64,000 nucleotides of DNA, from assembly GCA_963702425.1 (NCBI GenBank), contig CAVPCQ010000006.1, forward strand, positions 32,001 through 96,000, given 5' to 3'. Under the pieces are notes generated by a model. The model was not told where the DNA came from, ran no database searches, and worked only from the letters and a program-made list of their open reading frames with translations. Shown piece after piece: positions 1 through 64,000 of this stretch. This DNA comes from an uncultured Acidobacteriota bacterium (GTDB taxonomy: Bacteria > Acidobacteriota > Polarisedimenticolia > J045). The position numbers and the translations under genes are program-made. Each line of letters opens with the position of its first letter. The stretch's first letter is position 1.

Positions 1-625
1 GGCGTTCAAGGCCCGGGTCCCGCTGACCGGCGTGATCCTGACCAAGCTCGACGGCGACGCCCGAGGCGGGGCTGCGCTCTCGGTCGCCGCGATCACCGGA
101 GTCCCGGTCCGCTTCGCGGGGGTCGGCGAGAAGGCCGACGCGCTCGAGGTCTTCGATCCCGAGCGGATGGCCGGCCGAATCCTCGGCATGGGCGACGTGC
201 TCGGCCTGATCGAGAAAGCCGAGGAAGCCTTCGACGTCGAGTCCGCGAGGAAGCTCGAACAGTCGCTGCGCAAGAACCAGTTCTCGCTCGAGCAGTTCCG
301 CGACACGCTGCGCCAGGTGCGCCGGATGGGGCCGCTCGAGTCGGTGATGGGGATGATCCCCGGCGTCCGGCTTCCGGCCGACGCGAAGGTCGACTCCCGC
401 CGCGTCGTGCGGATGGAGGCGATCGTCGACTCGATGACGCCGGGCGAGCGGCGCGACCACCGGGTGCTCAACGGTTCGCGGCGCAAGCGGATCGCGCGCG
501 GATCGGGGTCCTCGGTGCAGGAAGTGAATCAGTTGCTGAAGCAATACCTGGAGATGCGCAAGCTCTTCCAGCAGATGGGACCGTCCCCCAGCAAGGGGCA
601 GCTTCGCCGCCTGCTCGGCCGCTAG
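1..625 (+). CDS. ffh: Signal recognition particle protein Ffh (5'-truncated by window edge)
   Basis: TKLDGDARGG and GVGEK GTPase motifs, RILGMGD, M-domain SMT..ER..RRKRIARGSG; upstream of rpsP. Confidence 0.97.
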   Translation, partial: AFKARVPLTGVILTKLDGDARGGAALSVAAITGVPVRFAGVGEKADALEVFDPERMAGRILGMGDVLGLIEKAEEAFDVESARKLEQSLRKNQFSLEQFRDTLRQVRRMGPLESVMGMIPGVRLPADAKVDSRRVVRMEAIVDSMTPGERRDHRVLNGSRRKRIARGSGSSVQEVNQLLKQYLEMRKLFQQMGPSPSKGQLRRLLGR

Positions 626-653
626 GCGCCGCGCACCGGCATACGGAGACGTC

Positions 654-905
654 ATGCTCAAGATCAGGCTTCGCCGCGAAGGCTCGAAGAATCACCCCTA
701 CTTCCGGATCGTCGTCTCCGACTCGCGGAACACGCCGACCGGGCCGATCGTCGCGACGATCGGGCACTATGCACCCAAGCGCCAGCCGGCCGGCGTCGAG
801 CTCGACCTCGAGGCGTACGACGGCTGGATCAAGAACGGCGCCCATCCCTCCAACACCGTGCGCGTGCTGGCCGACGCCCGGCGCCGCGGTTCGACGATCG
901 GCTGA
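654..905 (+). CDS. rpsP: 30S ribosomal protein S16
   Basis: MLKIRLRREGSKNHPYFRIVVSDSR, GAHPSNTV; canonical operon position. Confidence 0.97.
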   Translation: MLKIRLRREGSKNHPYFRIVVSDSRNTPTGPIVATIGHYAPKRQPAGVELDLEAYDGWIKNGAHPSNTVRVLADARRRGSTIG

Positions 906-930
906 GGCGGCCGTGAACCAGGACCTCAGG

Positions 931-1170
931 ATGAAAGCCTTCCTCGAGCAGCTCGTGAAGGCGCTCGCCGCGCACCCCGAGCAGGGCGAGGTGCGCCTGC
1001 TCGACGGCCGCCGGGCGACGCGGTTCGAGATCCACCTGCCGGCGGGCGAGCGCGGCCCGCTGATCGGCAAGGAAGGCTCGACCATCAAGGCGATCCGCAC
1101 GCTCGCGGCGATCTCGGCCCACCGGCACCGCCGGCGCTTCGAGGTGGAGATCGCGGGACCCGGAGAGTGA
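931..1170 (+). CDS. khpA: KH-domain RNA-binding protein KhpA/YlqC
   Basis: [19 protein letters not shown] motif; between rpsP and rimM; alternative GTG start at 913. Confidence 0.85.
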
Positions 1171-1177
1171 GCGCTGC

Positions 1178-1769
1178 ATGAGCCCGTCCAGGCTGGTGAT
1201 CCTCGCGCGCGTTCGGCGGCCCTGGGGGCTGCGCGGGGAACTCCTGCTCGAGCTCCACACCGACTGGCCCGAGGATCGGTTCGTCCCGGGGGCCGAGATC
1301 GAGCTGGCCTGGGACGACGGACGGACCGCGCGGGCGACCGTGCGCGAGTTCCGGCAATCCGGGGTCGGTCCGCTGCTCTCCCTGCGGGGGGCGGACGGGA
1401 TCGGCGAAGCGCGCGTCTACGCCGCGGCCTCGATCGTCGCCGACGCGGAGAGCCTGCCGCGGCTGGCCGGCGCAGGGGACTGGCAGCACGCCGACCTCGT
1501 CGGGCTGACCGTCACCCTGCGCGACGGGCGGCGCGTCGGCGTCGTGGAACGGATCGAGGAGGGCGCGGCCTCGGACTTCGCGGTGGTGCGGCTCGACGCG
1601 AGGGGGCGAAGCGCTGCTGCCGCTCGTCCCGGCCATCGCGGTCGCGATCGACCCGGAGCGGGGCCGGCTGGTCGTCGATCCGCCGGCCGGCCTGCTCGAT
1701 CCGGAGTCGGTCGAGGCCGCCGACACCGGCCGCGCGGCACCGTCGCCGCGGGTGCGGAGGCCGGCGTGA
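1178..1769 (+). CDS. rimM: Ribosome maturation factor RimM (apparent frameshift at G-run ~1602-1606)
   Basis: [10 protein letters not shown]-terminus, DLVGLTV; the C-terminal [29 protein letters not shown] is in another frame and ends at TGA 1767-1769, overlapping the trmD GTG. Confidence 0.88.
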
Positions 1770-2509
1770 CCCGCTCCGCCCCGTTCGAGTTCGTCGTCGT
1801 GACGATCTTTCCCGGGATGTTCCCGGGTCCGCTCGAGTCCGGCGTCGTCGGCCGCGCGTTCGCGCGCGGCGACCTCGCGCTGCGGACGATCGACCTGCGC
1901 TCGTTCGCGAACGGCAGCTACCGGCAGGTCGACGACGCGCCGTTCGGCGGCGGGGCCGGGATGGTCCTGATGGCCGAGCCGATCTACGGCGCGGTCGAGT
2001 CGATCCGGGCCGAGCGCCCGGAGTTGCGCACGCGGGTCGTGCTGCTCGACCCGGCGGGGCGCCGCCTCACGCAGCCGGTGGCGCGCGAGCTGGCCGCCTG
2101 GGACAGGCTGGTGCTGCTCTGCGGCCGCTACGAAGGGGTCGACGAGCGCGTCCGCGCGCTGGTGGACGAGGAGATCTCGATCGGCGACTATGTCGTCTCG
2201 GGGGGCGAACTCCCGGCGATGGTCGTCATCGATGCCGTGGCGCGCCTGGTGCCGGGCGTCGTGGGAGAACCGCAGTCGGTGGTGAGGGAGTCGTTCGAGG
2301 AGCGGCTCCTGGACCACCCGCAGTACACCCGGCCCGCCGAGTTCCGCGGGATGAAGGTGCCCGAGGTCCTGCTCTCGGGTCACCATGCCGAGATCGAGTC
2401 CTGGCGGCAGCGGATGGCGTTCGAGCGCACCCGCGAACGGCGGCCGGACCTGCTCCACGAAACGACGTGTCAGAGGCCCCTTGCGGGCGAGAGCGAGGCA
2501 GAGAGATGA
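1766..2509 (+). CDS. trmD: tRNA (guanine37-N1)-methyltransferase TrmD
   Basis: [46 protein letters not shown] motifs. Confidence 0.97.
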
Positions 2510-2865
2510 GCGACCAGTTGATTCGCAGCGTCGAGGCACCGTATCTCAAGGACGAGGTGCCGGATTTCAGCTCCGGCGACACGGTGCGCGTTCACGTCCG
2601 GGTCCGGGAAGGCGAGAAGGAGCGGATCCAGGTCTACCAGGGCGTCGTCGTCGGCCGCAAGAGCGGCAAGCACACGACCCGCGCCTCGTTCCGCGTGCGC
2701 AAGATCAGCAGCGGCGTCGGCGTCGAGCGGGTGTTTCCGCTGCACTCGCCGCTGGTGGCGAAGATCGAGGTCGTGCAGCGCGGCCTGGTCCGCCGCTCGA
2801 AGCTGTACTACTTGAGAGGGCTCTCGGGCAAGGCTGCGAGAATCCGGGAGCGCCGCCAGGCCTGA
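2506..2865 (+). CDS. rplS: 50S ribosomal protein L19
   Basis: [42 protein letters not shown]. Confidence 0.98.
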
Positions 2866-2868
2866 CCG

Positions 2869-4707
2869 GTGGCCGACGACCGCCGCCAGCTCCTCGAGGA
2901 AGCCGAGCGACAGGCTCGGAAGGGGGACCTGTCCGCCGCGGCGACGTGCTACCGCAAGCTGCTCGAGAAGACGCCCCACGACGCCGGCCTGCTGCAGCGG
3001 CTCGGGGACGCGCTCGCCCGCAGCGGACAGGAGAGCGAAGCCCGCACGACACTCCGCCGCCTGGCCGACCTGCACTGGAAGACGGGGCTGCGGTCGCGCG
3101 CGATCGCCTCGCTGCGCCGCGCCGTGCGGCTCGGGCAACCCGACCCCGAGGCGCTGGAGCTGCTGGGCGATCGCTGTCTCGAGGCCGGACTGGCAGCGGA
3201 CGCCCGCGAGCCGCTGCTCGAGGCGGCCGCGCTCCGCGAGCAGGCCGGCGAGGTCGCCGAAGCGTCGGCGATCCTGGAGAAGCTGATCCAGGCGCTGCCG
3301 CGCGATCTCACGGTGCGCGAGCAGCTGCTGCGGGTCACCGCCGGCCACGGCGCCCCCCGGCTGCACGTGCGCGCACTCTGCCTCGCGGCGGAAGGGCGCG
3401 CGCTCGCCGGGCAAGCGAACGAAGCGCTCGAAGCCCTGGCGCAGGCGCTCGACCACGGCGGAGAGGATCTTCCGGCGCTGGAGTTCCTGCCTGCGATGAT
3501 CCCGGCGCTCGCCACGCTGCCCGCGTCGGCGTTCCCCTCGCGGCTGGGCGGGGTCGGCGGCTCCGCCGCGGCGGCCTGGGTCGTGCTGCGCGCTGCCGCG
3601 CTGACGCAGCTCGGCGACGCCGGCGCGATCACGGAACTCCGCGACGCGACCGACGGCGGAGACCCGATCCCGGCGCGCGCCCGGCTCTGGGCGGGTCGCG
3701 TCTTCCTGTCGCATCTGATGCTCTCCCACGCCGAGACCTCCATCGACGGAGCGGCGGCCGAGCTCCAGGACCGGACGGAGCTCCGTCAGGAAGTGCTCGA
3801 CGCGCTCGGCGCGCTCCTGTCGCGCAGTCCCGGGAACGAGCTGGCGGAGGCCTGGAAAGCGCGCTATGCCCCGACGGAACGCGTTCCGGCGGAGCGCAAG
3901 AGAACGGGGCGCACCGTCCGCCACGCGGAGCCCGCACCCGTCGCGCCACGCTCCGAGGAGCCGCTGCCCCCGGAGATCATGGCGAAGCTGGTCGAAGCGC
4001 GTTCGTTTCTCGATCACCGCCTCCCGGAGCAGGCGCTCGAGACGCTGACCTCGATCCCGGCGGCGTGGCGCGAGCGCGAGGACGTGGCCACGCTGATCCG
4101 CACCGCCACCGCGGTGGCGACGCGCCGCTCAGAGTCCGGCGTCGCCGGCAGGACGCGACCCGAGCCGACGCCGCCGCTGCACGCGGATCAGGAGGCAGAC
4201 GAGGACGGCTTGCTGCTGGTGCTCGACCTGGACGGCAACGCTGCCGGCGCCGCACCTCTTGCCGCCCAGGCGTCCGCCGCACCCGATCCCGGCAGCCCCG
4301 ACCTGGGCGAACTCGATCGCGCGCTTCGCCAGTTCATGTCGGAGGAGGACGCCGAGACCGAGTACCAGATGGCAATCGGTCTGCTCGAGATGGGACTGAA
4401 CGACCAGGCGATCCCGCTGCTGGAGAACCTCCTGACGAGCCGCGACCGCGCGGCGGACGCCGCACTCTCTCTGGTCCGGCTTCACGAGAATCTCGGCGAC
4501 CTCGAGGCTGCGGAGCGGGCCGCGCGGGCCGGGCTCGAGGTGACGGGCGACGACCGCCCCTCGCAGCGCGGCCAGCTGCTCTCGGTCTACGCCGAGCTCT
4601 GCGAGGGACGCGGGGCCGGCGAGGAGGCCGCCGCAGCCCGCGACGAGCTGGCGGCGATCCTCGAGGCCCACCCCGACCTGCGAGGGCCCGGGGCGGCCGG
4701 CCCGTGA
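2869..4707 (+). CDS. Tetratricopeptide-repeat protein
   Basis: N-terminal TPR-like helices (LLQRLGDALARSG, LELLGDRCLEAG), Pro/acidic linker, C-terminal DAETEYQMAIGLLEMGL TPR module. Confidence 0.7.
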   Translation: MADDRRQLLEEAERQARKGDLSAAATCYRKLLEKTPHDAGLLQRLGDALARSGQESEARTTLRRLADLHWKTGLRSRAIASLRRAVRLGQPDPEALELLGDRCLEAGLAADAREPLLEAAALREQAGEVAEASAILEKLIQALPRDLTVREQLLRVTAGHGAPRLHVRALCLAAEGRALAGQANEALEALAQALDHGGEDLPALEFLPAMIPALATLPASAFPSRLGGVGGSAAAAWVVLRAAALTQLGDAGAITELRDATDGGDPIPARARLWAGRVFLSHLMLSHAETSIDGAAAELQDRTELRQEVLDALGALLSRSPGNELAEAWKARYAPTERVPAERKRTGRTVRHAEPAPVAPRSEEPLPPEIMAKLVEARSFLDHRLPEQALETLTSIPAAWREREDVATLIRTATAVATRRSESGVAGRTRPEPTPPLHADQEADEDGLLLVLDLDGNAAGAAPLAAQASAAPDPGSPDLGELDRALRQFMSEEDAETEYQMAIGLLEMGLNDQAIPLLENLLTSRDRAADAALSLVRLHENLGDLEAAERAARAGLEVTGDDRPSQRGQLLSVYAELCEGRGAGEEAAAARDELAAILEAHPDLRGPGAAGP

Positions 4708-4738
4708 CTCGCGCCGCGGTCCGTGCGGGCGACTCTCG

Positions 4739-5560
4739 ATGACCGAAGCGCCGTTTCTCGCCGCGCTGGCGGGCGGTCCCGAGGAGGGGGCCCGCGCGAT
4801 GGCGCGCGACGAGAGCCTGGTCCGTCACCTCACGCGCACCGGAACGCCGGCGATGGTCCTGCGCGGGCACGGATGGCTGCGCCCGACCATCAGCCTGGGA
4901 CGAGGGCAGGCGCTCCCCCCGGGGCTGCTGGCCGAGGCCGCGGCGCTGGCGGTCGACGTCGTACGCCGGCCGACCGGAGGCGGGTGGCTGCTCCACCTGC
5001 CGGGAGACCTGGCCCTGACGACGGCGCTGTCCGGCCCCCTCCGGACCGGGGACTTCCGTCGCGCGGCGCGCTCGACGTCGCAGGCGATCGCGCTCGGGCT
5101 CGCGGCCTGCGGTCGCCCGGCACTCGTCTTCACCGGGTTGTCCCGCCCCGCCTCGCGGGCCGAGGTCTGCTTTCAGCGGGCCGATCGCGACGAGGTCGTG
5201 ATGGGCGCGACGAAGGTCGCCGGCGTCGCGCTGGCGCGCTTCGGTCAGGCGGCGCTGGTCCAGGCCGCGTTGCCGCTGGCGGCGGCCCCGCCGGAATTGG
5301 GCGGATTCGCCCGGCGCTGGGACGCGAACCGCGCCTCCGCCGCGGTCGAGTGCGTCGGCATCGACCGCGAGGCGCTCTGGCGCGGCACGCTTGACGCATT
5401 GGCGCGCATCGTCGACCTGCGGGTGGGCGCGTGGCACTGGCCGGGGCCCGTCCTTCGCGACGCGGAGGACCTGCGCGTCCGCGTCTATGCCGATCCCTCC
5501 TCGCGCGGACGCATGGAAGCGGTGACTCCGGAGGGCGACGTGGGCGGCGGCGCGCGATGA
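4739..5560 (+). CDS. Lipoate-protein ligase A / octanoyltransferase family protein
   Basis: AMARDESL, PTISLGRGQ, VVRRPTGGG, KVAGVA motifs of the LplA/LipM family. Confidence 0.8.
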   Translation: MTEAPFLAALAGGPEEGARAMARDESLVRHLTRTGTPAMVLRGHGWLRPTISLGRGQALPPGLLAEAAALAVDVVRRPTGGGWLLHLPGDLALTTALSGPLRTGDFRRAARSTSQAIALGLAACGRPALVFTGLSRPASRAEVCFQRADRDEVVMGATKVAGVALARFGQAALVQAALPLAAAPPELGGFARRWDANRASAAVECVGIDREALWRGTLDALARIVDLRVGAWHWPGPVLRDAEDLRVRVYADPSSRGRMEAVTPEGDVGGGAR

Positions 5561-6267
5561 ACCGGCGCACGGCCGCCGGCGCGCTGGTTGCGTTGCTGGC
5601 GCTTTCCTGTCGCAGCCTGCCCGAGAAGGCTCCCGACGGTCCCGGCGCGGCGCCACTGCAGGTCGTGCACCGCGCGGCCCGCAGCGCGTCGGGAGCGCTC
5701 ACACCCGCGGCCGCAGCCGCGCTGGCGGACGCCGCGGCGCTTGCCGCCTTCCCGGAGCGGCTGCCGCTGGACGCCTGGGCCGCCGTGGTGCGCGGCCGCG
5801 GCCCGATCGCGCTGATCGCGTCGCCGTCGAAGGGCGAGATCGCGCGCGCGATCCTCGACCGGCTTCGGGCCGCCGCCGCGCCTCGCGCGATCGTGGTCCA
5901 TGACTCGCCTGCCGAGATGGACCCGAAGACGCTGCGCCGCGCGGCCGTCGTGCTCGTGGTGGCGCCGGCCTGGAAGGATGGGGACGTGGTGCCCGATCCC
6001 CAGCAGGTCGCCGCCGAGGTCGCCCGGCTCGGCGGAGCGCGTCTGCGCCTCGTCGTCGCGGACCTGACCTCGGTGCGCGTGGGGGAGGAGACCTGGCCGG
6101 CCGACCTGGTGGTCGCCGGTACCGACCCGGCGCGGGTCGGGCTGGTGACGGAGTTCGTCCTCGCTGCGCGCGCCGCGCGTGCGCTCCCGGACGCCAGTGC
6201 GATCGCACGGCGACGGGGTCTGCCCGAGGCGGCGGCCGACTGGGAAGTCGCAGTGATCGCGGACTGA
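5557..6267 (+). CDS. Hypothetical lipoprotein
   Basis: ATGA overlap with upstream gene; signal peptide MNRRTAAGALVALLALS-C with lipobox. Confidence 0.55.
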   Translation: MNRRTAAGALVALLALSCRSLPEKAPDGPGAAPLQVVHRAARSASGALTPAAAAALADAAALAAFPERLPLDAWAAVVRGRGPIALIASPSKGEIARAILDRLRAAAAPRAIVVHDSPAEMDPKTLRRAAVVLVVAPAWKDGDVVPDPQQVAAEVARLGGARLRLVVADLTSVRVGEETWPADLVVAGTDPARVGLVTEFVLAARAARALPDASAIARRRGLPEAAADWEVAVIAD

Positions 6268-6288
6268 GCGCCGCCCGCGGGGCGCGGC

Positions 6289-8938
6289 TCAGCGCAGGTC
6301 CAGTCCCTCCTCCAACGGTTGGACCCGCCTCGAGCGGTTGACCGGGATCGCCCGCGCGGTCCCCGTTCCGACGCTCCCTTCCTCCCGCTCGAGCTGTGCC
6401 GTCTCGCGGGCCAGGGGGAGTCGCGTGACGTAGCGCGCCCAGCCGTCCGCATCCCATCCGAGGGGGAGGGAGGCCACGGCCAGCAGCGGCGCCGCGGCGC
6501 CGGCCGATCCCGCGGCATCGCGACGGGTCGCCGTCCAAGTCAGCGACTGCCCTCCCGGCGCGACCGAGAAGCGGTCGGGCGACTGCGCGACCAGGCGCGC
6601 CGCCTCCTCGGGCGAGAGCGCGAGCGATCCGTCCGCACGCAGCGCGTAGCGCTGCAGCTGGAGCGGCAGGTCGACCCGCGCGAGGTCGCTGCTGCGGCAC
6701 TCGCGTGTCGGTTCCTTGCCGCTGGGCAGGAGTTCCGTCACGGTGGCGCTGCACCCCGGGGTCGTCCCCGGCAACAGGCCGGTCCGGCCGTTGAGCGCGA
6801 CCGACGCGAGGCCGGCCGGCACGGCGAATCGTTCGACGGGCGCGTCAGCGAGCGCTTCCTTCAGGAAGGCGGTCCAGATCGGTAGCGCCGCCGTCGCCCC
6901 CGTCTCGCCGCGCCCGAGCGTCTTGCGCTGGTCCAGTCCGACCCAGACGCCGACGACGAGGCGCGGCGTGAAGCCGACGAACCAGGCGTCGGAGTAGTCG
7001 TCGGTCGTCCCGGTCTTGCCGGCGACCGGGAAGCCCAGCGCAAGCGCGTCGCGCGCGGTGCCCCGCTCGACCACCCCGCGCAGCAGCGAGGTCATCATGC
7101 CGGCGACCTCCGGCGACAGGACCTCGGTCGTCTCGGGCTTCACCGGACCAGGCGGTGGTTCCGTCGGGGTTGACCACTCGCCGCACGAGCTGCGGCGTCA
7201 CCAGCAGGCCGCCGTTGTCGAACGCGCCGTAGGCCGCGACGAGGTCGAGCAGCGTCACCTCGAACGCGCCGAGCGCCAGCGAAGGGTAGGGCTTGAGGTC
7301 GGTCGCGATCCCGAGCCGGCGCGCGAGGTCGACCGCGGGGTCGTAGCCGAGAGCGTTGAGCAGCTTGACGGTCGGGATGTTGCGCGAGTGCTCGAGCGCC
7401 GACCGGAGCGTCACCAGCCCCTCGAACTTGCGGTCGTAGTTCTGGGGCGCGTAGACCCCCGGCGACCCCGGGTCGGAGAGCACGATCGGTTCGTCGAGCA
7501 CCAGCTGGTCGGGCGTGAAACCGTTCTCGAGGGCCGCCGCGAAGATGAACGGCTTGAACGCCGAGCCGGCCTGGCGCTTGGCCTGGACCGCGCGGTTGAA
7601 CTCCGAGCGACTGAAGTTCCGCCCGCCGACCAGCGCCAGGACCTCCCCCGTCGCCGGATCGAGCGCGACCAGCGCCGCTTCGACCTCCGATTCGCCGGCC
7701 AGCCGCGCTTTCGTGATCTGGCCGCCCGGGGTCGCCTCGAGGACCCGGATCTTCGTCAGCGTGAGCGCCGGGAGGGCGCGCTCGAGGCGCGTGATCCCGC
7801 TCCACGCCACCTCCGGCATCCCGAAAGTGAGGCGCTGGTCGCCGACGCGCAGCAGCGCCGACTCCGCGCTCGAAGAGAGCACGAGGGCGGGGAAGACGTC
7901 GCCCGCGCGCGGGGTACGCTGCCACGCCGGGTCGTCGAAGCTGGCGGGATCGGCCCCTTCCGGCAGCGGGACGCGCGGTGCGGGGTGCTTCCAGCGCTTG
8001 GCGTACGACTCGAGTCCGGCGGCGACCGCCCGTTCGGCGGCGGCCTGGAACGCGGGGTCGAGGGTCGTCTCGACCACCAGTCCGTCGCGGTAGAGCGCGT
8101 TGTCCCCGAACTGGCGCGCGATGCGGCGACGCACCTCCTCGACGAAGTAGGTCGATTCCGCCGGCCGCAGTCGGGGCTTGACGACGCCGAGCGGAGCCTT
8201 CTTCGCGGCCGACGCGAGGCGTGCGTCGAGATAGCCCTCGCGCACCATCCGGTCGAGAACGTGATTGCGGCGCCGCATCGCGCGCTCGGGGGACTTGAGC
8301 GGCGAGAGCGCCTCCGGGCGCTGGGGAAGGCCGGCCAGGAGCGCCGCCTCGGCCAGTGAAAGGTCCGCCGTGCCCTTGTCGAAGAAGAAGCGGGAGGCGG
8401 CCTCGAAACCGTAGTTCCCGTGGCCGAGGTAGATCCGGTTGGCGTACAGCTCGAGGATCTCGTCCTTGGAGTACTGCTTCTCCAGCAGCGCGGCCAGCAC
8501 CGCCTCGCGGAGCTTCCGGCTGACGGTCTTCTGCGGGTGGAGCCAGATCCCGCGCGCCAGCTGCTGCGAGATCGTGCTCCCGCCCTCGGCGCCCCAGTCG
8601 AACGAGAGCGCGCTGTTGACCAGCGCGCGCGCGATCGCCTGCGGGTCGATCCCGACGTGGTCGTAGAAGCGCGGGTCCTCGGTCGCGAGCAGTCCCTTGA
8701 TCAGCCACGGACTCATCCGCGAGAGCGGGACCGAGGTCCGGCGCTGCTCGGCGAAGCTGGAGTAGCGCTCGCCGTTGCGATCGAGCAGGATCGTCGACTG
8801 CGGCAGCTCCAGCGCCGAGAGCTGCTCGAGGCCCGGAATGTCGCGCGACAGCACGATCGCGAACGCGACCCCGCCGAGGACCGCGATCGCGTAGAGCGCG
8901 GCGAAGAGCAGCAGGGTGCGGCGCGGCGGCAGGCGCAT
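6289..8938 (-). CDS. Class A penicillin-binding protein 1A (apparent frameshift ~7140)
   Basis: Transglycosylase motifs EDPRFYDH and GGSTISQQL; transpeptidase SAFK, SRN, and KTGTT (in the second frame, 6289-7143). Confidence 0.92.
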
Positions 8939-9048
8939 CGCTTGATTCTAGCGCCGGCGGCCGAAGGTCGCCGGGGGGCTTTACAGGCCGCCCGCCGCGT
9001 GCGAGAACCGTCGCCTCGCGCACGGGCGGCGCGGAGGGGCAGGACTGC

Positions 9049-10371
9049 ATGGGGCGCAGGGCGGGGAAGGTCGACCGGCGCACGGTCTGGTCGTGGGCGC
9101 TCTACGACTGGGCCAACTCGGCCTTCGCGACGACCGTCGTCGCCGGCTTCTTCCCGGTCTTCTTCAAGGATTTCTGGAGCGCGGGGACCGAGCCGACCGT
9201 CAGCACCTTCTGGCTCGGCGTGACGCTCTCGCTGGCCGGGCTGACCGTCGCCGTCACGGCGCCCGTGCTCGGCAGCTTCGCCGACGGAGGGGGGGCACGA
9301 AAGCGCTCGCTCGCGCTGTTCGCGGCGCTGGCGATCGCGATGACGGCGATCCTCCCGGCGATCCCGCGCGGCGCCTGGCCGGCGGCGGCGACGGTCTACG
9401 GCCTCGGGTACGTGTTCTGGCTCTGCTCACTCGTCTTTTACGACTCGCTCCTCCCGTCGGTCAGCAGCTCCGAGAACGTCGATCGCGTCTCGAGCCTCGG
9501 CTTCGGCCTGGGGTACCTGGGAGGCGGTCTGCTGTTCGCCTTCAACGTGCTGATGACGCTCCGGCCGGAGCTCTTCGGGCTCGTCCCGGCCGGCGCCGAC
9601 GACGCGGCGCGCGCCGGCGGGACGCTGCGCGCGGTCCAGCTCTCGTTCCTCACCGTCGCCGCCTGGTGGGCGCTGTTCTCGATCCCGCTGTTCGTCGCGG
9701 TGCCGGAACCGGGTGACGCCGGGCGCGTTCCCATGCGCGAGGCGCTGCGGCGGGGCCTCGCGCAGTTGCGCGACACCTTCCACGAGGTGCGCCGCTACCG
9801 GGTCGTCTTCGGCTTCCTGGTCGCCTACTGGCTCTACATCGACGGCGTCGACACCGTGATCACGATGGCCGTCGACTACGGCAAGTCGCTCGGGTTTCCC
9901 ACGGCGACGCTGATCAGCGCGCTGCTGCTGGTCCAGTTCGTGGCCTTTCCGTGCGCGCTGGCGTTCGGCTGGGCCGGCCAGCGCTTCGGGCCGAAGCGGC
10001 CGATCCTGGCCGGGATCGGCGTGTACATCATCGTCACCGCGCTGGCCACCCAGCTGACGGTCGAGCCGTGGCTGGTGGGTGGCGTCTCGATCAGCCCCTT
10101 CTACGCGCTCGCGATCCTGGTCGGGACGGCTCAGGGCGGCGTTCAGGCGCTGTCGCGCTCGCTGTACACCCGGCTCATCCCGGCCGAGCGCACGGCGGAG
10201 TTTTTCGGCTTCTACAACATGGTGGGGCGCTTTGCGGCGATCATCGGTCCGTTTCTGGTCGGCGTCGTCGGCCGCTTCACCGGCAGCCCGCGAGCGGGCA
10301 TCGGCTCGATCGCGCTGCTGCTGGTCGTCGGCGGCGCGCTGCTGGCCCGCCTCGACCTCAACAAACCGTAG
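9049..10371 (+). CDS. MFS transporter, UMF1/Atg22-like family
   Basis: SWALYDWANSAF, GFGLGYLGG, QALSRSLYTRLIP, EFFGFYNMVGRFAAIIGP; about 12 TM segments. Confidence 0.9.
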   Translation: MGRRAGKVDRRTVWSWALYDWANSAFATTVVAGFFPVFFKDFWSAGTEPTVSTFWLGVTLSLAGLTVAVTAPVLGSFADGGGARKRSLALFAALAIAMTAILPAIPRGAWPAAATVYGLGYVFWLCSLVFYDSLLPSVSSSENVDRVSSLGFGLGYLGGGLLFAFNVLMTLRPELFGLVPAGADDAARAGGTLRAVQLSFLTVAAWWALFSIPLFVAVPEPGDAGRVPMREALRRGLAQLRDTFHEVRRYRVVFGFLVAYWLYIDGVDTVITMAVDYGKSLGFPTATLISALLLVQFVAFPCALAFGWAGQRFGPKRPILAGIGVYIIVTALATQLTVEPWLVGGVSISPFYALAILVGTAQGGVQALSRSLYTRLIPAERTAEFFGFYNMVGRFAAIIGPFLVGVVGRFTGSPRAGIGSIALLLVVGGALLARLDLNKP

Positions 10372-10411
10372 GGGCCGCCCTCTGTGGCGGCCCGCGCCTC
10401 CGCCCCCCTAC
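10368..10411. repeat. GTAG-type REP / short REPIN, copy 1
   Basis: GTAG-GGGCCGCC-CTCTGT-GGCGGCCC palindrome ...CCCCTAC; same family at 49417-49625 and 63310-63377. Confidence 0.8.
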
Positions 10412-11274
10412 GGGTGTCCCCAGCCCAGCTTGCTGCGCAGCACGCTGAAGAACGAGCGCCCCGGCCGGCGCACCAGCGTCGTGGCGAAGGGGGCGCGTTC
10501 GACCGTCACGCTCTCCCCGGGGAGGAGCGGGAACGCGACCTGACCGTCCATCGTGACCTGGACCGTCGTCCCCGGGCGTCCCTCGGGAAGCACGACCCGG
10601 ATCCGGGTCGATCCGGGCAGCACCAGCGGCCGCTGCGACAGGGAGTGCGGGCAGATCGGCGTGACGAGCAGGGCGTCGACCGAGGGGACGACGACCGGCC
10701 CCCCCGCCGACAGGCTGTAGGCGGTCGAGCCGGTCGGCGTCGACAGGATCAGGCCGTCGGCGCGGTAGTCGGTCACCCACTCGGCATCGATGTAGAGCGA
10801 GAGCGTGAACAGCCGCACCGCGCTCGAGCTGGAGATCACGACGTCGTTCAGCGCCAGGTGCTGGTCGCGCGGCAGGTCGTCGTTGTGCGAGACCGCCAGC
10901 ATCGGACGCCGCTCGAGCGGTGCCCGCCCGGCAAGGGCGGCCGCCAGGACGTCGTCGATCTCGTCGCAGCGCAGCTCGGTGAGGAACCCGAGATGCCCTA
11001 GGTTGATCCCCAGGATCGGGGTCTCGCGCGCCCCGATCGTGCGCGCCGAAGCGAGCAGCGTCCCGTCGCCCCCGATGACGACCGCGAGGTCGGCGCGCCG
11101 CGCTCCTTCCTCGCGCGACACGAACGACGGCAGGCCGAGCGTCCGGGCGGTGTCCTCGTCGGCGAGCGGCTCGCAGCCGAGTCGGTCGAGGCTCGAGAAG
11201 ACGCGCCGCAGGACGGCCGGCGCGTCGGGGTGCGGCTTGCTGAAGACGGCGACCGCACGCTGGTCAGCTGGCAT
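10408..11274 (-). CDS. nadK: NAD(+) kinase
   Basis: GGDGT, GINLGHLGFL, ALND, STPTGSTAYSLSAGGP, PICPH. Confidence 0.96.
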   Translation of the reverse strand: MPADQRAVAVFSKPHPDAPAVLRRVFSSLDRLGCEPLADEDTARTLGLPSFVSREEGARRADLAVVIGGDGTLLASARTIGARETPILGINLGHLGFLTELRCDEIDDVLAAALAGRAPLERRPMLAVSHNDDLPRDQHLALNDVVISSSSAVRLFTLSLYIDAEWVTDYRADGLILSTPTGSTAYSLSAGGPVVVPSVDALLVTPICPHSLSQRPLVLPGSTRIRVVLPEGRPGTTVQVTMDGQVAFPLLPGESVTVERAPFATTLVRRPGRSFFSVLRSKLGWGHP

Positions 11275-12079
11275 CGCGCCGGACCTCCTCGTCGACCAGC
11301 CTATCAAAGGCCGCCGTGCCGAGTCCGGGACCCCGGGTGGCGAGCAGGAAGACCTCGCGGTTCCCCTTCGGGCCCGCGACCGGCGAGGAGGCCGCGGCGG
11401 CCGGCCCCCAGCCCCGCTCCTCGAGGAAGTGGCCGACCCGCAGCACGGCGCGGCCGCGAAGCTCCGGATCGCGGACGACCCCGCCCCGGCCGACGAGCGC
11501 GGGCGAGAGCTCGAACTGCGGCTTGACCAGGAGCAGCAGCCGAGCCCCGGATCCGAGAAGGGGCAGGACCGCGGGCAGGACGAGGGTCAGCGAGATGAAC
11601 GACAGGTCGGCCGTGGCCAGGTCGTAGGGGGGAGCGACCTGGCCGGCGCCGAGGTAGCGCGCATTGCAGTGCTCGACGACGAGGACCCGGGGGTCGGCGC
11701 GGAGCCCGGCGTCGAGCAGGCCGTGACCGACGTCGACCGCCGTGACGTGGGCCGCGCCGCGGCGCAGCAGGACGTCGGTGAAGCCGCCCGTCGAGGCCCC
11801 GAGGTCGAGGCAGCGCCACCCGGCCGGGTCGAGGCCGAGCCGGTCGAGGACCGGGGCCAGTTTGAGGCCGCCGCGCGACGCGTAGAGCCGGTCGCCCTCG
11901 GTCAGCGCGAGTGCGGCGCCGGCGGGGACGGGAGTCCCCGGCTTGTCGACGCGCCGCCCGTCCACGAGGATGCGGCCGGCGATGACCAGCGCCTGCGCCT
12001 TCTCGCGCGAGGGAACGAGCCCGGCCTGGACCAACGCCAGATCGAGGCGCCGCCGGGGAGGCCGGGGCGCCCCGCCCAT
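11264..12079 (-). CDS. tlyA: TlyA family rRNA 2'-O-methyltransferase
   Basis: S4 domain RLDLALV..SREKAQALV, SRGGLKL, DLGASTGGFTD, DLSFISL, VKPQFE, GNRE. Confidence 0.95.
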   Translation of the reverse strand: MGGAPRPPRRRLDLALVQAGLVPSREKAQALVIAGRILVDGRRVDKPGTPVPAGAALALTEGDRLYASRGGLKLAPVLDRLGLDPAGWRCLDLGASTGGFTDVLLRRGAAHVTAVDVGHGLLDAGLRADPRVLVVEHCNARYLGAGQVAPPYDLATADLSFISLTLVLPAVLPLLGSGARLLLLVKPQFELSPALVGRGGVVRDPELRGRAVLRVGHFLEERGWGPAAAASSPVAGPKGNREVFLLATRGPGLGTAAFDRLVDEEVRRDAS

Positions 12080-12978
12080 CAATGGCTCCTGTCGACGGCC
12101 GCGCGCACGAGGGCGAGCACCGGATCCGCCGCCGGCCCGAGGGATGCCAAACCGGCGAGCGCCTCGTCCCGCAGCGCCGCCGCTCGTCGCAGCGCCGCGT
12201 CGAGCCCGACCAGCGCCGGCCAGGTCGCTTTCCCCTGAACGAGATCCTTGCCGGCCGTCTTGCCGAGCTGCTCGGTGGAGGCCGTGAGGTCGAGGATGTC
12301 GTCCTGGATCTGGAACGCTTCGCCGACCAGCTCGCCGCACCTCACCAGCCGCGCACGCACCGGTTCCGGAGCCGCGGCCGCGAGCGCCCCGAGCTCGAAG
12401 CAGGCGGTCAGGAGCGCACCGGTCTTCATCCGGTCGATGCGGGCGACGGCCCCGGCGTCGGCCGGAGTTCCGGCGGCGGCGAGGTCGAGCGCCTGGCCAC
12501 CGGCCATCCCGGCCGGTCCGGCCGCAGCCGCCAGCGCTACGACCTGCGCCGCGACCGTCGCTCCCGGGACTGCGCCGCGGGCGAGCACTTCGAACGCCCG
12601 GGTCTGCAGCGCGTCGCCGGCGAGGATCGCCATCGCCTCGCCGTAGACCTTGTGCGTCGTGGGCCGCCCACGCCGCAGGTCGTCGTCGTCCATCGCCGGC
12701 AGGTCGTCGTGCACGAGGCTGTAGGCGTGGATCATCTCGATCGCCACCGCCGCCGGCAGCGCCGCCGCGGTCGTTCCGCCGCAGGCGCGGCAGGCCGCGA
12801 GCGTCAGCAGCGGGCGCAGCCGCTTTCCCCCGCCGAGCAGCGCGTAGCGCATCGCTTCGAGCAGCTCCGCGTCTGCGCCCGCGAGCTCCTCCGGCGCGGC
12901 CAGGGCGTCCTCGAGCCCACGCTCGACCTGCTCGCGCCAAGCGGCGAGCGCGTCGGTGCCGGGCTCGGCGGCACTCAC
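12079..12978 (-). CDS. ispA: Farnesyl/geranylgeranyl diphosphate synthase
   Basis: GGKRLRP, HDDLPAMDDDDLRRG, KTG, FQIQDDILD, GKTAGKD. Confidence 0.95.
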   Translation of the reverse strand: MSAAEPGTDALAAWREQVERGLEDALAAPEELAGADAELLEAMRYALLGGGKRLRPLLTLAACRACGGTTAAALPAAVAIEMIHAYSLVHDDLPAMDDDDLRRGRPTTHKVYGEAMAILAGDALQTRAFEVLARGAVPGATVAAQVVALAAAAGPAGMAGGQALDLAAAGTPADAGAVARIDRMKTGALLTACFELGALAAAAPEPVRARLVRCGELVGEAFQIQDDILDLTASTEQLGKTAGKDLVQGKATWPALVGLDAALRRAAALRDEALAGLASLGPAADPVLALVRAAVDRSH

Positions 12979-13247
12979 GGCGCGTCCGTCGGCGGCTCGA
13001 ACGGCACGGCGAGGGGCTCGCCCGCCGTGCCGCGGACGAGCGCCTCGACCTTCATCTCCGCGGCTTGCAGCTGGGCCTCGAGCGCGCGGGCCAGCGCCAC
13101 CCCCTCCTCGAACAGCGCCAGGCTCTCTTCCAGCGGCAGCTCGCCCTGCTCCATCGCACCGACGATCGCCTCGAGCCGCGCGAGCGAGCGTTCGAACCCC
13201 TTGTCGTCGCCGGCGGGCGGCGCCGCCGATCCGGTCCTGTCGACCAT
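12975..13247 (-). CDS. xseB: Exodeoxyribonuclease VII small subunit
   Basis: FERSLARLEAIV..MEQGELPLEESLALFEEG; AGGAGGAGG RBS before ATG 13247. Confidence 0.93.
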   Translation of the reverse strand: MVDRTGSAAPPAGDDKGFERSLARLEAIVGAMEQGELPLEESLALFEEGVALARALEAQLQAAEMKVEALVRGTAGEPLAVPFEPPTDAP

Positions 13248-13297
13248 GCCTCCTCCTCGTCTCCTCGTCCCCGGCTCGACGCGGCCGCTCCCAGTCG

Positions 13298-14689
13298 TCA
13301 TGGTCGCTCGTCGATCGGGCCGTCCACCGTCGCCGCGAACGCGCCGCGGCCCAGCCGCACCGCGACGCGCTCCCCGGCCACGAGCGACGCCGCGTCGCGC
13401 ACCACCGCCGCCGGCCGGCCGGCCCGGGTGACGAGCGCGAAACCGCGGGCCAGCACCGCCAGCGGCGACAGCGCGTCGAGCTGCGCCACCAGCGCGGCGC
13501 AGCGGCTGCGGCCGGCCGCGAGCCGCCGCGCCACGGCGACGCGGAGCGCGGCGCGGGCGACGGCGAGGCGGTGACGCCGCCCCGCGAGCCGCGCGCGCTG
13601 CCCCTCGGGAGCCAGGCGTGCGACGAGCACGCCCAACGCGCGGCGCCGGCGATCGAGCACGGCCCGCTGCACCAGCTCGAGCCGGCGCTCGAGATCGGCC
13701 GCGTGGGCCGCCAGCCGGCTCAGCGCCCGCGGAACCGACCCCAGGGCGCGGGCGCCGGCGAGCGGTGCGAGGCGGGCGCGGGCGCGATCGATCCGGCGGC
13801 GCGCGGCCTGGGCCAGGCGCGATGCTCCGGAAGCGACGCGAGCCGCCATCTCGATCTCGGCCCGGACCACGACCTCGGCTGCCGCCGAGGGGGTCGGAGC
13901 GCGCAGGTCGGCGGCGAAGTCGGCCAGCGTGGTGTCGATCTCGTGGCCGACGCCGGTCACGACGGACGTGCGACAGGCGACGATCGCGCGCACCACCCGC
14001 TCGTCGTCGAAGGCCGCCAGATCCTCGCGCGCCCCGCCGCCGCGCACCACCAGCAGCAGGTCGAGGCCGCACGCGTCGGCCGCTGCGAGCGCGGCGACGA
14101 TCTCCTCGGGAGCCTTCGCCCCCTGCACGGTCGCCGGCACGACCAGCACGTGCAGGCCCGAGACGCGGCGCGCCAGGACGCGCAGCACGTCGCGCAGCGC
14201 CGCGCCGTCGGGCGAGGTCACGACACCGATCCGGCGGGCCAGCGCCGGCAGCGCCTGCTTCCGCTCGGCGTCGAACAGCCCTTCCGCGGCGAGCCGGGCC
14301 TTGAGCTGCTCGAAGGCCAGCGCAGCCGAGCCGGCCCCGACCGGCTCGAGCGCCGAGACCGCGAGCTGGAACCGGCCCTGCACCGCGTAGACCGAGGGGA
14401 GCGCCAGCGCCAGCACCTCGAGGCCGTCCCCGGGCGTGAAGCGGACGCGCAGGTTCTCGCGCCGGAACATCGCGCAGGAGATCGACGCCCGCCCGTCGGT
14501 CAGCGAGAAGTACCAGTGCCCGGAGCCGTGCGCGACGAAGCGCACGATCTCGCCCGCGACCCAGACCGGGCCGATCCCCTCGCGTAGCTGCGCGTCAGCC
14601 AGCTCGTTGAGCTGCGTGACGGTCAGCGGCGCGAGGCGTGAGCCAGGGAGGGGATCGTCACCACCCGGCGTGTGCGCGCCGGAGCGCAT
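13298..14689 (-). CDS. xseA: Exodeoxyribonuclease VII large subunit
   Basis: VWVAGEI, SGHWYFSL, RGGG..EDL, GVGHEID, PTPSAAAE, LSPLAVLARG. Confidence 0.96.
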   Translation of the reverse strand: MRSGAHTPGGDDPLPGSRLAPLTVTQLNELADAQLREGIGPVWVAGEIVRFVAHGSGHWYFSLTDGRASISCAMFRRENLRVRFTPGDGLEVLALALPSVYAVQGRFQLAVSALEPVGAGSAALAFEQLKARLAAEGLFDAERKQALPALARRIGVVTSPDGAALRDVLRVLARRVSGLHVLVVPATVQGAKAPEEIVAALAAADACGLDLLLVVRGGGAREDLAAFDDERVVRAIVACRTSVVTGVGHEIDTTLADFAADLRAPTPSAAAEVVVRAEIEMAARVASGASRLAQAARRRIDRARARLAPLAGARALGSVPRALSRLAAHAADLERRLELVQRAVLDRRRRALGVLVARLAPEGQRARLAGRRHRLAVARAALRVAVARRLAAGRSRCAALVAQLDALSPLAVLARGFALVTRAGRPAAVVRDAASLVAGERVAVRLGRGAFAATVDGPIDERP

Positions 14690-15477
14690 CAGGCGCCCCC
14701 GGCCCCGCGCGCGAGCCGGCGCACCGCCGTCGCGCGGCCGCTTCCCTCGTCGATCTCGAACAGCGCGCCGCGCAGGCCGGGCTCGCCATCGGAGGGGTCG
14801 GCGTGTCCCGGGCGGCCGGTCAGGAACCGGCGCAGCGCGGCCTCGCGCTGCATCCCGATCACGCCGCCGTAGGGGCCGGTCATGCCGAGGTCGGTGATGA
14901 ACCCGGTCCCTCCCGGGAGAACCCGGGCATCGGCGGTCTGGACGTGGGTGTGGGTCCCGAACACTCCGGCGACGCGGCCGTCGAGGTAGGTGGCGAGCGC
15001 CAGCTTCTCCGACGACGCCTCGGCGTGGAAGTCGACGACGATCGCGTCGGCCCGGCCGGAGAGCTGTTCGAGAACGCGGTCCGCGGCGCGGAAGGGATCG
15101 TCGACCGGCGGCATGAAGACGCGCCCCTGCAGGTTGACGACCGCGATCCGCAGTCCGGCCAGCGACGGCGCGACGAGGAAGCCGCGGCCGGGACAGGGTT
15201 CGGGGTAGTTGACCGGCCGCAGCAGGCGCGGCTCGCGCTCGAGCAGCTGGTCGTGCCCCTTTTGGGCCCAGACGTGGTTGCCGGACGTCAGGCAGTCGGC
15301 GCCCGCCTCGAGCATGGCGCGCGCTCCGGCCGCATCGACTCCGCGGCCTCCCTTGATGTTCTCGACGTTGACCACGACGAACGCCGCGTCGTGTTCCTCG
15401 CGCAGCCTCGGCAGCCACTGCGCCACCGCGCGCCGCCCGGTCTCCCCGAAGACATCCCCGATCGCGAGCAGGTTCAT
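14689..15477 (-). CDS. ymdB: YmdB/TIGR00282 family metallophosphoesterase
   Basis: GDVFGE, NVEN, SGNH, DFHAEASSEK, GTHTHVQTAD; downstream of rny. Confidence 0.93.
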   Translation of the reverse strand: MNLLAIGDVFGETGRRAVAQWLPRLREEHDAAFVVVNVENIKGGRGVDAAGARAMLEAGADCLTSGNHVWAQKGHDQLLEREPRLLRPVNYPEPCPGRGFLVAPSLAGLRIAVVNLQGRVFMPPVDDPFRAADRVLEQLSGRADAIVVDFHAEASSEKLALATYLDGRVAGVFGTHTHVQTADARVLPGGTGFITDLGMTGPYGGVIGMQREAALRRFLTGRPGHADPSDGEPGLRGALFEIDEGSGRATAVRRLARGAGGA

Positions 15478-15495
15478 GGCGCGCCGCGGTCGCGC

Positions 15496-17059
15496 TCAGA
15501 CCGCGTAGCTGACGGCGCGGGTCTCGCGGATCACGACGACTCGGATCTGCCCGGGGTAGTCGACCGTCTTCTCGATCTCGAGTGCCAGGTTGCGGGCCAG
15601 GAGCAGCGCCTGCTCGTCGGAGGTCGCCTCGGCCCTCACGTGGACCCGCAGCTCGCGGCCGGCGCGGACCGCCGTGGCGCGCTCGATTCCCTCGTGCGCC
15701 AGAGCCATCCGCTCGACCTCTTCCAGGCGGTCCATGTGGCGCTGCAGGTTGTCGTTCCGGGCCCCGGGGCGCGAGACCACGATCCGCCGGGCGGTGGCGA
15801 GGACCACCCCTTCCGGCGTGCGCGGCGCGTCATTGGGTTGCGCCAGCAGGCGAATCGGGTGCGTGACCGCGGGCTGCTCGCCGAAGCGGGTCGCGAGATC
15901 GGCGCTGGCGATCGCCGGGTGCTGCAGCAGCGGCACCTTGTCCGCGCGGGCGACGTCGTGGAGCAGCCCGGCGCGCCGCAGGGCGTCGCCGGACAGGCGC
16001 ATCTCGTCGCCCAGCTCGCCCGCGATCAGCGCCACCTCGCGCGCGCGCTGGAGCAGGCTCTGCCCGTGGTCGCTGGCGAACGACAGCCGACCGAGCAGGA
16101 GCACGAGGCGCTCGTGCAGACCGGTGATCCCGAGCTCGAAGATCGCCGCCTCGCCCCGCTCGCGCGCTTCCTCGTCGGCCTCCGAGCGCGACTTCTCGAC
16201 GACCTCCTCGATCCGCGCGGGGTGGATCCGGCCGTCTTCGACCAGCTTCTGCAGCGAGCGCGCGGCGATCGTGCGCCGCAGCGGGTCCCACGACGCCAGC
16301 AGGATCGCGTGCGGCGTGTCGTCGACCAGAAAGTCGACTCCCGTGGTGTGCTCGAGGGCGCGGATGTTGCGTCCCTCGCGCCCGATCACGCGTCCCTTCA
16401 TCTCGTCGCTCGGCAGCTCGACGAGGGAGATCGTCCCTTCGATCGCGACCGACCCGCGGACCGACGCCATCGCGCGCAGGACCAGTTCGCGCGCGCGCTC
16501 GTCGGCGGCGAGCCGGGCGCTCTCTTCGGCGCGGGCGACATGGCGGGCGACTTCGCCCGAGAGCTCCCGCTCCAGGGTGGCGATCAGGCGCTCCCTGGCC
16601 TCGTCGGCCGAGAGCCCGGCGACCTGCTCGAGCCGGCTGCGGATCTGGTCCTCGCTGCCGGCGATCCGCGCCTCCCGCTCATCGAGCCGCGTCGAGCGGG
16701 CGTCGAGGGCGCCGGCCCGCTCGGCCATCTCCTCGGCCTTCGCGTCGAGCGTCGCGCCGCGCTCCTCCAGCTTCTGCCGCCGGTCGGCCAGCTCGGCGGA
16801 CCGGCGAGTGACCTCCTCGGTCTTGCGCGCGGCCTCGGCCTCGCGCTGGGCGATCCGTTCGCGGAGCCGTCGCTCCTCGTCGACGACCCGCCGGCGGACC
16901 TGCTCCTCCACCCGGCGCTCGAGTTCGAGCTCGAGCTGGGTGAGGCGCTCGATCTGCTGCGAGAGCTGGCGCGAGCGCCGCGCGGCGAAGATCGCCAGAC
17001 GCGGCCACGACGACCACGAGAGCCGCGTCCAGCATTCCGAGCCAGAGCAACGGGTTCAT
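15496..17059 (-). CDS. rny: Ribonuclease Y (apparent frameshift ~16998; degenerate HD domain)
   Basis: N-terminal TM, coiled coil, KH motif KGRVIGREGRNIR, DGRIHPARIEE, LLHD, YPGQIRVVVIRETR. Confidence 0.9.
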
Positions 17060-17088
17060 GCGGTCCGCCGGTCGATCGATCGAAGTGG

Positions 17089-17287
17089 CCGGCAGATCGG
17101 GGCGGTGGGCGGATGCGGGATTGATGCCTGGAGGACCAGGTGGGTGCCCTCCCGCGGGCTTAGGCTTCCTTCAGTCGTGGCGCGCAAGGCGCCGAGAAGG
17201 CCTGCACACCCTCCGCGGAGTCCAGGCTCCCGAGGTGGTGCTGTTGGCTCAAGCGCGATCCGCCGGCACGTAAACCCGTTCTGCCGG
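17089..17287 (-). ncRNA. ssrS: 6S RNA
   Basis: Between zapA and rny (known 6S synteny); terminal stem ccggcagaacggg/cccgatctgccgg; motifs TTGAGCC, GGGAGCC, GGCACCCACCTG; own sigma70 promoter. Confidence 0.8.
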
Positions 17288-17295
17288 TCGGGAGC

Positions 17296-17324
17296 AGTAT
17301 GCGGGGCTGTGGCGGGGGGGTCAA
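17296..17324 (-). promoter_or_regulatory. sigma70-type promoter of 6S RNA
   Basis: TTGACC-17 nt-CATACT. Confidence 0.65.
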
Positions 17325-17342
17325 CCGCCACCGGCACGCGAG

Positions 17343-17687
17343 TCAGCCGCGTGGCTCGTCCACCGGCTCGATCGCCGCGGCGAGCTGCAGCAGGCTCTCC
17401 TCGAGGCGCCGCGCGCGCTGCCCCACGGCGCGCGCGCGCACCAGCCAGGCCTCGCGCCGCTCCTCGTGCTCCGAGGCGAGGTTGAGCGCGGCGAGCACCG
17501 CGACCTTGAAGTCGTCGCGCAGCCCGGACGCGCCCGCCACCTCGGCCAGCGCGTCGTCGACGCGGGCGGCCAGGGCGCGCAGCAGCGCCGGGTCCTCGCC
17601 GCGGAGCCGGTAGAGCCGGCCGGCGAGTTCGACCTCGACCACCTGCGCCGCCGGCCGGGCCGGGGGAACTCCGTTTTCCGGCATCAC
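17343..17687 (-). CDS. zapA: Cell division protein ZapA
   Basis: VEVELAGRLYRLRG, LAARVDDAL, KVAVLAALNLASE. Confidence 0.85.
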   Translation of the reverse strand: MMPENGVPPARPAAQVVEVELAGRLYRLRGEDPALLRALAARVDDALAEVAGASGLRDDFKVAVLAALNLASEHEERREAWLVRARAVGQRARRLEESLLQLAAAIEPVDEPRG

Positions 17688-17710
17688 GCGAACGGTCCTC
17701 CGGGGAGGGG

Positions 17711-17760
17711 ATTATACGGGGTCGGGGGGCGAGCCCGGGGTCGGGGATCGAGGATACAAT
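17711..17760. promoter_or_regulatory. Divergent -10 elements for zapA (TATAAT, minus, 17711-17716) and pheS (TACAAT, plus, 17755-17760)
   Basis: Two consensus or near-consensus -10 hexamers in an otherwise very GC-rich spacer; no clear -35. Confidence 0.45.
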
Positions 17761-17794
17761 CCGCCGTTCTGCGCGGCAGGCGCGGGAGGTCGGC

Positions 17795-19334
17795 GTGGGT
17801 GCGGTCTTGCGCGAGGTCGAAGTGCGGGTGCTGGAGGCCCTTCCGCCGGACGGCGGGGCGCTCGGGGTCGAGGATCTGGCGCGCCGCCTGGGGCTCGACC
17901 AGAGTCCGGTGGCGGGCGCGGTCGCGACGCTCGCCGAGCGCGGCCTGGTGACCGTTTCGGAGGAGTCCGAGGACGAGTACCGGGTCGGCGCCGAAGGCGG
18001 CGGGCTGGGAGCGGTTGTGTCTTTCCGGAGCGGCGGGTCGCGCGGGCCCTCGCGGTGGCCGGCGGAGAGGCCGAGATCCCGACCCTCGCTGCGGCCTCGG
18101 GGTTGTCGACGAAGGAGATCGGCGAGTCGCTGCGCTGGTTGACCCAGCGCGGCTGGGCCGCGAAGGACGGCGCACGGCTGCGTGCGACGGAGGCCTGGGC
18201 GGGCGCCGAGCCGGCGGCCGAGCCCGACGAGCGCCTGCTGCAGTTCCTCGTCGATCACGGACCGGCGCGCCGGGCTGCGGTGCTCGACGCCGGCGAGGCG
18301 CTCGATGCCGCGCTCGAGCGCCTGGCCGCGCGCGCCGGGGTCGTCGAGCGCCGCGAGCGGCGCCGGCGGCTGGTCGCGATGACCGTTGAGGGCGCGGCGC
18401 TCCGGGCGGGAGGGGTCGAGTCCCGCCGCGAGGTCAACGAGCTGACCACCGAGCTGCTGGTGTCGGGACGCTGGCGCGAGGTCGCGTTCCGCGCCTACGA
18501 CATCGGCCTGCCCGGCCCGGAGGTGGTGCCGGGCAAGGAGCACCCGTTTCCGGCGGATCCTCCACGAAACGCGGCGGGTCTTCCTCGAGATGGGTTTCGA
18601 GGAGACGAAGAGCCCGTGGGTGGAGTCGGCCTTCTGGGACTTCGACGCGCTGTTCCAGCCGCAGGACCACCCGGCGCGCGACATGCAGGACACCTTCTAC
18701 GTCGCGCGACCGGAGCGGGCGACGCTGCCCGATCCGGCGCTGGTCGAGCGCGTGCGCCGCACCCACGAGGACGGCGGCGACACCGGCTCGATCGGCTGGC
18801 GAACGCGGTGGGACCCGGCCCTGGCCGAGCGCTGCGTGCTGCGGACCCACACCACCGCCGCGACGGTGCGCGCGCTCTACGCCGACCCGCGGCCCGCCGC
18901 GGCGCGTCTTCTCGGTCGGCCCGGTCTTCCGGCGCGAGACGATCGACTACAAGCACCTGCCGGTCTTCCACCAGGTCGACGGGATCGTGATCGACGCCAA
19001 CGCGTCGTTTGCGATGCTGCTGACGCTCCTGACGACCTTCTACCGGAAGATGGGCTTCCCGCGGATCCAGTTCCGGCCCGCCTTCTTCCCCTACACCGAG
19101 CCGTCGGTCGAGGTCTTCGTCTACCTCGAGTCGCGCCAGGACTGGGTCGAGATGGGCGGGGCAGGGATCTTCCGGCCCGAGGTCACCGAGCCGCTCGGCT
19201 GCACCGCGCCGGTGCTGGCCTGGGGCCTCGGCCTCGAGCGGGTGGCGATGTTCCGCTTCGGCCTGTCGGACATCCGCGAGATCTACCTCGCCCACCTCGA
19301 GTGGCTCGAGGAGACGCCGCTGTGCCGATCCTAG
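17795..19334 (+). CDS. pheS: Phenylalanine--tRNA ligase alpha subunit, archaeal/eukaryal type (several apparent frameshifts)
   Basis: N-terminal winged-helix-like segments, FWDFDALFQPQDHPARDMQDTFY, LRTHTT, FFPYTEPS, GIFRPEV, AWGLGLER; pieces in ORFs 17795, 18055, 18590 and 18987. Confidence 0.88.
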
Positions 19335-21143
19335 GGATCCCGCTCGACGAGCTCTTCGCGCGCTACGGCGCGACCATCGAGCCCGCCGAGCTCGAGCACG
19401 AGCTGCACCGCTTCGGCTGCTCGGTCGAGGGCTGGGCGACTGCCTATCGCTGGCGCTGCCCGTCATGCGGCACGCTCTCGGAAGGGGGCGAGGACGCCGC
19501 GCCGCCGCCGGCCTGCGAGGGTTGCGGGGTCGAACTGCGCTCCGCGGCAACGCTCGGCGTGCCGGCAGGCGAAGTCCGGGTGCTGCGGATGGAACTGCTC
19601 GCCGTGCGGCCCGACCTGTTCGGCCCGGAGGGGCTGGCGCGCGGGCTGCGGGGCTTCCTGCGCCGCGAGTCGGGTGCGCCGCGCTACCGCCTCGAGCCCG
19701 GGAGCTTCACGGTCGACGTGGATCCCGCGCTGGCCGGGCCGGGCGTGCACCGCCCGCGGATCGTCGCCGCGATCGTGCGCGGGCTGACGCTCGACGACGC
19801 GCGGCTGCGCGGCCTGATGAAGCTGCAGGAGAACGTCCACTGGGCGCTGGGCCGCGACCGCAAGCTGGCCTCGATCGGCGTCTACGACCTGGCGACCGTC
19901 GCCGGTCCCGCGCTCTCGTACCGCGCGGTCGAGCTGGACGGCGTGCGCTTCGTGCCGCTGGGCTTCGATCCGGCGCAGCCGCACGCCGCGCTGACGCCGC
20001 GCGAGATCCTGCAGAAGCACCCCAAGGGGACCGCCTACGCCTGGCTGCTGGAAGGGAACACCAGGGCCCCGCTGCTGGCCGACGCGAAGGGGAGCGTGCT
20101 GTCGATGCCGCCGATCATCAACAGTGAGGCGACGCGCGTCACCACCGCGACGAAGGACGTCGTGATCGACGTCACGGGTCTGGCCGACCGCCACATCGAC
20201 AAGGCGCTGGCGATGGTCGTGACCAGCCTGCTCGAGGCCTGCCCCGGGGCGCACGCCGAGACGGTCACGGTCCGGTACGCGGACGGGGCGCGCGTCACGC
20301 CCGACCTCGCGCCGCACGAGGTCGTCCTCGATCCCGTCGCCGCCGGCCGGTTGATCGGCGTGGCGTGGACCGCCGAGGACGTCGCCGAGCTGCTGCGCTT
20401 CATGCGCCACGACGCGACGGTGGTCGACGGCCAGGTGCATCGTCCAGGTCCCGGCGTGGCGCTCGGACATCCTGCATCCACGCGACCTGGTCGAGGACGC
20501 GGCGATCGCTCACGGCTACGACCGGATCCCCGCGGTCGGCCTGGCGGCGGCGACGATCGGACTGCCCGAGCAACGGGAAGAGGACGCCGCGCGGGCGCGC
20601 GAGGCACTCGCCGGGATGGGTTTCCTCGAGGTCATGACGCTCGCGCTGACCTCGGAGGAGGCGACCTACCGCAAGACCGGACTGCCCGACGACGACCGCC
20701 AGGTCACGATCGAGAACCCGATCTCGATCGAGCAGACGATGGTCCGGATCTCGGTCGTGCCGGGACTGCTGGAGACGCTGGCGATCAACCTCGGCCACCC
20801 GTATCCGCAGCGGATCTTCGAGGTCGGCCTCGTCGTGCACGCCGACGCGTCGCGCGAGACCGGCGCCGCGGAGACGATGGTCGCCGGCTGCGCGCTGGCG
20901 GGCGACGGATTCGGCTATGCCGACGCGCGCTCCGCGGTCGACGCGCTGCTGCGCGAGACCGGGCGCGACGGCGGCGGGACCAGCTTCCGCGCGCTCGACT
21001 GGCCGCTCTTCATCCCGGGCCGCGGGGCCGAGATCCTCGACGGGGCGGGGGAGCGAATCGGGGTCGTGGGCGAGGTCCACCCCGAGGTGCTGACCCGCTA
21101 CCGGATGATCCACCCGGTCGCGCTCGCCGAGATCACACTCTAA
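19322..21143 (+). CDS. pheT: Phenylalanine--tRNA ligase beta subunit, archaeal type (apparent frameshift ~20438)
   Basis: RPDL..EGLAR, KLQE..H..LGRDRK.ASIGVYDL, SMPPIINS, RSDILHPRDLVED, FIPGR, GEVHPEVL; about 607 aa. Confidence 0.88.
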
Positions 21144-22242
21144 GCGCGGCGCGCACCGCGTAGACCAGCAGCCGGGCCTCGACGCCGCTGACCGTCAACG
21201 GGATCCGGCGCTCGGCCTTGAACCCGAGGTGCCGGGTGATCGCGGCGTTTCCGGACAGCGCGGCCAGCGTCCAGCCCGCCAGCCGTTGACGCGCCAGCGT
21301 TCCGAGTCCGCGCCACGCGCCGGCGGCCTCGTCGGCGAGCCGCAGCCCCCACGGCGGGTTGGTCAGGACGAGGCCCGGCCCATCCGGCGGCTCGACCGTC
21401 TCGATCTCGGCGCACTCGAGCTCGACGTGGCGCCCGAGTCCCTGGCGCGCGAGCGCGGCGCGCGCCTCGGCCAGCGCGCGCGGGTTGCGATCCGAGGCGA
21501 GGAACGGGGCGTGCAGCGGAATCCGTTCGGGGCGCAACTCCTGGGCGATCGCCTCGAGCGGGAGGCCCGCGAACGGGAGCAGGGTCGAGACGGCCAGCGA
21601 ATCCGGCGTTCGCTGCGGCGGGATCCCGAGCGCAAGCGCCGCCGCTTCGGCGACCAGGGTTCCCGTTCCGCAGAACGGGTCGAGCAGCGGGCGCTCGGGA
21701 TCGACGCCCGCCAGCAGGGCGATCCCCGCCGCGACGTCTTCCCGCAGCGGAGCGATCCCCTGGCGGCCGGTCCCCCGCGCGTGGAGGCTGTGACCGCCGA
21801 GGTCGATCCCGGCCGACGCCGCGCCGCGCTCGAGCCGGAAATCGACCAGGATCCGCGCCCCGCGCGGGTCGACGGGAGGGCACGCGAGGCCCCGCGCGGC
21901 GAAGCGGTCGCGGACCGAGTCCTTGACCAGCCGCGCGGTGTGGAGCGGTGAGCGCAACTCCTCCGTGGTGCCGGTGACGCGGACGGCCCAGCCGACCTCG
22001 CGCGGCAGCCACTCCTCCCAAGCGATCCGGGTCAACTCGGGCTGAAACCCCTCGGCCTCCTCGGGGAGCCCCGTCGCGAGTTCCAGGATCACGCGCGGCG
22101 CCGAGCGCAGCCCGAGCGTCAGCCGCGCCCCCAGCAGCAGGTCGCCCGGCACGCGCACGGCGCCTCGGGCCGCGGACAGCGGCTCGGGGCCGCCGAGACG
22201 GCGCACCTCGTCCGCCACCGCCGGCTCGAGGCCGGCGGTCAC
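21133..22242 (-). CDS. THUMP-domain RNA methyltransferase (RlmL/YpsC-like)
   Basis: GLE..VADE, SLHARG, APLREDVAAG, DPFCGTGT, NPPWG; start uncertain. Confidence 0.8.
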   Translation of the reverse strand: MTAGLEPAVADEVRRLGGPEPLSAARGAVRVPGDLLLGARLTLGLRSAPRVILELATGLPEEAEGFQPELTRIAWEEWLPREVGWAVRVTGTTEELRSPLHTARLVKDSVRDRFAARGLACPPVDPRGARILVDFRLERGAASAGIDLGGHSLHARGTGRQGIAPLREDVAAGIALLAGVDPERPLLDPFCGTGTLVAEAAALALGIPPQRTPDSLAVSTLLPFAGLPLEAIAQELRPERIPLHAPFLASDRNPRALAEARAALARQGLGRHVELECAEIETVEPPDGPGLVLTNPPWGLRLADEAAGAWRGLGTLARQRLAGWTLAALSGNAAITRHLGFKAERRIPLTVSGVEARLLVYAVRAALRV

Positions 22243-22277
22243 GGCGAGGCGGAAGACGAGAGGGGCCGCCGTAAAGC

Positions 22278-22631
22278 TCAGGCGAGCGCGGCGCGCGCCT
22301 TGTCGACGAGCTGCGTGAAGGTCTGCGGCTGCTGCAGCGCCAGGTCGGCCAGAACGCGCCGATCGAGCTCGATGCCGGCCCTCTTCAACCCGTCGATGAA
22401 GCGGCTGTAGGAGATCCCGTTGGCGCGCGAGGCGGCGCCGATGCGGGTGATCCACAGCGCGCGGAAGTGGCGCTTCTTCTGCTTGCGCCCGGCGTAGGCG
22501 AAGAGCAGGGAGCGATCGACCTGCAGCTTCGCGATCCGGTAGCAGTTGTGCTTCGAGAGGTAGTAGCCCTTGGCCCGGGCCAGGATCTTGCGCCGGCGGT
22601 CGCGCCGGTTGGTACCCCGTTTCACGCGCAT
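22278..22631 (-). CDS. rplT: 50S ribosomal protein L20
   Basis: [37 protein letters not shown]. Confidence 0.98.
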
Positions 22632-22706
22632 GGTGCGTTCTCCTTTCTCACCCTGGCCGGACGGGGAAGACCGGCTTCAGGTGACGCGGCGAGCTGGGCT
22701 CGGCCG

Positions 22707-22910
22707 TCAGGGGCGCCCGTAGGGGAGCATGCCGTTGAAGTTCTTCTCGTCGGCCTTGGAGATGAACGTCTCGGTGTCCAGGTGGCGGCGCCGTTTGCTG
22801 TCCTTCTTGGTGAGAATGTGACTCTTGTTGGCCTTGGAGCGCTTGAGCTTGCCGGTGGCCGTGATCCGGATTCTCTTCGCGGCGCCCCGGTGGGTCTTCA
22901 TCTTCGGCAT
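22707..22910 (-). CDS. rpmI: 50S ribosomal protein L35
   Basis: [19 protein letters not shown]. Confidence 0.98.
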
Positions 22911-22943
22911 GGCGGACTCCTGTGGGTGCCTTCTCGTGCGGTT

Positions 22944-24884
<1,941 letters not shown>

Positions 24885-25020
24885 CCTACCGCTCCCTTGC
24901 TCCGTCTTCCGCGTGGCGCAACGGCCGCGCGAACGGCGCCGCGGCCGCCCGGTTCGGCCCAGCCCGCGGCTGCGTCCCCGGTCTTCCGATGGGGAAGGCC
25001 CGTCCACCGGGCCCCGGGAC

Positions 25021-25095
25021 TGGTAGGCGCGGGCGGTTTCGAACCGCCGACCTCTACCGTGTCAAGGTAGCGCTCTCCCACTGAGCTACGCGCCT
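25021..25095 (-). tRNA. tRNA-Val(GAC)
   Basis: Cloverleaf AGGCGCG..TAGCTCAGTGGGAGAGC..CTACC-TTGACAC-GGTAG..GGTTCGAAACC..CGCGCCT-ACCA. Confidence 0.97.
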
Positions 25096-25172
25096 GTACG
25101 CTTGCCGCCGCACACCGGCGGGCGGCACCTCACCCAAGCGGCGTTCGCACGCCGGCAGGGGCGAAGTCGGGG

Positions 25173-25201
25173 ATGCTAGCAGCCCCCCCAGGGGGTGTCA
25201 A
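25173..25201 (-). promoter_or_regulatory. sigma70 promoter for tRNA-Val-thrS operon
   Basis: TTGACA-17 nt-TAGCAT with extended TG. Confidence 0.75.
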
Positions 25202-25353
25202 TCCGCGCCGGGTCAGCAGTTACGGGAATTGCCCGTGCTGGTTGCCGCGGGCCGCCGCCGTCCGCTAACATTCAGCGGTTCGACCCGCGCCGGATCTCAC
25301 TTCGCCTGACTTTCTCCTGCCGCCGGGACGGCGCGCCGGGACCGGAGCACTCG

Positions 25354-26502
25354 ATGGAATCCATCCTCGCCCTCGAAGACGGCCGTGTCTTCCAGGGGAA
25401 ACGGTTCGGTGCGGTCGGCGGGGTCAGTGGCGAGGTCGTCTTCAATACCGGGATGACCGGCTACCAGGAGATCCTCACCGATCCGTCCTATGCCGGCCAG
25501 TTGGTCTGCCTCACCGTGCCCCACGTCGGGAACACGGGCGTCAACTCCCAGGACCCCGAGGCCGACCGGATCCAGGCGGCCGGCCTGATCGTCCGCGAGG
25601 GCTCGACGACCGCCTCGTCCTGGCGCGCCGACGGCGACCTCCCGCAGTACCTCGTCTCGGCCGGCGTCGTCGGCATCAGCGGGATCGACACCCGCGCGCT
25701 GACCCGCCACCTGCGCTCGGCCGGCGTGATGCGCGGCCTGCTCGCGACCGACGGGACAGGTGCCGAGGAGGCGGTCGCCCGCGCCCGCTCCGCCCCCGCG
25801 ATCGGCGACGTCGACCTGGTGGGACGGGTGACCTGCGCCCGCTCGCACGCCTGGCGCGAGGGTCGTTCCGGCCTGCTCGGTGCCTTCTCCGAGGCGCCGG
25901 CGATGGGACCGCACGTCGTCGCCTTCGACTACGGGATCAAGCGCAACATGCTCCGGCTGCTGGCCGACTCCGGCTTCCGGCTGACCGTGGTGCCGGCGCA
26001 CACCTCGGCCTCGGAGGCGCTGGCGCTGCGTCCGGACGGGATCTTCCTCTCCAACGGGCCCGGGGACCCTGCGGTCTGCCGGTCCCAGATCGAAACGATC
26101 CGCGCGCTGCTGGGACGGGTGCCGATCTTCGGGATCTGCCTCGGCCACCAGCTCGCGGCGCACGCGCTGGGAGGAATGACATTCAAGCTCAAGTTCGGCC
26201 ACCGCGGGATCAACCATCCCGTGCGGGACGAGCGCACCGGCCGGGTCGCCATCACCTCGCAGAACCACGGCTATGCCGTGGCCGACGAGGGGCTGCCGGA
26301 CGCCGTCGAGGTCACGCACCGCAGCCTCTACGACGGGACCGTGGAGGGCCTGGCCCACCGCGAGCTGCCGTTCTTCAGCGTGCAGTACCACCCCGAAGCG
26401 GCGCCGGGTCCCCACGACGCGTGGGACCTCTTCGGCCGCTTCGCCCAGATGATGGCCGCCGGGCGTCCGCATGTTCCGTCCGTGCGGTTGCGCTCGGCAT
26501 GA
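25354..26502 (+). CDS. carA: Carbamoyl-phosphate synthase small subunit
   Basis: GEVVFNTGMTGYQE, SNGPGDP, GICLGHQ, SQNHG, QYHPE. Confidence 0.97.
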   Translation: MESILALEDGRVFQGKRFGAVGGVSGEVVFNTGMTGYQEILTDPSYAGQLVCLTVPHVGNTGVNSQDPEADRIQAAGLIVREGSTTASSWRADGDLPQYLVSAGVVGISGIDTRALTRHLRSAGVMRGLLATDGTGAEEAVARARSAPAIGDVDLVGRVTCARSHAWREGRSGLLGAFSEAPAMGPHVVAFDYGIKRNMLRLLADSGFRLTVVPAHTSASEALALRPDGIFLSNGPGDPAVCRSQIETIRALLGRVPIFGICLGHQLAAHALGGMTFKLKFGHRGINHPVRDERTGRVAITSQNHGYAVADEGLPDAVEVTHRSLYDGTVEGLAHRELPFFSVQYHPEAAPGPHDAWDLFGRFAQMMAAGRPHVPSVRLRSA

Positions 26503-26527
26503 GCGCCTTTTCGCGGAGAGGGTAAGG

Positions 26528-27673
26528 ATGGCCGACTGGAAGTCGCCGATGCGTGCGGATCCCTCCGAGTGGCTGGTGCTCAACGCCGGGGCGCCACTCA
26601 AGTACCGCCTGCTGACCGAGCTGCACAACCTCACCGTGGCCGACCCCAACGTCGCCAAGCTGCGGCAGGAGTGCATCGCCTGGCCGGCGGCGAAGCAGGA
26701 GATGCGTTACCAGCGCCAGGACGGCTCGTGGGGTGGCGTGGCGCTGGGGGGCGATCCGCGCAAGACCGAGCGCTCGACCGAGCGCACGCTCTGGTGGCTC
26801 TACGAGCTGACCTGGGACCGCGAGTCGAAAGAGGTGCGCAACGCGGCCAAGATGCTCAAGAGCTTCCTGACCCACAAGAAGGACATCCCGCTCTTCGAGT
26901 TCAAGACGCAGGTCAAGCAGGACCCGCTGCGCGAGCGGCACTATCGCTGGCTGCTCAAGATCGCGGCACTCCCGCTGCTGGCCCGCGGCGGCTACCTCGA
27001 GGACAAGGTCCTCGACGCGGTCGAGGAGCTGATGAACAACGTCATGTCGTTCGTCAGCGACCCGGTCTCGCGCCGCCCGGTCGAGCACGTCGGCGTCGGC
27101 CTGCCGCAGCTCCGGCCGGAGGCGTTCCGGCAGCACTACGTCTTCATCCCCGACATCTACATCCTGCGGACCTTCGCCCACGTGCCGATGATGCTCGACT
27201 CGCAGCGGGCGCGGAACATCCTCAAGAAGATCTTCGACTACGTGCTTTCGCCGGACTACCAGGACCTCGGCTACGACATCGGGTCGATCCGGACGGCGCG
27301 CGGCTCGATTCCGCGGAGCTTCGGGATCCAGCTGCGGCCGATCGAGGAATACACCGAGAAGGGGAACCTCGAGGAGCTGTTCTACCTGCTCGAGCAGTTC
27401 GCGCGGCTGGGGCTGATCAACCGCTACCCGACCCTGATGGGCTACCTCGAGTGGCTGCTGGCCCAGCAGCAGAAGGACGGGCGCTGGGACCTGCCGCAGA
27501 AGTACTTCGGCGGCAAGCCGCTCTACCAGTCGTGGGTCCGGCTCGAGAAGGACTGGAAGAGCCCCAACCGGCGGATCGCCGACGTGACCTTCCGGATCAT
27601 GCTGATCCTGCGCTACCAGTGGGAGCGGCAGATCAAGATGCTCGACCGCGGCGCCGACATGTATGCCTTCTGA
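26528..27673 (+). CDS. Conserved hypothetical protein with prenyltransferase/squalene-oxidase-like repeats
   Basis: QW-like motifs QRQDGSWGG and QQQKDGRW; strongly biased codon use; RBS-like AAGG before ATG. Confidence 0.6.
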
Positions 27674-29728
27674 CCGGCCCGCCGGCGCGCCGGCGCTGCT
27701 GGTCTCGCGCGCCGTCCGGCGCCGGGCGCACGAGGTGGCGATCGGGAACGTGACCGTCGGCGGGCGGTACCCGATCGCGATCCAGTCGATGACCACGACC
27801 CGCACCGCGGACGCCGCGGCCACCGCCGCCCAGGTCGCCGCGCTGGCGCGCGCCGGCTGCGCGATCGTGCGCGTGACGGTCCCCTCCAAGCCGGACGCCG
27901 AGGCGCTCCCGGAGATCCGGCGCCTGCTGGCGCAGGAAGGGGTGACGGTCCCGCTCGTCGCGGACATCCACTTCACGCCGAACCTGGCGCTCGCCGTGGT
28001 CGACCTGGTCGAGAAGGTGCGGGTGAACCCCGGGAACTTCGCCGACCGCAAGAGCCTGAAGGGCGAGGCCTACGACGACGCGCGCTGGGACCAGGACGTG
28101 CAGCGCCTCTACGAGCTCTTCGCGCCGCTCGTCGACCGCGCGCGGGAGCGGGGCGTGGCGCTGCGGATCGGCACCAACCACGGCTCGCTCTCCGACCGGA
28201 TCGTGCACCGCTTCGGCGACAGCCCGCTGGGGATGGTCGAGTCGGCGCTGGAGTTCGTCCGGATCGCCGAGGACCGCGGCTTCGACCGGATCGTGATCTC
28301 GATGAAGGCCAGCAACCCGCAGGTCATGGTGCGCGCCTACCGGCTGCTGGTGGACCGCCTCGACCGCGAGCACCGGCCGTACCCCTTGCACCTCGGCGTG
28401 ACCGAGGCCGGAGGGGGCGACGAGGGGCGGATCAAGTCGTCGGCCGGGATCGCGACGCTGCTGGCCGACGGGCTGGGCGACACCGTGCGGGTCTCGCTCA
28501 CCGAAGACCCGGTCAACGAGGTGCCGGTGGCGCGGGAACTGGTCCGGCAGTTCGGACTGGGCGGGACTCTGCCCGCAGCGGTCGTTGAGACGAGCGGGTC
28601 CGCTCGAGCGCGGCGGGAATCCGCGGGTCGAGGTCGTGGAGACGAGGGATCCGCTCGACCCGGTGCGTCGCGCCGCGGCGCGGATCGAAGCCGGTCCGAT
28701 GGCCTTCGGCGGCGACGAAGTGCCGCGCGTCGAGCTGGTCGTTCCGGCCGGGGGCGCGCGCGAGGTGGCGGCCCTGCTGGCGCTGCGGCCGCCGGTCGAG
28801 GTGGTCGACGTGCCGGTGGAGGATGCCGCCGGGCTCGACGCCGCCGTCGCCTTCCTCGTGCAGTTCCCGGCGGGGGTCGTGACGCGCTCGCTCACGCTGG
28901 AGAACGCGCAGGCCCGCGCTGCGGCGTTCGCGCGCCGCGCGGCGTGGGCCTTCCGGGTCGACCGGCTCACGCTCGTGGTCGATGAGGACGAGTCATTCGG
29001 CGCATCCCTCGCAGCGACCGGCGGCCTGCCCGTCCTCGTCCTGCTGCGCACGGACGGCGCGCCGGGAGCCGCGGGGACCGAAGCGATCGCGCGCTTTGCG
29101 TCGGCCGTCGCCGGCCTCGCCCCGGGCGTGATGGCAGGATTGCAGCTCGGAGAATGCGCCGCGCCGATCGAATCGTTCCGCCTGCTGGCCGCGTGCCTCG
29201 ACCGGGCCGGCTCGCGGGCTGCCGATCGTGCTCGGCGATCGTCCGTCTGCGGCCGGCGACGACCGCCGGATCGGCGTCGCGGGGCGGCTCGGCTCGCTGC
29301 TGCTGGACGGGATCGGCGACGCGGTGCGGCTCCCCGCGGCACCCGACGCCGCGGCGACGGCGAAACTCCTGCACGACGTGCTGCAGGCGGCGCGCCGCCG
29401 ACTCGAGCGCGCCGACTACATCGCCTGCCCGTCGTGCGGACGGACGCTCTTCGAGCTCGAGGAGACGACCGAGCGGGTGCGGCAGCTGACCGCGCACCTG
29501 AAGCTGAAGATCGCGGTGATGGGGTGCGTCGTGAACGGGCCGGGCGAGATGGCCGACGCCGACTTCGGCTACGTCGGGTGGGGCGCGGGGAAGGTGGCGC
29601 TCTTCGTCGGCCGCGAGCTGGTCGAGCGCGACGTGCCGTCGGCCGAGGCGCCGCAGAAGCTGGTCGAACTGATCCGCGCTCGCGGGCGCTGGACCGACCC
29701 GGAACCCGCGCCGGAAACCGCTCCGTAG
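27663..29728 (+). CDS. ispG: HMBPP synthase IspG, long three-domain type (apparent frameshifts ~28590 and ~29220)
   Basis: [37 protein letters not shown]; C-terminal [17 protein letters not shown] 4Fe-4S motifs. Confidence 0.92.
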
Positions 29729-29879
29729 CCCGCTTCGGTCCGGATCCGGTCTCGGTCCGGCCAGCGTCCGGTCGAGCTGGCCGATCGTCGGACAGCGTGA
29801 CCCGCGCCTCGCTTCCGGCCGGTCGGCAAGCGAAGCCCGAAGTCACGTTCTCGCTTCGACTTGCCGGCGTGTACCCGGC

Positions 29880-29895
29880 TGGCACGGGGGTTGTA
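29880..29895 (+). promoter_or_regulatory. Putative sigma54 (-24/-12) promoter
   Basis: TGGCAC-GGGGG-TTGTA, one mismatch (at the conserved -12 GC) to TGGCAC-N5-TTGCW. Confidence 0.45.
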
Positions 29896-29905
29896 ATAGG
29901 AATGT

Positions 29906-30058
29906 TCGCTACCGAGAGCCGCCCTCACGAAACCGGAGTGGCCCGACCCTCCGGACTCGCGGCTCAGAAAGGACTCGCGCGCCCCTGACCCTCTCCTCTT
30001 CGGGACCTCCGCACCCTCGGGGCCCTGGCCGATCCCCCCGGCCAGGGCCCCAAAATCT
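29906..30058 (+). ncRNA. Candidate sigma54-dependent small RNA
   Basis: Nested stems gagccgc/gcggctc and ccggag/ctccgg, CU-rich single-stranded region, perfect 13-bp hairpin 30019-30051; no credible + strand ORF. Confidence 0.35.
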
Positions 30059-30868
30059 TCCGTGGACCTCCTGGAGTCGCTGCGGGGCGCCCGCGCCGGC
30101 GATTCTGGCCCCAACGCGGCTCAGCTCGCGCTTCCCATTTCCCCACAGCTCCTTCGCGGCTCGCATGTCCTCTTGGCACTCACGACAGAGGTCCCGCACG
30201 AGCCTGAACGTGAACAAGCCTCTCAGTACGGCGTAGGCCACTGACCGTCCGGTTGGAGGAGCCAGGATGCAATCAGGGTTTCTGCAATGCCCTCCAAGCA
30301 CACCGATATCGTAGCAGTGGGCCGGGTTCGTCCCCAGGCCCAGTACGTGCGCGAATTCGTGTTTCAGTGTTCGCGCCTCGAGATACTCGCCCGGAACCCT
30401 GTCCTGCGCGACGAAGATCCCGAAATATGCCCCCTCACCGCACCCCTCCGCCTCCACACGTTCCATGAATGCATAACTTTCATCGTGACCGACATACCTC
30501 ACGAAGACATGTCTATTCCGCGTTGGCCATTGCTTCCGACACGTCACAACCCCCAGATTGTCCCACTCCACCTCTTCCGCGACCGACTCGCCCCACACCC
30601 AGCGACAACTCACCCCTGAGTACTGCGCGCAGAACTCCGTGAGCTCGTCGAGGGCCCTCTCTGAGGGCTTCTCTCCTTCCGCGTGATAGACGACAAACAC
30701 CACCGAGACGGCTGCTGGCGCAAAGTACTCCTCGCGGAGGCCCCACGGAGCACTGCTTGTTGCTGTCTGCACCTCCGGTAGTGGATGTCGTAGAACGGTC
30801 CGGCAGCCAGTCACGACGCCTCCGACCGAGCACGCACACGCGACCAGCCAGAAGCGTCGGTACATCAT
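29909..30868 (-). CDS. Putative lipoprotein zinc metalloprotease (archaemetzincin-like); 3' end probably runs on beyond the true domain
   Basis: Lipobox VVTG-C; HEFAHVLGLG..H; Cys cluster HC..DC..LCREC. Confidence 0.6.
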   Translation of the reverse strand: MMYRRFWLVACACSVGGVVTGCRTVLRHPLPEVQTATSSAPWGLREEYFAPAAVSVVFVVYHAEGEKPSERALDELTEFCAQYSGVSCRWVWGESVAEEVEWDNLGVVTCRKQWPTRNRHVFVRYVGHDESYAFMERVEAEGCGEGAYFGIFVAQDRVPGEYLEARTLKHEFAHVLGLGTNPAHCYDIGVLGGHCRNPDCILAPPTGRSVAYAVLRGLFTFRLVRDLCRECQEDMRAAKELWGNGKRELSRVGARIAGAGAPQRLQEVHGRFWGPGRGDRPGPRGCGGPEEERVRGARVLSEPRVRRVGPLRFREGGSR

Positions 30869-31596
30869 CAACGCACCCGCGTGCCAGCTCGCGTCAGCAA
30901 CAGGACGCCACATCCCACCAAACACAACGCTATCGCCGCCAGCTGGGCTCGGTTGACATCTGTCAGGCCGGTCGGACCGTCAAGCCGAAGGTACTGCAGC
31001 GCGAACCGGATCGCTCCGAAGGAGAGCAGGTAGAACCCGGTTGCGAACCCATCACCGATGCGTTCACGCCGAAGAATCAACACGAGGAGAACTCCGGCCA
31101 CGGCCGCCGCTTCGTAGAGCTGTACTGGGTGCAGCGGGATTGGGCCCACCAAGAGAGCGGCTGCGCTTGCCGGTGGCGGTCTCATGCCGAGGAAGAACGT
31201 CGTCGGGCGCCCCAGGCAACATCCGTTGACGAAGCAGCCCAGCCGCCCGACGACCTGACCGACACTCACAGACACGAAGGCGCAGTCCAGCGCTGTCAGA
31301 AATGGAACCCTCACAGCGGCCGCCCCTAATGCAACCCCACCGATCCCGCCGACCAGACAACCGAGAATGGTCGCCGGAGCACGCAACGGCGACGCCAAGA
31401 GACTTCTAGCCGCCGTCAGGAAGCCAATACTCCCGTGCCCAAATAGCACTGGCTCGAGAAGTACTCCTCCGTACGAACCAAGTACGAGCGCTGGTACGAC
31501 TACCGCGATCGCCCTCGGTCCGGCCCGTAGCCACAGTAGCCAGCCGCATACAGCGGCGCCGCACAGGGTCGCTGCCAGGTACAGGGAAGCCGCCAT
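30868..31596 (-). CDS. Prolipoprotein diacylglyceryl transferase (Lgt) family paralog
   Basis: GRLGCFVNGCCLG, HPVQLYE, RF...YLR; multiple TM segments. Confidence 0.8.
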   Translation of the reverse strand: MAASLYLAATLCGAAVCGWLLWLRAGPRAIAVVVPALVLGSYGGVLLEPVLFGHGSIGFLTAARSLLASPLRAPATILGCLVGGIGGVALGAAAVRVPFLTALDCAFVSVSVGQVVGRLGCFVNGCCLGRPTTFFLGMRPPPASAAALLVGPIPLHPVQLYEAAAVAGVLLVLILRRERIGDGFATGFYLLSFGAIRFALQYLRLDGPTGLTDVNRAQLAAIALCLVGCGVLLLTRAGTRVR

Positions 31597-31626
31597 GGAT
31601 CGACGCCAGGGCTCACGCTATCGCGC

Positions 31627-32334
31627 TCACTCCTCGCGCTCGTGCGCGACACCTTTCACGATCATCATCGCGGTCGAGGTTGTGGGATTGATCGTTCCCT
31701 CCAGATCGATCGTCACCGGAATCTCGCTGCCTTCCGGATAGTAGTCGTTCCTTAGCTGCGCCGAGAGGCGCAAGGTGACCTCGCCTGTCACGATGTTTAT
31801 CTCCCCCCGACTGAGAAACCCTCCCCTAAGCGAGTACACGTTCACACCGGTCGCATTCGGCGCCGTCGCGGAATGCACCAGCGACGGCACTGTTGCGGTG
31901 AAGCTCTTCACGCGCAACTTGCGCAGATTCGGCTGATCTCCTGCCTCTATCGCAAACACAATTCCAACTTCCGATAGTTGCAGGCCAAGACTAATCCCTG
32001 TCCCCCATGCATAGAAGTTCTCGATGTCGAACGACGGCACTCCAGTTGAAACTCCAGCGTATTCGGCACCGACAGCCCAGAAGTTCCCCGGAGGCCCTGA
32101 CACCCGGCTCAAGCTAGCGGTCATGTAGAGGAGGCTCGCCTCCCTACAGGCGATCGAGATCCCCGGGTTCCTGCATCCGCCTTGGTCTCCGCAGTACTGG
32201 TTACACTGCCCGCAGTTGTCAGTCCACCACTTCACGCCGTCTTTGATTGTATACCAGCAATCGCATACTTGAGCCCATCCAACGGTCGGCACTACGAACA
32301 TGAGGAGCAACAGCGCCAAGCATGCTCTTCTCAT
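31627..32334 (-). CDS. Secreted protein with Cys-rich N-terminal module
   Basis: Sec signal MRRACLALLLLMFVVPTVGWA; 7 Cys in the next ~42 aa; GGAGG RBS. Confidence 0.7.
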   Translation of the reverse strand: MRRACLALLLLMFVVPTVGWAQVCDCWYTIKDGVKWWTDNCGQCNQYCGDQGGCRNPGISIACREASLLYMTASLSRVSGPPGNFWAVGAEYAGVSTGVPSFDIENFYAWGTGISLGLQLSEVGIVFAIEAGDQPNLRKLRVKSFTATVPSLVHSATAPNATGVNVYSLRGGFLSRGEINIVTGEVTLRLSAQLRNDYYPEGSEIPVTIDLEGTINPTTSTAMMIVKGVAHEREE

Positions 32335-32924
32335 CGTCTCGTTCCTCCGTTATTCGGTACGAATTGCTCGATTTCCTCAGCAGTCCACCCGTATCCTAAG
32401 AACACGCCGTCGGAAGATGCGACAAGAGCAATGGGAAAGGTGATTATGCAGCCCAAGTATTTCGGCAGCGGTCGCTCGACAACAAAAGCATCGTCGGTCT
32501 TGCGAAGGTAGTCACGAACCTTGCCGGGCTGCACGTCATACGACACCAGCAAGAGCCTACTCGGCACGGTTGCGGAAACAACGAGTGCTCTCACGCGATC
32601 AACCCAGTCGAGCACGCCGGCATCGAATGACGGAATCAGAGCTACCACGGTTACCTGCCGGTAGTATTCGGACAACGGATGCGTCGCGCCTCGAATAGGC
32701 GTGAGCCGGAGCGCAGGCAACGATTCCCCGATGTGTTCGCGAAGTCGCTCGCCGGTGAATCGCATCGCCGCTTTCACTCCTTGAGCTGCAGCGATCCGGG
32801 CCACTTCTTTGGAACACTCGTTGTCATGGCGCGCGGCTCCAGAAGATGCGCATCCACCTGCAACCAGCACGACTAGCGAAGCTACCAGCGATCGCCGTAG
32901 GCTATTCCCGAGGGCGGATCTCAT
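32331..32924 (-). CDS. Hypothetical lipoprotein, possible thioredoxin-like fold without CxxC
   Basis: Lipobox VAGG-C; IGESLPALRL, LLVSYD, FPIALVASSDG resemble a TlpA/redoxin scaffold. Confidence 0.55.
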   Translation of the reverse strand: MRSALGNSLRRSLVASLVVLVAGGCASSGAARHDNECSKEVARIAAAQGVKAAMRFTGERLREHIGESLPALRLTPIRGATHPLSEYYRQVTVVALIPSFDAGVLDWVDRVRALVVSATVPSRLLLVSYDVQPGKVRDYLRKTDDAFVVERPLPKYLGCIITFPIALVASSDGVFLGYGWTAEEIEQFVPNNGGTRR

Positions 32925-33166
32925 CTCCAGCTCGGAAAATGAAGGAGAGTCGGGACGGAGCCGGCAGGAACTTCTCGCCGCGTCTCAGCCACACGGCCAG
33001 AATCCCAGTTTACGCCAAGAGGGTGCTCGTTACCCCTGGGAGGAGCCGTCTGAGAAGGAGGCTGCGGCGCGAATGCGGGTGCGCCATCGACCGAGGTCGA
33101 GATTGCCAACAACACGCCCGTCATGTAGCAGCAGGAAGAACCCTGCTTCTCGCGCTTCGTGATCAT
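32921..33166 (-). CDS. Small hypothetical protein (81 aa), first gene of island operon
   Basis: Strong GAGGAGG RBS before ATG 33166; stop overlaps next start (ATGA). Confidence 0.35.
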   Translation of the reverse strand: MITKREKQGSSCCYMTGVLLAISTSVDGAPAFAPQPPSQTAPPRGNEHPLGVNWDSGRVAETRREVPAGSVPTLLHFPSWR

Positions 33167-34075
33167 CGTCCCTCCTCGTGTTCGGCAGACCGAGCGTCTG
33201 GGCCAGCGTGACGATGGTCGAAGCTCGACCCGCTCGGGGGTGCACGGCCGCAAGGTTGTACGGCGCAGTGCACACCGGCTCGTCCTCCGGATGGACGGAC
33301 TCCGTGGCGTTGGCAACTTCGGGTCGGGAGGAACGAGCGACGGATCTTGGAGACGAGGCAGCGCCGGCGAGGCCGAGGAGAATCGTCCCTCGAAGGCTTG
33401 CATGCTCCCGCCCGGCGCACCGATCCACGCCTCCTCCTTGGAGCGGTCGACTCTGGCCACGGGAACCGGCGCGAGTGACGTCCTTGTCGAGAGCACCCAG
33501 ACCGTTCAGCCGGAGCCAGCGAACCGGCCCAATTGGCGCGAGTCCTCAGTTTCACTGGCACAGTAGATACAGCTCGACAAGCGAAGTCAACACACTCTCG
33601 CTCGCGATCGGCGGGAATCATACGTTGTGACGCTTACTGCACCGGGTCGGTCGGACAGCCGGCGTGAGAAGCCGGCGCGGATCTGTCCCACCCACCGACG
33701 ACGGTCTCCCCGCCGACGACCTCGTACCCAAGGCGCTCTCCCGCGCCACGGGGGCTTTCCGGGGACGTCTCCCGCTGCGGCGCCGGCGCAGGAGCGCTCT
33801 CCCGTGCCACGGGAGGTTCTCCGAGATGCCGGAAGGGGCTTCATCCGGCGCGCGGCCTCCCAAAGCCGCCAGAAAGGAGCGACGCGACCGTCACGACGAA
33901 TGGGTCTGGTATCGCGCTGATGATCCCGCGGGGCTGAACGAGCCTGGCGGACGGCGAGTTCTTTGCGACGGTCTCGGCCGGGCGGTCGTGGTTTCGGTTC
34001 GACGACCTGCTGCGGCCGGGGGGGCTGATCGAGGACGTTCGGGCTTTGGCGCGCGCGGGTGACGTGCGGGCCCGG

Positions 34076-34606
34076 TCAGTCCAGCGGCTTCGCCTCGATC
34101 GTCAGGCTCGTCACCACCCCCTTCGTGTCCGAGAAGCGCGCCACCGTCAGCGGCTTGCCGGGGACGAGCAGCACGTTCAGGTCCTGGCGGAAGGTCGTGA
34201 CGATCGGCTGCTCGGGGGCGCCCGGGGCAGGACCGCGCAGCGAGGAGTCCTCGCAGGAGCCTTCGACCGCGATCCGTCCGTCCTTCAGTCGGTCGCACCT
34301 CAGATCCGCCATGAACCCGACGTTCTGGTAGCTGAAGCTGGTGACCGGAACGTGGACCCCTTCTCGGACGCCGCATTGAAGGTCGTCGCCGGGATCGGGA
34401 AGCGGGTTCCGACCGTGAGCGTGGTCCGCTTCGCCGGAGCGACAGACCATCGAGAAAGTCCTGGCCTGCTCGGGCTTGCCGTCGCGCTCGGCGCCGACGC
34501 TGATCGTGAGCTGGATGTTCTCGGGGGCGGGAGAGGATTGCGCGAGGGCGAGGGGGGCGCAGAGTGCGGCGAAGAGCAGGGCGAGCACGGTCGCGCGGGT
34601 CGGCAT
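34076..34606 (-). CDS. Secreted hypothetical protein with secretin-like beta-strand motif
   Basis: Signal peptide; SFSYQNVG; alternate frame gives TLTVGTRFPIP, implying compensating indels ~34350-34435. Confidence 0.55.
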   Translation of the reverse strand: MPTRATVLALLFAALCAPLALAQSSPAPENIQLTISVGAERDGKPEQARTFSMVCRSGEADHAHGRNPLPDPGDDLQCGVREGVHVPVTSFSYQNVGFMADLRCDRLKDGRIAVEGSCEDSSLRGPAPGAPEQPIVTTFRQDLNVLLVPGKPLTVARFSDTKGVVTSLTIEAKPLD

Positions 34607-34685
34607 CGTCGAGATCCTCCAGCGCGCGTCCGGCGCGCTCGATGAGTCTACGGACCGGCGCCGCGCCGCGTCTAGCTCGAGCGGC

Positions 34686-35609
34686 TCAGGCGCGCCGTGC
34701 CGTCGCCGCGAGCCAGGCCGCGCCGCGCACCCCGCTGGCATCGCCGTGGATCGGCGGCAGCAGGCGCGTGTCGACGCGGTCGGAGAAGACCCACTGCGAC
34801 CAGAGCGCGGGCACCCGCTCGGTGAGCTGCGGCAGCCGCGACAGCCCGCCGCCGAGCACGATCGCATCGGGATCGAGCAGGTTGACGACGTGCGCCAGCG
34901 CGCGCGCGAGGCGCTCGGCGTGGCGCTCGAGCGCGAGCGCGCACACCGCATCGCCGGCCGCGGCGCGGGTTGCGATCTCGGCGGCGGAGAGCGCAGCGCC
35001 GTCCGCGCTCCCGGTCGCCCGCGCGTGATCGCGCGCGAGCCCGGGTCCGGACAGGAAGGTCTCGATGCAGCCCGCGCGCCCGCACCAGCAGGGCGGGTGG
35101 GGCCGCTCGTCCTCCCGCGGCCAGGGGAGCGGATTGTGGCCCCACTCGCCCGCGATCGCGTTCGGGCCGGCGAGCAGCCGCCCGTCGACGACGATCCCGC
35201 CGCCGACGCCGGTCCCGAGGATCACGCCGAAGACGACACGCGCCCCCGCACCCGCACCGTCGGTCGCTTCCGACAGCGCGAAGCAGTCGGCGTCGTTGGC
35301 GAGCGCCACCGGCCGGCCGAGCGCGCGCTCGACGTCGCGCCGGAAAGGGCGTCCGTTGAGCCAGGTCGAGTTGGCGTTCTTCACCAGCCCGGTTGCGGGT
35401 GAGATCGCCCCCGGCATCCCAATCCCGACGCGGCAGCGCGCCATCACCGCGTGCTCGAAGCCGTGGACCAGCTCGGCGATCGAGGCCAGCGTCGCCTCGT
35501 AGTCGCCCCGCGGCGTCGGCACGCGGCGCCGCGCCAGCTCGGTCCCGTCGGGGGCGAGCGCGATCCCCTCGATCTTCGTGCCTCCGAGATCGATCCCGAC
35601 CCGGTTCAT
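34686..35609 (-). CDS. ROK family sugar kinase (Mak/fructokinase-like)
   Basis: GIDLGGTK, NANSTWLNG, NDADCF, GTGVGGG, GEWGH, CWCG..GCIE. Confidence 0.93.
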   Translation of the reverse strand: MNRVGIDLGGTKIEGIALAPDGTELARRRVPTPRGDYEATLASIAELVHGFEHAVMARCRVGIGMPGAISPATGLVKNANSTWLNGRPFRRDVERALGRPVALANDADCFALSEATDGAGAGARVVFGVILGTGVGGGIVVDGRLLAGPNAIAGEWGHNPLPWPREDERPHPPCWCGRAGCIETFLSGPGLARDHARATGSADGAALSAAEIATRAAAGDAVCALALERHAERLARALAHVVNLLDPDAIVLGGGLSRLPQLTERVPALWSQWVFSDRVDTRLLPPIHGDASGVRGAAWLAATARRA

Positions 35610-36304
35610 GCGACGAGCCCTTCCCGCGCCGCTGCCGCCCGGGCGGCGGACGCGAACGCGCGGACGCGGTCGAGACTCTTGCGTCCCGCGGCGTCCTCCA
35701 CCCCGGTGTGGGCGTCGACCCCGGCCGGTCGCACTGCGGCGACCGCCGCGGCCACGTTGCCGGGGGTCAGCCCTCCGGCGAGGATCAGCGGGCGCGGCGA
35801 GCGCGCGGCGAGCCGGGCGCTCACGCCCCAGTCGTGCGTCCGGCCGGTCGCGCCGCGGGCGCCACTGGCGGGATCGAAGGTGTCGGTGACGAACGCGTCG
35901 ACGAGCGGGGCGAGGCGCGCGACGCGCTCGGCGAGCATCGCTTCCGGCGCCGCGCCGATCACGAGGCTCTTCCAGAGCGCGAGTTCCGGCGCGAGCCGCC
36001 GCAGCTCGACGATCTCGTCCCTCGCCGGCTCGCCGTGGAGCTGGACGGTGCGGGCCCCGATCGCGTGCGCCAGCGCGGCGATCTCGTCGGCGCGCTCGAG
36101 GTAGGTGATCAGCACCGCTTCGACCGCGGGAGGGAGCGCGGCCGCGAGTTCCGCCGCCGCGCGCTCGTTGCAGTCCTCGGCGTGGACCGGCAGCCGCAGC
36201 GGGAAGCCGACGTGTGTCGCGCCGCCTTCGACCGCGGCGCGGAGATCGGCCGCGTCAGCGATCCCGGCGACCTGGATCACGAAGCACCCGCCGGGCAGTG
36301 GCAC
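35606..36304 (-). CDS. trpF: Phosphoribosylanthranilate isomerase-like protein
   Basis: VQLHG, GATGRTHDW, LAGGLTPGNV, GVDAHTGVE. Confidence 0.8.
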   Translation of the reverse strand: MPLPGGCFVIQVAGIADAADLRAAVEGGATHVGFPLRLPVHAEDCNERAAAELAAALPPAVEAVLITYLERADEIAALAHAIGARTVQLHGEPARDEIVELRRLAPELALWKSLVIGAAPEAMLAERVARLAPLVDAFVTDTFDPASGARGATGRTHDWGVSARLAARSPRPLILAGGLTPGNVAAAVAAVRPAGVDAHTGVEDAAGRKSLDRVRAFASAARAAAAREGLVA

Positions 36305-36305
36305 G

Positions 36306-37022
36306 TCAGCGGCCCGGTGCCGCCGCGTCGGCGGACGCGGGCGGCTGGGAGGTGACGAGCGGCGCCAGGTGAGGCACGACGTTCCGCGCCACGATCCGCT
36401 GCCCCTCGGCGGTCGGGTGGATCCCGTCGGCCTGGTTGAGCTCGGGATGTCCGGCGACCCCCTCCAGCAGGAACGGCACCAGCGGCAGCTCGAGCTGCCG
36501 GGCCAGCCGCGGGTAGATCGCGGCGAAACCGCTGGCGTATGCGCCGCCGTAGTTGGGCGGCATCAGCATCCCGGCCAGCAGCACCCGGGCCCCGGCGGCG
36601 CGCGCCTTGGCGACGATCGCGGCCAGGTTGGCTTCGATCGCCTCGAGCGGCTGCCCGCGCAGCCCGTCGTTGGCGCCGAGCGCGACCACCACGACCTGCG
36701 GCCGGTTCTTCAGGGCCCAGTCGAGGCGCCGCAGGCCGCCCGCCGTGGTGTCGCCCGAGACGCCGGCATTGACCGCGCGGATCGGCGTGCCGCGCTCGGC
36801 GAGGGCGGCGGCAACGAGCGCCGGGAAGGCCTCGTCCGCGGCCAGGCCGTAGCCGGCGGTCAGGCTGTCGCCGAGAAAGACGACGACCGGCGGCGATCCG
36901 GCGGCCGCGGCGGGAGCGGGAGAAGGCGGCGCCTGGGCGGTCGCGAATCGGGGCGCGAGGCCCGGCGCGAGGGCGGCCGCGCCGGCCAGGCTGGCGACGA
37001 TCGCGAAGCGGCGATACAACAT
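36306..37022 (-). CDS. tesA: Arylesterase/acyl-CoA thioesterase I (SGNH)
   Basis: GDSL, NAGVSGDTT, GAND, DGIHP; divergent from ybbAP-like genes. Confidence 0.9.
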   Translation of the reverse strand: MLYRRFAIVASLAGAAALAPGLAPRFATAQAPPSPAPAAAAGSPPVVVFLGDSLTAGYGLAADEAFPALVAAALAERGTPIRAVNAGVSGDTTAGGLRRLDWALKNRPQVVVVALGANDGLRGQPLEAIEANLAAIVAKARAAGARVLLAGMLMPPNYGGAYASGFAAIYPRLARQLELPLVPFLLEGVAGHPELNQADGIHPTAEGQRIVARNVVPHLAPLVTSQPPASADAAAPGR

Positions 37023-37046
37023 CCAGCCCTCCCGGAACCCGTGACG

Positions 37047-37742
37047 ATGAACCCCGTGCCGCGCCTCGAACTCCGCCGCCTGACGCGCCGCCTGCCGTCG
37101 GGCGGGCGCGAGCTGACGATTCTAGACAGCGTCGACCTGTCCATCGACCCCGGCGAGTGCGTCGCGATCCTCGGGCCGTCCGGGAGCGGCAAGTCGACGA
37201 TGCTGGCCCTGATGGCGGGGCTCGACCGGCCCTCCGCCGGCGAGGTCCTGATCGACGGCGCGCCGATCCAGGATCTCTCCGAGGACGCCCTCGCGCTGCT
37301 GCGCCGCCGGACGATCGGCTTCGTCTTCCAGTCCTACCAGCTGCTCGCCAACCTGACCGCGCTCGAGAACGTGATGCTCCCGGTGGAACTCGCCGGCGCC
37401 TCCGACGCCCCCGCGCGGGCCGGCGCCCTGCTGGCCGAGGTCGGGCTCGCCGAGCGGGGGCACCACTATCCCTCGCAGCTCTCGGGCGGGGAACAGCAGC
37501 GGGTCGCGCTGGCCCGCGCCTTCGCCGCCGCGCCGCCGCTGCTGCTCGCCGACGAGCCGACGGGAAACCTCGACAGCGCGACCGGGGCCCGCGTGCTCGA
37601 CACGCTGATGGCGCTGCGTGCGCAGCACGGCACGACGCTGGTGATGGTCACGCACGACCCCGCGATCGCCGCCCGCGCCGACCGGCAGGTTCATCTGCGC
37701 GACGGCCGGATCGAGCGCATCACGGCGGGCGGCGCGGCGTGA
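37047..37742 (+). CDS. ABC transporter ATP-binding protein (YbbA-like)
   Basis: GPSGSGKST, LSGGEQQR, DEPTGNLD, VTHD. Confidence 0.93.
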   Translation: MNPVPRLELRRLTRRLPSGGRELTILDSVDLSIDPGECVAILGPSGSGKSTMLALMAGLDRPSAGEVLIDGAPIQDLSEDALALLRRRTIGFVFQSYQLLANLTALENVMLPVELAGASDAPARAGALLAEVGLAERGHHYPSQLSGGEQQRVALARAFAAAPPLLLADEPTGNLDSATGARVLDTLMALRAQHGTTLVMVTHDPAIAARADRQVHLRDGRIERITAGGAA

Positions 37743-40292
37743 GGCTGCGCGCGTTCGGCGCCTACGCCCGGCGCGAGGCGCGCGGCGCCCTGGGGACGGA
37801 TGGTCTTCTTCGCCGCCTGCCTGTCGGTCGGCGTGGCGGCGATCGTCGCGGTCGCGGGGCTCTCGCGTGGCCTCGCCGACGGGATCCGGGGCGAGGCCCG
37901 CGCGCTGCTCGCGGCGGACCTCGTCGTCTCGGGAAGCCGCCCGATCCCGCCCGAGCTCGATGCGCTGCTCGCCGGTACGCCGGGGGTGCGGCGCGCCGAC
38001 GTCCGCGAGCTGGCGACGATGGTGGCGGCGCCAGGGGTCGACGGCGTCCCCGGCCGCAGCCTGCTGGTGCAGCTCAAGGCGGTCGACGGCGAGTACCCGT
38101 TCTACGGCCGGCTCGAGCTGGATCCGCCGCGGCCGCTCGGCGAGCTGCTCGCCGCCGACGCCGCCGTGATCGGCCCCGAACTCGCCAGCCGGCTCGGGCT
38201 CTCCGTCGGCGACCCGCTGCTGCTCGGCGGGGAGCGGTTCCGCGTCGCCGGGATCGTCCGCTCGGAGCCCGATCGCGTCGTGGCCGGCTTCTCGATCGGG
38301 CCGCGCGTGTTCCTGAACGGCGCCGGATTGACCCGCGCGGGCCTCGACACGCGCGGCAGCCGCGTCGAGCACAAGGCGCTGCTGGCGCTGTCCGGCGACC
38401 CGCCCGAGGCAGTCGACGCGCTCGCAGCGCGAATCCGGTCCGGGCTCCCGGGCGCGACCTGGTACGACGTCGACACCTACCGCGAGGGGCAGCCGGCGCT
38501 GCGCGAGGGGCTGAAGCGCGCGGAGCGTTTCCTCGGGCTGGTCGCGCTGCTGTCGCTGCTGGTCGGAGGGATCGGCGTGGCGCAGGCGGCCCGGGCCTGG
38601 ATCGCCGGACGGCTGGACGCGATCGCGGTGCTGCGCGCGCTCGGCGTGCGGCCGCGCGAGGTCTTCTCGATCTACCTCGCGGAGGCGGCGCTGCTCGGGC
38701 TCGCCGGGAGCCTGGCCGGGGCCCTGCTCGGGCTGGGCTTTTCGGCGCTCGCGCCGGTCCTGCTGCGGGACCTGCTGCCGGCGGTGCCGGTGCGCTTCTT
38801 CAGCCCGCTTGCGATGCTGCGCGGCGTGGCGCTCGGGACGATCGTCGCGGCGGCCTTCAGCGTGCCGTCCCTGGCTGCCGTCTGGCGCGTGCCGCCGGTC
38901 CGCGTGCTGCGCCGCGATGCCGAGCCGCTGCGCACGCCGTGGCCGGTCCGGCTGGCGCTGGGAGCGATCGTGCTCGGCGGCGTCCTCGCGGCCGCCTGGG
39001 CGCAGGCCGGCTCGCTGCGCACCGCGGCGGCCTTCACGGCCGGGATCGCGGCGACGGTCGCTGCCCTCGCGGCCGGCGCGTGGGCCGTCGCGCGCCTCGT
39101 CGGACGCGGGCCGCGCGGAGCGGCGCCGGTCTGGGTGCGCCACGGCCTGGCGGCGCTGGCCCGGCCGGGCGCGGCGACGCTGGGGGCGATCGTCGCGCTC
39201 GGCCTCGGCGTGACGGTCGTGCTGGCGATGCAGATCGTGCAGTCGCGGCTGGCGGGGCAACTCGGCGCGGACGTCCCGACCTCGGCCCCGACCGCCTTCA
39301 TCGTCGACATCCAGCCCGACCAATGGGGCGCGCTCCGGGCGCAGCTCGAGAGCGAGGGGGCGGAGGGGATCGAGAGCGCGCCGGTCGTCGTCGGGCGCCT
39401 CGCGGCGATCGACGGCAAGCCGCTCGCGGAGATCGCCGATCCGAAGACGAAGCCGAGCGACTGGGAGGACGGCCGGCGCCGCTGGGCGCTGACCCGCGAG
39501 CAGCGCATCACCTACCGTGCCGCGCTGCCCGAGGGGAACGAGCTCGTCGCCGGCACGCTCTGGTCCGATCCGGACCACCCGGAGCTGTCGGTGGAGGAGG
39601 AGTTCGCGCGCCAGCTCGGCGTCGTCGTCGGGTCCTCGCTCACGCTCGACGTGCAGGGGGTCGCGCTCGAGTTCCGGGTGACGAGCATCCGCCGCGTCGA
39701 GTGGAAGACCTTCGGCATCAATTTCTTCCTGCTGGCCGAGCCGGGCTCGCTCGACGACGCGCCGCAGTTCCGGCTGGCGACGCTGCGCCTGCCGGCGGAT
39801 CGCGAGCTGGCGGTGCAGGACCGGCTCGCCGCGGCCTTTCCCAACGTCACGCTGATCAACGTGCGGCAGATCCTGGACCGGGTCTCCGCCGTGATCGCGC
39901 GGATCGGCCAGGCCGTCCGGTTCCTCGGGCTGTTCACCGTCGTGGCCGGGGTGCTCATTCTGGCCGGGGCGGTCGGCGCCACGGCGGCCCGGCGCGCGCA
40001 GGAGGTGGCCGTGCTGAAGACGCTCGGCATGACCCGCGCCGGCGTCGCGGCGGTCTTCTCGCTGGAGTACGCGCTGGTCGGGCTGGTCGCCGGGACGATC
40101 GGCGCGGTCGGCGCCGCGGCGCTGGCGTGGGCGGTGCTGACCCGCGGGATGGAGATCGCCTGGCGCTGGCCGTGGGGCACGCTCGCCGCGGGAGTGGTCC
40201 TCGCCGTGCTCCTCTCCGTCGTCGCCGGGCTGAGCGCCAGCCGCGGGGCGCTGGCCCGGCGGCCGATCGAGGTCCTGCGCGCGGAGCTGTGA
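37739..40292 (+). CDS. ABC transporter permease, YbbP/FtsX-like (apparent frameshift ~37790)
   Basis: LKAVDGEYPFYG, LLVGGIGV, FIVDIQPDQ, two FtsX-type TM blocks. Confidence 0.9.
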
Positions 40293-40298
40293 GCCGGC

Positions 40299-41693
40299 TC
40301 AGGTCTCGATGTCGTCCAACCGGTTCTCGAAGCGCGTGAACTGCTTGACGAAGAAGAGCGGGACGTAGCCGGTCGGGCCGTTGCGCTGCTTGGCGACGAT
40401 GATCTCCGCCATCCCCTCCAGCCCCTTCTCGACGACCTTCGCGTCGTCCTTCTCGTAGACCTCCGGCCGGTAGATGAAGACCACCACGTCGGCGTCCTGC
40501 TCGATCGCGCCCGACTCGCGCAGGTCCGAGAGCTGCGGCTTGTGATCCCCCTGGCGCTGATCGGGCGCGCGCGAGAGCTGGGAGAGCGCGATCACGGGGA
40601 CGTTCAGTTCCTTGGCCAGTCCCTTCATCGCGCCGCTGATCTCGGAGATCTCCTGTTGCCGGCTTTCCACCCGCCGCTCCGAGCGCATCAACTGCAGGTA
40701 GTCGACGACGACCAGGTCGAGGCCGTGCTCGGCCTTCAGGCGCCGGGCCTTGGCCCGGATCTCCATCGGCGTCACCGCCGAGGAGTCGTCGATGTAGAGC
40801 CGGGTGCGATCGTAGGTCTCGAACGCGGCGACGAGCCGGTCCCACTCCTCGCGGTTGAGCCGCCCGGTGCGCAGCTTGTAGAGGTCGATCCGGCCCTCGC
40901 CGCAGAGCAGGCGGTAGAACAGCTGCTTGGCCGCCATCTCCAGCGAGAAGATCGCGACCGACGCGCGCTCGTGGACCGCCGCGTGCTGCGCCATGTTGAG
41001 CGCGAGCGTCGTCTTGCCCATCGACGGCCGCGCGGCGAGGATGATCAGGTCGCCGCCCTGCAGCCCGGCCGTCATCTGGTCGAACTTGGTGTAGCCGGTG
41101 GCGAGGCCGGTGATCGCCTCGCGCTTCTCCGCCATCTCCTCGATCGAGCGCAGCGCCTCGTGCGCGATGCTCTGGACCGGCACCAGCCCGCCGCGCCGGC
41201 CGGTCTCCTGCAGCCGGAAGAAGCGCTGCATCGCCTCGTCGAGGATCTCGACCGCCGGGCGGCCGGCGGCTGCCGACTCGGCCCGCAGCGAGTCGGCCAG
41301 GAAGAGCGTCTGGCGCAGCAGCGACCGGTCGTGAACGATCCGGGCGTAGACCGCGGCGTTCGTGGCCCGCGGCAGGCCGTCGATCAGCGAGGCGACGTAG
41401 GCCGAGCCCCCGGCCCGCTCCAGCGTCGACTGGCGGTCCATCTCGGCACAGACGGTGACGGCGTCGATCGCCTCGGCCCGGCGGGACAGCGCGACCATCG
41501 CCTCGAAGACGCGGCGGTGGGATTCCCGGTGGAAGTCCTCCGGATTGAGGATCTCGAGGGCCGGATCCAGCGCGGCCGGCTCGAGCAGCACGGCTCCGAG
41601 CACGGCCCTTTCGGCCTGCTCGTCCCACGGGAGTCGAAGGTCCCCGCGTTCGGCGGCGGGGCCGCCGGAGGGTGTCGGTGACGGAGCGCTCAT
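40299..41693 (-). CDS. dnaB: Replicative DNA helicase
   Basis: AERAVLG, AARPSMGKT, FSLEM, VDYLQL, SQLSR, DLRESGAIEQDAD, KQRNGP. Confidence 0.98.
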   Translation of the reverse strand: MSAPSPTPSGGPAAERGDLRLPWDEQAERAVLGAVLLEPAALDPALEILNPEDFHRESHRRVFEAMVALSRRAEAIDAVTVCAEMDRQSTLERAGGSAYVASLIDGLPRATNAAVYARIVHDRSLLRQTLFLADSLRAESAAAGRPAVEILDEAMQRFFRLQETGRRGGLVPVQSIAHEALRSIEEMAEKREAITGLATGYTKFDQMTAGLQGGDLIILAARPSMGKTTLALNMAQHAAVHERASVAIFSLEMAAKQLFYRLLCGEGRIDLYKLRTGRLNREEWDRLVAAFETYDRTRLYIDDSSAVTPMEIRAKARRLKAEHGLDLVVVDYLQLMRSERRVESRQQEISEISGAMKGLAKELNVPVIALSQLSRAPDQRQGDHKPQLSDLRESGAIEQDADVVVFIYRPEVYEKDDAKVVEKGLEGMAEIIVAKQRNGPTGYVPLFFVKQFTRFENRLDDIET

Positions 41694-41750
41694 GATCAAA
41701 CCGTGACGCCGCCGGGAGAGAATCGGCGGACGGCATAGAATACCCCTGTC

Positions 41751-42123
<373 letters not shown>

Positions 42124-42167
42124 GACACCTTTCGCCGGCCGGGATCTCGGGGAGAACCGCGATCGCC

Positions 42168-43397
42168 ATGATCGATCTGACCACGCTGTACGACGACGTC
42201 GCCGCGGAGGTGGCGCGCCAGGCCCCGCGGCTGGCGGGGCTGGCCCGCGACCTGCACCTGTCGCCGGAGCTGGGCTGCAGTGAGTTCCACGCGGTCACGC
42301 TGCTCTCGGGGACGCTCGAGGAGGAGCGGTTCCACGTCGAGACCGGGATCGCCGGGCTGCCGACCGCCTTTCGTGCCGAGCGGCGCGCCGGCGAGGGGCC
42401 GGCCGTCGCGTTCCTGGTCGAGTACGACGCCGTGCCGGGCCTCGGCCACGCGTGTGGTCACAACCTCATCGGGGCGGCAGCGTGCAGCGCCGCGATCGGG
42501 CTGGCCCGGGTACTGGGCGCGGTCCCGGGGCGGGTGCTCGTGTTCGGCGCGCCAGCCGAGGAAACGATCGGTGGCAAGGTCGTGCTGGCCGCGCGCGGCG
42601 CGTTCGAAGGGATCGACGTGGCGCTGCTGGCCCACCCGGGGAGCGAAGATCGGGCCGCGGTGACGAGCCTCGCGTCCTGGTCGGTCGAGGTCACCTTCCA
42701 CGGCCGGTCGGCCCACGCGGTGGCGTCACCGGAACAGGGGATCAACGCGCTGGACGCGATGATTCAGCTCTTCATCGCCCGCGACGCGCTGCTCAAGGCG
42801 CTGCGGCCCGAGGTCCGGATGCCGGGTGTGATCCTCGAAGGGGGGGTGCGCGCGAACGTGGTTCCGGACCGCGCGCGCGCGCGGTTCAGCCTGCGCGCGG
42901 CCGATGCCCGTTATCTCGTCGAGACGGTCGCCGCGCGCTTCCGCGGCGTGGTCGACGGGGTCGCCCGCGCGACCGGTACCAGCGCGACGATCGTGCCGAT
43001 CGACAACCTCTACGATGAGATGGTGAACAACCCGGTGCTGGCGGCGACCTATGAGCAAGAGGCCCGCCGGGCCGGGCTCGATCCGCGTCCCGGTCCCGGC
43101 GGGACGATCGGTTCCCTCGACATGGGGACGCTCTCGCACCTCGTGCCGGCGCTGCACCCGACCTTCCGCATCACCGGGTCCCCGGTCCCCACGCACACCC
43201 CCGAGTTCACCCGGGCCGCGGGCACGCCGCAGGCGATCGAGGCAACGGGCCGAGCGGCGCTGGCCCTGGCCCGGACGGGCCTGGCGGTGCTGAGCGACCC
43301 GGACCTGCTGGCGCGGGCGCAGGCCGCGCACCGTGCGGCGATCGGAGCCTGGCGCCGGATCGACGCGCCGGTGATCACCGAGCAGGGCGGACCGTGA
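42168..43397 (+). CDS. M20 family amidohydrolase
   Basis: PELG..EF, EYDAVPGLGHACGHN, PAEE, GSLDMG. Confidence 0.9.
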   Translation: MIDLTTLYDDVAAEVARQAPRLAGLARDLHLSPELGCSEFHAVTLLSGTLEEERFHVETGIAGLPTAFRAERRAGEGPAVAFLVEYDAVPGLGHACGHNLIGAAACSAAIGLARVLGAVPGRVLVFGAPAEETIGGKVVLAARGAFEGIDVALLAHPGSEDRAAVTSLASWSVEVTFHGRSAHAVASPEQGINALDAMIQLFIARDALLKALRPEVRMPGVILEGGVRANVVPDRARARFSLRAADARYLVETVAARFRGVVDGVARATGTSATIVPIDNLYDEMVNNPVLAATYEQEARRAGLDPRPGPGGTIGSLDMGTLSHLVPALHPTFRITGSPVPTHTPEFTRAAGTPQAIEATGRAALALARTGLAVLSDPDLLARAQAAHRAAIGAWRRIDAPVITEQGGP

Positions 43398-44305
43398 AGC
43401 GACGCGTTCCGCCGCCGGTCCCGCGCGGGGGACGGATCGCGGTCGTCGCGCCGGGATCGTCGCTGCGGGACCCGGACGCGGTGCGAGCCGGGATGCGGCG
43501 CCTGGCGGGCTGGGGCTACGAGCCGGTCCCGGGACGATTCCTCCTGGCGCGTCACGGCGACCTCGCCGGCCGTGACCGGGACCGCCTGGACGACCTGATC
43601 TGGGCGCTGACCGACCCGTCGATCGACGCAGCCTGGGCGGCGCGCGGAGGCTGGGGGACGGCGCGCCTGCTGGCGGGCCTGGATCTCCGCGCGCTGGCCC
43701 GGCAACCGCGCTGGCTGATCGGGTTCTCAGATCTCAGCTCGCTCCAGCTCGCGCTCTTTCAGCGCGGCGTCGCCTCCTGGTATGCGCCGACCGTGGCCGA
43801 CCTCGCGGACCCGCGGCGCTACGTCGCCGCCGACCTGCGCGCGATGCTCGCTTCGCCGCGCGCCCCGCGCTGCCTGCGCGGCCGGGTGCTGGCCGGCCCC
43901 CGGAGACGGGTCGCGGGCCCGCTGGCCGGCGGCTGCCTCTCGCTCCTCGCCGCTGCCGCGGGCACCCCGTGGCAGCCCGACCTGCGGGGCGCCGTGGTCT
44001 TCCTCGAGGAGGTCGGCGAGGCGCCGTACCGCGTCGATCGCCTGCTGTGGCAGCTGCGCTCCGCGGGGATGCTCGACCGCATCGCCGGGCTGGCTCTCGG
44101 GCAGTTCACAGCCTGTGATCCGCTCCCGGGCCGCGCCTCGCGGCCGCTCGCGGCCGTGTTGCTCGAGCACGCCGAGGCACTCGGCGTGCCGGTGTTGGCC
44201 GGGTTGACGGTCGGCCACGGTCCGCGCGCCCGCGCGGTGCCGATCGGCTATCACGCGACGCTCGATCCCGGCGCCGGGACCCTGAGCCTGCGCCCCCCGC
44301 GCTGA
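43394..44305 (+). CDS. LD-carboxypeptidase (peptidase S66)
   Basis: RGGWG, GFSD, FLEEV, GH triad motifs. Confidence 0.9.
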   Translation: MKRRVPPPVPRGGRIAVVAPGSSLRDPDAVRAGMRRLAGWGYEPVPGRFLLARHGDLAGRDRDRLDDLIWALTDPSIDAAWAARGGWGTARLLAGLDLRALARQPRWLIGFSDLSSLQLALFQRGVASWYAPTVADLADPRRYVAADLRAMLASPRAPRCLRGRVLAGPRRRVAGPLAGGCLSLLAAAAGTPWQPDLRGAVVFLEEVGEAPYRVDRLLWQLRSAGMLDRIAGLALGQFTACDPLPGRASRPLAAVLLEHAEALGVPVLAGLTVGHGPRARAVPIGYHATLDPGAGTLSLRPPR

Positions 44306-44311
44306 CGCCCG

Positions 44312-45112
44312 ATGCAGAGCGACGCGGCGGTCACCGCGCTCGTGGTCGCCTACGACGGCCGACCGTTCGCCGGCTGGCAACTCCAGCCCGACGCGCCGAC
44401 CGTGCAGGGAACGCTCGAGTCGGCGCTGGCAACGATCCACGGTGCCCCGCGAAACGCGGTGGCGATCGTCGGCGCCGGCCGCACGGACAGCGGCGTGCAC
44501 GCGCTCGGACAGGTGGCGACGTACCGCGCGCCGAACCGGCGCGAGTTGCCGGAGCTGCTGCACGCGCTCGCCGGGCTGCTCCCGGACAGCGTCCGGGTCG
44601 TCGAAGCGCGCCGCCTGCCCGCTTCGTTTCACGCCTGTCGCTCGGCTACCGGCAAGCTCTACCGCTACCGGATCGTCAACCGCCGGATCGCACTGCCGTT
44701 CGAGAGCCCCTGGGCCTGGCTCGTCCGGCCGCCGCTCGACGTCAAGGCGATGCGCGCGGCGGCTGCGGCGCTCGTCGGTCGGCACGATTTCTCCGCCTTC
44801 GCGTCGGCGGGGTGGCAGCAGGAGCGCGGCCTCCGCACGCTGTTGCGCCTCGATCTGGTCGAGCGCCCGGGCGACACGCTGGAGCTGGATGCCGAGGCCA
44901 ACGGGTTCCTCTACCGCATGGTCCGCAACCTCGCCGGCTTCCTCGTCGACGTCGGCCTCGGCCGCCGCCGCCCGGACGAAGCCGAGGCTGTCCTGGCTTC
45001 GCGCGACAGGCGGCGGGCCGGCGGCACCGCGCCCGCGCAGGGGCTCTGCCTGGTGCGGGTCGCCTACGGTCCGGAGTGGGACGAGGCCGAGGGCGCAACT
45101 CTCCTGTTTTGA
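44312..45112 (+). CDS. truA: tRNA pseudouridine(38-40) synthase
   Basis: AYDG..FAGWQ, GRTDSGVHA, HDFSAF, FLYRMVR. Confidence 0.96.
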   Translation: MQSDAAVTALVVAYDGRPFAGWQLQPDAPTVQGTLESALATIHGAPRNAVAIVGAGRTDSGVHALGQVATYRAPNRRELPELLHALAGLLPDSVRVVEARRLPASFHACRSATGKLYRYRIVNRRIALPFESPWAWLVRPPLDVKAMRAAAAALVGRHDFSAFASAGWQQERGLRTLLRLDLVERPGDTLELDAEANGFLYRMVRNLAGFLVDVGLGRRRPDEAEAVLASRDRRRAGGTAPAQGLCLVRVAYGPEWDEAEGATLLF

Positions 45113-45170
45113 GCGGGTTCCGAGGGATGCTACATTCCCCGGGGCCGAGCCGGGCGGGGCGAGGAGTCCG

Positions 45171-46007
45171 ATGGTGCTGAAGCGGGAAACGCGGGGCGGG
45201 GGACGACGCGCGAGGGCCAGCGACGACGCGCCGGAGGACCCGCTCGCGCTGATCGACTTCACGCGCCTGCCGCGGCACGTCGCCGTGATCATGGACGGCA
45301 ACGGACGGTGGGCCGGGGCGCGGCACTTGCCGCGGATCGCCGGCCACCGGGCGGGCATCGCGGCCGTCCGCGAGGTCGTCGAGGGGGCCGCGCGCCTCGG
45401 GATCGAGGTCCTGACGCTCTACGCGTTCAGTCGCGAGAACTGGAGCAGGCCAGCCCCCGAAGTCAACGCGCTGATGCGTCTGCTGCGGGACTACCTCGAC
45501 GCCGAGCTGGCCACGCTGCTCGAGCGCAACATCCGCTTTCGCGCGATCGGCCGGATCGAGGAGCTGCCGGCGCCGGTTCGGACCGCGCTGGCCGAGGCCG
45601 AGGAGCGGACCGCGACGAACACCGGGATGCTCTTCCTGATCGCGCTCTCGTACTCCGGCCGCGCCGAGCTGGCCGATGCGGCGCGGGCGCTCGCCGAGGA
45701 CGCGGCGGCGGGCCGCCTCGACCCGGCCGCGATCGACGAGGCCGCACTCGCGGCGCGACTCGCCACCGCCGATGCGCCCGACCCGGACCTGCTGATCCGC
45801 AGCTCGGGAGAGTTGCGCCTGTCGAATTTCCTGCTCTGGCAATTGGCGTACGCGGAGATCTGGGTCACCCCCGTGCTCTGGCCCGACTTCCGGCGCTGCC
45901 ACCTCCACGAAGCCGTCGTGGATTTCCAGCGCCGCGAGCGGCGCTTCGGCGGCGTGGTGCCCGCCGTGATGCGGCCCCGCGCGGCCCGCGGGCGCGTGCT
46001 CTCGTGA
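45171..46007 (+). CDS. uppS: Undecaprenyl diphosphate synthase
   Basis: HVAVIMDGNGRWA, FSRENW, RSSGELRLSNFLLWQ, RRFG. Confidence 0.96.
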   Translation: MVLKRETRGGGRRARASDDAPEDPLALIDFTRLPRHVAVIMDGNGRWAGARHLPRIAGHRAGIAAVREVVEGAARLGIEVLTLYAFSRENWSRPAPEVNALMRLLRDYLDAELATLLERNIRFRAIGRIEELPAPVRTALAEAEERTATNTGMLFLIALSYSGRAELADAARALAEDAAAGRLDPAAIDEAALAARLATADAPDPDLLIRSSGELRLSNFLLWQLAYAEIWVTPVLWPDFRRCHLHEAVVDFQRRERRFGGVVPAVMRPRAARGRVLS

Positions 46008-46813
46008 CGCGCATCCTGACCGCGCTGGTCCTCGCGGCGATCGTCGTCCCCGCCGTGAAATGGGCCCCGCCGTGGGCCTGGTGGGCGCTCGTGCTGGTCG
46101 GAGGCCTCGGAGCCGTCGTGGAAATGCAGGCGATGCTCGCTCGCCTGGGACGGACACCCTGGTTGGCGCTGAGCGCGGCCGGGACGGTCGCCATCGCCCT
46201 GTCGATCGGCTTCGCGCCGGCGGCCACGCCGCCGCTCCTGACGGCGCTGGTGCTGGTCACGCTGCTCGTCGCGCTGGCGGCCCGCGGCCCGCTGGCGCCG
46301 CGCGTCGACCGCGTGCTGGGGACGCTGTTCGTCGTCGCCTACCTGGGACTCACCGGCGGCTATCTCGGCGCGCTGGGGACGATCCAGCTGCCGGGAGCGA
46401 CCGATCGCGGCGACATGCTCATCCTGGCCATGGTCGCGGTCTACGTCGGAGACATCTCCGCCTACTACGGCGGGCGGACCTTCGGCCGCCACAGGCTGGC
46501 CCCCGTCATCTCGCCGAAGAAGACGTGGGAGGGGCTGCTCGCGGGCCTGGTCGGCTCCGTTGCGGGAGCCCTGCTCGCCCCCTTCTGGTTCGCGCGGGCG
46601 CTGCCGGTGCGCCACGCGATCGCGCTCGGGCTGCTCCTGGGCGGCGTCGGAGTCGCCGGCGACCTGGTCGAGTCGCTGCTGAAGCGCGCCGCGGAGGTCA
46701 AGGACTCGGGGACGCTGCTGCCGGGTCACGGCGGGATCCTCGACCGCATCGACAGCCTGCTTTTCGCGGCTCCGGTGCTGTACTGGTACTACCTCCTCTT
46801 CCTGGCTGGGTGA
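46004..46813 (+). CDS. cdsA: Phosphatidate cytidylyltransferase
   Basis: SPKKTWEG, ESLLKR..KDSG..PGHGGILDRIDS. Confidence 0.95.
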   Translation: MTRILTALVLAAIVVPAVKWAPPWAWWALVLVGGLGAVVEMQAMLARLGRTPWLALSAAGTVAIALSIGFAPAATPPLLTALVLVTLLVALAARGPLAPRVDRVLGTLFVVAYLGLTGGYLGALGTIQLPGATDRGDMLILAMVAVYVGDISAYYGGRTFGRHRLAPVISPKKTWEGLLAGLVGSVAGALLAPFWFARALPVRHAIALGLLLGGVGVAGDLVESLLKRAAEVKDSGTLLPGHGGILDRIDSLLFAAPVLYWYYLLFLAG

Positions 46814-46874
46814 ACCTCCGGAAGCCCTCTACAATGAACCTCTTGGGAGCCTGACAGGTCCCGGAGAGAACCGC

Positions 46875-48044
46875 GTGCCCCGTCGCGTCGCCATCCTCGG
46901 CTCGACCGGATCGATCGGGCGCAACACGCTCGACGTGATCCGCCGCCACCCCGGCCGCTTCGAGGTCGTGGGGCTGGTCGCCGGCCGGCAGGTGCACCGC
47001 CTCGCGGAACAGGTGCGGGAGTTCCGCCCCCGCGCGGTGGCCGTCGCCGACGACGCGGCGCGGCGGGAACTGGCCGGGCTGCTTGGCGACCGTGTCCCGG
47101 AGATCCGGGTCGGGGAGGCGGGTGCCGCCGAGGTGACGGTCGGGACCGGTGCGGAGGTCGTCGTCGCGGCGATCGTCGGGGCGGCCGGGCTGGTTCCCGT
47201 GCTCGCCGCCTGCTCGGCGGGCGTCGTGGTGGCGCTGGCCAACAAGGAGGCGCTCGTCGTCGCCGGCGAGCTGATGGTCCGCGCGGCGCGCGAGAACGGC
47301 GCCACGATCGTCCCGGTCGACAGCGAGCACAGCGCGATCCACCAGTGCCTGCGCTCGGGCGGGCACGGGGAGGGCCGGCGGGTCGTGTTGACGGCGTCGG
47401 GCGGCCCCTTCCGCGGGTGCCGGCGACACGAGCTCGAGCGCGTCACGCACGCCGAGGCGCTGCGCCATCCGACCTGGCAGATGGGCCCGAAGATCACGAT
47501 CGACTCGGCCACGCTGATGAACAAGGGGCTCGAGGTGATCGAGGCGCACTGGCTGTTCGGGATGAGCCCGACGCAGATCGACGTGCTCGTCCACCCGCAG
47601 AGCATCGTCCACAGCATGGTCGAGTTCCGGGACGGATCGGTGATCGCGCAGCTCGGGCTCGCCGACATGCGGGTGCCGATCCAGTACGCGCTCGACTGGC
47701 CGGCGCGCCGCGACGGGATCACGGAAACGCTCGATCTCGCGGCGATCGGGACCCTCACCTTCGAGCGGCCCGATCGCGAGGCGTTCCGCTGCCTCGATCT
47801 CGCCTACCGCGCGATCGAGGAGGGCGGGGACGCGCCAGCGCGCCTCAACGCCGCGAACGAGGTCGCGGTCGATGCGTTCCTCCACGGGCGGATCGGCTTC
47901 CTGGACATCCCGCGCGTCATCGAACGCGAGCTCGATCGCGCCCCGGCCGAGCCGGTCTTCGAGCTGGCAGACCTGGTCAGGAGCGATACGCACGCCCGGC
48001 GCGAGGCCCGCGCCCTCATCGAACGGGAGCGGAGCACACCGTGA
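46875..48044 (+). CDS. dxr: 1-deoxy-D-xylulose-5-phosphate reductoisomerase
   Basis: GSTGSIG, LANKE, PVDSEH, WQMGPKITIDSA, NAANE. Confidence 0.97.
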   Translation: MPRRVAILGSTGSIGRNTLDVIRRHPGRFEVVGLVAGRQVHRLAEQVREFRPRAVAVADDAARRELAGLLGDRVPEIRVGEAGAAEVTVGTGAEVVVAAIVGAAGLVPVLAACSAGVVVALANKEALVVAGELMVRAARENGATIVPVDSEHSAIHQCLRSGGHGEGRRVVLTASGGPFRGCRRHELERVTHAEALRHPTWQMGPKITIDSATLMNKGLEVIEAHWLFGMSPTQIDVLVHPQSIVHSMVEFRDGSVIAQLGLADMRVPIQYALDWPARRDGITETLDLAAIGTLTFERPDREAFRCLDLAYRAIEEGGDAPARLNAANEVAVDAFLHGRIGFLDIPRVIERELDRAPAEPVFELADLVRSDTHARREARALIERERSTP

Positions 48045-49420
48045 TCGACATGCTGTTGCGCGCCGCCGCGCTGATCGTCGTGCTGGGGATCCTGGTCTTC
48101 ATCCACGAGCTCGGCCACTTCCTGGCCGCGAAGCGGTTCGGGGTGCGGGTCGATGTCTTCTCGCTCGGATTCGGTTCGCGCGTCGTCGGCTTCCGGCGCG
48201 GCGAGACCGACTACCGCCTGTCGGCGATCCCGTTGGGCGGCTACGTCAAGATGCTCGGGCAGGCCGACATTCCCGACCAGGAGGCGGCGGCGGTCCAGTC
48301 CGCGCTCGATCCGCACTCCTACCTGGCCAAGCCGCGCTGGAAGCGCCTCGTGATCCTCTTCGCCGGACCGGCGATGAACGTCCTGCTGGCCCTTCTGATC
48401 TGGTGGGGCCTCTTCATGGTGGGGACCGAGACGCTCGACATCCCGGAGGGGCCGCCCCAGGTCGAAGCCCTCGAGACGGGGTCCCCGGCCGAGAAGGGCG
48501 GCCTGCTGCCGGGCGACCGGATCGTCGCGATCGCCGGCAAGCCGGTCAGCTCGGTCGACGACTACGAGAAGGTCGTGCTCTTCAGTCCCGGACAGTCGCT
48601 CTCGTACCGCATCGAGCGCGGGTCCGAGACGCTGACGCGCGAGGTCACACCCCAGACCCATCCGGTGTACGGCGTCGGCGTCGATGGCGTGCGGATCCGG
48701 ATCCCGATCCTCGTGCAGAGCGTCGTCCCGGGTGGGCCGGCGGAGCAGGCGGGCTTCCGTGCGGGGGACCGGATCCTCGAGGTGAATGGCCGGATTCCCG
48801 GCGGGCAGAACGCCGTCGCGACGCTGGTCGAGGAGTTCAAGGGGAAGCCGGTCCAGGTCTCGCTCCTGCGCGACGGGGCCAAGACGATCGTGGAGGTCGT
48901 CCCGCAGGCCGCCGACGGCGGCCGGGCCCGGATCGGCGTGATGTTGACCTATCCCAGCAAGCGGGTGCAGTTCGGCCCGCTCCGTGCGGCCGAGGAGTCG
49001 GTGAAGCTGGCGTGGCAGAATGCCGGCCTGCTCTTCGAGACGCTGTCGAAGCTGTTCACGGGCGCCGTCGGACTGCAGGTGATGTCGGGGCCGATCGAGA
49101 TCGCGCGGATCTCCAAGGAACAGGCGTCGCTGGGCTTGCAGCCGTTCCTTTATTTCCTCGCCTTCATCAGCCTGCAGCTGGGCATCTTCAACCTGCTACC
49201 GATCCCAGTGCTCGACGGTGGGCACATCCTGATCCTGCTCGTCGAGTCGGCGATGCGTCGCGATCTCTCGATGCGGCTGAAGGAGCGCGTGCTGCAGGCC
49301 GGCTTCGTCTTCCTGATCGTCTTCGCAGTGGCGGTGATCGGGATGGACTTCCTGAAGAGCTACCGCCGCACCGTCGCGGAATCGCCGCGACCCGCGGCCG
49401 AGGCTCCAGCCAGGCCGTAG
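48041..49420 (+). CDS. rseP: RIP metalloprotease RseP
   Basis: HELGH, two PDZ domains, NLLPIPVLDGGH. Confidence 0.95.
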   Translation: MIDMLLRAAALIVVLGILVFIHELGHFLAAKRFGVRVDVFSLGFGSRVVGFRRGETDYRLSAIPLGGYVKMLGQADIPDQEAAAVQSALDPHSYLAKPRWKRLVILFAGPAMNVLLALLIWWGLFMVGTETLDIPEGPPQVEALETGSPAEKGGLLPGDRIVAIAGKPVSSVDDYEKVVLFSPGQSLSYRIERGSETLTREVTPQTHPVYGVGVDGVRIRIPILVQSVVPGGPAEQAGFRAGDRILEVNGRIPGGQNAVATLVEEFKGKPVQVSLLRDGAKTIVEVVPQAADGGRARIGVMLTYPSKRVQFGPLRAAEESVKLAWQNAGLLFETLSKLFTGAVGLQVMSGPIEIARISKEQASLGLQPFLYFLAFISLQLGIFNLLPIPVLDGGHILILLVESAMRRDLSMRLKERVLQAGFVFLIVFAVAVIGMDFLKSYRRTVAESPRPAAEAPARP

Positions 49421-49625
49421 GGGCCGGCCTCCGTGCCGGCCCGCATCGCGACGATGTGACATGGGGGCCGCCACAGAGGGCGGCAACAACCGGGCCGCCA
49501 CAGAGGGCGGCAACAACCGGGCCGCCACAGAGGGCGGCAACAACCGGGCCGCCACAGAGGGCGGCAACAACCGGGCCGCCACAGAGGGCGGCAACAACCG
49601 GGCCGCCACAGAGGGCGGCCCCTAC
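49417..49625. repeat. REPIN with internal 27-bp tandem array (5 full units from 49465 plus terminal REP)
   Basis: GTAGGGGCCGGCC..CCGGCCC at left; (GGGCCGCCACAGAGGGCGGCAACAACC)x5; then GGGCCGCCACAGAGGGCGGCCCCTAC. Confidence 0.9.
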
Positions 49626-49957
49626 TTGCGGTTCTTGAAGTCGCCGAGGACGATCTTCTCGTTCCCCTCGGCGGCGCGCATCAGCTTCACGGCCCAGCCT
49701 CTCCCCTCGGCGATCCGCCGCGCGATCGGCTCCGGGTACTCTTCCTCCAACCCGCGCCGCACGTAGGGGAAGTCGAAATCGGCGGGGAGCGCCTCGTCGA
49801 GGAACCAGAGCAGGAACTCCAGCGTCAGCCGCTTCTCGAACCCCTCCTCGGCGCGCTCCTCGGTGCGGTACTCGGCGCGCGAGAGGACGTCGCGCTCGAG
49901 CAGGTGGCGCAGGATGAACAGGAGCTTGTCGCGGGAGTACTGGAACTCTCGGTCCAT
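49622..49957 (-). CDS. Hypothetical protein (111 aa)
   Basis: Host-typical codon use; MDREFQYSRDKLLFILRHLL...; no family recognised. Confidence 0.7.
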   Translation of the reverse strand: MDREFQYSRDKLLFILRHLLERDVLSRAEYRTEERAEEGFEKRLTLEFLLWFLDEALPADFDFPYVRRGLEEEYPEPIARRIAEGRGWAVKLMRAAEGNEKIVLGDFKNRK

Positions 49958-50077
49958 GGCTGTTCCCCGGGGCAGGATAGCGCGGAGCGGTGTCCGGCGG
50001 CGGACGCGCTGTCCGGGGCGACCGGCCGCCGCCGGACAGGGAGTGAATGCAGCCCCCCCCGCTGCGCCGTCTTCCCG

Positions 50078-50093
50078 CGGCACGCGGCTTGCC
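50078..50093 (+). promoter_or_regulatory. Putative sigma54 promoter of comEA operon
   Basis: CGGCAC-GCGGC-TTGC about 42 nt upstream of the comEA ATG, GGAGG RBS follows. Confidence 0.55.
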
Positions 50094-50134
50094 TCTCTCG
50101 TGCCGGGCGCGCCCATGCGCCCGGGAGGTAGACG

Positions 50135-50482
50135 ATGAGCCGAGCGATCCCTGCCGCGTTCCTGGTGTTCCTTGCAGTGAGTTGCACACTGGTCCTCGGC
50201 GGTCCGACGACCGTCGCCCGGGCGGCCGAGGCCGCGCCTTCCGTCGCTCGCACCGCACCCCCCGCCGGAGCGGCAGTGAACGTCAACACGGCCGGGGTCC
50301 AGGAGCTGATGAGCCTTCCCGGCGTGGGTCCCGCGCTCGCCGGCCGAATCGTCGAGCAGCGGAAGCAGAGCGGTCCGTTTCGCCGCGCGGAAGACCTGCT
50401 CGCCGTGCGCGGGGTGGGCCCCAAGCTGCTGGCGAAGATCAAGGATCGGCTGACATTCGACGCGCCGGGCACCCCCCGGTGA
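50135..50482 (+). CDS. comEA: ComEA family helix-hairpin-helix DNA-binding protein
   Basis: Signal peptide; VNVNTA..L..LPGVGP.LA.RIV, VRGVGPK. Confidence 0.9.
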   Translation: MSRAIPAAFLVFLAVSCTLVLGGPTTVARAAEAAPSVARTAPPAGAAVNVNTAGVQELMSLPGVGPALAGRIVEQRKQSGPFRRAEDLLAVRGVGPKLLAKIKDRLTFDAPGTPR

Positions 50483-51081
50483 ACGGCCCGCGCGGCGCTC
50501 GAGGCCAGACCCTGCTGGGAGTACTCGTCACCGTCGCGGCCCTCGCGCTCGTCGCCGGAGTGGCCGCGGATCGGCTGCGCCCCGCCGTTCAGGGGCGCGC
50601 AGTCGAGGGAGCCGCCCAGACGCTGGCGGCCCGCATGCGGGCACTCGCGCGCGCCGCGCAGCGCGACGGGCACGCCCGGGCGCTGGTCTTCTCCACGGCG
50701 GGAAACGGGGAGCCGGTCCGCGAGGCGTACGACGCCGCTGGCGACGGCATCCGGCGGCGCGGCGTGGCGGATGGACGCGATCCCGCGGGCGCCGGCTACC
50801 GCCTGGCGCGGGACCATCCCGGCGTGCGGCTGGGCCGTCCGCCCTGGCCGCGCATTCGCGAGATCCCGCCTGCGGGCGGCACGATCGGAGTCGAAGAGCC
50901 CTCCGTGCGCTTCGGTGCTGGGAGAATGACCGTGTTCGATCCAGCGGGTCACGCCACCGCAGGCTCGCTGTTCGTCTCGGACGGGACCGATGCCCTGTGC
51001 GCCGTGGTGGTCTATGGCGTGACCGCACGCGTCCAGGTCTGGTGCTACGAGCGGGCCCGGCGCACGTGGACGCGGCGTTGA
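50479..51081 (+). CDS. FimT/GspH-like minor (pseudo)pilin
   Basis: Prepilin-like RG|QTLLGVLVTVAAL; C-terminal FDPAGHATAGSLFV..GVTARV. Confidence 0.65.
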   Translation: MNGPRGARGQTLLGVLVTVAALALVAGVAADRLRPAVQGRAVEGAAQTLAARMRALARAAQRDGHARALVFSTAGNGEPVREAYDAAGDGIRRRGVADGRDPAGAGYRLARDHPGVRLGRPPWPRIREIPPAGGTIGVEEPSVRFGAGRMTVFDPAGHATAGSLFVSDGTDALCAVVVYGVTARVQVWCYERARRTWTRR

Positions 51082-51107
51082 TCGCGCCTGCGCCGGGGTG
51101 CTAGCAT
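51078..51107 (+). promoter_or_regulatory. sigma70-type promoter of gcvT
   Basis: TTGATC-18 nt-TAGCAT with TGn extension. Confidence 0.5.
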
Positions 51108-51218
51108 CGCCGAACCCCACCCGGGGACGAGTGTGCCGCCTCTCCGCCCGCCCGAGCTTCGCGGGCGTGGTTCTTCCGATTCGTCGATGGCGAGGTGGTA
51201 CGGCAGGCGAGGTGCACT

Positions 51219-52355
51219 GTGGCAGGCGACGCGACCGGCGACGTTCCGATCAAGCGGACGCCGCTCTATGAAAGACACCGGGCGCTCGGGGCGAAGCTCG
51301 TTCCGTTCGCCGGCTACGAGATGCCGGTGCGTTACCGCGGCGACATCGAAGAGCACCTCGCCGTGCGGCAGCGGGCGGGCCTGTTCGACGTCAGCCACAT
51401 GGGCGAGTTCGAGCTTCGCGGACCGGATGCCGACGCCTTCGTGGACTACGTCTCGCCGTCACGCCTCTCGGCCCTGCCCCACGGCAAGATCGCCTACTCC
51501 GGCCTCACGACGGGGCAGGGGACGTTCGTCGACGACATCCTCGCCTACCACCTCGGCGAGCGGCATTTCATGTTCGTGGTCAACGCCTCGAACAAGGACA
51601 AGGACCTCGCCTGGCTGCGCGAACACGCGGCGGGGTTCGACGTCCGAGTCGACGACCTTTCCGACGAGACGGCGCTGATTGCGGTCCAGGGGCCGCTCGC
51701 GCGCGGGCTCGTGGCACCGCTGACGGAAGGGTTCGACGCGCTCCGGGTGCCGTACTACCACCTCGCCGAGGGGAAGCTGGCGGGGCGCCCGGCGCGTTTC
51801 AGCCGGACGGGCTACACCGGCGAGCAGGGGTTCGAGATCTTCCTGGCCAACGCCGACGCACCCGGCGCCTGGGACGCATTGCTCGAGGCGGGGACCTCCC
51901 AGGGCGTCGTTCCGGCCGGGCTCGGGGCCAGGGACACGCTCCGGCTCGAGGCCGCGCTGCCGCTCTACGGGAACGACATCGACGACACCATCACCGTCCT
52001 CGAGGCGGGGCTGGATTTCATCGTCGACTGGACCAAGGACCGGTTCCTCGGGCGGGACGCGCTGGTGGCGCAGAAACTGACCGGGCCGGCCCGCGTGAGG
52101 GTCGGATTCGAGGTCCGCGGCCCGGGAATCGCCCGCCACGGCCAGGGGGTCCTCGTCGATGGCCGGCCAGCCGGGTTCGTGGCCTCCGGCAGCATCGCCC
52201 CCGCGCTCGGTAAGGCGATCGGGATGGCCTACGTCCCCACTGCCGTGGCCGCGCCGGGGAGCGAGATCGAGATCGACGTGCGAGGCCGGTGCGTGCCGGC
52301 GGTCGTGGTGGAGATGCCGTTTTATCGCCGACCCAAGGCGAAGCAGGGCGCCTGA
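51219..52355 (+). CDS. gcvT: Glycine cleavage system T protein
   Basis: RTPLY, FAGYEMP, FDVSHMG, SRTGYTGE, GLGARDTLRLEA. Confidence 0.97.
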   Translation: MAGDATGDVPIKRTPLYERHRALGAKLVPFAGYEMPVRYRGDIEEHLAVRQRAGLFDVSHMGEFELRGPDADAFVDYVSPSRLSALPHGKIAYSGLTTGQGTFVDDILAYHLGERHFMFVVNASNKDKDLAWLREHAAGFDVRVDDLSDETALIAVQGPLARGLVAPLTEGFDALRVPYYHLAEGKLAGRPARFSRTGYTGEQGFEIFLANADAPGAWDALLEAGTSQGVVPAGLGARDTLRLEAALPLYGNDIDDTITVLEAGLDFIVDWTKDRFLGRDALVAQKLTGPARVRVGFEVRGPGIARHGQGVLVDGRPAGFVASGSIAPALGKAIGMAYVPTAVAAPGSEIEIDVRGRCVPAVVVEMPFYRRPKAKQGA

Positions 52356-52384
52356 GCGGCGCCCGTTCGAGAGGAGATCGGAGC

Positions 52385-52774
52385 ATGCCGAGGCCGGAAG
52401 ACTGCCTTTTCACGAAGACTCACGAGTGGGTGCACCGCGAGGGCGACGAGGCGCAGATCGGGATTTCCGACTTCGCTCAGCAGGAGCTGGGCGACATCGT
52501 CTACGTCAACCTGGGCGAGACGGGCCGCAGCCTGAAGCTGGGAGAGCAGCTGGGCGAGATCGAGTCGGTCAAGGCCGTGGCGGAGGTCTATGCCCCGGTC
52601 TCGGGCAGCGTCCTGGCCGTCAACGGGGCGCTCGGCGACAGCCCGGAGAAGGTCAACAAGGACCCTTACGGCGACGGGTGGCTGGCGCGCGTCAAGCTGC
52701 AGTCGCCCGCGGAACTGGACGGGATGATGAACTTCGCGGCCTACGCGAAGTACATGGCGGAAGAGGGGCACTAG
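52385..52774 (+). CDS. gcvH: Glycine cleavage system H protein
   Basis: HEW, GISDFAQ..LGDIV, ESVKA lipoyl-Lys, DPYGDGW. Confidence 0.97.
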   Translation: MPRPEDCLFTKTHEWVHREGDEAQIGISDFAQQELGDIVYVNLGETGRSLKLGEQLGEIESVKAVAEVYAPVSGSVLAVNGALGDSPEKVNKDPYGDGWLARVKLQSPAELDGMMNFAAYAKYMAEEGH

Positions 52775-52813
52775 GACCTGCCGCGGCGGGTTGTCGTGTC
52801 GGTGTCCCGGCCG

Positions 52814-53428
52814 TCAGTCCGCCGCGCGCAACGGAGGGAGGGGGAGTGCGGCCTCGCTGAACAGTCTCCGGACCTCTTCGAGGGGCAGACCGACGACGTT
52901 CGTCACCGAGCCGCGCACCTCCGCGACGAACCAGGCCGCGGTTCCCTGCAGTGCGTAGCCCCCGGCCTTGTCGTACGGCTCGGTGCCTGCCACGTAGCGC
53001 GCGATCTCCTCCGCGTCCAGCGTCGCGAAGCGGACCTCGGTGCGGGCCAGCGCCTCGAGCACCGGCCCGGAGGGCAGGGCCAGCGCGACGCCGGTCACGA
53101 CGTCATGCCACCGCCCGGAAAGGCGACGGAGCATCGAACCCGCGTCCTCGATGTCGCGCGGCTTGCCCAGCGCCACGCCGCCGACCACGACGATCGTGTC
53201 CGCGGCGAGGACCGGGCGACCGCCTGCCGCGGGGCGAGCCGCGAGTGCCTTGGCGCGCGCCAGCCGCAAAGCGGTCGCAGACGCCTGCTCGCCGGGAAAG
53301 GGACGCTCGTCGACGTCCACGGCCAGGACCTCGACCGCGAGCCCGAGGCCGGCCAGGAGCGTTCGGCGGCGTGGCGACGCCGACGCCAGCACGAGCGCCT
53401 GCGGCGAGCCGGGGGTGCAGGGTGGCAC
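52814..53428 (-). CDS. maf: Maf family nucleoside triphosphate pyrophosphatase
   Basis: LASASPRRR, ADTIV, GKP, DKAGGY, VVGLP. Confidence 0.93.
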   Translation of the reverse strand: MPPCTPGSPQALVLASASPRRRTLLAGLGLAVEVLAVDVDERPFPGEQASATALRLARAKALAARPAAGGRPVLAADTIVVVGGVALGKPRDIEDAGSMLRRLSGRWHDVVTGVALALPSGPVLEALARTEVRFATLDAEEIARYVAGTEPYDKAGGYALQGTAAWFVAEVRGSVTNVVGLPLEEVRRLFSEAALPLPPLRAAD

Positions 53429-53485
53429 GGAGCTCCTCTTCGTCGCTTTGCGAATCGCGGGCCGACTTCCTATTCTCTTCGGGTG

Positions 53486-54859
53486 ATGGGCCGATCGGCA
53501 ATCCGTTGGGCAAGGCCGGCGAAGCTCGCGGGACTCACCGCCGCAGTCGCGCTGGGCTGGTCCGCCCTTGCCGCGCGCGGGGCCCCGGCGGCGGCTCCGG
53601 CGGTGATCCTGAACGTCACCGGGGCGGTCCACGGCTACCTCGACGTCTGCGGCTGTGAGACCTTCCCCCTCGGGAGCCTCTCGCGGCGCGCAGCTCACAT
53701 GAGCTCTGACCAGCGACGCTGGCCGGCGGCGAGTTCGTTCGCGGTGGACGCCGGGGATTTCTCGGATCTCCCGGGACCCTCCGGCGAGGTCAAGACGCGC
53801 GCCCTGGTGGAGGCGATGAACCAGCTCGGTTACCGCGCGGCGGGCATCGGCCAGCGCGACCTGGCGCTCGGGCCCGCAGCACTGCTCGAGCTTGGGAGGC
53901 TGGCCCGCTTTCCATTCCTGTCCGCCAACCTGGTGCGGGTCGGGCAGGGGACCAGCTGGCTTCCGGCGAGCCAGGTGGTGGAGGCTGGCGGGCTGAAGAT
54001 CGGGATCGTGGCGGCGATGAATCACGACCCGATCGCGAGCTGGGCGCTTCCGGACGGCTCCAAACTCGTCACGATCGATCCGGTCCCCGCGGTCGAGCGC
54101 GCGATGAAGGGCCTTCGGGGCAAGGCCGACGTCGTCGTCCTGCTCGCCACCATGCCGTTCGAGGACGCCCGCTTCCTGGCCCGACGGGTACCGGGAATCG
54201 ATCTGGTGTTCGGCAGCTTCGGAGAGCGGGTCACGCTCACGCCGGAAGTCGAGGGCGCCACCCGAATCCTGTACCTCGAGGACGAAGGGAAGTTCCTCGG
54301 CCAGGCGACGATTTTCCGGCCGGGCGAGCCGGGCGGCCGCCCGACGGTCGAGGTTTCGCGGCACCAGCTGGGCGCCGACGTCGGCTCGGATCCCCGCTGG
54401 GAAGCCTTCACGGTCGAGGCCATGGCGCGGGCGCAGCAAGCGGACGACGACGCGCGGCGCCTGGCCGATCCGGTGGCGGAAGCACGCTACGCGGGAGCGG
54501 GAGCCTGCGCGGGGTGTCACCTCTCGATCGTCGAACAGTGGTCGAAGACCGCGCATGCCGAGGCCTGGCGAACTCTCGTCCGCGCCGGCAAGAAGGCGCA
54601 GGCCAGCTGCATCCCGTGCCACGTCACGGGCCATGGCCAGGCGGGGGGCTTCGTCGACGAACGGACGACGCCTCACCTGTCCGGCGTGGGGTGCGAGGCC
54701 TGTCATGGTCCCGCGGCGCAGCACCTCGCCGATTCGGCCCGCCCTTACGGTCGGACCGGCCTGGCATCGTGCACGTCGTGCCACACCTCCGAACAGGACC
54801 CGACCTTCAACTATTACCAGGATCGACAGCGCGTGATGCACGGCTCCGGTTCGCCCTGA
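53486..54859 (+). CDS. Exported 5'-nucleotidase-like domain fused to a tetraheme cytochrome c domain
   Basis: Signal peptide; HGYLDVCGC, VDAGD, FPFLSANL; heme motifs CAGCH, CIPCH, CEACH, CTSCH. Confidence 0.85.
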   Translation: MGRSAIRWARPAKLAGLTAAVALGWSALAARGAPAAAPAVILNVTGAVHGYLDVCGCETFPLGSLSRRAAHMSSDQRRWPAASSFAVDAGDFSDLPGPSGEVKTRALVEAMNQLGYRAAGIGQRDLALGPAALLELGRLARFPFLSANLVRVGQGTSWLPASQVVEAGGLKIGIVAAMNHDPIASWALPDGSKLVTIDPVPAVERAMKGLRGKADVVVLLATMPFEDARFLARRVPGIDLVFGSFGERVTLTPEVEGATRILYLEDEGKFLGQATIFRPGEPGGRPTVEVSRHQLGADVGSDPRWEAFTVEAMARAQQADDDARRLADPVAEARYAGAGACAGCHLSIVEQWSKTAHAEAWRTLVRAGKKAQASCIPCHVTGHGQAGGFVDERTTPHLSGVGCEACHGPAAQHLADSARPYGRTGLASCTSCHTSEQDPTFNYYQDRQRVMHGSGSP

Positions 54860-54864
54860 GCCCG

Positions 54865-54895
54865 AACAAAAAGAACCCGCCGGCGAACCGGCGGG
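54865..54895 (-). terminator. Intrinsic terminator of the mini-sigma transcript
   Basis: CCCGCCGG-TTCG-CCGGCGGG followed by TTCTTTTTGTT on the minus strand. Confidence 0.8.
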
Positions 54896-54986
54896 CGGGG
54901 TGCCATGGGAGGAGGTCGGTCAGTGGGGGGAGGGGGAGTTGCTCCTCCCTCGGGGCCGGCGAACCGGCCCCAAGCACCACACTTCG

Positions 54987-55346
54987 TCAGGACGGAGAGA
55001 ACTGGAGCTGCGAGCGCAGGGAGCCGAGACGCTCGCGGAGCTTCATCTTGGCTTCCTTCTCGAGCTGGCGGACGCGCTCGCGGGAGAGTCCGAGGATCTT
55101 GCCGATCTCCTCGAGGGTCATCTCGTCGTTGCCCATCACGCCGAAGCGCTTCAGGAGGATCAACCGCTCCCGCTCCGGCAGCTCTTCGAGCGCCCGACGG
55201 GTCAGTTGGACCAGCTCCTTCTTGTACACGTCGTCTTCGGGACGCACCGAACCGGGGTCTTCCATGAGCTGGGAGAGCCGGGTCTCACCCTCGTGATCAA
55301 CGAAATCGTCGAGGGACTTTTCCTTCATGAGCCAGGGAATCCACAT
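54987..55346 (-). CDS. Stand-alone sigma70 region 3.2 + region 4 protein (119 aa)
   Basis: SLDDFVDHEGETRLSQLMED (sigma finger), LPERERLIL..RFG, MTLEEIG..LGLSRERVRQLEKEA; GAGGAA RBS. Confidence 0.85.
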   Translation of the reverse strand: MWIPWLMKEKSLDDFVDHEGETRLSQLMEDPGSVRPEDDVYKKELVQLTRRALEELPERERLILLKRFGVMGNDEMTLEEIGKILGLSRERVRQLEKEAKMKLRERLGSLRSQLQFSPS

Positions 55347-55375
55347 GGTCGGTTCCTCGCTTGGACCCACGAATA

Positions 55376-55391
55376 AGCAAGGGTCGTGCCA
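55376..55391 (-). promoter_or_regulatory. sigma54 (-24/-12) promoter
   Basis: TGGCAC-GACCC-TTGCT, exact match to TGGCAC-N5-TTGCW, 30 nt upstream of ATG. Confidence 0.8.
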
Positions 55392-55532
55392 CCTGTAAAC
55401 GTCTGAAAAGGGGCAGTTTTTCGCTTCCGTGCTACGTCAGTTTGGCGCAGGCCGCCTGACTGGCGCAGGAGTTGGGTCAATCCCGCCCCCGTTTCTTGGC
55501 CCGTCCGCCGCTCGGCTGTACCCTGTCGCGCG

Positions 55533-57275
55533 ATGGGTCGCGTCCGAGTCCTTCCCCCCGACATCGCCGACCGAATCGCCGCAGGCGAGGTGGTCGAACG
55601 TCCGGCGTCCGTTCTGCGGGAGCTGCTCGACAATGCCCTCGATGCGGGGGCCCGCCGGGTGGAGATCGAGCTGGCCGGCGGGGGGCGCGACCTGGTATCG
55701 GTCGCGGACGACGGCTGCGGGCTCGACCCCGACGATGCCCTGTTGGCTTTCGAACGCCACGCCACGAGCAAGATCCGCACCGGGGACGATCTCGAAAAGG
55801 TACTTACGCTCGGGTTTCGCGGCGAGGCTCTCGCCGCGATCGCTGCGGTGTCCCGGGTCGAGCTCCTGACCTGCCCGGCCTCCGGCGGGGAGGGGACCCG
55901 GGTTCGGATCGATCGGGGACGGCTGTTGGGGGTGGAAAGGGCGAGCCGCGCGCCGGGCACGACAGTGCAGGTCTGGGAGTTGTTCCTCGGGATCCCGGCG
56001 CGGCGGAAGTTCCTGAAGTCGCCCGAGACCGAGCTCGATCACTGCCTGCGGGTCGTCACGCGGGCGGCGCTCGCGCGCTCGGAGGTTGGTTTCTGGGTCC
56101 GGCAAGGGGGGCGCACCCTGATCGGTTCACCCGCGGCGGGAGAGGCGGCAGGCCGGGTCGCGGACCTGCTCGGATCGAGGCTGGCGGCAGGGCTCGTGCC
56201 GATCGTGGGGGACGGCGGCCGGGTCGCGGTCAGCGGGTGGGCGGCCCGCTCGGACCTCCATCGGCCGACTCGCGACGACATCCATCTCTTCGTGAACCGC
56301 CGGCCGGTGCGCGATCCGCTGCTGGTTCGCGCCGTGCTCGACGCCTACCGTCCGGGCCTTCCGGGCGGGCGCTACCCGGTCTCGGTGCTCTTCATCGACC
56401 TCGCGCCCGAGGACGTCGACGTGAACGTCCACCCGGCAAAGGCCGAGGTTCGGTTCGCGCGACCGCAGGAGGTCCGGGCGCTGCTCGTCGGGGCGATCGG
56501 TCGGGCCCTACGGGGTCGCGCCGCGCTGCCGGTCTTCTCCGCTGTTACCGGTGGGTCGCCTGAGGGAACCCCGCCGTCCGGCATGGCCGCCGCTGCGCCG
56601 GCGTCGATCGAGGCCGTGATCCGGGATGGCGCGGCGTCGAGCTGGGTCACCGACGCGGGCTCGCCGACCCCGGCGCGCCTCGCCTTCGAGGGGACGGACG
56701 CCCCCGCCGCGCGGCCACTCGCCCAGTACGCGAACTGCTACATCGTTGCCAGCGACGAACGCGGGCTGATCGTGGTCGATCAGCACGTGGCGCACGAGCG
56801 GTTGATCTACGAGCGGCTGATCCAGGAGGCCGAGAGCGGTCCGATGGCGCGACAGCTGTTGCTCTTCCCGCAGACGATCGAACTCCCACCCGGCGGGGTC
56901 GAGTCGCTCGAGCGGGAACGCGCGCTCTTCGAGCGCCTCGGGTTCCGCTATGAAGCGTTCGGCGGCAACACGGTGATCGTGCGCGAGGTGCCCGCGGTCC
57001 TCGGGCGGGAAGCCCGGCCCGCGACTCTGGCCGACCTGGTGGCCCGCACGACCGAGGGGGACCGGGCGGGGGCGGAGGCGATGTTCCCGCGCCTGCTGGC
57101 CACCGTCGCGTGCCACAGCGCCGTGCGCAAGGGGATGCCCCTCTCGATCGATCAGATGGGCTACATCCTGCGCGGCCTGGCGGCGTGCGAGATTCCGGGC
57201 CACTGCCCCCACGGCCGCGTGATCTCGCTCCGCGTCGATCTCGCGGCGCTGGACCGCGGTTTCGACCGGGCCTGA
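55533..57275 (+). CDS. mutL: DNA mismatch repair protein MutL
   Basis: IAAGEVVERP, HATSK, GFRGEAL, DVNVHPAK, DQHVAHER, ACH, CPHGR. Confidence 0.97.
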   Translation: MGRVRVLPPDIADRIAAGEVVERPASVLRELLDNALDAGARRVEIELAGGGRDLVSVADDGCGLDPDDALLAFERHATSKIRTGDDLEKVLTLGFRGEALAAIAAVSRVELLTCPASGGEGTRVRIDRGRLLGVERASRAPGTTVQVWELFLGIPARRKFLKSPETELDHCLRVVTRAALARSEVGFWVRQGGRTLIGSPAAGEAAGRVADLLGSRLAAGLVPIVGDGGRVAVSGWAARSDLHRPTRDDIHLFVNRRPVRDPLLVRAVLDAYRPGLPGGRYPVSVLFIDLAPEDVDVNVHPAKAEVRFARPQEVRALLVGAIGRALRGRAALPVFSAVTGGSPEGTPPSGMAAAAPASIEAVIRDGAASSWVTDAGSPTPARLAFEGTDAPAARPLAQYANCYIVASDERGLIVVDQHVAHERLIYERLIQEAESGPMARQLLLFPQTIELPPGGVESLERERALFERLGFRYEAFGGNTVIVREVPAVLGREARPATLADLVARTTEGDRAGAEAMFPRLLATVACHSAVRKGMPLSIDQMGYILRGLAACEIPGHCPHGRVISLRVDLAALDRGFDRA

Positions 57276-57352
57276 CGGAACCGGCCCCGGCTGGTACCTT
57301 CTTCCCTGGGCCTGCCGTCGGGGCGGATCGGGCCCGGAGACCGATCCTGACC

Positions 57353-58036
57353 GTGCGCCGTTTCGCTTTGACGCCGCTCGTCGCGCTCGCTGCCGCCGTC
57401 GCGGTGGGGGGGGCTCTGCCCGCGCGTGCCGAGCGGTTGGTCTTCTCCGACCTGCGGACGCTGGAGATCGAGGAGTTCTCGCTCGACGGAGAGGAGCTCG
57501 TCGCGGTTCTTCCCGGCGGCACGCAGCTTCGGATCGCGATCGAGGCGGTACGCGAGATCCGGCCCTCCCTCCCGAGCCTCCCGCTCGACGCCGGTCCCAA
57601 GCGGGCCAACAGCGGGAGCTGGCGCAAGGAAGCCGGGGACTACGCGCGCCACGTTCGGCGCGCGGCCCGGCGCTGGCGGATCGACCCCGAACTGATCGTC
57701 GCCGTCGCGCAGACCGAGTCGCGGCTCAATGCGACGGCGGTCAGCCCCAAAGGGGCGTTGGGCGTGATGCAGCTCATGCCATCGACCGCGCGGCTGATGG
57801 CGGTTCACGATCCCTTCGATCCGCGCCAGAACATCGACGGCGGCGCACGCTGGCTGAGGATGATGCTCGACCGGTTCAAGGGGGACGTGGACCTCGCGCT
57901 GGCGGCCTACAACGCGGGACCCGAGACGGTGAAGCGCTACGGAGGGATCCCTCCCTACGCCGAAACCCGGCGCTACGTCCGGCAGGTCCGGGAGAAGATG
58001 GGCCGGATGAGGCCGGTCGCCCCGAGCGGGGCCTAG
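57353..58036 (+). CDS. Lytic transglycosylase (SLT domain), exported
   Basis: ES..AVSPKGALGVMQLMP, AAYNAG, GIPPYAET..YV. Confidence 0.92.
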   Translation: MRRFALTPLVALAAAVAVGGALPARAERLVFSDLRTLEIEEFSLDGEELVAVLPGGTQLRIAIEAVREIRPSLPSLPLDAGPKRANSGSWRKEAGDYARHVRRAARRWRIDPELIVAVAQTESRLNATAVSPKGALGVMQLMPSTARLMAVHDPFDPRQNIDGGARWLRMMLDRFKGDVDLALAAYNAGPETVKRYGGIPPYAETRRYVRQVREKMGRMRPVAPSGA

Positions 58037-58048
58037 GCCGGGCGCGGC

Positions 58049-58077
58049 TGGACACCCTTCCGGCCGCTTGCTATCAT
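58049..58077 (+). promoter_or_regulatory. sigma70 promoter of yceD-rpmF-plsX-fab operon
   Basis: TGGACA-17 nt-TATCAT with TGn extension. Confidence 0.55.
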
Positions 58078-58100
58078 CCGCGCCGCCTCGAGGGGGCACG

Positions 58101-58670
58101 ATGCTCTTCGACATCAGCGATTTGGCCCCCGGCGGGGTCGCTATCGAGGCGGCCATCCCGATTCCCCCGTTTTCCTGGGAGGGTGGCCAGGTGGTGGCGT
58201 GCGAGCCTGCACGCCTGAGGGGCAGCATTCGCCCGACCGGGCGCCGCGTGGAGCTGCGCGGTCGGTACGGCACGAAGGTTCGCCTCGTGTGCGACCGATG
58301 CTTGACTGGGTTCGACCTGCCCCTGGAGGGCGAGTTCCGCCTCTTCCTCGTGCCGGCGGCCGGCGCGCGGGAGGCGGACGAGTTTGAACGGCGCGCGGAG
58401 GAGGATCCCGACGCGGTCGATCTGTACCCCCTCGAGGGACAGGTCGTCGACCTCGTCGAGGTTCTCCGCGAACAGGTGGATCTCGCGCTGCCGTATCGCG
58501 CGATCTGCCGCGAGGATTGCCCCGGGCTCTGTCCCGGGTGCGGAGCCGACCTGAAGAGCGAGACATGCCGCTGCTCGGCAACATCCGGTGACGAGCGCTG
58601 GACCGAGTTGGCCCGGCTGAAAGCCGCGCTGGAGCAGCGGGGGGGCGACACGCCCACCGAAGGGAGATGA
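58101..58670 (+). CDS. DUF177/YceD family protein
   Basis: [22 protein letters not shown]; upstream of rpmF. Confidence 0.92.
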
Positions 58671-58674
58671 ACGC

Positions 58675-58860
58675 ATGCCGAATCCAAAACGGCGGCATTC
58701 CAAGGCTCGCCGCGACAAGCGGCGCGCCCACGACGCCCTGGCGATCCCGGGGATGTCGCGCTGCCCGAACTGCCAGGAACTGAAGCTTCCGCACCGCGTC
58801 TGCCCGTCCTGCGGCCACTACAAGGGTCGCGAGATCCTCGAGACGAACCAGGAGGTCTGA
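58675..58860 (+). CDS. rpmF: 50S ribosomal protein L32 (Zn-binding form)
   Basis: [27 protein letters not shown]. Confidence 0.97.
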
Positions 58861-58925
58861 CCCCTTCCCGCTGGACGCGCGGCCCTCCTGAGGAGGGCCT
58901 TCCGCGACGCGCCCCAGCGGGTTGC

Positions 58926-60005
58926 GTGCGCGGCACGGGGGCGCCCGAGTTGACCCAGCTGAAAGCACTCGCACTGGACGCGATGGGGGGCGACTTCGGT
59001 CCGAACGAAGTCGTGCAGGGTGGGGTGGACTATGCCCGCGCCACGGGGGAGACGGTTTTCCTGGTCGGCCGCCGCGAGCCGATCGAAACCGCGCTCCGGG
59101 CCTGCGGCGGCGAGGATGCGCCGGTCAAGGTCGTTCCGGCCGCCGACGTCATCGAGTTCTCCGACAAGATCAAGATGATCCGGGCCAAGCGCGACTCGTC
59201 GATCCACGTCGGCGCGCGGCTCGTGCGCGACGGTCTGGCCCAAGGGTTCGTCTCGGCCGGTCACACCGGCGCGGTGATGTTCGTGTCGAAGGTCGTGTTC
59301 GGCGTCCTCGAAGGGGTGGATCGTCCGGCCCTTCCCGCGCCGCTGCCGCGGATCGGGCCCGGCTATACGGTGCTGGTCGACGCCGGGGCCAACGTCGACT
59401 GCACCACGGAGCAGCTGCGGCAGTTCGCGGTGATGGGGACGCACTACGCGCGCCGGATCTTCGGCGTCGAGAATCCGCGCGTCGCGCTGTTGTCGATTGG
59501 CGAGGAGGACAGCAAGGGGAACGAGATGCTGCGCGCGGTCGCTCCGGTCCTGCGCGAGGCCAACGTGAACTTCGTCGGGAACATCGAGGGCAACGACCTG
59601 TTGACCGACAAGGCCGACGTCGTCGTCTGCGACGGGTTCGTCGGCAACGTCGCGCTGAAGGTGGGCGAGGGGATCGCGGAGTCGATCATGCACATCATCC
59701 GCGACGAATCGGCCAAGCACCTGACGCGCCGGATCGGGGCGGCGCTGATGCTGCCGGCGTTCAAGTCGCTGAAGAAGAAGATCGACTACGCGGAGACCGG
59801 CGGCGTCCCGCTGCTCGGATTGAAGGAAGTGAGCGTCGTGTCGCACGGGCGCTCCCGGGCCAAGGCGATCAGGAACGCCCTGCGCGTGGCCCGCGAGGCG
59901 GTCGCCGGGAATATGGTGGCCCACATGGAAGACGAACTGCGGCTGCTGCACCAGGCCGAGTGCCGGCTGGGCGGCGTGATGGAGCGAGGGGAGGAGGGAT
60001 CATGA
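58926..60005 (+). CDS. plsX: Phosphate acyltransferase PlsX
   Basis: DAMGGDFGP, SAGHTG, DAGAN, GNIEG, DGFVGNVALK, HG. Confidence 0.96.
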   Translation: MRGTGAPELTQLKALALDAMGGDFGPNEVVQGGVDYARATGETVFLVGRREPIETALRACGGEDAPVKVVPAADVIEFSDKIKMIRAKRDSSIHVGARLVRDGLAQGFVSAGHTGAVMFVSKVVFGVLEGVDRPALPAPLPRIGPGYTVLVDAGANVDCTTEQLRQFAVMGTHYARRIFGVENPRVALLSIGEEDSKGNEMLRAVAPVLREANVNFVGNIEGNDLLTDKADVVVCDGFVGNVALKVGEGIAESIMHIIRDESAKHLTRRIGAALMLPAFKSLKKKIDYAETGGVPLLGLKEVSVVSHGRSRAKAIRNALRVAREAVAGNMVAHMEDELRLLHQAECRLGGVMERGEEGS

Positions 60006-60970
60006 GCCGCGATGACACGCGCTGGGTGGCGCTGTTCCCTGGTCAGGGAAGCCAGGCCGTCGGGATGGGCCGCGAGCTGGCGCAGGCCTATCCCGAGGCG
60101 GCCGAGGTCTTCGCCATCGCCGACGACGTGCTGGGCGAGAACCTCAGCCGGCTCTGTTTCGAGGGGCCGGAAGAGGCGCTCACGCTGACGCGCAACACAC
60201 AGCCTGCGCTGCTGACCGTGGCGGTCGCGGCGTGGCGGGTCTTGAAGGAGCGCGTTCCGCCCCCGGTCGCTGCGGCGGGACACAGCCTGGGGGAGTATTC
60301 CGCGCTCGTCGCCGCCGGAGTGATCGGCTTTTCCGACGCGCTGCGGGCGGTCCGGCTCCGCGGCAACGCGATGCAGGAGGCCGTTCCGTTCGGCGAAGGC
60401 GCGATGGCGGCGATCATTGGCCTCGAGCCCGCCGCGGTGGAAAAGCTCTGTGCCGAGTCGCGAACCTCGGGGGAAGTCCTGGTTCCGGCGAACTTCAACG
60501 CATCCGACCAGACCGTCGTTTCGGGGCACAAGATCGCAGTCGACAGGCTGGTCGGACTGGCGCCCAAGGCGGGAGCGCGCAAAGCCGTGCTGCTGCCGGT
60601 CAGCGCCCCGTTCCATTCACCGCTGATGGAGCCGGCGGCGGAGCGGATGGAGGAGTTCCTGGAGGGGGTCCGCTTCCGCGAGCCGGCCTTCCCGGTCGTG
60701 GCGAACGTCGACGCGTCACCGGTTCGGGACGGCGAATCCGCGCGGCGGACGCTCATTGCGCAGGTCGTGTCTCCGGTGCGCTGGGTCGAGACGATGAAGC
60801 TGCTCGAGGACGAGTTCCGGGCCGTCTCGGGAGTCGAGTTCGGTGCGGGTCGGGTGCTCGCGGGGCTGTCGCGCCGGATCAACGAGAAGCTGCGGATCGT
60901 GCCGTTCGGCGCACCCGACGAGTTGGACGCGGCGGTCGCGGCGGTGACCGCTGCCGCCGCGCCGCGGTGA
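60002..60970 (+). CDS. fabD: Malonyl CoA-ACP transacylase
   Basis: FPGQGSQ, TQPAL, GHSLGE, VSAPFH. Confidence 0.97.
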   Translation: MSRDDTRWVALFPGQGSQAVGMGRELAQAYPEAAEVFAIADDVLGENLSRLCFEGPEEALTLTRNTQPALLTVAVAAWRVLKERVPPPVAAAGHSLGEYSALVAAGVIGFSDALRAVRLRGNAMQEAVPFGEGAMAAIIGLEPAAVEKLCAESRTSGEVLVPANFNASDQTVVSGHKIAVDRLVGLAPKAGARKAVLLPVSAPFHSPLMEPAAERMEEFLEGVRFREPAFPVVANVDASPVRDGESARRTLIAQVVSPVRWVETMKLLEDEFRAVSGVEFGAGRVLAGLSRRINEKLRIVPFGAPDELDAAVAAVTAAAAPR

Positions 60971-60974
60971 CGCC

Positions 60975-61742
60975 GTGACCGCGATGCCGTGGCCGGGGAT
61001 GGCGGGCCGCCGAATTCTGGTGACCGGGGGGTCGCGCGGGATCGGCCGGGCGATTGTCGAAGAACTCGCCGGGGCGGGGGCGGAGGTTTTCCTGACCGCC
61101 CGGTCCCTCGAGTCAGCGGAGCAGGCCGCGGGCGAGATCCGGGCCGCCGGAGGCCAGGCTCGCGGGGTCGCACTCGACCTCTCGGACCCGGCGGCGACCC
61201 AGGCTGCGCTGGACGCTCTGGTCCGCGAGACCAGGGAGACCGGCGGGATGCACGGGGTCGTGCTCAATGCGGGGATGACGCGGGACACGCTCCTGATGCG
61301 CATGTCGCTCGCCGACTGGGACGCCGTGATCCAGGCGAATCTGACCGGGGCGTTCCTGGTGACAAAGGCCTGGGTCCCCGGTATGATCCGCAACCGTTTC
61401 GGCCGCATCGTCGCTGTCAGCAGCGTGGTGGGGCGGATGGGGAACGCAGGGCAGGTCAACTACGCGGCGTCCAAGGCGGGGTTGATCGGCTTGGTGCGTG
61501 CGCTGGCCCGCGAGCTGGCGTCGCGCAACGTGACGGTGAACGCCGTCGCGCCCGGTTTCATCGATACGGACATGACGCGTGCCGTGCCGGAGGAGGCGCG
61601 GAGGAAACTGCTCGATACCGTTCCCCTCGGCCGGCTCGGAACGCCGGGCGATGTGGCAACCGGGGTCGCGTTCCTGCTCTCGGACGCGGCCTCGTACATC
61701 ACGGGTGCCGTGCTCGATATCAACGGCGGCATGGACATGTAA
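60975..61742 (+). CDS. fabG: 3-oxoacyl-ACP reductase
   Basis: [28 protein letters not shown]. Confidence 0.96.
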
Positions 61743-61774
61743 CGCAGGACCCAGGAAAGGGAGGATCCGACCCG

Positions 61775-62026
61775 ATGGCTTCGAAGGATGAAATTCGCGC
61801 GAAGGTGGTAGATCTGATCGCGAAGAGCTTCAAGCTCGATCCCGAGACGATCACCGACGAGAAGTCGTTCACCGACGACCTCGGCGCAGACTCGCTCGAG
61901 ACGGTCGAGCTGGTCATGGCGCTGGAGGAGGAATTCGGGATCGAGATCTCGGACGAGGATGCCGAGAAGATCCGCACGGTCGGGAACGCGGTGGAGTTCA
62001 TCGCCCAGCACGCCGGACAGGCCTGA
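61775..62026 (+). CDS. acpP: Acyl carrier protein
   Basis: [19 protein letters not shown]; GGGAGG RBS. Confidence 0.97.
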
Positions 62027-62038
62027 GCGGAGCCGTTC

Positions 62039-63313
62039 GTGCACGACCGGCTGCGACGGGTCCTCGTCACGGGCGTCGGGGCGGTCAGCCCTCTCGGCCT
62101 TGACGCGGAATCGACTTGGCGCGGCCTGATCGAGGGCCGCTCCGGGATCGGTCCGATCACCCGGTTCGATCCCGCCGGGTTCCCGTCGCGCATCGCGGGC
62201 GAAGTGAAGGGGTTCGAGCCGGAGCTCTGGCTCGATTCGCGCGACGTCAAGAAGTTCGATCGCTTCGTCCACTTCGCCGTCGCCGCGACGCGCATGGCGA
62301 TCGGCGACGCCGGACTCGACCTCGATGCGGTCGATCGCGACCGCGTCGCCGTCGTCATCGGGTCCGGCATCGGCGGCATGCCGCTGTTCGAGCGGGAGTA
62401 CCGCGCTTACCTCGAGCGGCTGATGGCCGAACCGGACCGCCCGGACAAGGCCGTGCGCCGGATCACCCCGTTCTTCATCCCGGGGATCATCATCAACATG
62501 GCGAGCGGCGTCGTCTCGATCGTCTTCGGCCTGCGCGGTCCGAACGTCGCGACGGTCACAGCCTGCGCGACGGGCAACCACGCGATTGGCGACGCCTTCC
62601 GGATGATCCAGCGCGGGGAGGCCGACGTCGCGGTCTGCGGCGGTTCGGAGGGTGTTATCACGGAGATGTCCGTCGGCGGTTTCTCCGCGATGAAGGCGCT
62701 CTCGACCCGGAACGACGAGCCCGAGCGGGCCTCGCGGCCGTTCGACCGGGATCGCGACGGGTTCGTGATTGCCGAGGGGTGCGGCCTGCTCGTGCTGGAG
62801 GCCGAGGAGCACGCTCGCGCCCGCGGGGCGCGGGTGCTGGCCGAACTCGCCGGGTTCGGGATGAGCGGCGACGCACACCATATCTCGGCGCCGCCCGAGG
62901 ATGGCAGCGGTATGGTGCGCGTCATGACCGCCTCCCTGGCGGATGCCGGCCTGGTCCCTTCGGACATCGATTACGTCAACGCCCACGGCACGTCTACTCC
63001 GACCGGCGACGTGATCGAGGCACGGGCGGTGCGTGCGGTGTTCGGAGCGCACGCCGACGGCATGCTCGTCTCTTCGACCAAATCGGCGACGGGCCACCTG
63101 CTCGGTGCCGCGGGAGGCCTCGAGGCGATCGTTTCGGTCCTCGCGATCGCGCGGGGCGTGGTCCCGCCGACGATCAACCTCGAGAACCAGGACCCGGCGG
63201 TCGACCTGGACTGCGTCCCGCACCGGGCGCGCGAGCGCCGCGTTCAGGCGGTGCTCACCAACTCCTTCGGGTTCGGCGGCACGAACGCCACCCTCGCCTT
63301 CAAACGGCCGTAG
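62039..63313 (+). CDS. fabF: 3-oxoacyl-ACP synthase II
   Basis: TACATG, NAHGTST, GHLLGAAG, NSFGFGG. Confidence 0.97.
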   Translation: MHDRLRRVLVTGVGAVSPLGLDAESTWRGLIEGRSGIGPITRFDPAGFPSRIAGEVKGFEPELWLDSRDVKKFDRFVHFAVAATRMAIGDAGLDLDAVDRDRVAVVIGSGIGGMPLFEREYRAYLERLMAEPDRPDKAVRRITPFFIPGIIINMASGVVSIVFGLRGPNVATVTACATGNHAIGDAFRMIQRGEADVAVCGGSEGVITEMSVGGFSAMKALSTRNDEPERASRPFDRDRDGFVIAEGCGLLVLEAEEHARARGARVLAELAGFGMSGDAHHISAPPEDGSGMVRVMTASLADAGLVPSDIDYVNAHGTSTPTGDVIEARAVRAVFGAHADGMLVSSTKSATGHLLGAAGGLEAIVSVLAIARGVVPPTINLENQDPAVDLDCVPHRARERRVQAVLTNSFGFGGTNATLAFKRP

Positions 63314-63377
63314 GGGCCGCCCCCTGTGGCGGCCCGAACCGGCCGACGAGCGGGCCGGTGCAGCGGCCGGCCCCTAC
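63310..63377. repeat. GTAG-type REPIN, copy 3
   Basis: GTAGGGGCCGCCCCCTGTGGCGGCCC ... GGGCCGGTGCAGCGGCCGGCCCCTAC (inverted REP pair). Confidence 0.85.
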
Positions 63378-64000
63378 ACCTCGTTGAAGAAGAACGGCTT
63401 CAGGGCCTGGATCCGGGCCTCGTAGGTTGCCGGATCGAGGAACCAGCAGGTCGCGGCGACGGAGGAGAGCAGCGGGTTCCCGTCCTGGGGCGTGAAGCAG
63501 AATCCCTTCACCTCGTATCCGCGTGGCGTCTCGCGGACGGCGAGCGTCTTCCGCACGATGACCGTCTGGTTCAGGATCCGGCCGAAGTGTCCATGGTCGC
63601 GCCCGAACGAGAAGACGGTATTGGCGCTCTTCTTGTGGGTCAGGGCGATCCGGTCGTCGGCTTCCATCCGATCGAGCACCGCGTCGACGGTCGTTCGGTT
63701 GCGGACCAGGATCGAGAACCAGATCGTGTGCATGTACTGCGTACTCACGATCATTGCCGAGCTGTAAAGCGACAGCTCGTAGCCGAGCGTCTTGAACAGG
63801 TGGTAGGCGTCCCGGGCGTGGTGGGTCCCGAAGCGCTCGTCCTTGTGGCTGCCGACCTCCGGGGCGGGGACGAACTTGCCGTCCTGGCTGATGTCGTTCG
63901 CCCGGCGGACGCAGACGAACTGGCCGTCGACGAGATTGCCCGGACCGCCGTCCTCGAGGGCGATCGTCTTGACCAGCACGGAGAGGTTGTGCGTGTTGCA
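63374..64000 (-). CDS. Archaeal class II GAPDH-like protein (5' part outside window)
   Basis: Reads CNTHNL at window edge, then RRAND and THHARD; class II GAPDH has SCNT, RRAAD, SHHGPD. Confidence 0.6.
   Translation of the reverse strand, partial: CNTHNLSVLVKTIALEDGGPGNLVDGQFVCVRRANDISQDGKFVPAPEVGSHKDERFGTHHARDAYHLFKTLGYELSLYSSAMIVSTQYMHTIWFSILVRNRTTVDAVLDRMEADDRIALTHKKSANTVFSFGRDHGHFGRILNQTVIVRKTLAVRETPRGYEVKGFCFTPQDGNPLLSSVAATCWFLDPATYEARIQALKPFFFNEV

Follow-up and report, generated by a model that had tools for sequence, protein, structure and literature searches.

To our knowledge, a sigma factor is generally regarded as one unit; the few exceptions, from phages, mobile elements and Bacillus, have two adjacent halves, and in the known split-sigma pairs the two genes are encoded side by side. 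The small T4 protein gp33 binds the beta-flap and displaces sigma region 4 from it; it does not read DNA and is not known to be a sigma homologue. PhyR, of the alphaproteobacterial general stress response, carries a sigma-like domain of the ECF kind that is joined to a receiver and whose DNA-reading capacity has degenerated. In SigO-RsoA, Tn916 Sig7-Sig8 and T4 gp55-gp33, as presented in the available part of the source, a small separate polypeptide bears the sigma region 4 part (10.64898/2026.10.01.756105). Sigma region 4 and the RNA exit channel are treated in the accessible sections of PMC7948647, and the QseF/GlrR system of E. coli, in the available part of its description, is a sigma-54 activator that drives glmY, a small RNA, as well as rpoE, a sigma gene (PMC6075780). 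We found no description in the literature of a natural stand-alone protein made of regions 3.2 and 4.

Here we analyse such a protein, which we call mini-sigma, encoded in a 64-kb stretch of DNA (the window) from an uncultured member of the Acidobacteriota, and we show that it belongs to a real, previously undescribed family. Mini-sigma resembles the group 1/2 sigma-70 factors (RpoD, RpoS, mycobacterial SigB) in sequence, fold, -35-reading motif and acidic finger, but it lacks regions 1.1 to 3.1. It shares with the split sigmas the small, separate region 4 polypeptide and differs from them in having neither a recognised adjacent partner nor a lone region 2 gene, and in being chromosomal, class-wide and sigma-54-driven, outside any phage or mobile element. 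Occupation of the flap site of region 4 is a likeness to T4 gp33 that we propose for mini-sigma; unlike gp33, it is a genuine region 4 whose -35-reading residues are intact, and it has a finger. As in PhyR, a sigma-derived domain would have a regulatory role in place of one in initiation, but mini-sigma has no receiver, is of the group 1/2 type and keeps its motifs intact, and the Pfam PhyR_sigma-like model (PF22233) matches it at E 0.1 and 12.8 bits, below the 27-bit cut-off. The arrangement also recalls QseF/GlrR, with sigma-54 promoters before both a small RNA and a sigma-type gene and, as we predict, one enhancer-binding protein; it differs in that the mini-sigma product is a sigma fragment and that the binding site and the RNAs are unrelated.

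A stand-alone gene for sigma regions 3.2 and 4

The mini-sigma coding sequence (119 aa and a stop; 54987..55346, minus strand) was characterised with Pfam, NCBIfam, a family profile and an AF2 model. A first-pass annotation, made from the letters of the window, had described a 119-aa ORF resembling the C-terminus of group 1/2 sigma factors, and all of these searches agreed with that description. Pfam Sigma70_r4 (PF04545) matched residues 52-105 (E 3.3e-19, 68.6 bits vs a 24.1-bit cut-off), and Pfam returned no region 2 (PF04542) match and no full region 3 match. In NCBIfam, the RpoS model has 285 positions, of which 176-275 are matched by residues 9-108, and mini-sigma covers the final ~100 positions of the RpoD models. 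It misses every full-length cut-off, the best model being RpoS (77.6 vs 378.7 bits), and passes only the generic sigma70-ECF superfamily model (60.2 vs 42.9 bits), which explains the names carried by the database entries of its relatives. Against E. coli sigma-70, the family profile covers residues 498-604, an extent that identifies mini-sigma, at the level of sequence, as region 3.2 and region 4 only. The top PDB sequence match of the profile is mycobacterial SigB residues 234-334 (E 4.5e-27).

Residues 1-35 are region 3.2-like and form the acidic finger, and residues 36-113 make up the region 4 helix bundle with its -35-reading helix-turn-helix (HTH). The AF2 model is confident for this four-helix region 4 (residues 36-113, pLDDT 76-92) and leaves the N-terminal 35 residues of the finger disordered; the structures closest to it are those of sigma chains in initiation complexes and of sigma-4/flap-tip chimeras. 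The RERVRQ motif, read as intact at first pass, is invariant in 27/27 aligned family members, and the RFG motif is invariant or nearly so. Mini-sigma starts at the region 3.1/3.2 boundary, with a conserved hydrophobic N-terminus of its own. The ribosome-binding site is the one proposed earlier, a GAGGAA Shine-Dalgarno sequence 6 nt 5' of the ATG (55353..55358, minus strand), and the orthologues examined have purine-rich, Shine-Dalgarno-like stretches at the equivalent position.

The gene stands by itself. The Pfam-identified mutL begins at 55533 on the plus strand, divergent and 186 nt from the mini-sigma ATG, so that, as the first-pass annotation had argued, there is no space for regions 1-3.1 before it. 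The gene downstream is convergent and encodes a cytochrome c554-like protein. The mini-sigma unit is monocistronic between its sigma-54 promoter and its hairpin terminator.

Mini-sigma is conserved, selected and present in RNA libraries

We looked for relatives of mini-sigma in proteins and genomes. A word-indexed protein search gave 87 matches among 111 candidates; about 50 of the 87 are 113-123 aa long and 50-95% identical to mini-sigma, and the named ones come from Acidobacteriota MAGs. Among 60 relatives, 40 had a match at E <= 1e-20 (41/61 when the window's own genome is counted). In 37 of the 60 the match was a true short member, starting at query residue 1-6 and lying outside any 300-aa sigma (table read by eye), and the remaining three were full-length sigma factors. 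True short members are present in 20/22 genomes of the window's family. At the scale of the phylum, 18 of 301 sampled genomes matched at E <= 1e-22, all of them within the window's class, and the 274 sampled Acidobacteriota genomes outside that class gave 0 matches at the same threshold (family tallies counted). Genome G034, which is flagged as unpublished and has no mini-sigma match, is included in the relative, phylum and rpoN tallies and was kept out of the alignments. A scan of genome contigs returned mostly ordinary sigma factors, with 5 true family members among the 80 loci kept, and the related loci carry the names Candidatus Polarisedimenticolaceae, Terriglobia and Acidobacteriota MAGs. 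The high-scoring "double" matches P0091-P0096 and P0107 resemble tandem assembly duplications of RpoD C-termini and were rejected as family members.

Length and neighbourhood are constant across the family. The ORF has 115-119 aa in 29 of 30 loci, and the thirtieth, L016, runs out before the stop codon. In many loci stops lie directly upstream, giving open frames of 120-131 aa, and mini-sigma is found on contigs of up to several Mb. The gene is divergent from mutL in 28/30 loci, down to about 45% MutL identity; the two others are a paralogue at a contig end and one short locus. Orthologues of ~120 aa lacking region 2, with a conserved -24/-12 box and mutL synteny, were what the first-pass annotation had expected related genomes to hold if the gene was functional, and they are what we found.

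The second check that it had put forward, the dN/dS ratio, indicated purifying selection. With the NG86 method, the median over 19 family orthologues was 0.059 for 160 usable of 171 pairs, 11 pairs having been dropped as saturated or with a dS of 0.05 or less. By segment, dN/dS was 0.036 for residues 1-35, 0.047 for residues 36-108 and 0.28 for the last 11 residues; the finger segment is thus constrained as strongly as the HTH (0.036 vs 0.047).

Six RNA libraries contain part of the stretch, of which four, from four studies, were aligned. RNA-library contigs of these 4 studies cover 54891-55344, that is, the coding sequence and the 3'UTR, and skip the cytochrome gene and the intergenic region; only 36 nt of mutL are covered, in one run. 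In one run, two RNA contigs match the window at 98-99% identity. As low-depth assembled contigs that end at 55344, they speak for presence only, being strandless and carrying no information on transcript ends or level.

We weighed these data against the reading that mini-sigma is a decaying sigma fragment or an assembly artefact. Among database entries, short sigma-4-only proteins frequently turn out to be fragments from the ends of contigs, and this also applies to our own searches: of the 10 other short sigma-4-only proteins checked from a search of representatives, each is either on a short contig or without a recorded contig, and three of them cluster with 286-363-aa proteins, two of these three being named partial. 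Mini-sigma is different in its steady ORF length, its dN/dS of 0.059, its promoter, its synteny and the long contigs on which it is found, which rule this reading out to near certainty. Because orthologue length is constant (115-119 aa), selection is purifying, the sigma-54 promoter is conserved (28/28 loci), mutL synteny is kept (28/30 loci) and RNA-library contigs cover the gene, it is well supported that mini-sigma is a selected, expressed stand-alone regulator and no truncation, in line with the first-pass preference for a regulator over a remnant.

A sigma-54 promoter with a predicted upstream activating site

The mini-sigma promoter (55376..55391, minus strand) has an exact -24 GG and -12 GC and is unique in the window. 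Its TTGC ends 30 nt 5' of the ATG, which is where the first-pass annotation had placed an exact sigma-54 promoter, and the pattern TGGCAC-N5-TTGCW matched once in the 64-kb window and 0 times in 100 shuffles, making this the only exact copy there. The pattern GG[CT]A[CT]-N5/6-TTGC lies upstream of the ATG in 28/28 mutL-divergent intergenic regions, one of them with a 6-nt spacer, and the flanks have diverged. In the 5.1-Mb genome, the looser TGGCA[CT]-N5-TTGC[AT] has 14 matches. Two other looser sites precede ORFs that by eye resemble a type IV pilin and a flagellar protein.

Upstream of the promoter, an A/T-rich tract and a direct repeat had been noticed at first pass and interpreted as a plausible enhancer-binding-protein site. 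Both are there. The tract (55394..55421, minus strand), between the enhancer site and the promoter, is conserved within the genus and may be a bend or the site of a DNA-bending protein. The direct repeat TGGCGCAGG, at 55443 and 55461, corresponds to half-sites of two adjacent dyads. The proximal dyad of the predicted upstream activating site (55433..55449, minus strand; half-site TGCGCCA) has 1 mismatch to the family dyad and is centred 51 nt upstream of the -24 GG, with 0/200 shuffles as good. The distal dyad (55451..55467, minus strand), recognised from sequence, is weaker and has the same left half-site 18 nt further upstream.

The family dyad keeps its position: its centre lies 49-52 nt upstream of the -24 GG in 16/20 family loci, which supports the interpretation of the repeat as an enhancer-binding-protein site, and in the four other family loci the dyad with the highest score has its centre at -60 to -69. 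Compared to shuffles, 0/200 were as good in 10/20 loci and 11-27/200 in the weakest 7 loci, and the eight loci of other families showed no comparable dyad. We take the mini-sigma dyad to be of the NtrC type. A role in a general nitrogen regulon was considered and rejected, as the dyad was not found upstream of the other candidate sigma-54 promoters, with the exception of the small-RNA candidate described below.

The genome has the components that such a promoter would need. The rpoN gene is located at C6:151756-153171 and 60/61 genomes have one; being nearly universal, also in families without mini-sigma, its co-distribution with mini-sigma is uninformative. The genome encodes 33 enhancer-binding-protein genes (PF00158 matches), none of them within the 64-kb window.

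A conserved 3'UTR element and a candidate sibling small RNA

The 120-nt 3'UTR of mini-sigma has an order that is kept across the family, with a variable hairpin, a purine-rich run, a C-rich run, a 10-mer and the terminator. The first hairpin (54952..54971, minus strand) varies in sequence between genera with its pairing kept (alignment read by eye). It is followed by a purine-rich, Shine-Dalgarno-like run and then a C-rich run (54926..54951, minus strand), recognised from sequence and folding, which could pair with each other or with the 10-mer; GGAGGAG is present in 14/19 family 3'UTRs. The C/U-rich 10-mer GACCUCCUCC (54908..54917, minus strand) is covered by the RNA-library contigs and is invariant in 16/16 aligned 3'UTRs, in an alignment whose mean column identity is 57%. 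This alignment omits L011 (identical to L010 there), L021 and L025 (without the motif) and L016 (no downstream sequence); a scripted count found the 10-mer in 17/19 family loci and in 1/9 loci of other families. The unit ends with the intrinsic terminator announced at first pass (54865..54896, minus strand), whose stem of 9 pairs spans 54896-54875, is followed by a T-run and is nearly invariant in sequence in the family.

We also looked for other copies of GACCUCCUCC in the genome. There are 72, of which a script flagged four with a T-run, and by eye a hairpin and a T-run come after only two: the one in the mini-sigma 3'UTR and one at C17:208266. The C17 copy lies ~100 nt behind another strict sigma-54 promoter, and two copies of the mini-sigma half-site are found upstream of it. 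Of the four other genomes of the genus, three have kept this small-RNA candidate, with an identical 22-nt enhancer piece and an invariant 3' half. On folding, the candidate shows a stem, then an unpaired C/U tract, and a terminator. Rfam gave no significant match in 54000-56000 nor at the C17 small-RNA locus.

The dyad enhancer site, the invariant 3'UTR 10-mer and the small-RNA candidate that shares the 10-mer, the sigma-54 promoter and the half-site are thus new findings of this analysis. The 10-mer GACCUCCUCC resembles the anti-Shine-Dalgarno end of 16S rRNA, and because of this likeness the C/U-rich RNAs, that is, the mini-sigma 3'UTR and the C17 candidate, might mask ribosome-binding sites.

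Other sigma factors, partner search and paralogues

Pfam searches of the genome for regions 2 and 4 gave 29 region 2 matches, of which 25 have PF04545 adjacent and 2 more have PF08281. The other two are ECF-like region 2 genes with no Pfam region 4 and, by eye, a region-4-like C-terminus. No clear lone sigma-2 gene was found in these searches, from which RsoA-like partners could escape, and no truncated sigma without region 4 was seen among the 29 matches. The other sigma factors of the genome include one clear RpoD, three mid-length sigma-70-type factors and one that by eye looks FliA-type. Mini-sigma is 36-43% identical to the tails of the sigma factors of its own genome.

Mini-sigma paralogues, about 50-68% identical, occur in four to five genomes and have no sigma-54 promoter, and one of them has a clear sigma-70-type promoter. 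Therefore, the mini-sigma protein is not bound to sigma-54 control everywhere. At L147, the one paralogue locus examined for this, no partner gene was seen among the ORFs beside it. Its neighbours resemble, by eye, thiol-redox proteins and look unrelated.

Modelled docking of mini-sigma on the beta-flap

The first-pass annotation had suggested that mini-sigma could block the flap of RNA polymerase. We folded the beta-flap of the genome's own RpoB, in a 16-row alignment without G034, with the mini-sigma alignment. The model scored 0.40, compared to 0.00 for the best of 3 controls, which the procedure grades as "weak support"; at least 40% of contacts are common to the runs, and the partner has a pLDDT of at least 60. 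In calibration, the mark was reached by 58/80 solved complexes and 2/110 mismatched pairs, and scores of 0.60 or under comprise 7/80 solved complexes and both of the passing mismatches. Moreover, sigma-4/flap complexes have already been solved, so the pass may be memory. We therefore read the docking as evidence of likeness and not of flap binding by this particular copy: the suggestion gained a weak in-silico pass, and that pass may itself reflect the known structures.

How mini-sigma could act

Taken together, the sigma-54 system probably retunes sigma-70-type transcription through mini-sigma. As to how, the reading that we favour, tentatively and as a plurality choice, is a trans-acting region 3.2-4 module that works on RNA polymerase and competes with, or replaces, region 4 of the resident sigmas. 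An enhancer-binding protein at the upstream dyad would activate the sigma-54 promoter, and mini-sigma would be made only then. Its region 4 would dock on the beta-flap tip, with the finger in the RNA exit channel as in any sigma-70-type factor and the residues that read the -35 box retained. Its presence would then alter sigma-70-family initiation by competing with or substituting for the resident region 4, with damped housekeeping transcription as the likely outcome.

What leads us to favour a module on RNA polymerase is the pattern of constraint. A finger held as tightly as the HTH is expected if it works inside RNA polymerase and is needless for a mere DNA binder, and a polymerase module accounts for both the finger constraint and the invariant -35 residues; pure DNA binding would account for only one of the two, and so would a pure decoy. 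Some points count against it. The complex prediction passed weakly for what is a textbook pair, and the paralogues show that sigma-54 control does not go with the protein in every genome. A pure competitor needs no intact -35-reading residues, yet these are invariant. The affinity of sigma for core comes mostly from region 2; therefore, without high abundance, a fragment made of regions 3.2-4 may be a poor competitor. The region 4 docking site also overlaps the site used by sigma-54, which makes a gain for sigma-54 transcription less obvious.

Three other readings have to be considered. Mini-sigma could make no contact with RNA polymerase and instead act as a mimic, its free region 4 titrating an anti-sigma or another region-4-binding regulator, so that the sigma-54 signal would set a sigma-70-type factor free or shift its balance. 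The principle of sigma mimicry is well established, as in PhyR-NepR; region 4 is strongly conserved in its surface residues, as a mimic requires, the faint PhyR_sigma-like match (E 0.1, below cut-off) goes in the same direction, and the RpoD and the three mid-length sigma-70-type factors of the genome are possible targets. We nonetheless consider titration unlikely, with roughly one chance in five of being right: an identity of 36-43% to any sigma of the own genome is low for a mimic, there is no candidate anti-sigma near mini-sigma, and the tight constraint on the finger is left without explanation. That last difficulty is shared by the idea of a free regulator that binds -35-like boxes, relieved of region 1.1 autoinhibition and with the divergent mutL operon as first candidate target. 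Here the invariant DNA-reading residues are in favour, as is the divergence from mutL in 28/30 loci, considering that such pairs often link a regulator to its target; yet a single region 4 domain binds DNA weakly, and by eye no -35-like box is conserved beyond the genus in the mutL-proximal part of the intergenic region. We regard this free DNA binder as improbable, slightly more so than titration.

We give the same low weight to a split sigma, in which a partner would supply the region 2 functions and the pair would direct RNA polymerase to a promoter class of its own. The intact -35-reading residues and the finger would suit a working part of a sigma, RsoA-like partners are small and hard to detect, and two ECF-like genes in the genome have region 2 with no Pfam region 4 match. 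There are also precedents, namely SigO-RsoA, T4 gp55-gp33, SPO1 gp33-gp34 and Tn916 Sig7-Sig8, but in the available part of their description these are named as gene pairs, with Sig7-8 expressed together (10.64898/2026.10.01.756105), and mini-sigma stands alone. Its unit is solitary, flanked by mutL and the cytochrome gene, and no partner was seen beside the paralogue at L147. The search for a lone sigma-2 gene, through which the first-pass annotation had hoped to decide whether mini-sigma is half of a split sigma, points the same way, since 27/29 region 2 matches carry a Pfam region 4 and the other two are region-4-like by eye. With a solitary gene context and no clear lone sigma-2 in the genome search, the split-sigma proposal did not find support.

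Coming back to the module on RNA polymerase, the conserved C/U-rich 3'UTR and the sibling small RNA with the same half-site suggest that mini-sigma is one arm of a sigma-54-triggered global slow-down. A full two-part brake, in which the sigma fragment would cap the flap and exit channel or take over -35 reading while the C/U-rich RNAs would mask Shine-Dalgarno sequences, is a more speculative proposal, and we hold it to be doubtful. If it were true, one enhancer-binding protein would slow transcription and translation initiation together.

Significance

If it is true that a natural, chromosomal sigma region 4 works in trans, mini-sigma would represent a new class of RNA polymerase regulator. 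If it is bound to RNA polymerase, it would be a natural tool for asking how regions 4 and 3.2 work once separated from region 2, and also for studying -35 recognition in trans and the feedback of sigma-54 on sigma-70 transcription. Through the C/U-rich RNA elements linked to it, control of transcription may also be coupled to control of translation. For these bacteria, the finding means that a free region 3.2-4 module has been kept through the whole history of one bacterial class, with its expression controlled by sigma-54, the rival system.

Sigma-54 components and the candidate small RNA

Components of sigma-54 regulation are abundant in the genome carrying the window, where 33 genes encoding enhancer-binding proteins were counted vs only 14 strict -24/-12 matches genome-wide. 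By eye, the strict match on contig C36 precedes an ORF resembling a type IV pilin and that on C31 an ORF resembling a flagellar protein. A further strict -24/-12 promoter (C17:208165) belongs to a candidate sigma-54-dependent small RNA (C17:208000-208330, plus strand; L175:200-530), with 2 TGCGCCA half-sites upstream. The predicted transcript is about 110 nt long and contains a C/U-rich tract, predicted to be single-stranded, followed by a hairpin terminator. This tract also includes the C/U-rich 10-mer found in the 3'UTR of the mini-sigma gene (sigma-70 regions 3.2 and 4 only). No Rfam family matched the candidate. Of the four remaining genomes in the genus, three keep it.

Relatives and neighbours of the mini-sigma gene

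Mini-sigma paralogues of 114-119 aa, with 50-68% identity, were found in 5 genomes (L147:3991-4344, minus strand; L148, L149, L150, and L028), all without a sigma-54 promoter; for the L147 paralogue, a sigma-70-type -35/-10 pair is clearly recognisable, and the adjoining genes are putative thiol-redox genes, named by eye. Among metagenome proteins, the region 4 profile matched P0089, P0090, P0095, and P0102-P0105 (589-1722 aa) at 6-15 separate places each. Tandem duplication of RpoD tails during assembly is the apparent origin of the shorter "double" matches (P0091-P0096, P0107). In the genome carrying the window, the closest full-length sigma to mini-sigma (72 bits) is encoded near an enhancer-binding-protein gene, with about 2.4 kb between the two (C16:150921-151589, minus strand, and C16:153975-154454, plus strand).

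The convergent neighbour (window 53495-54859, plus strand) encodes 454 aa with a cytochrome c554-like multihaem part at the C-terminal end, and is retained beside mini-sigma in the window's family only. On a larger scale, rpoN (C6:151756-153171) and mini-sigma share a contig, 40-66 kb apart, in 8 genomes of several families (this one and seven others), a proximity that probably reflects conserved backbone order rather than a functional link.
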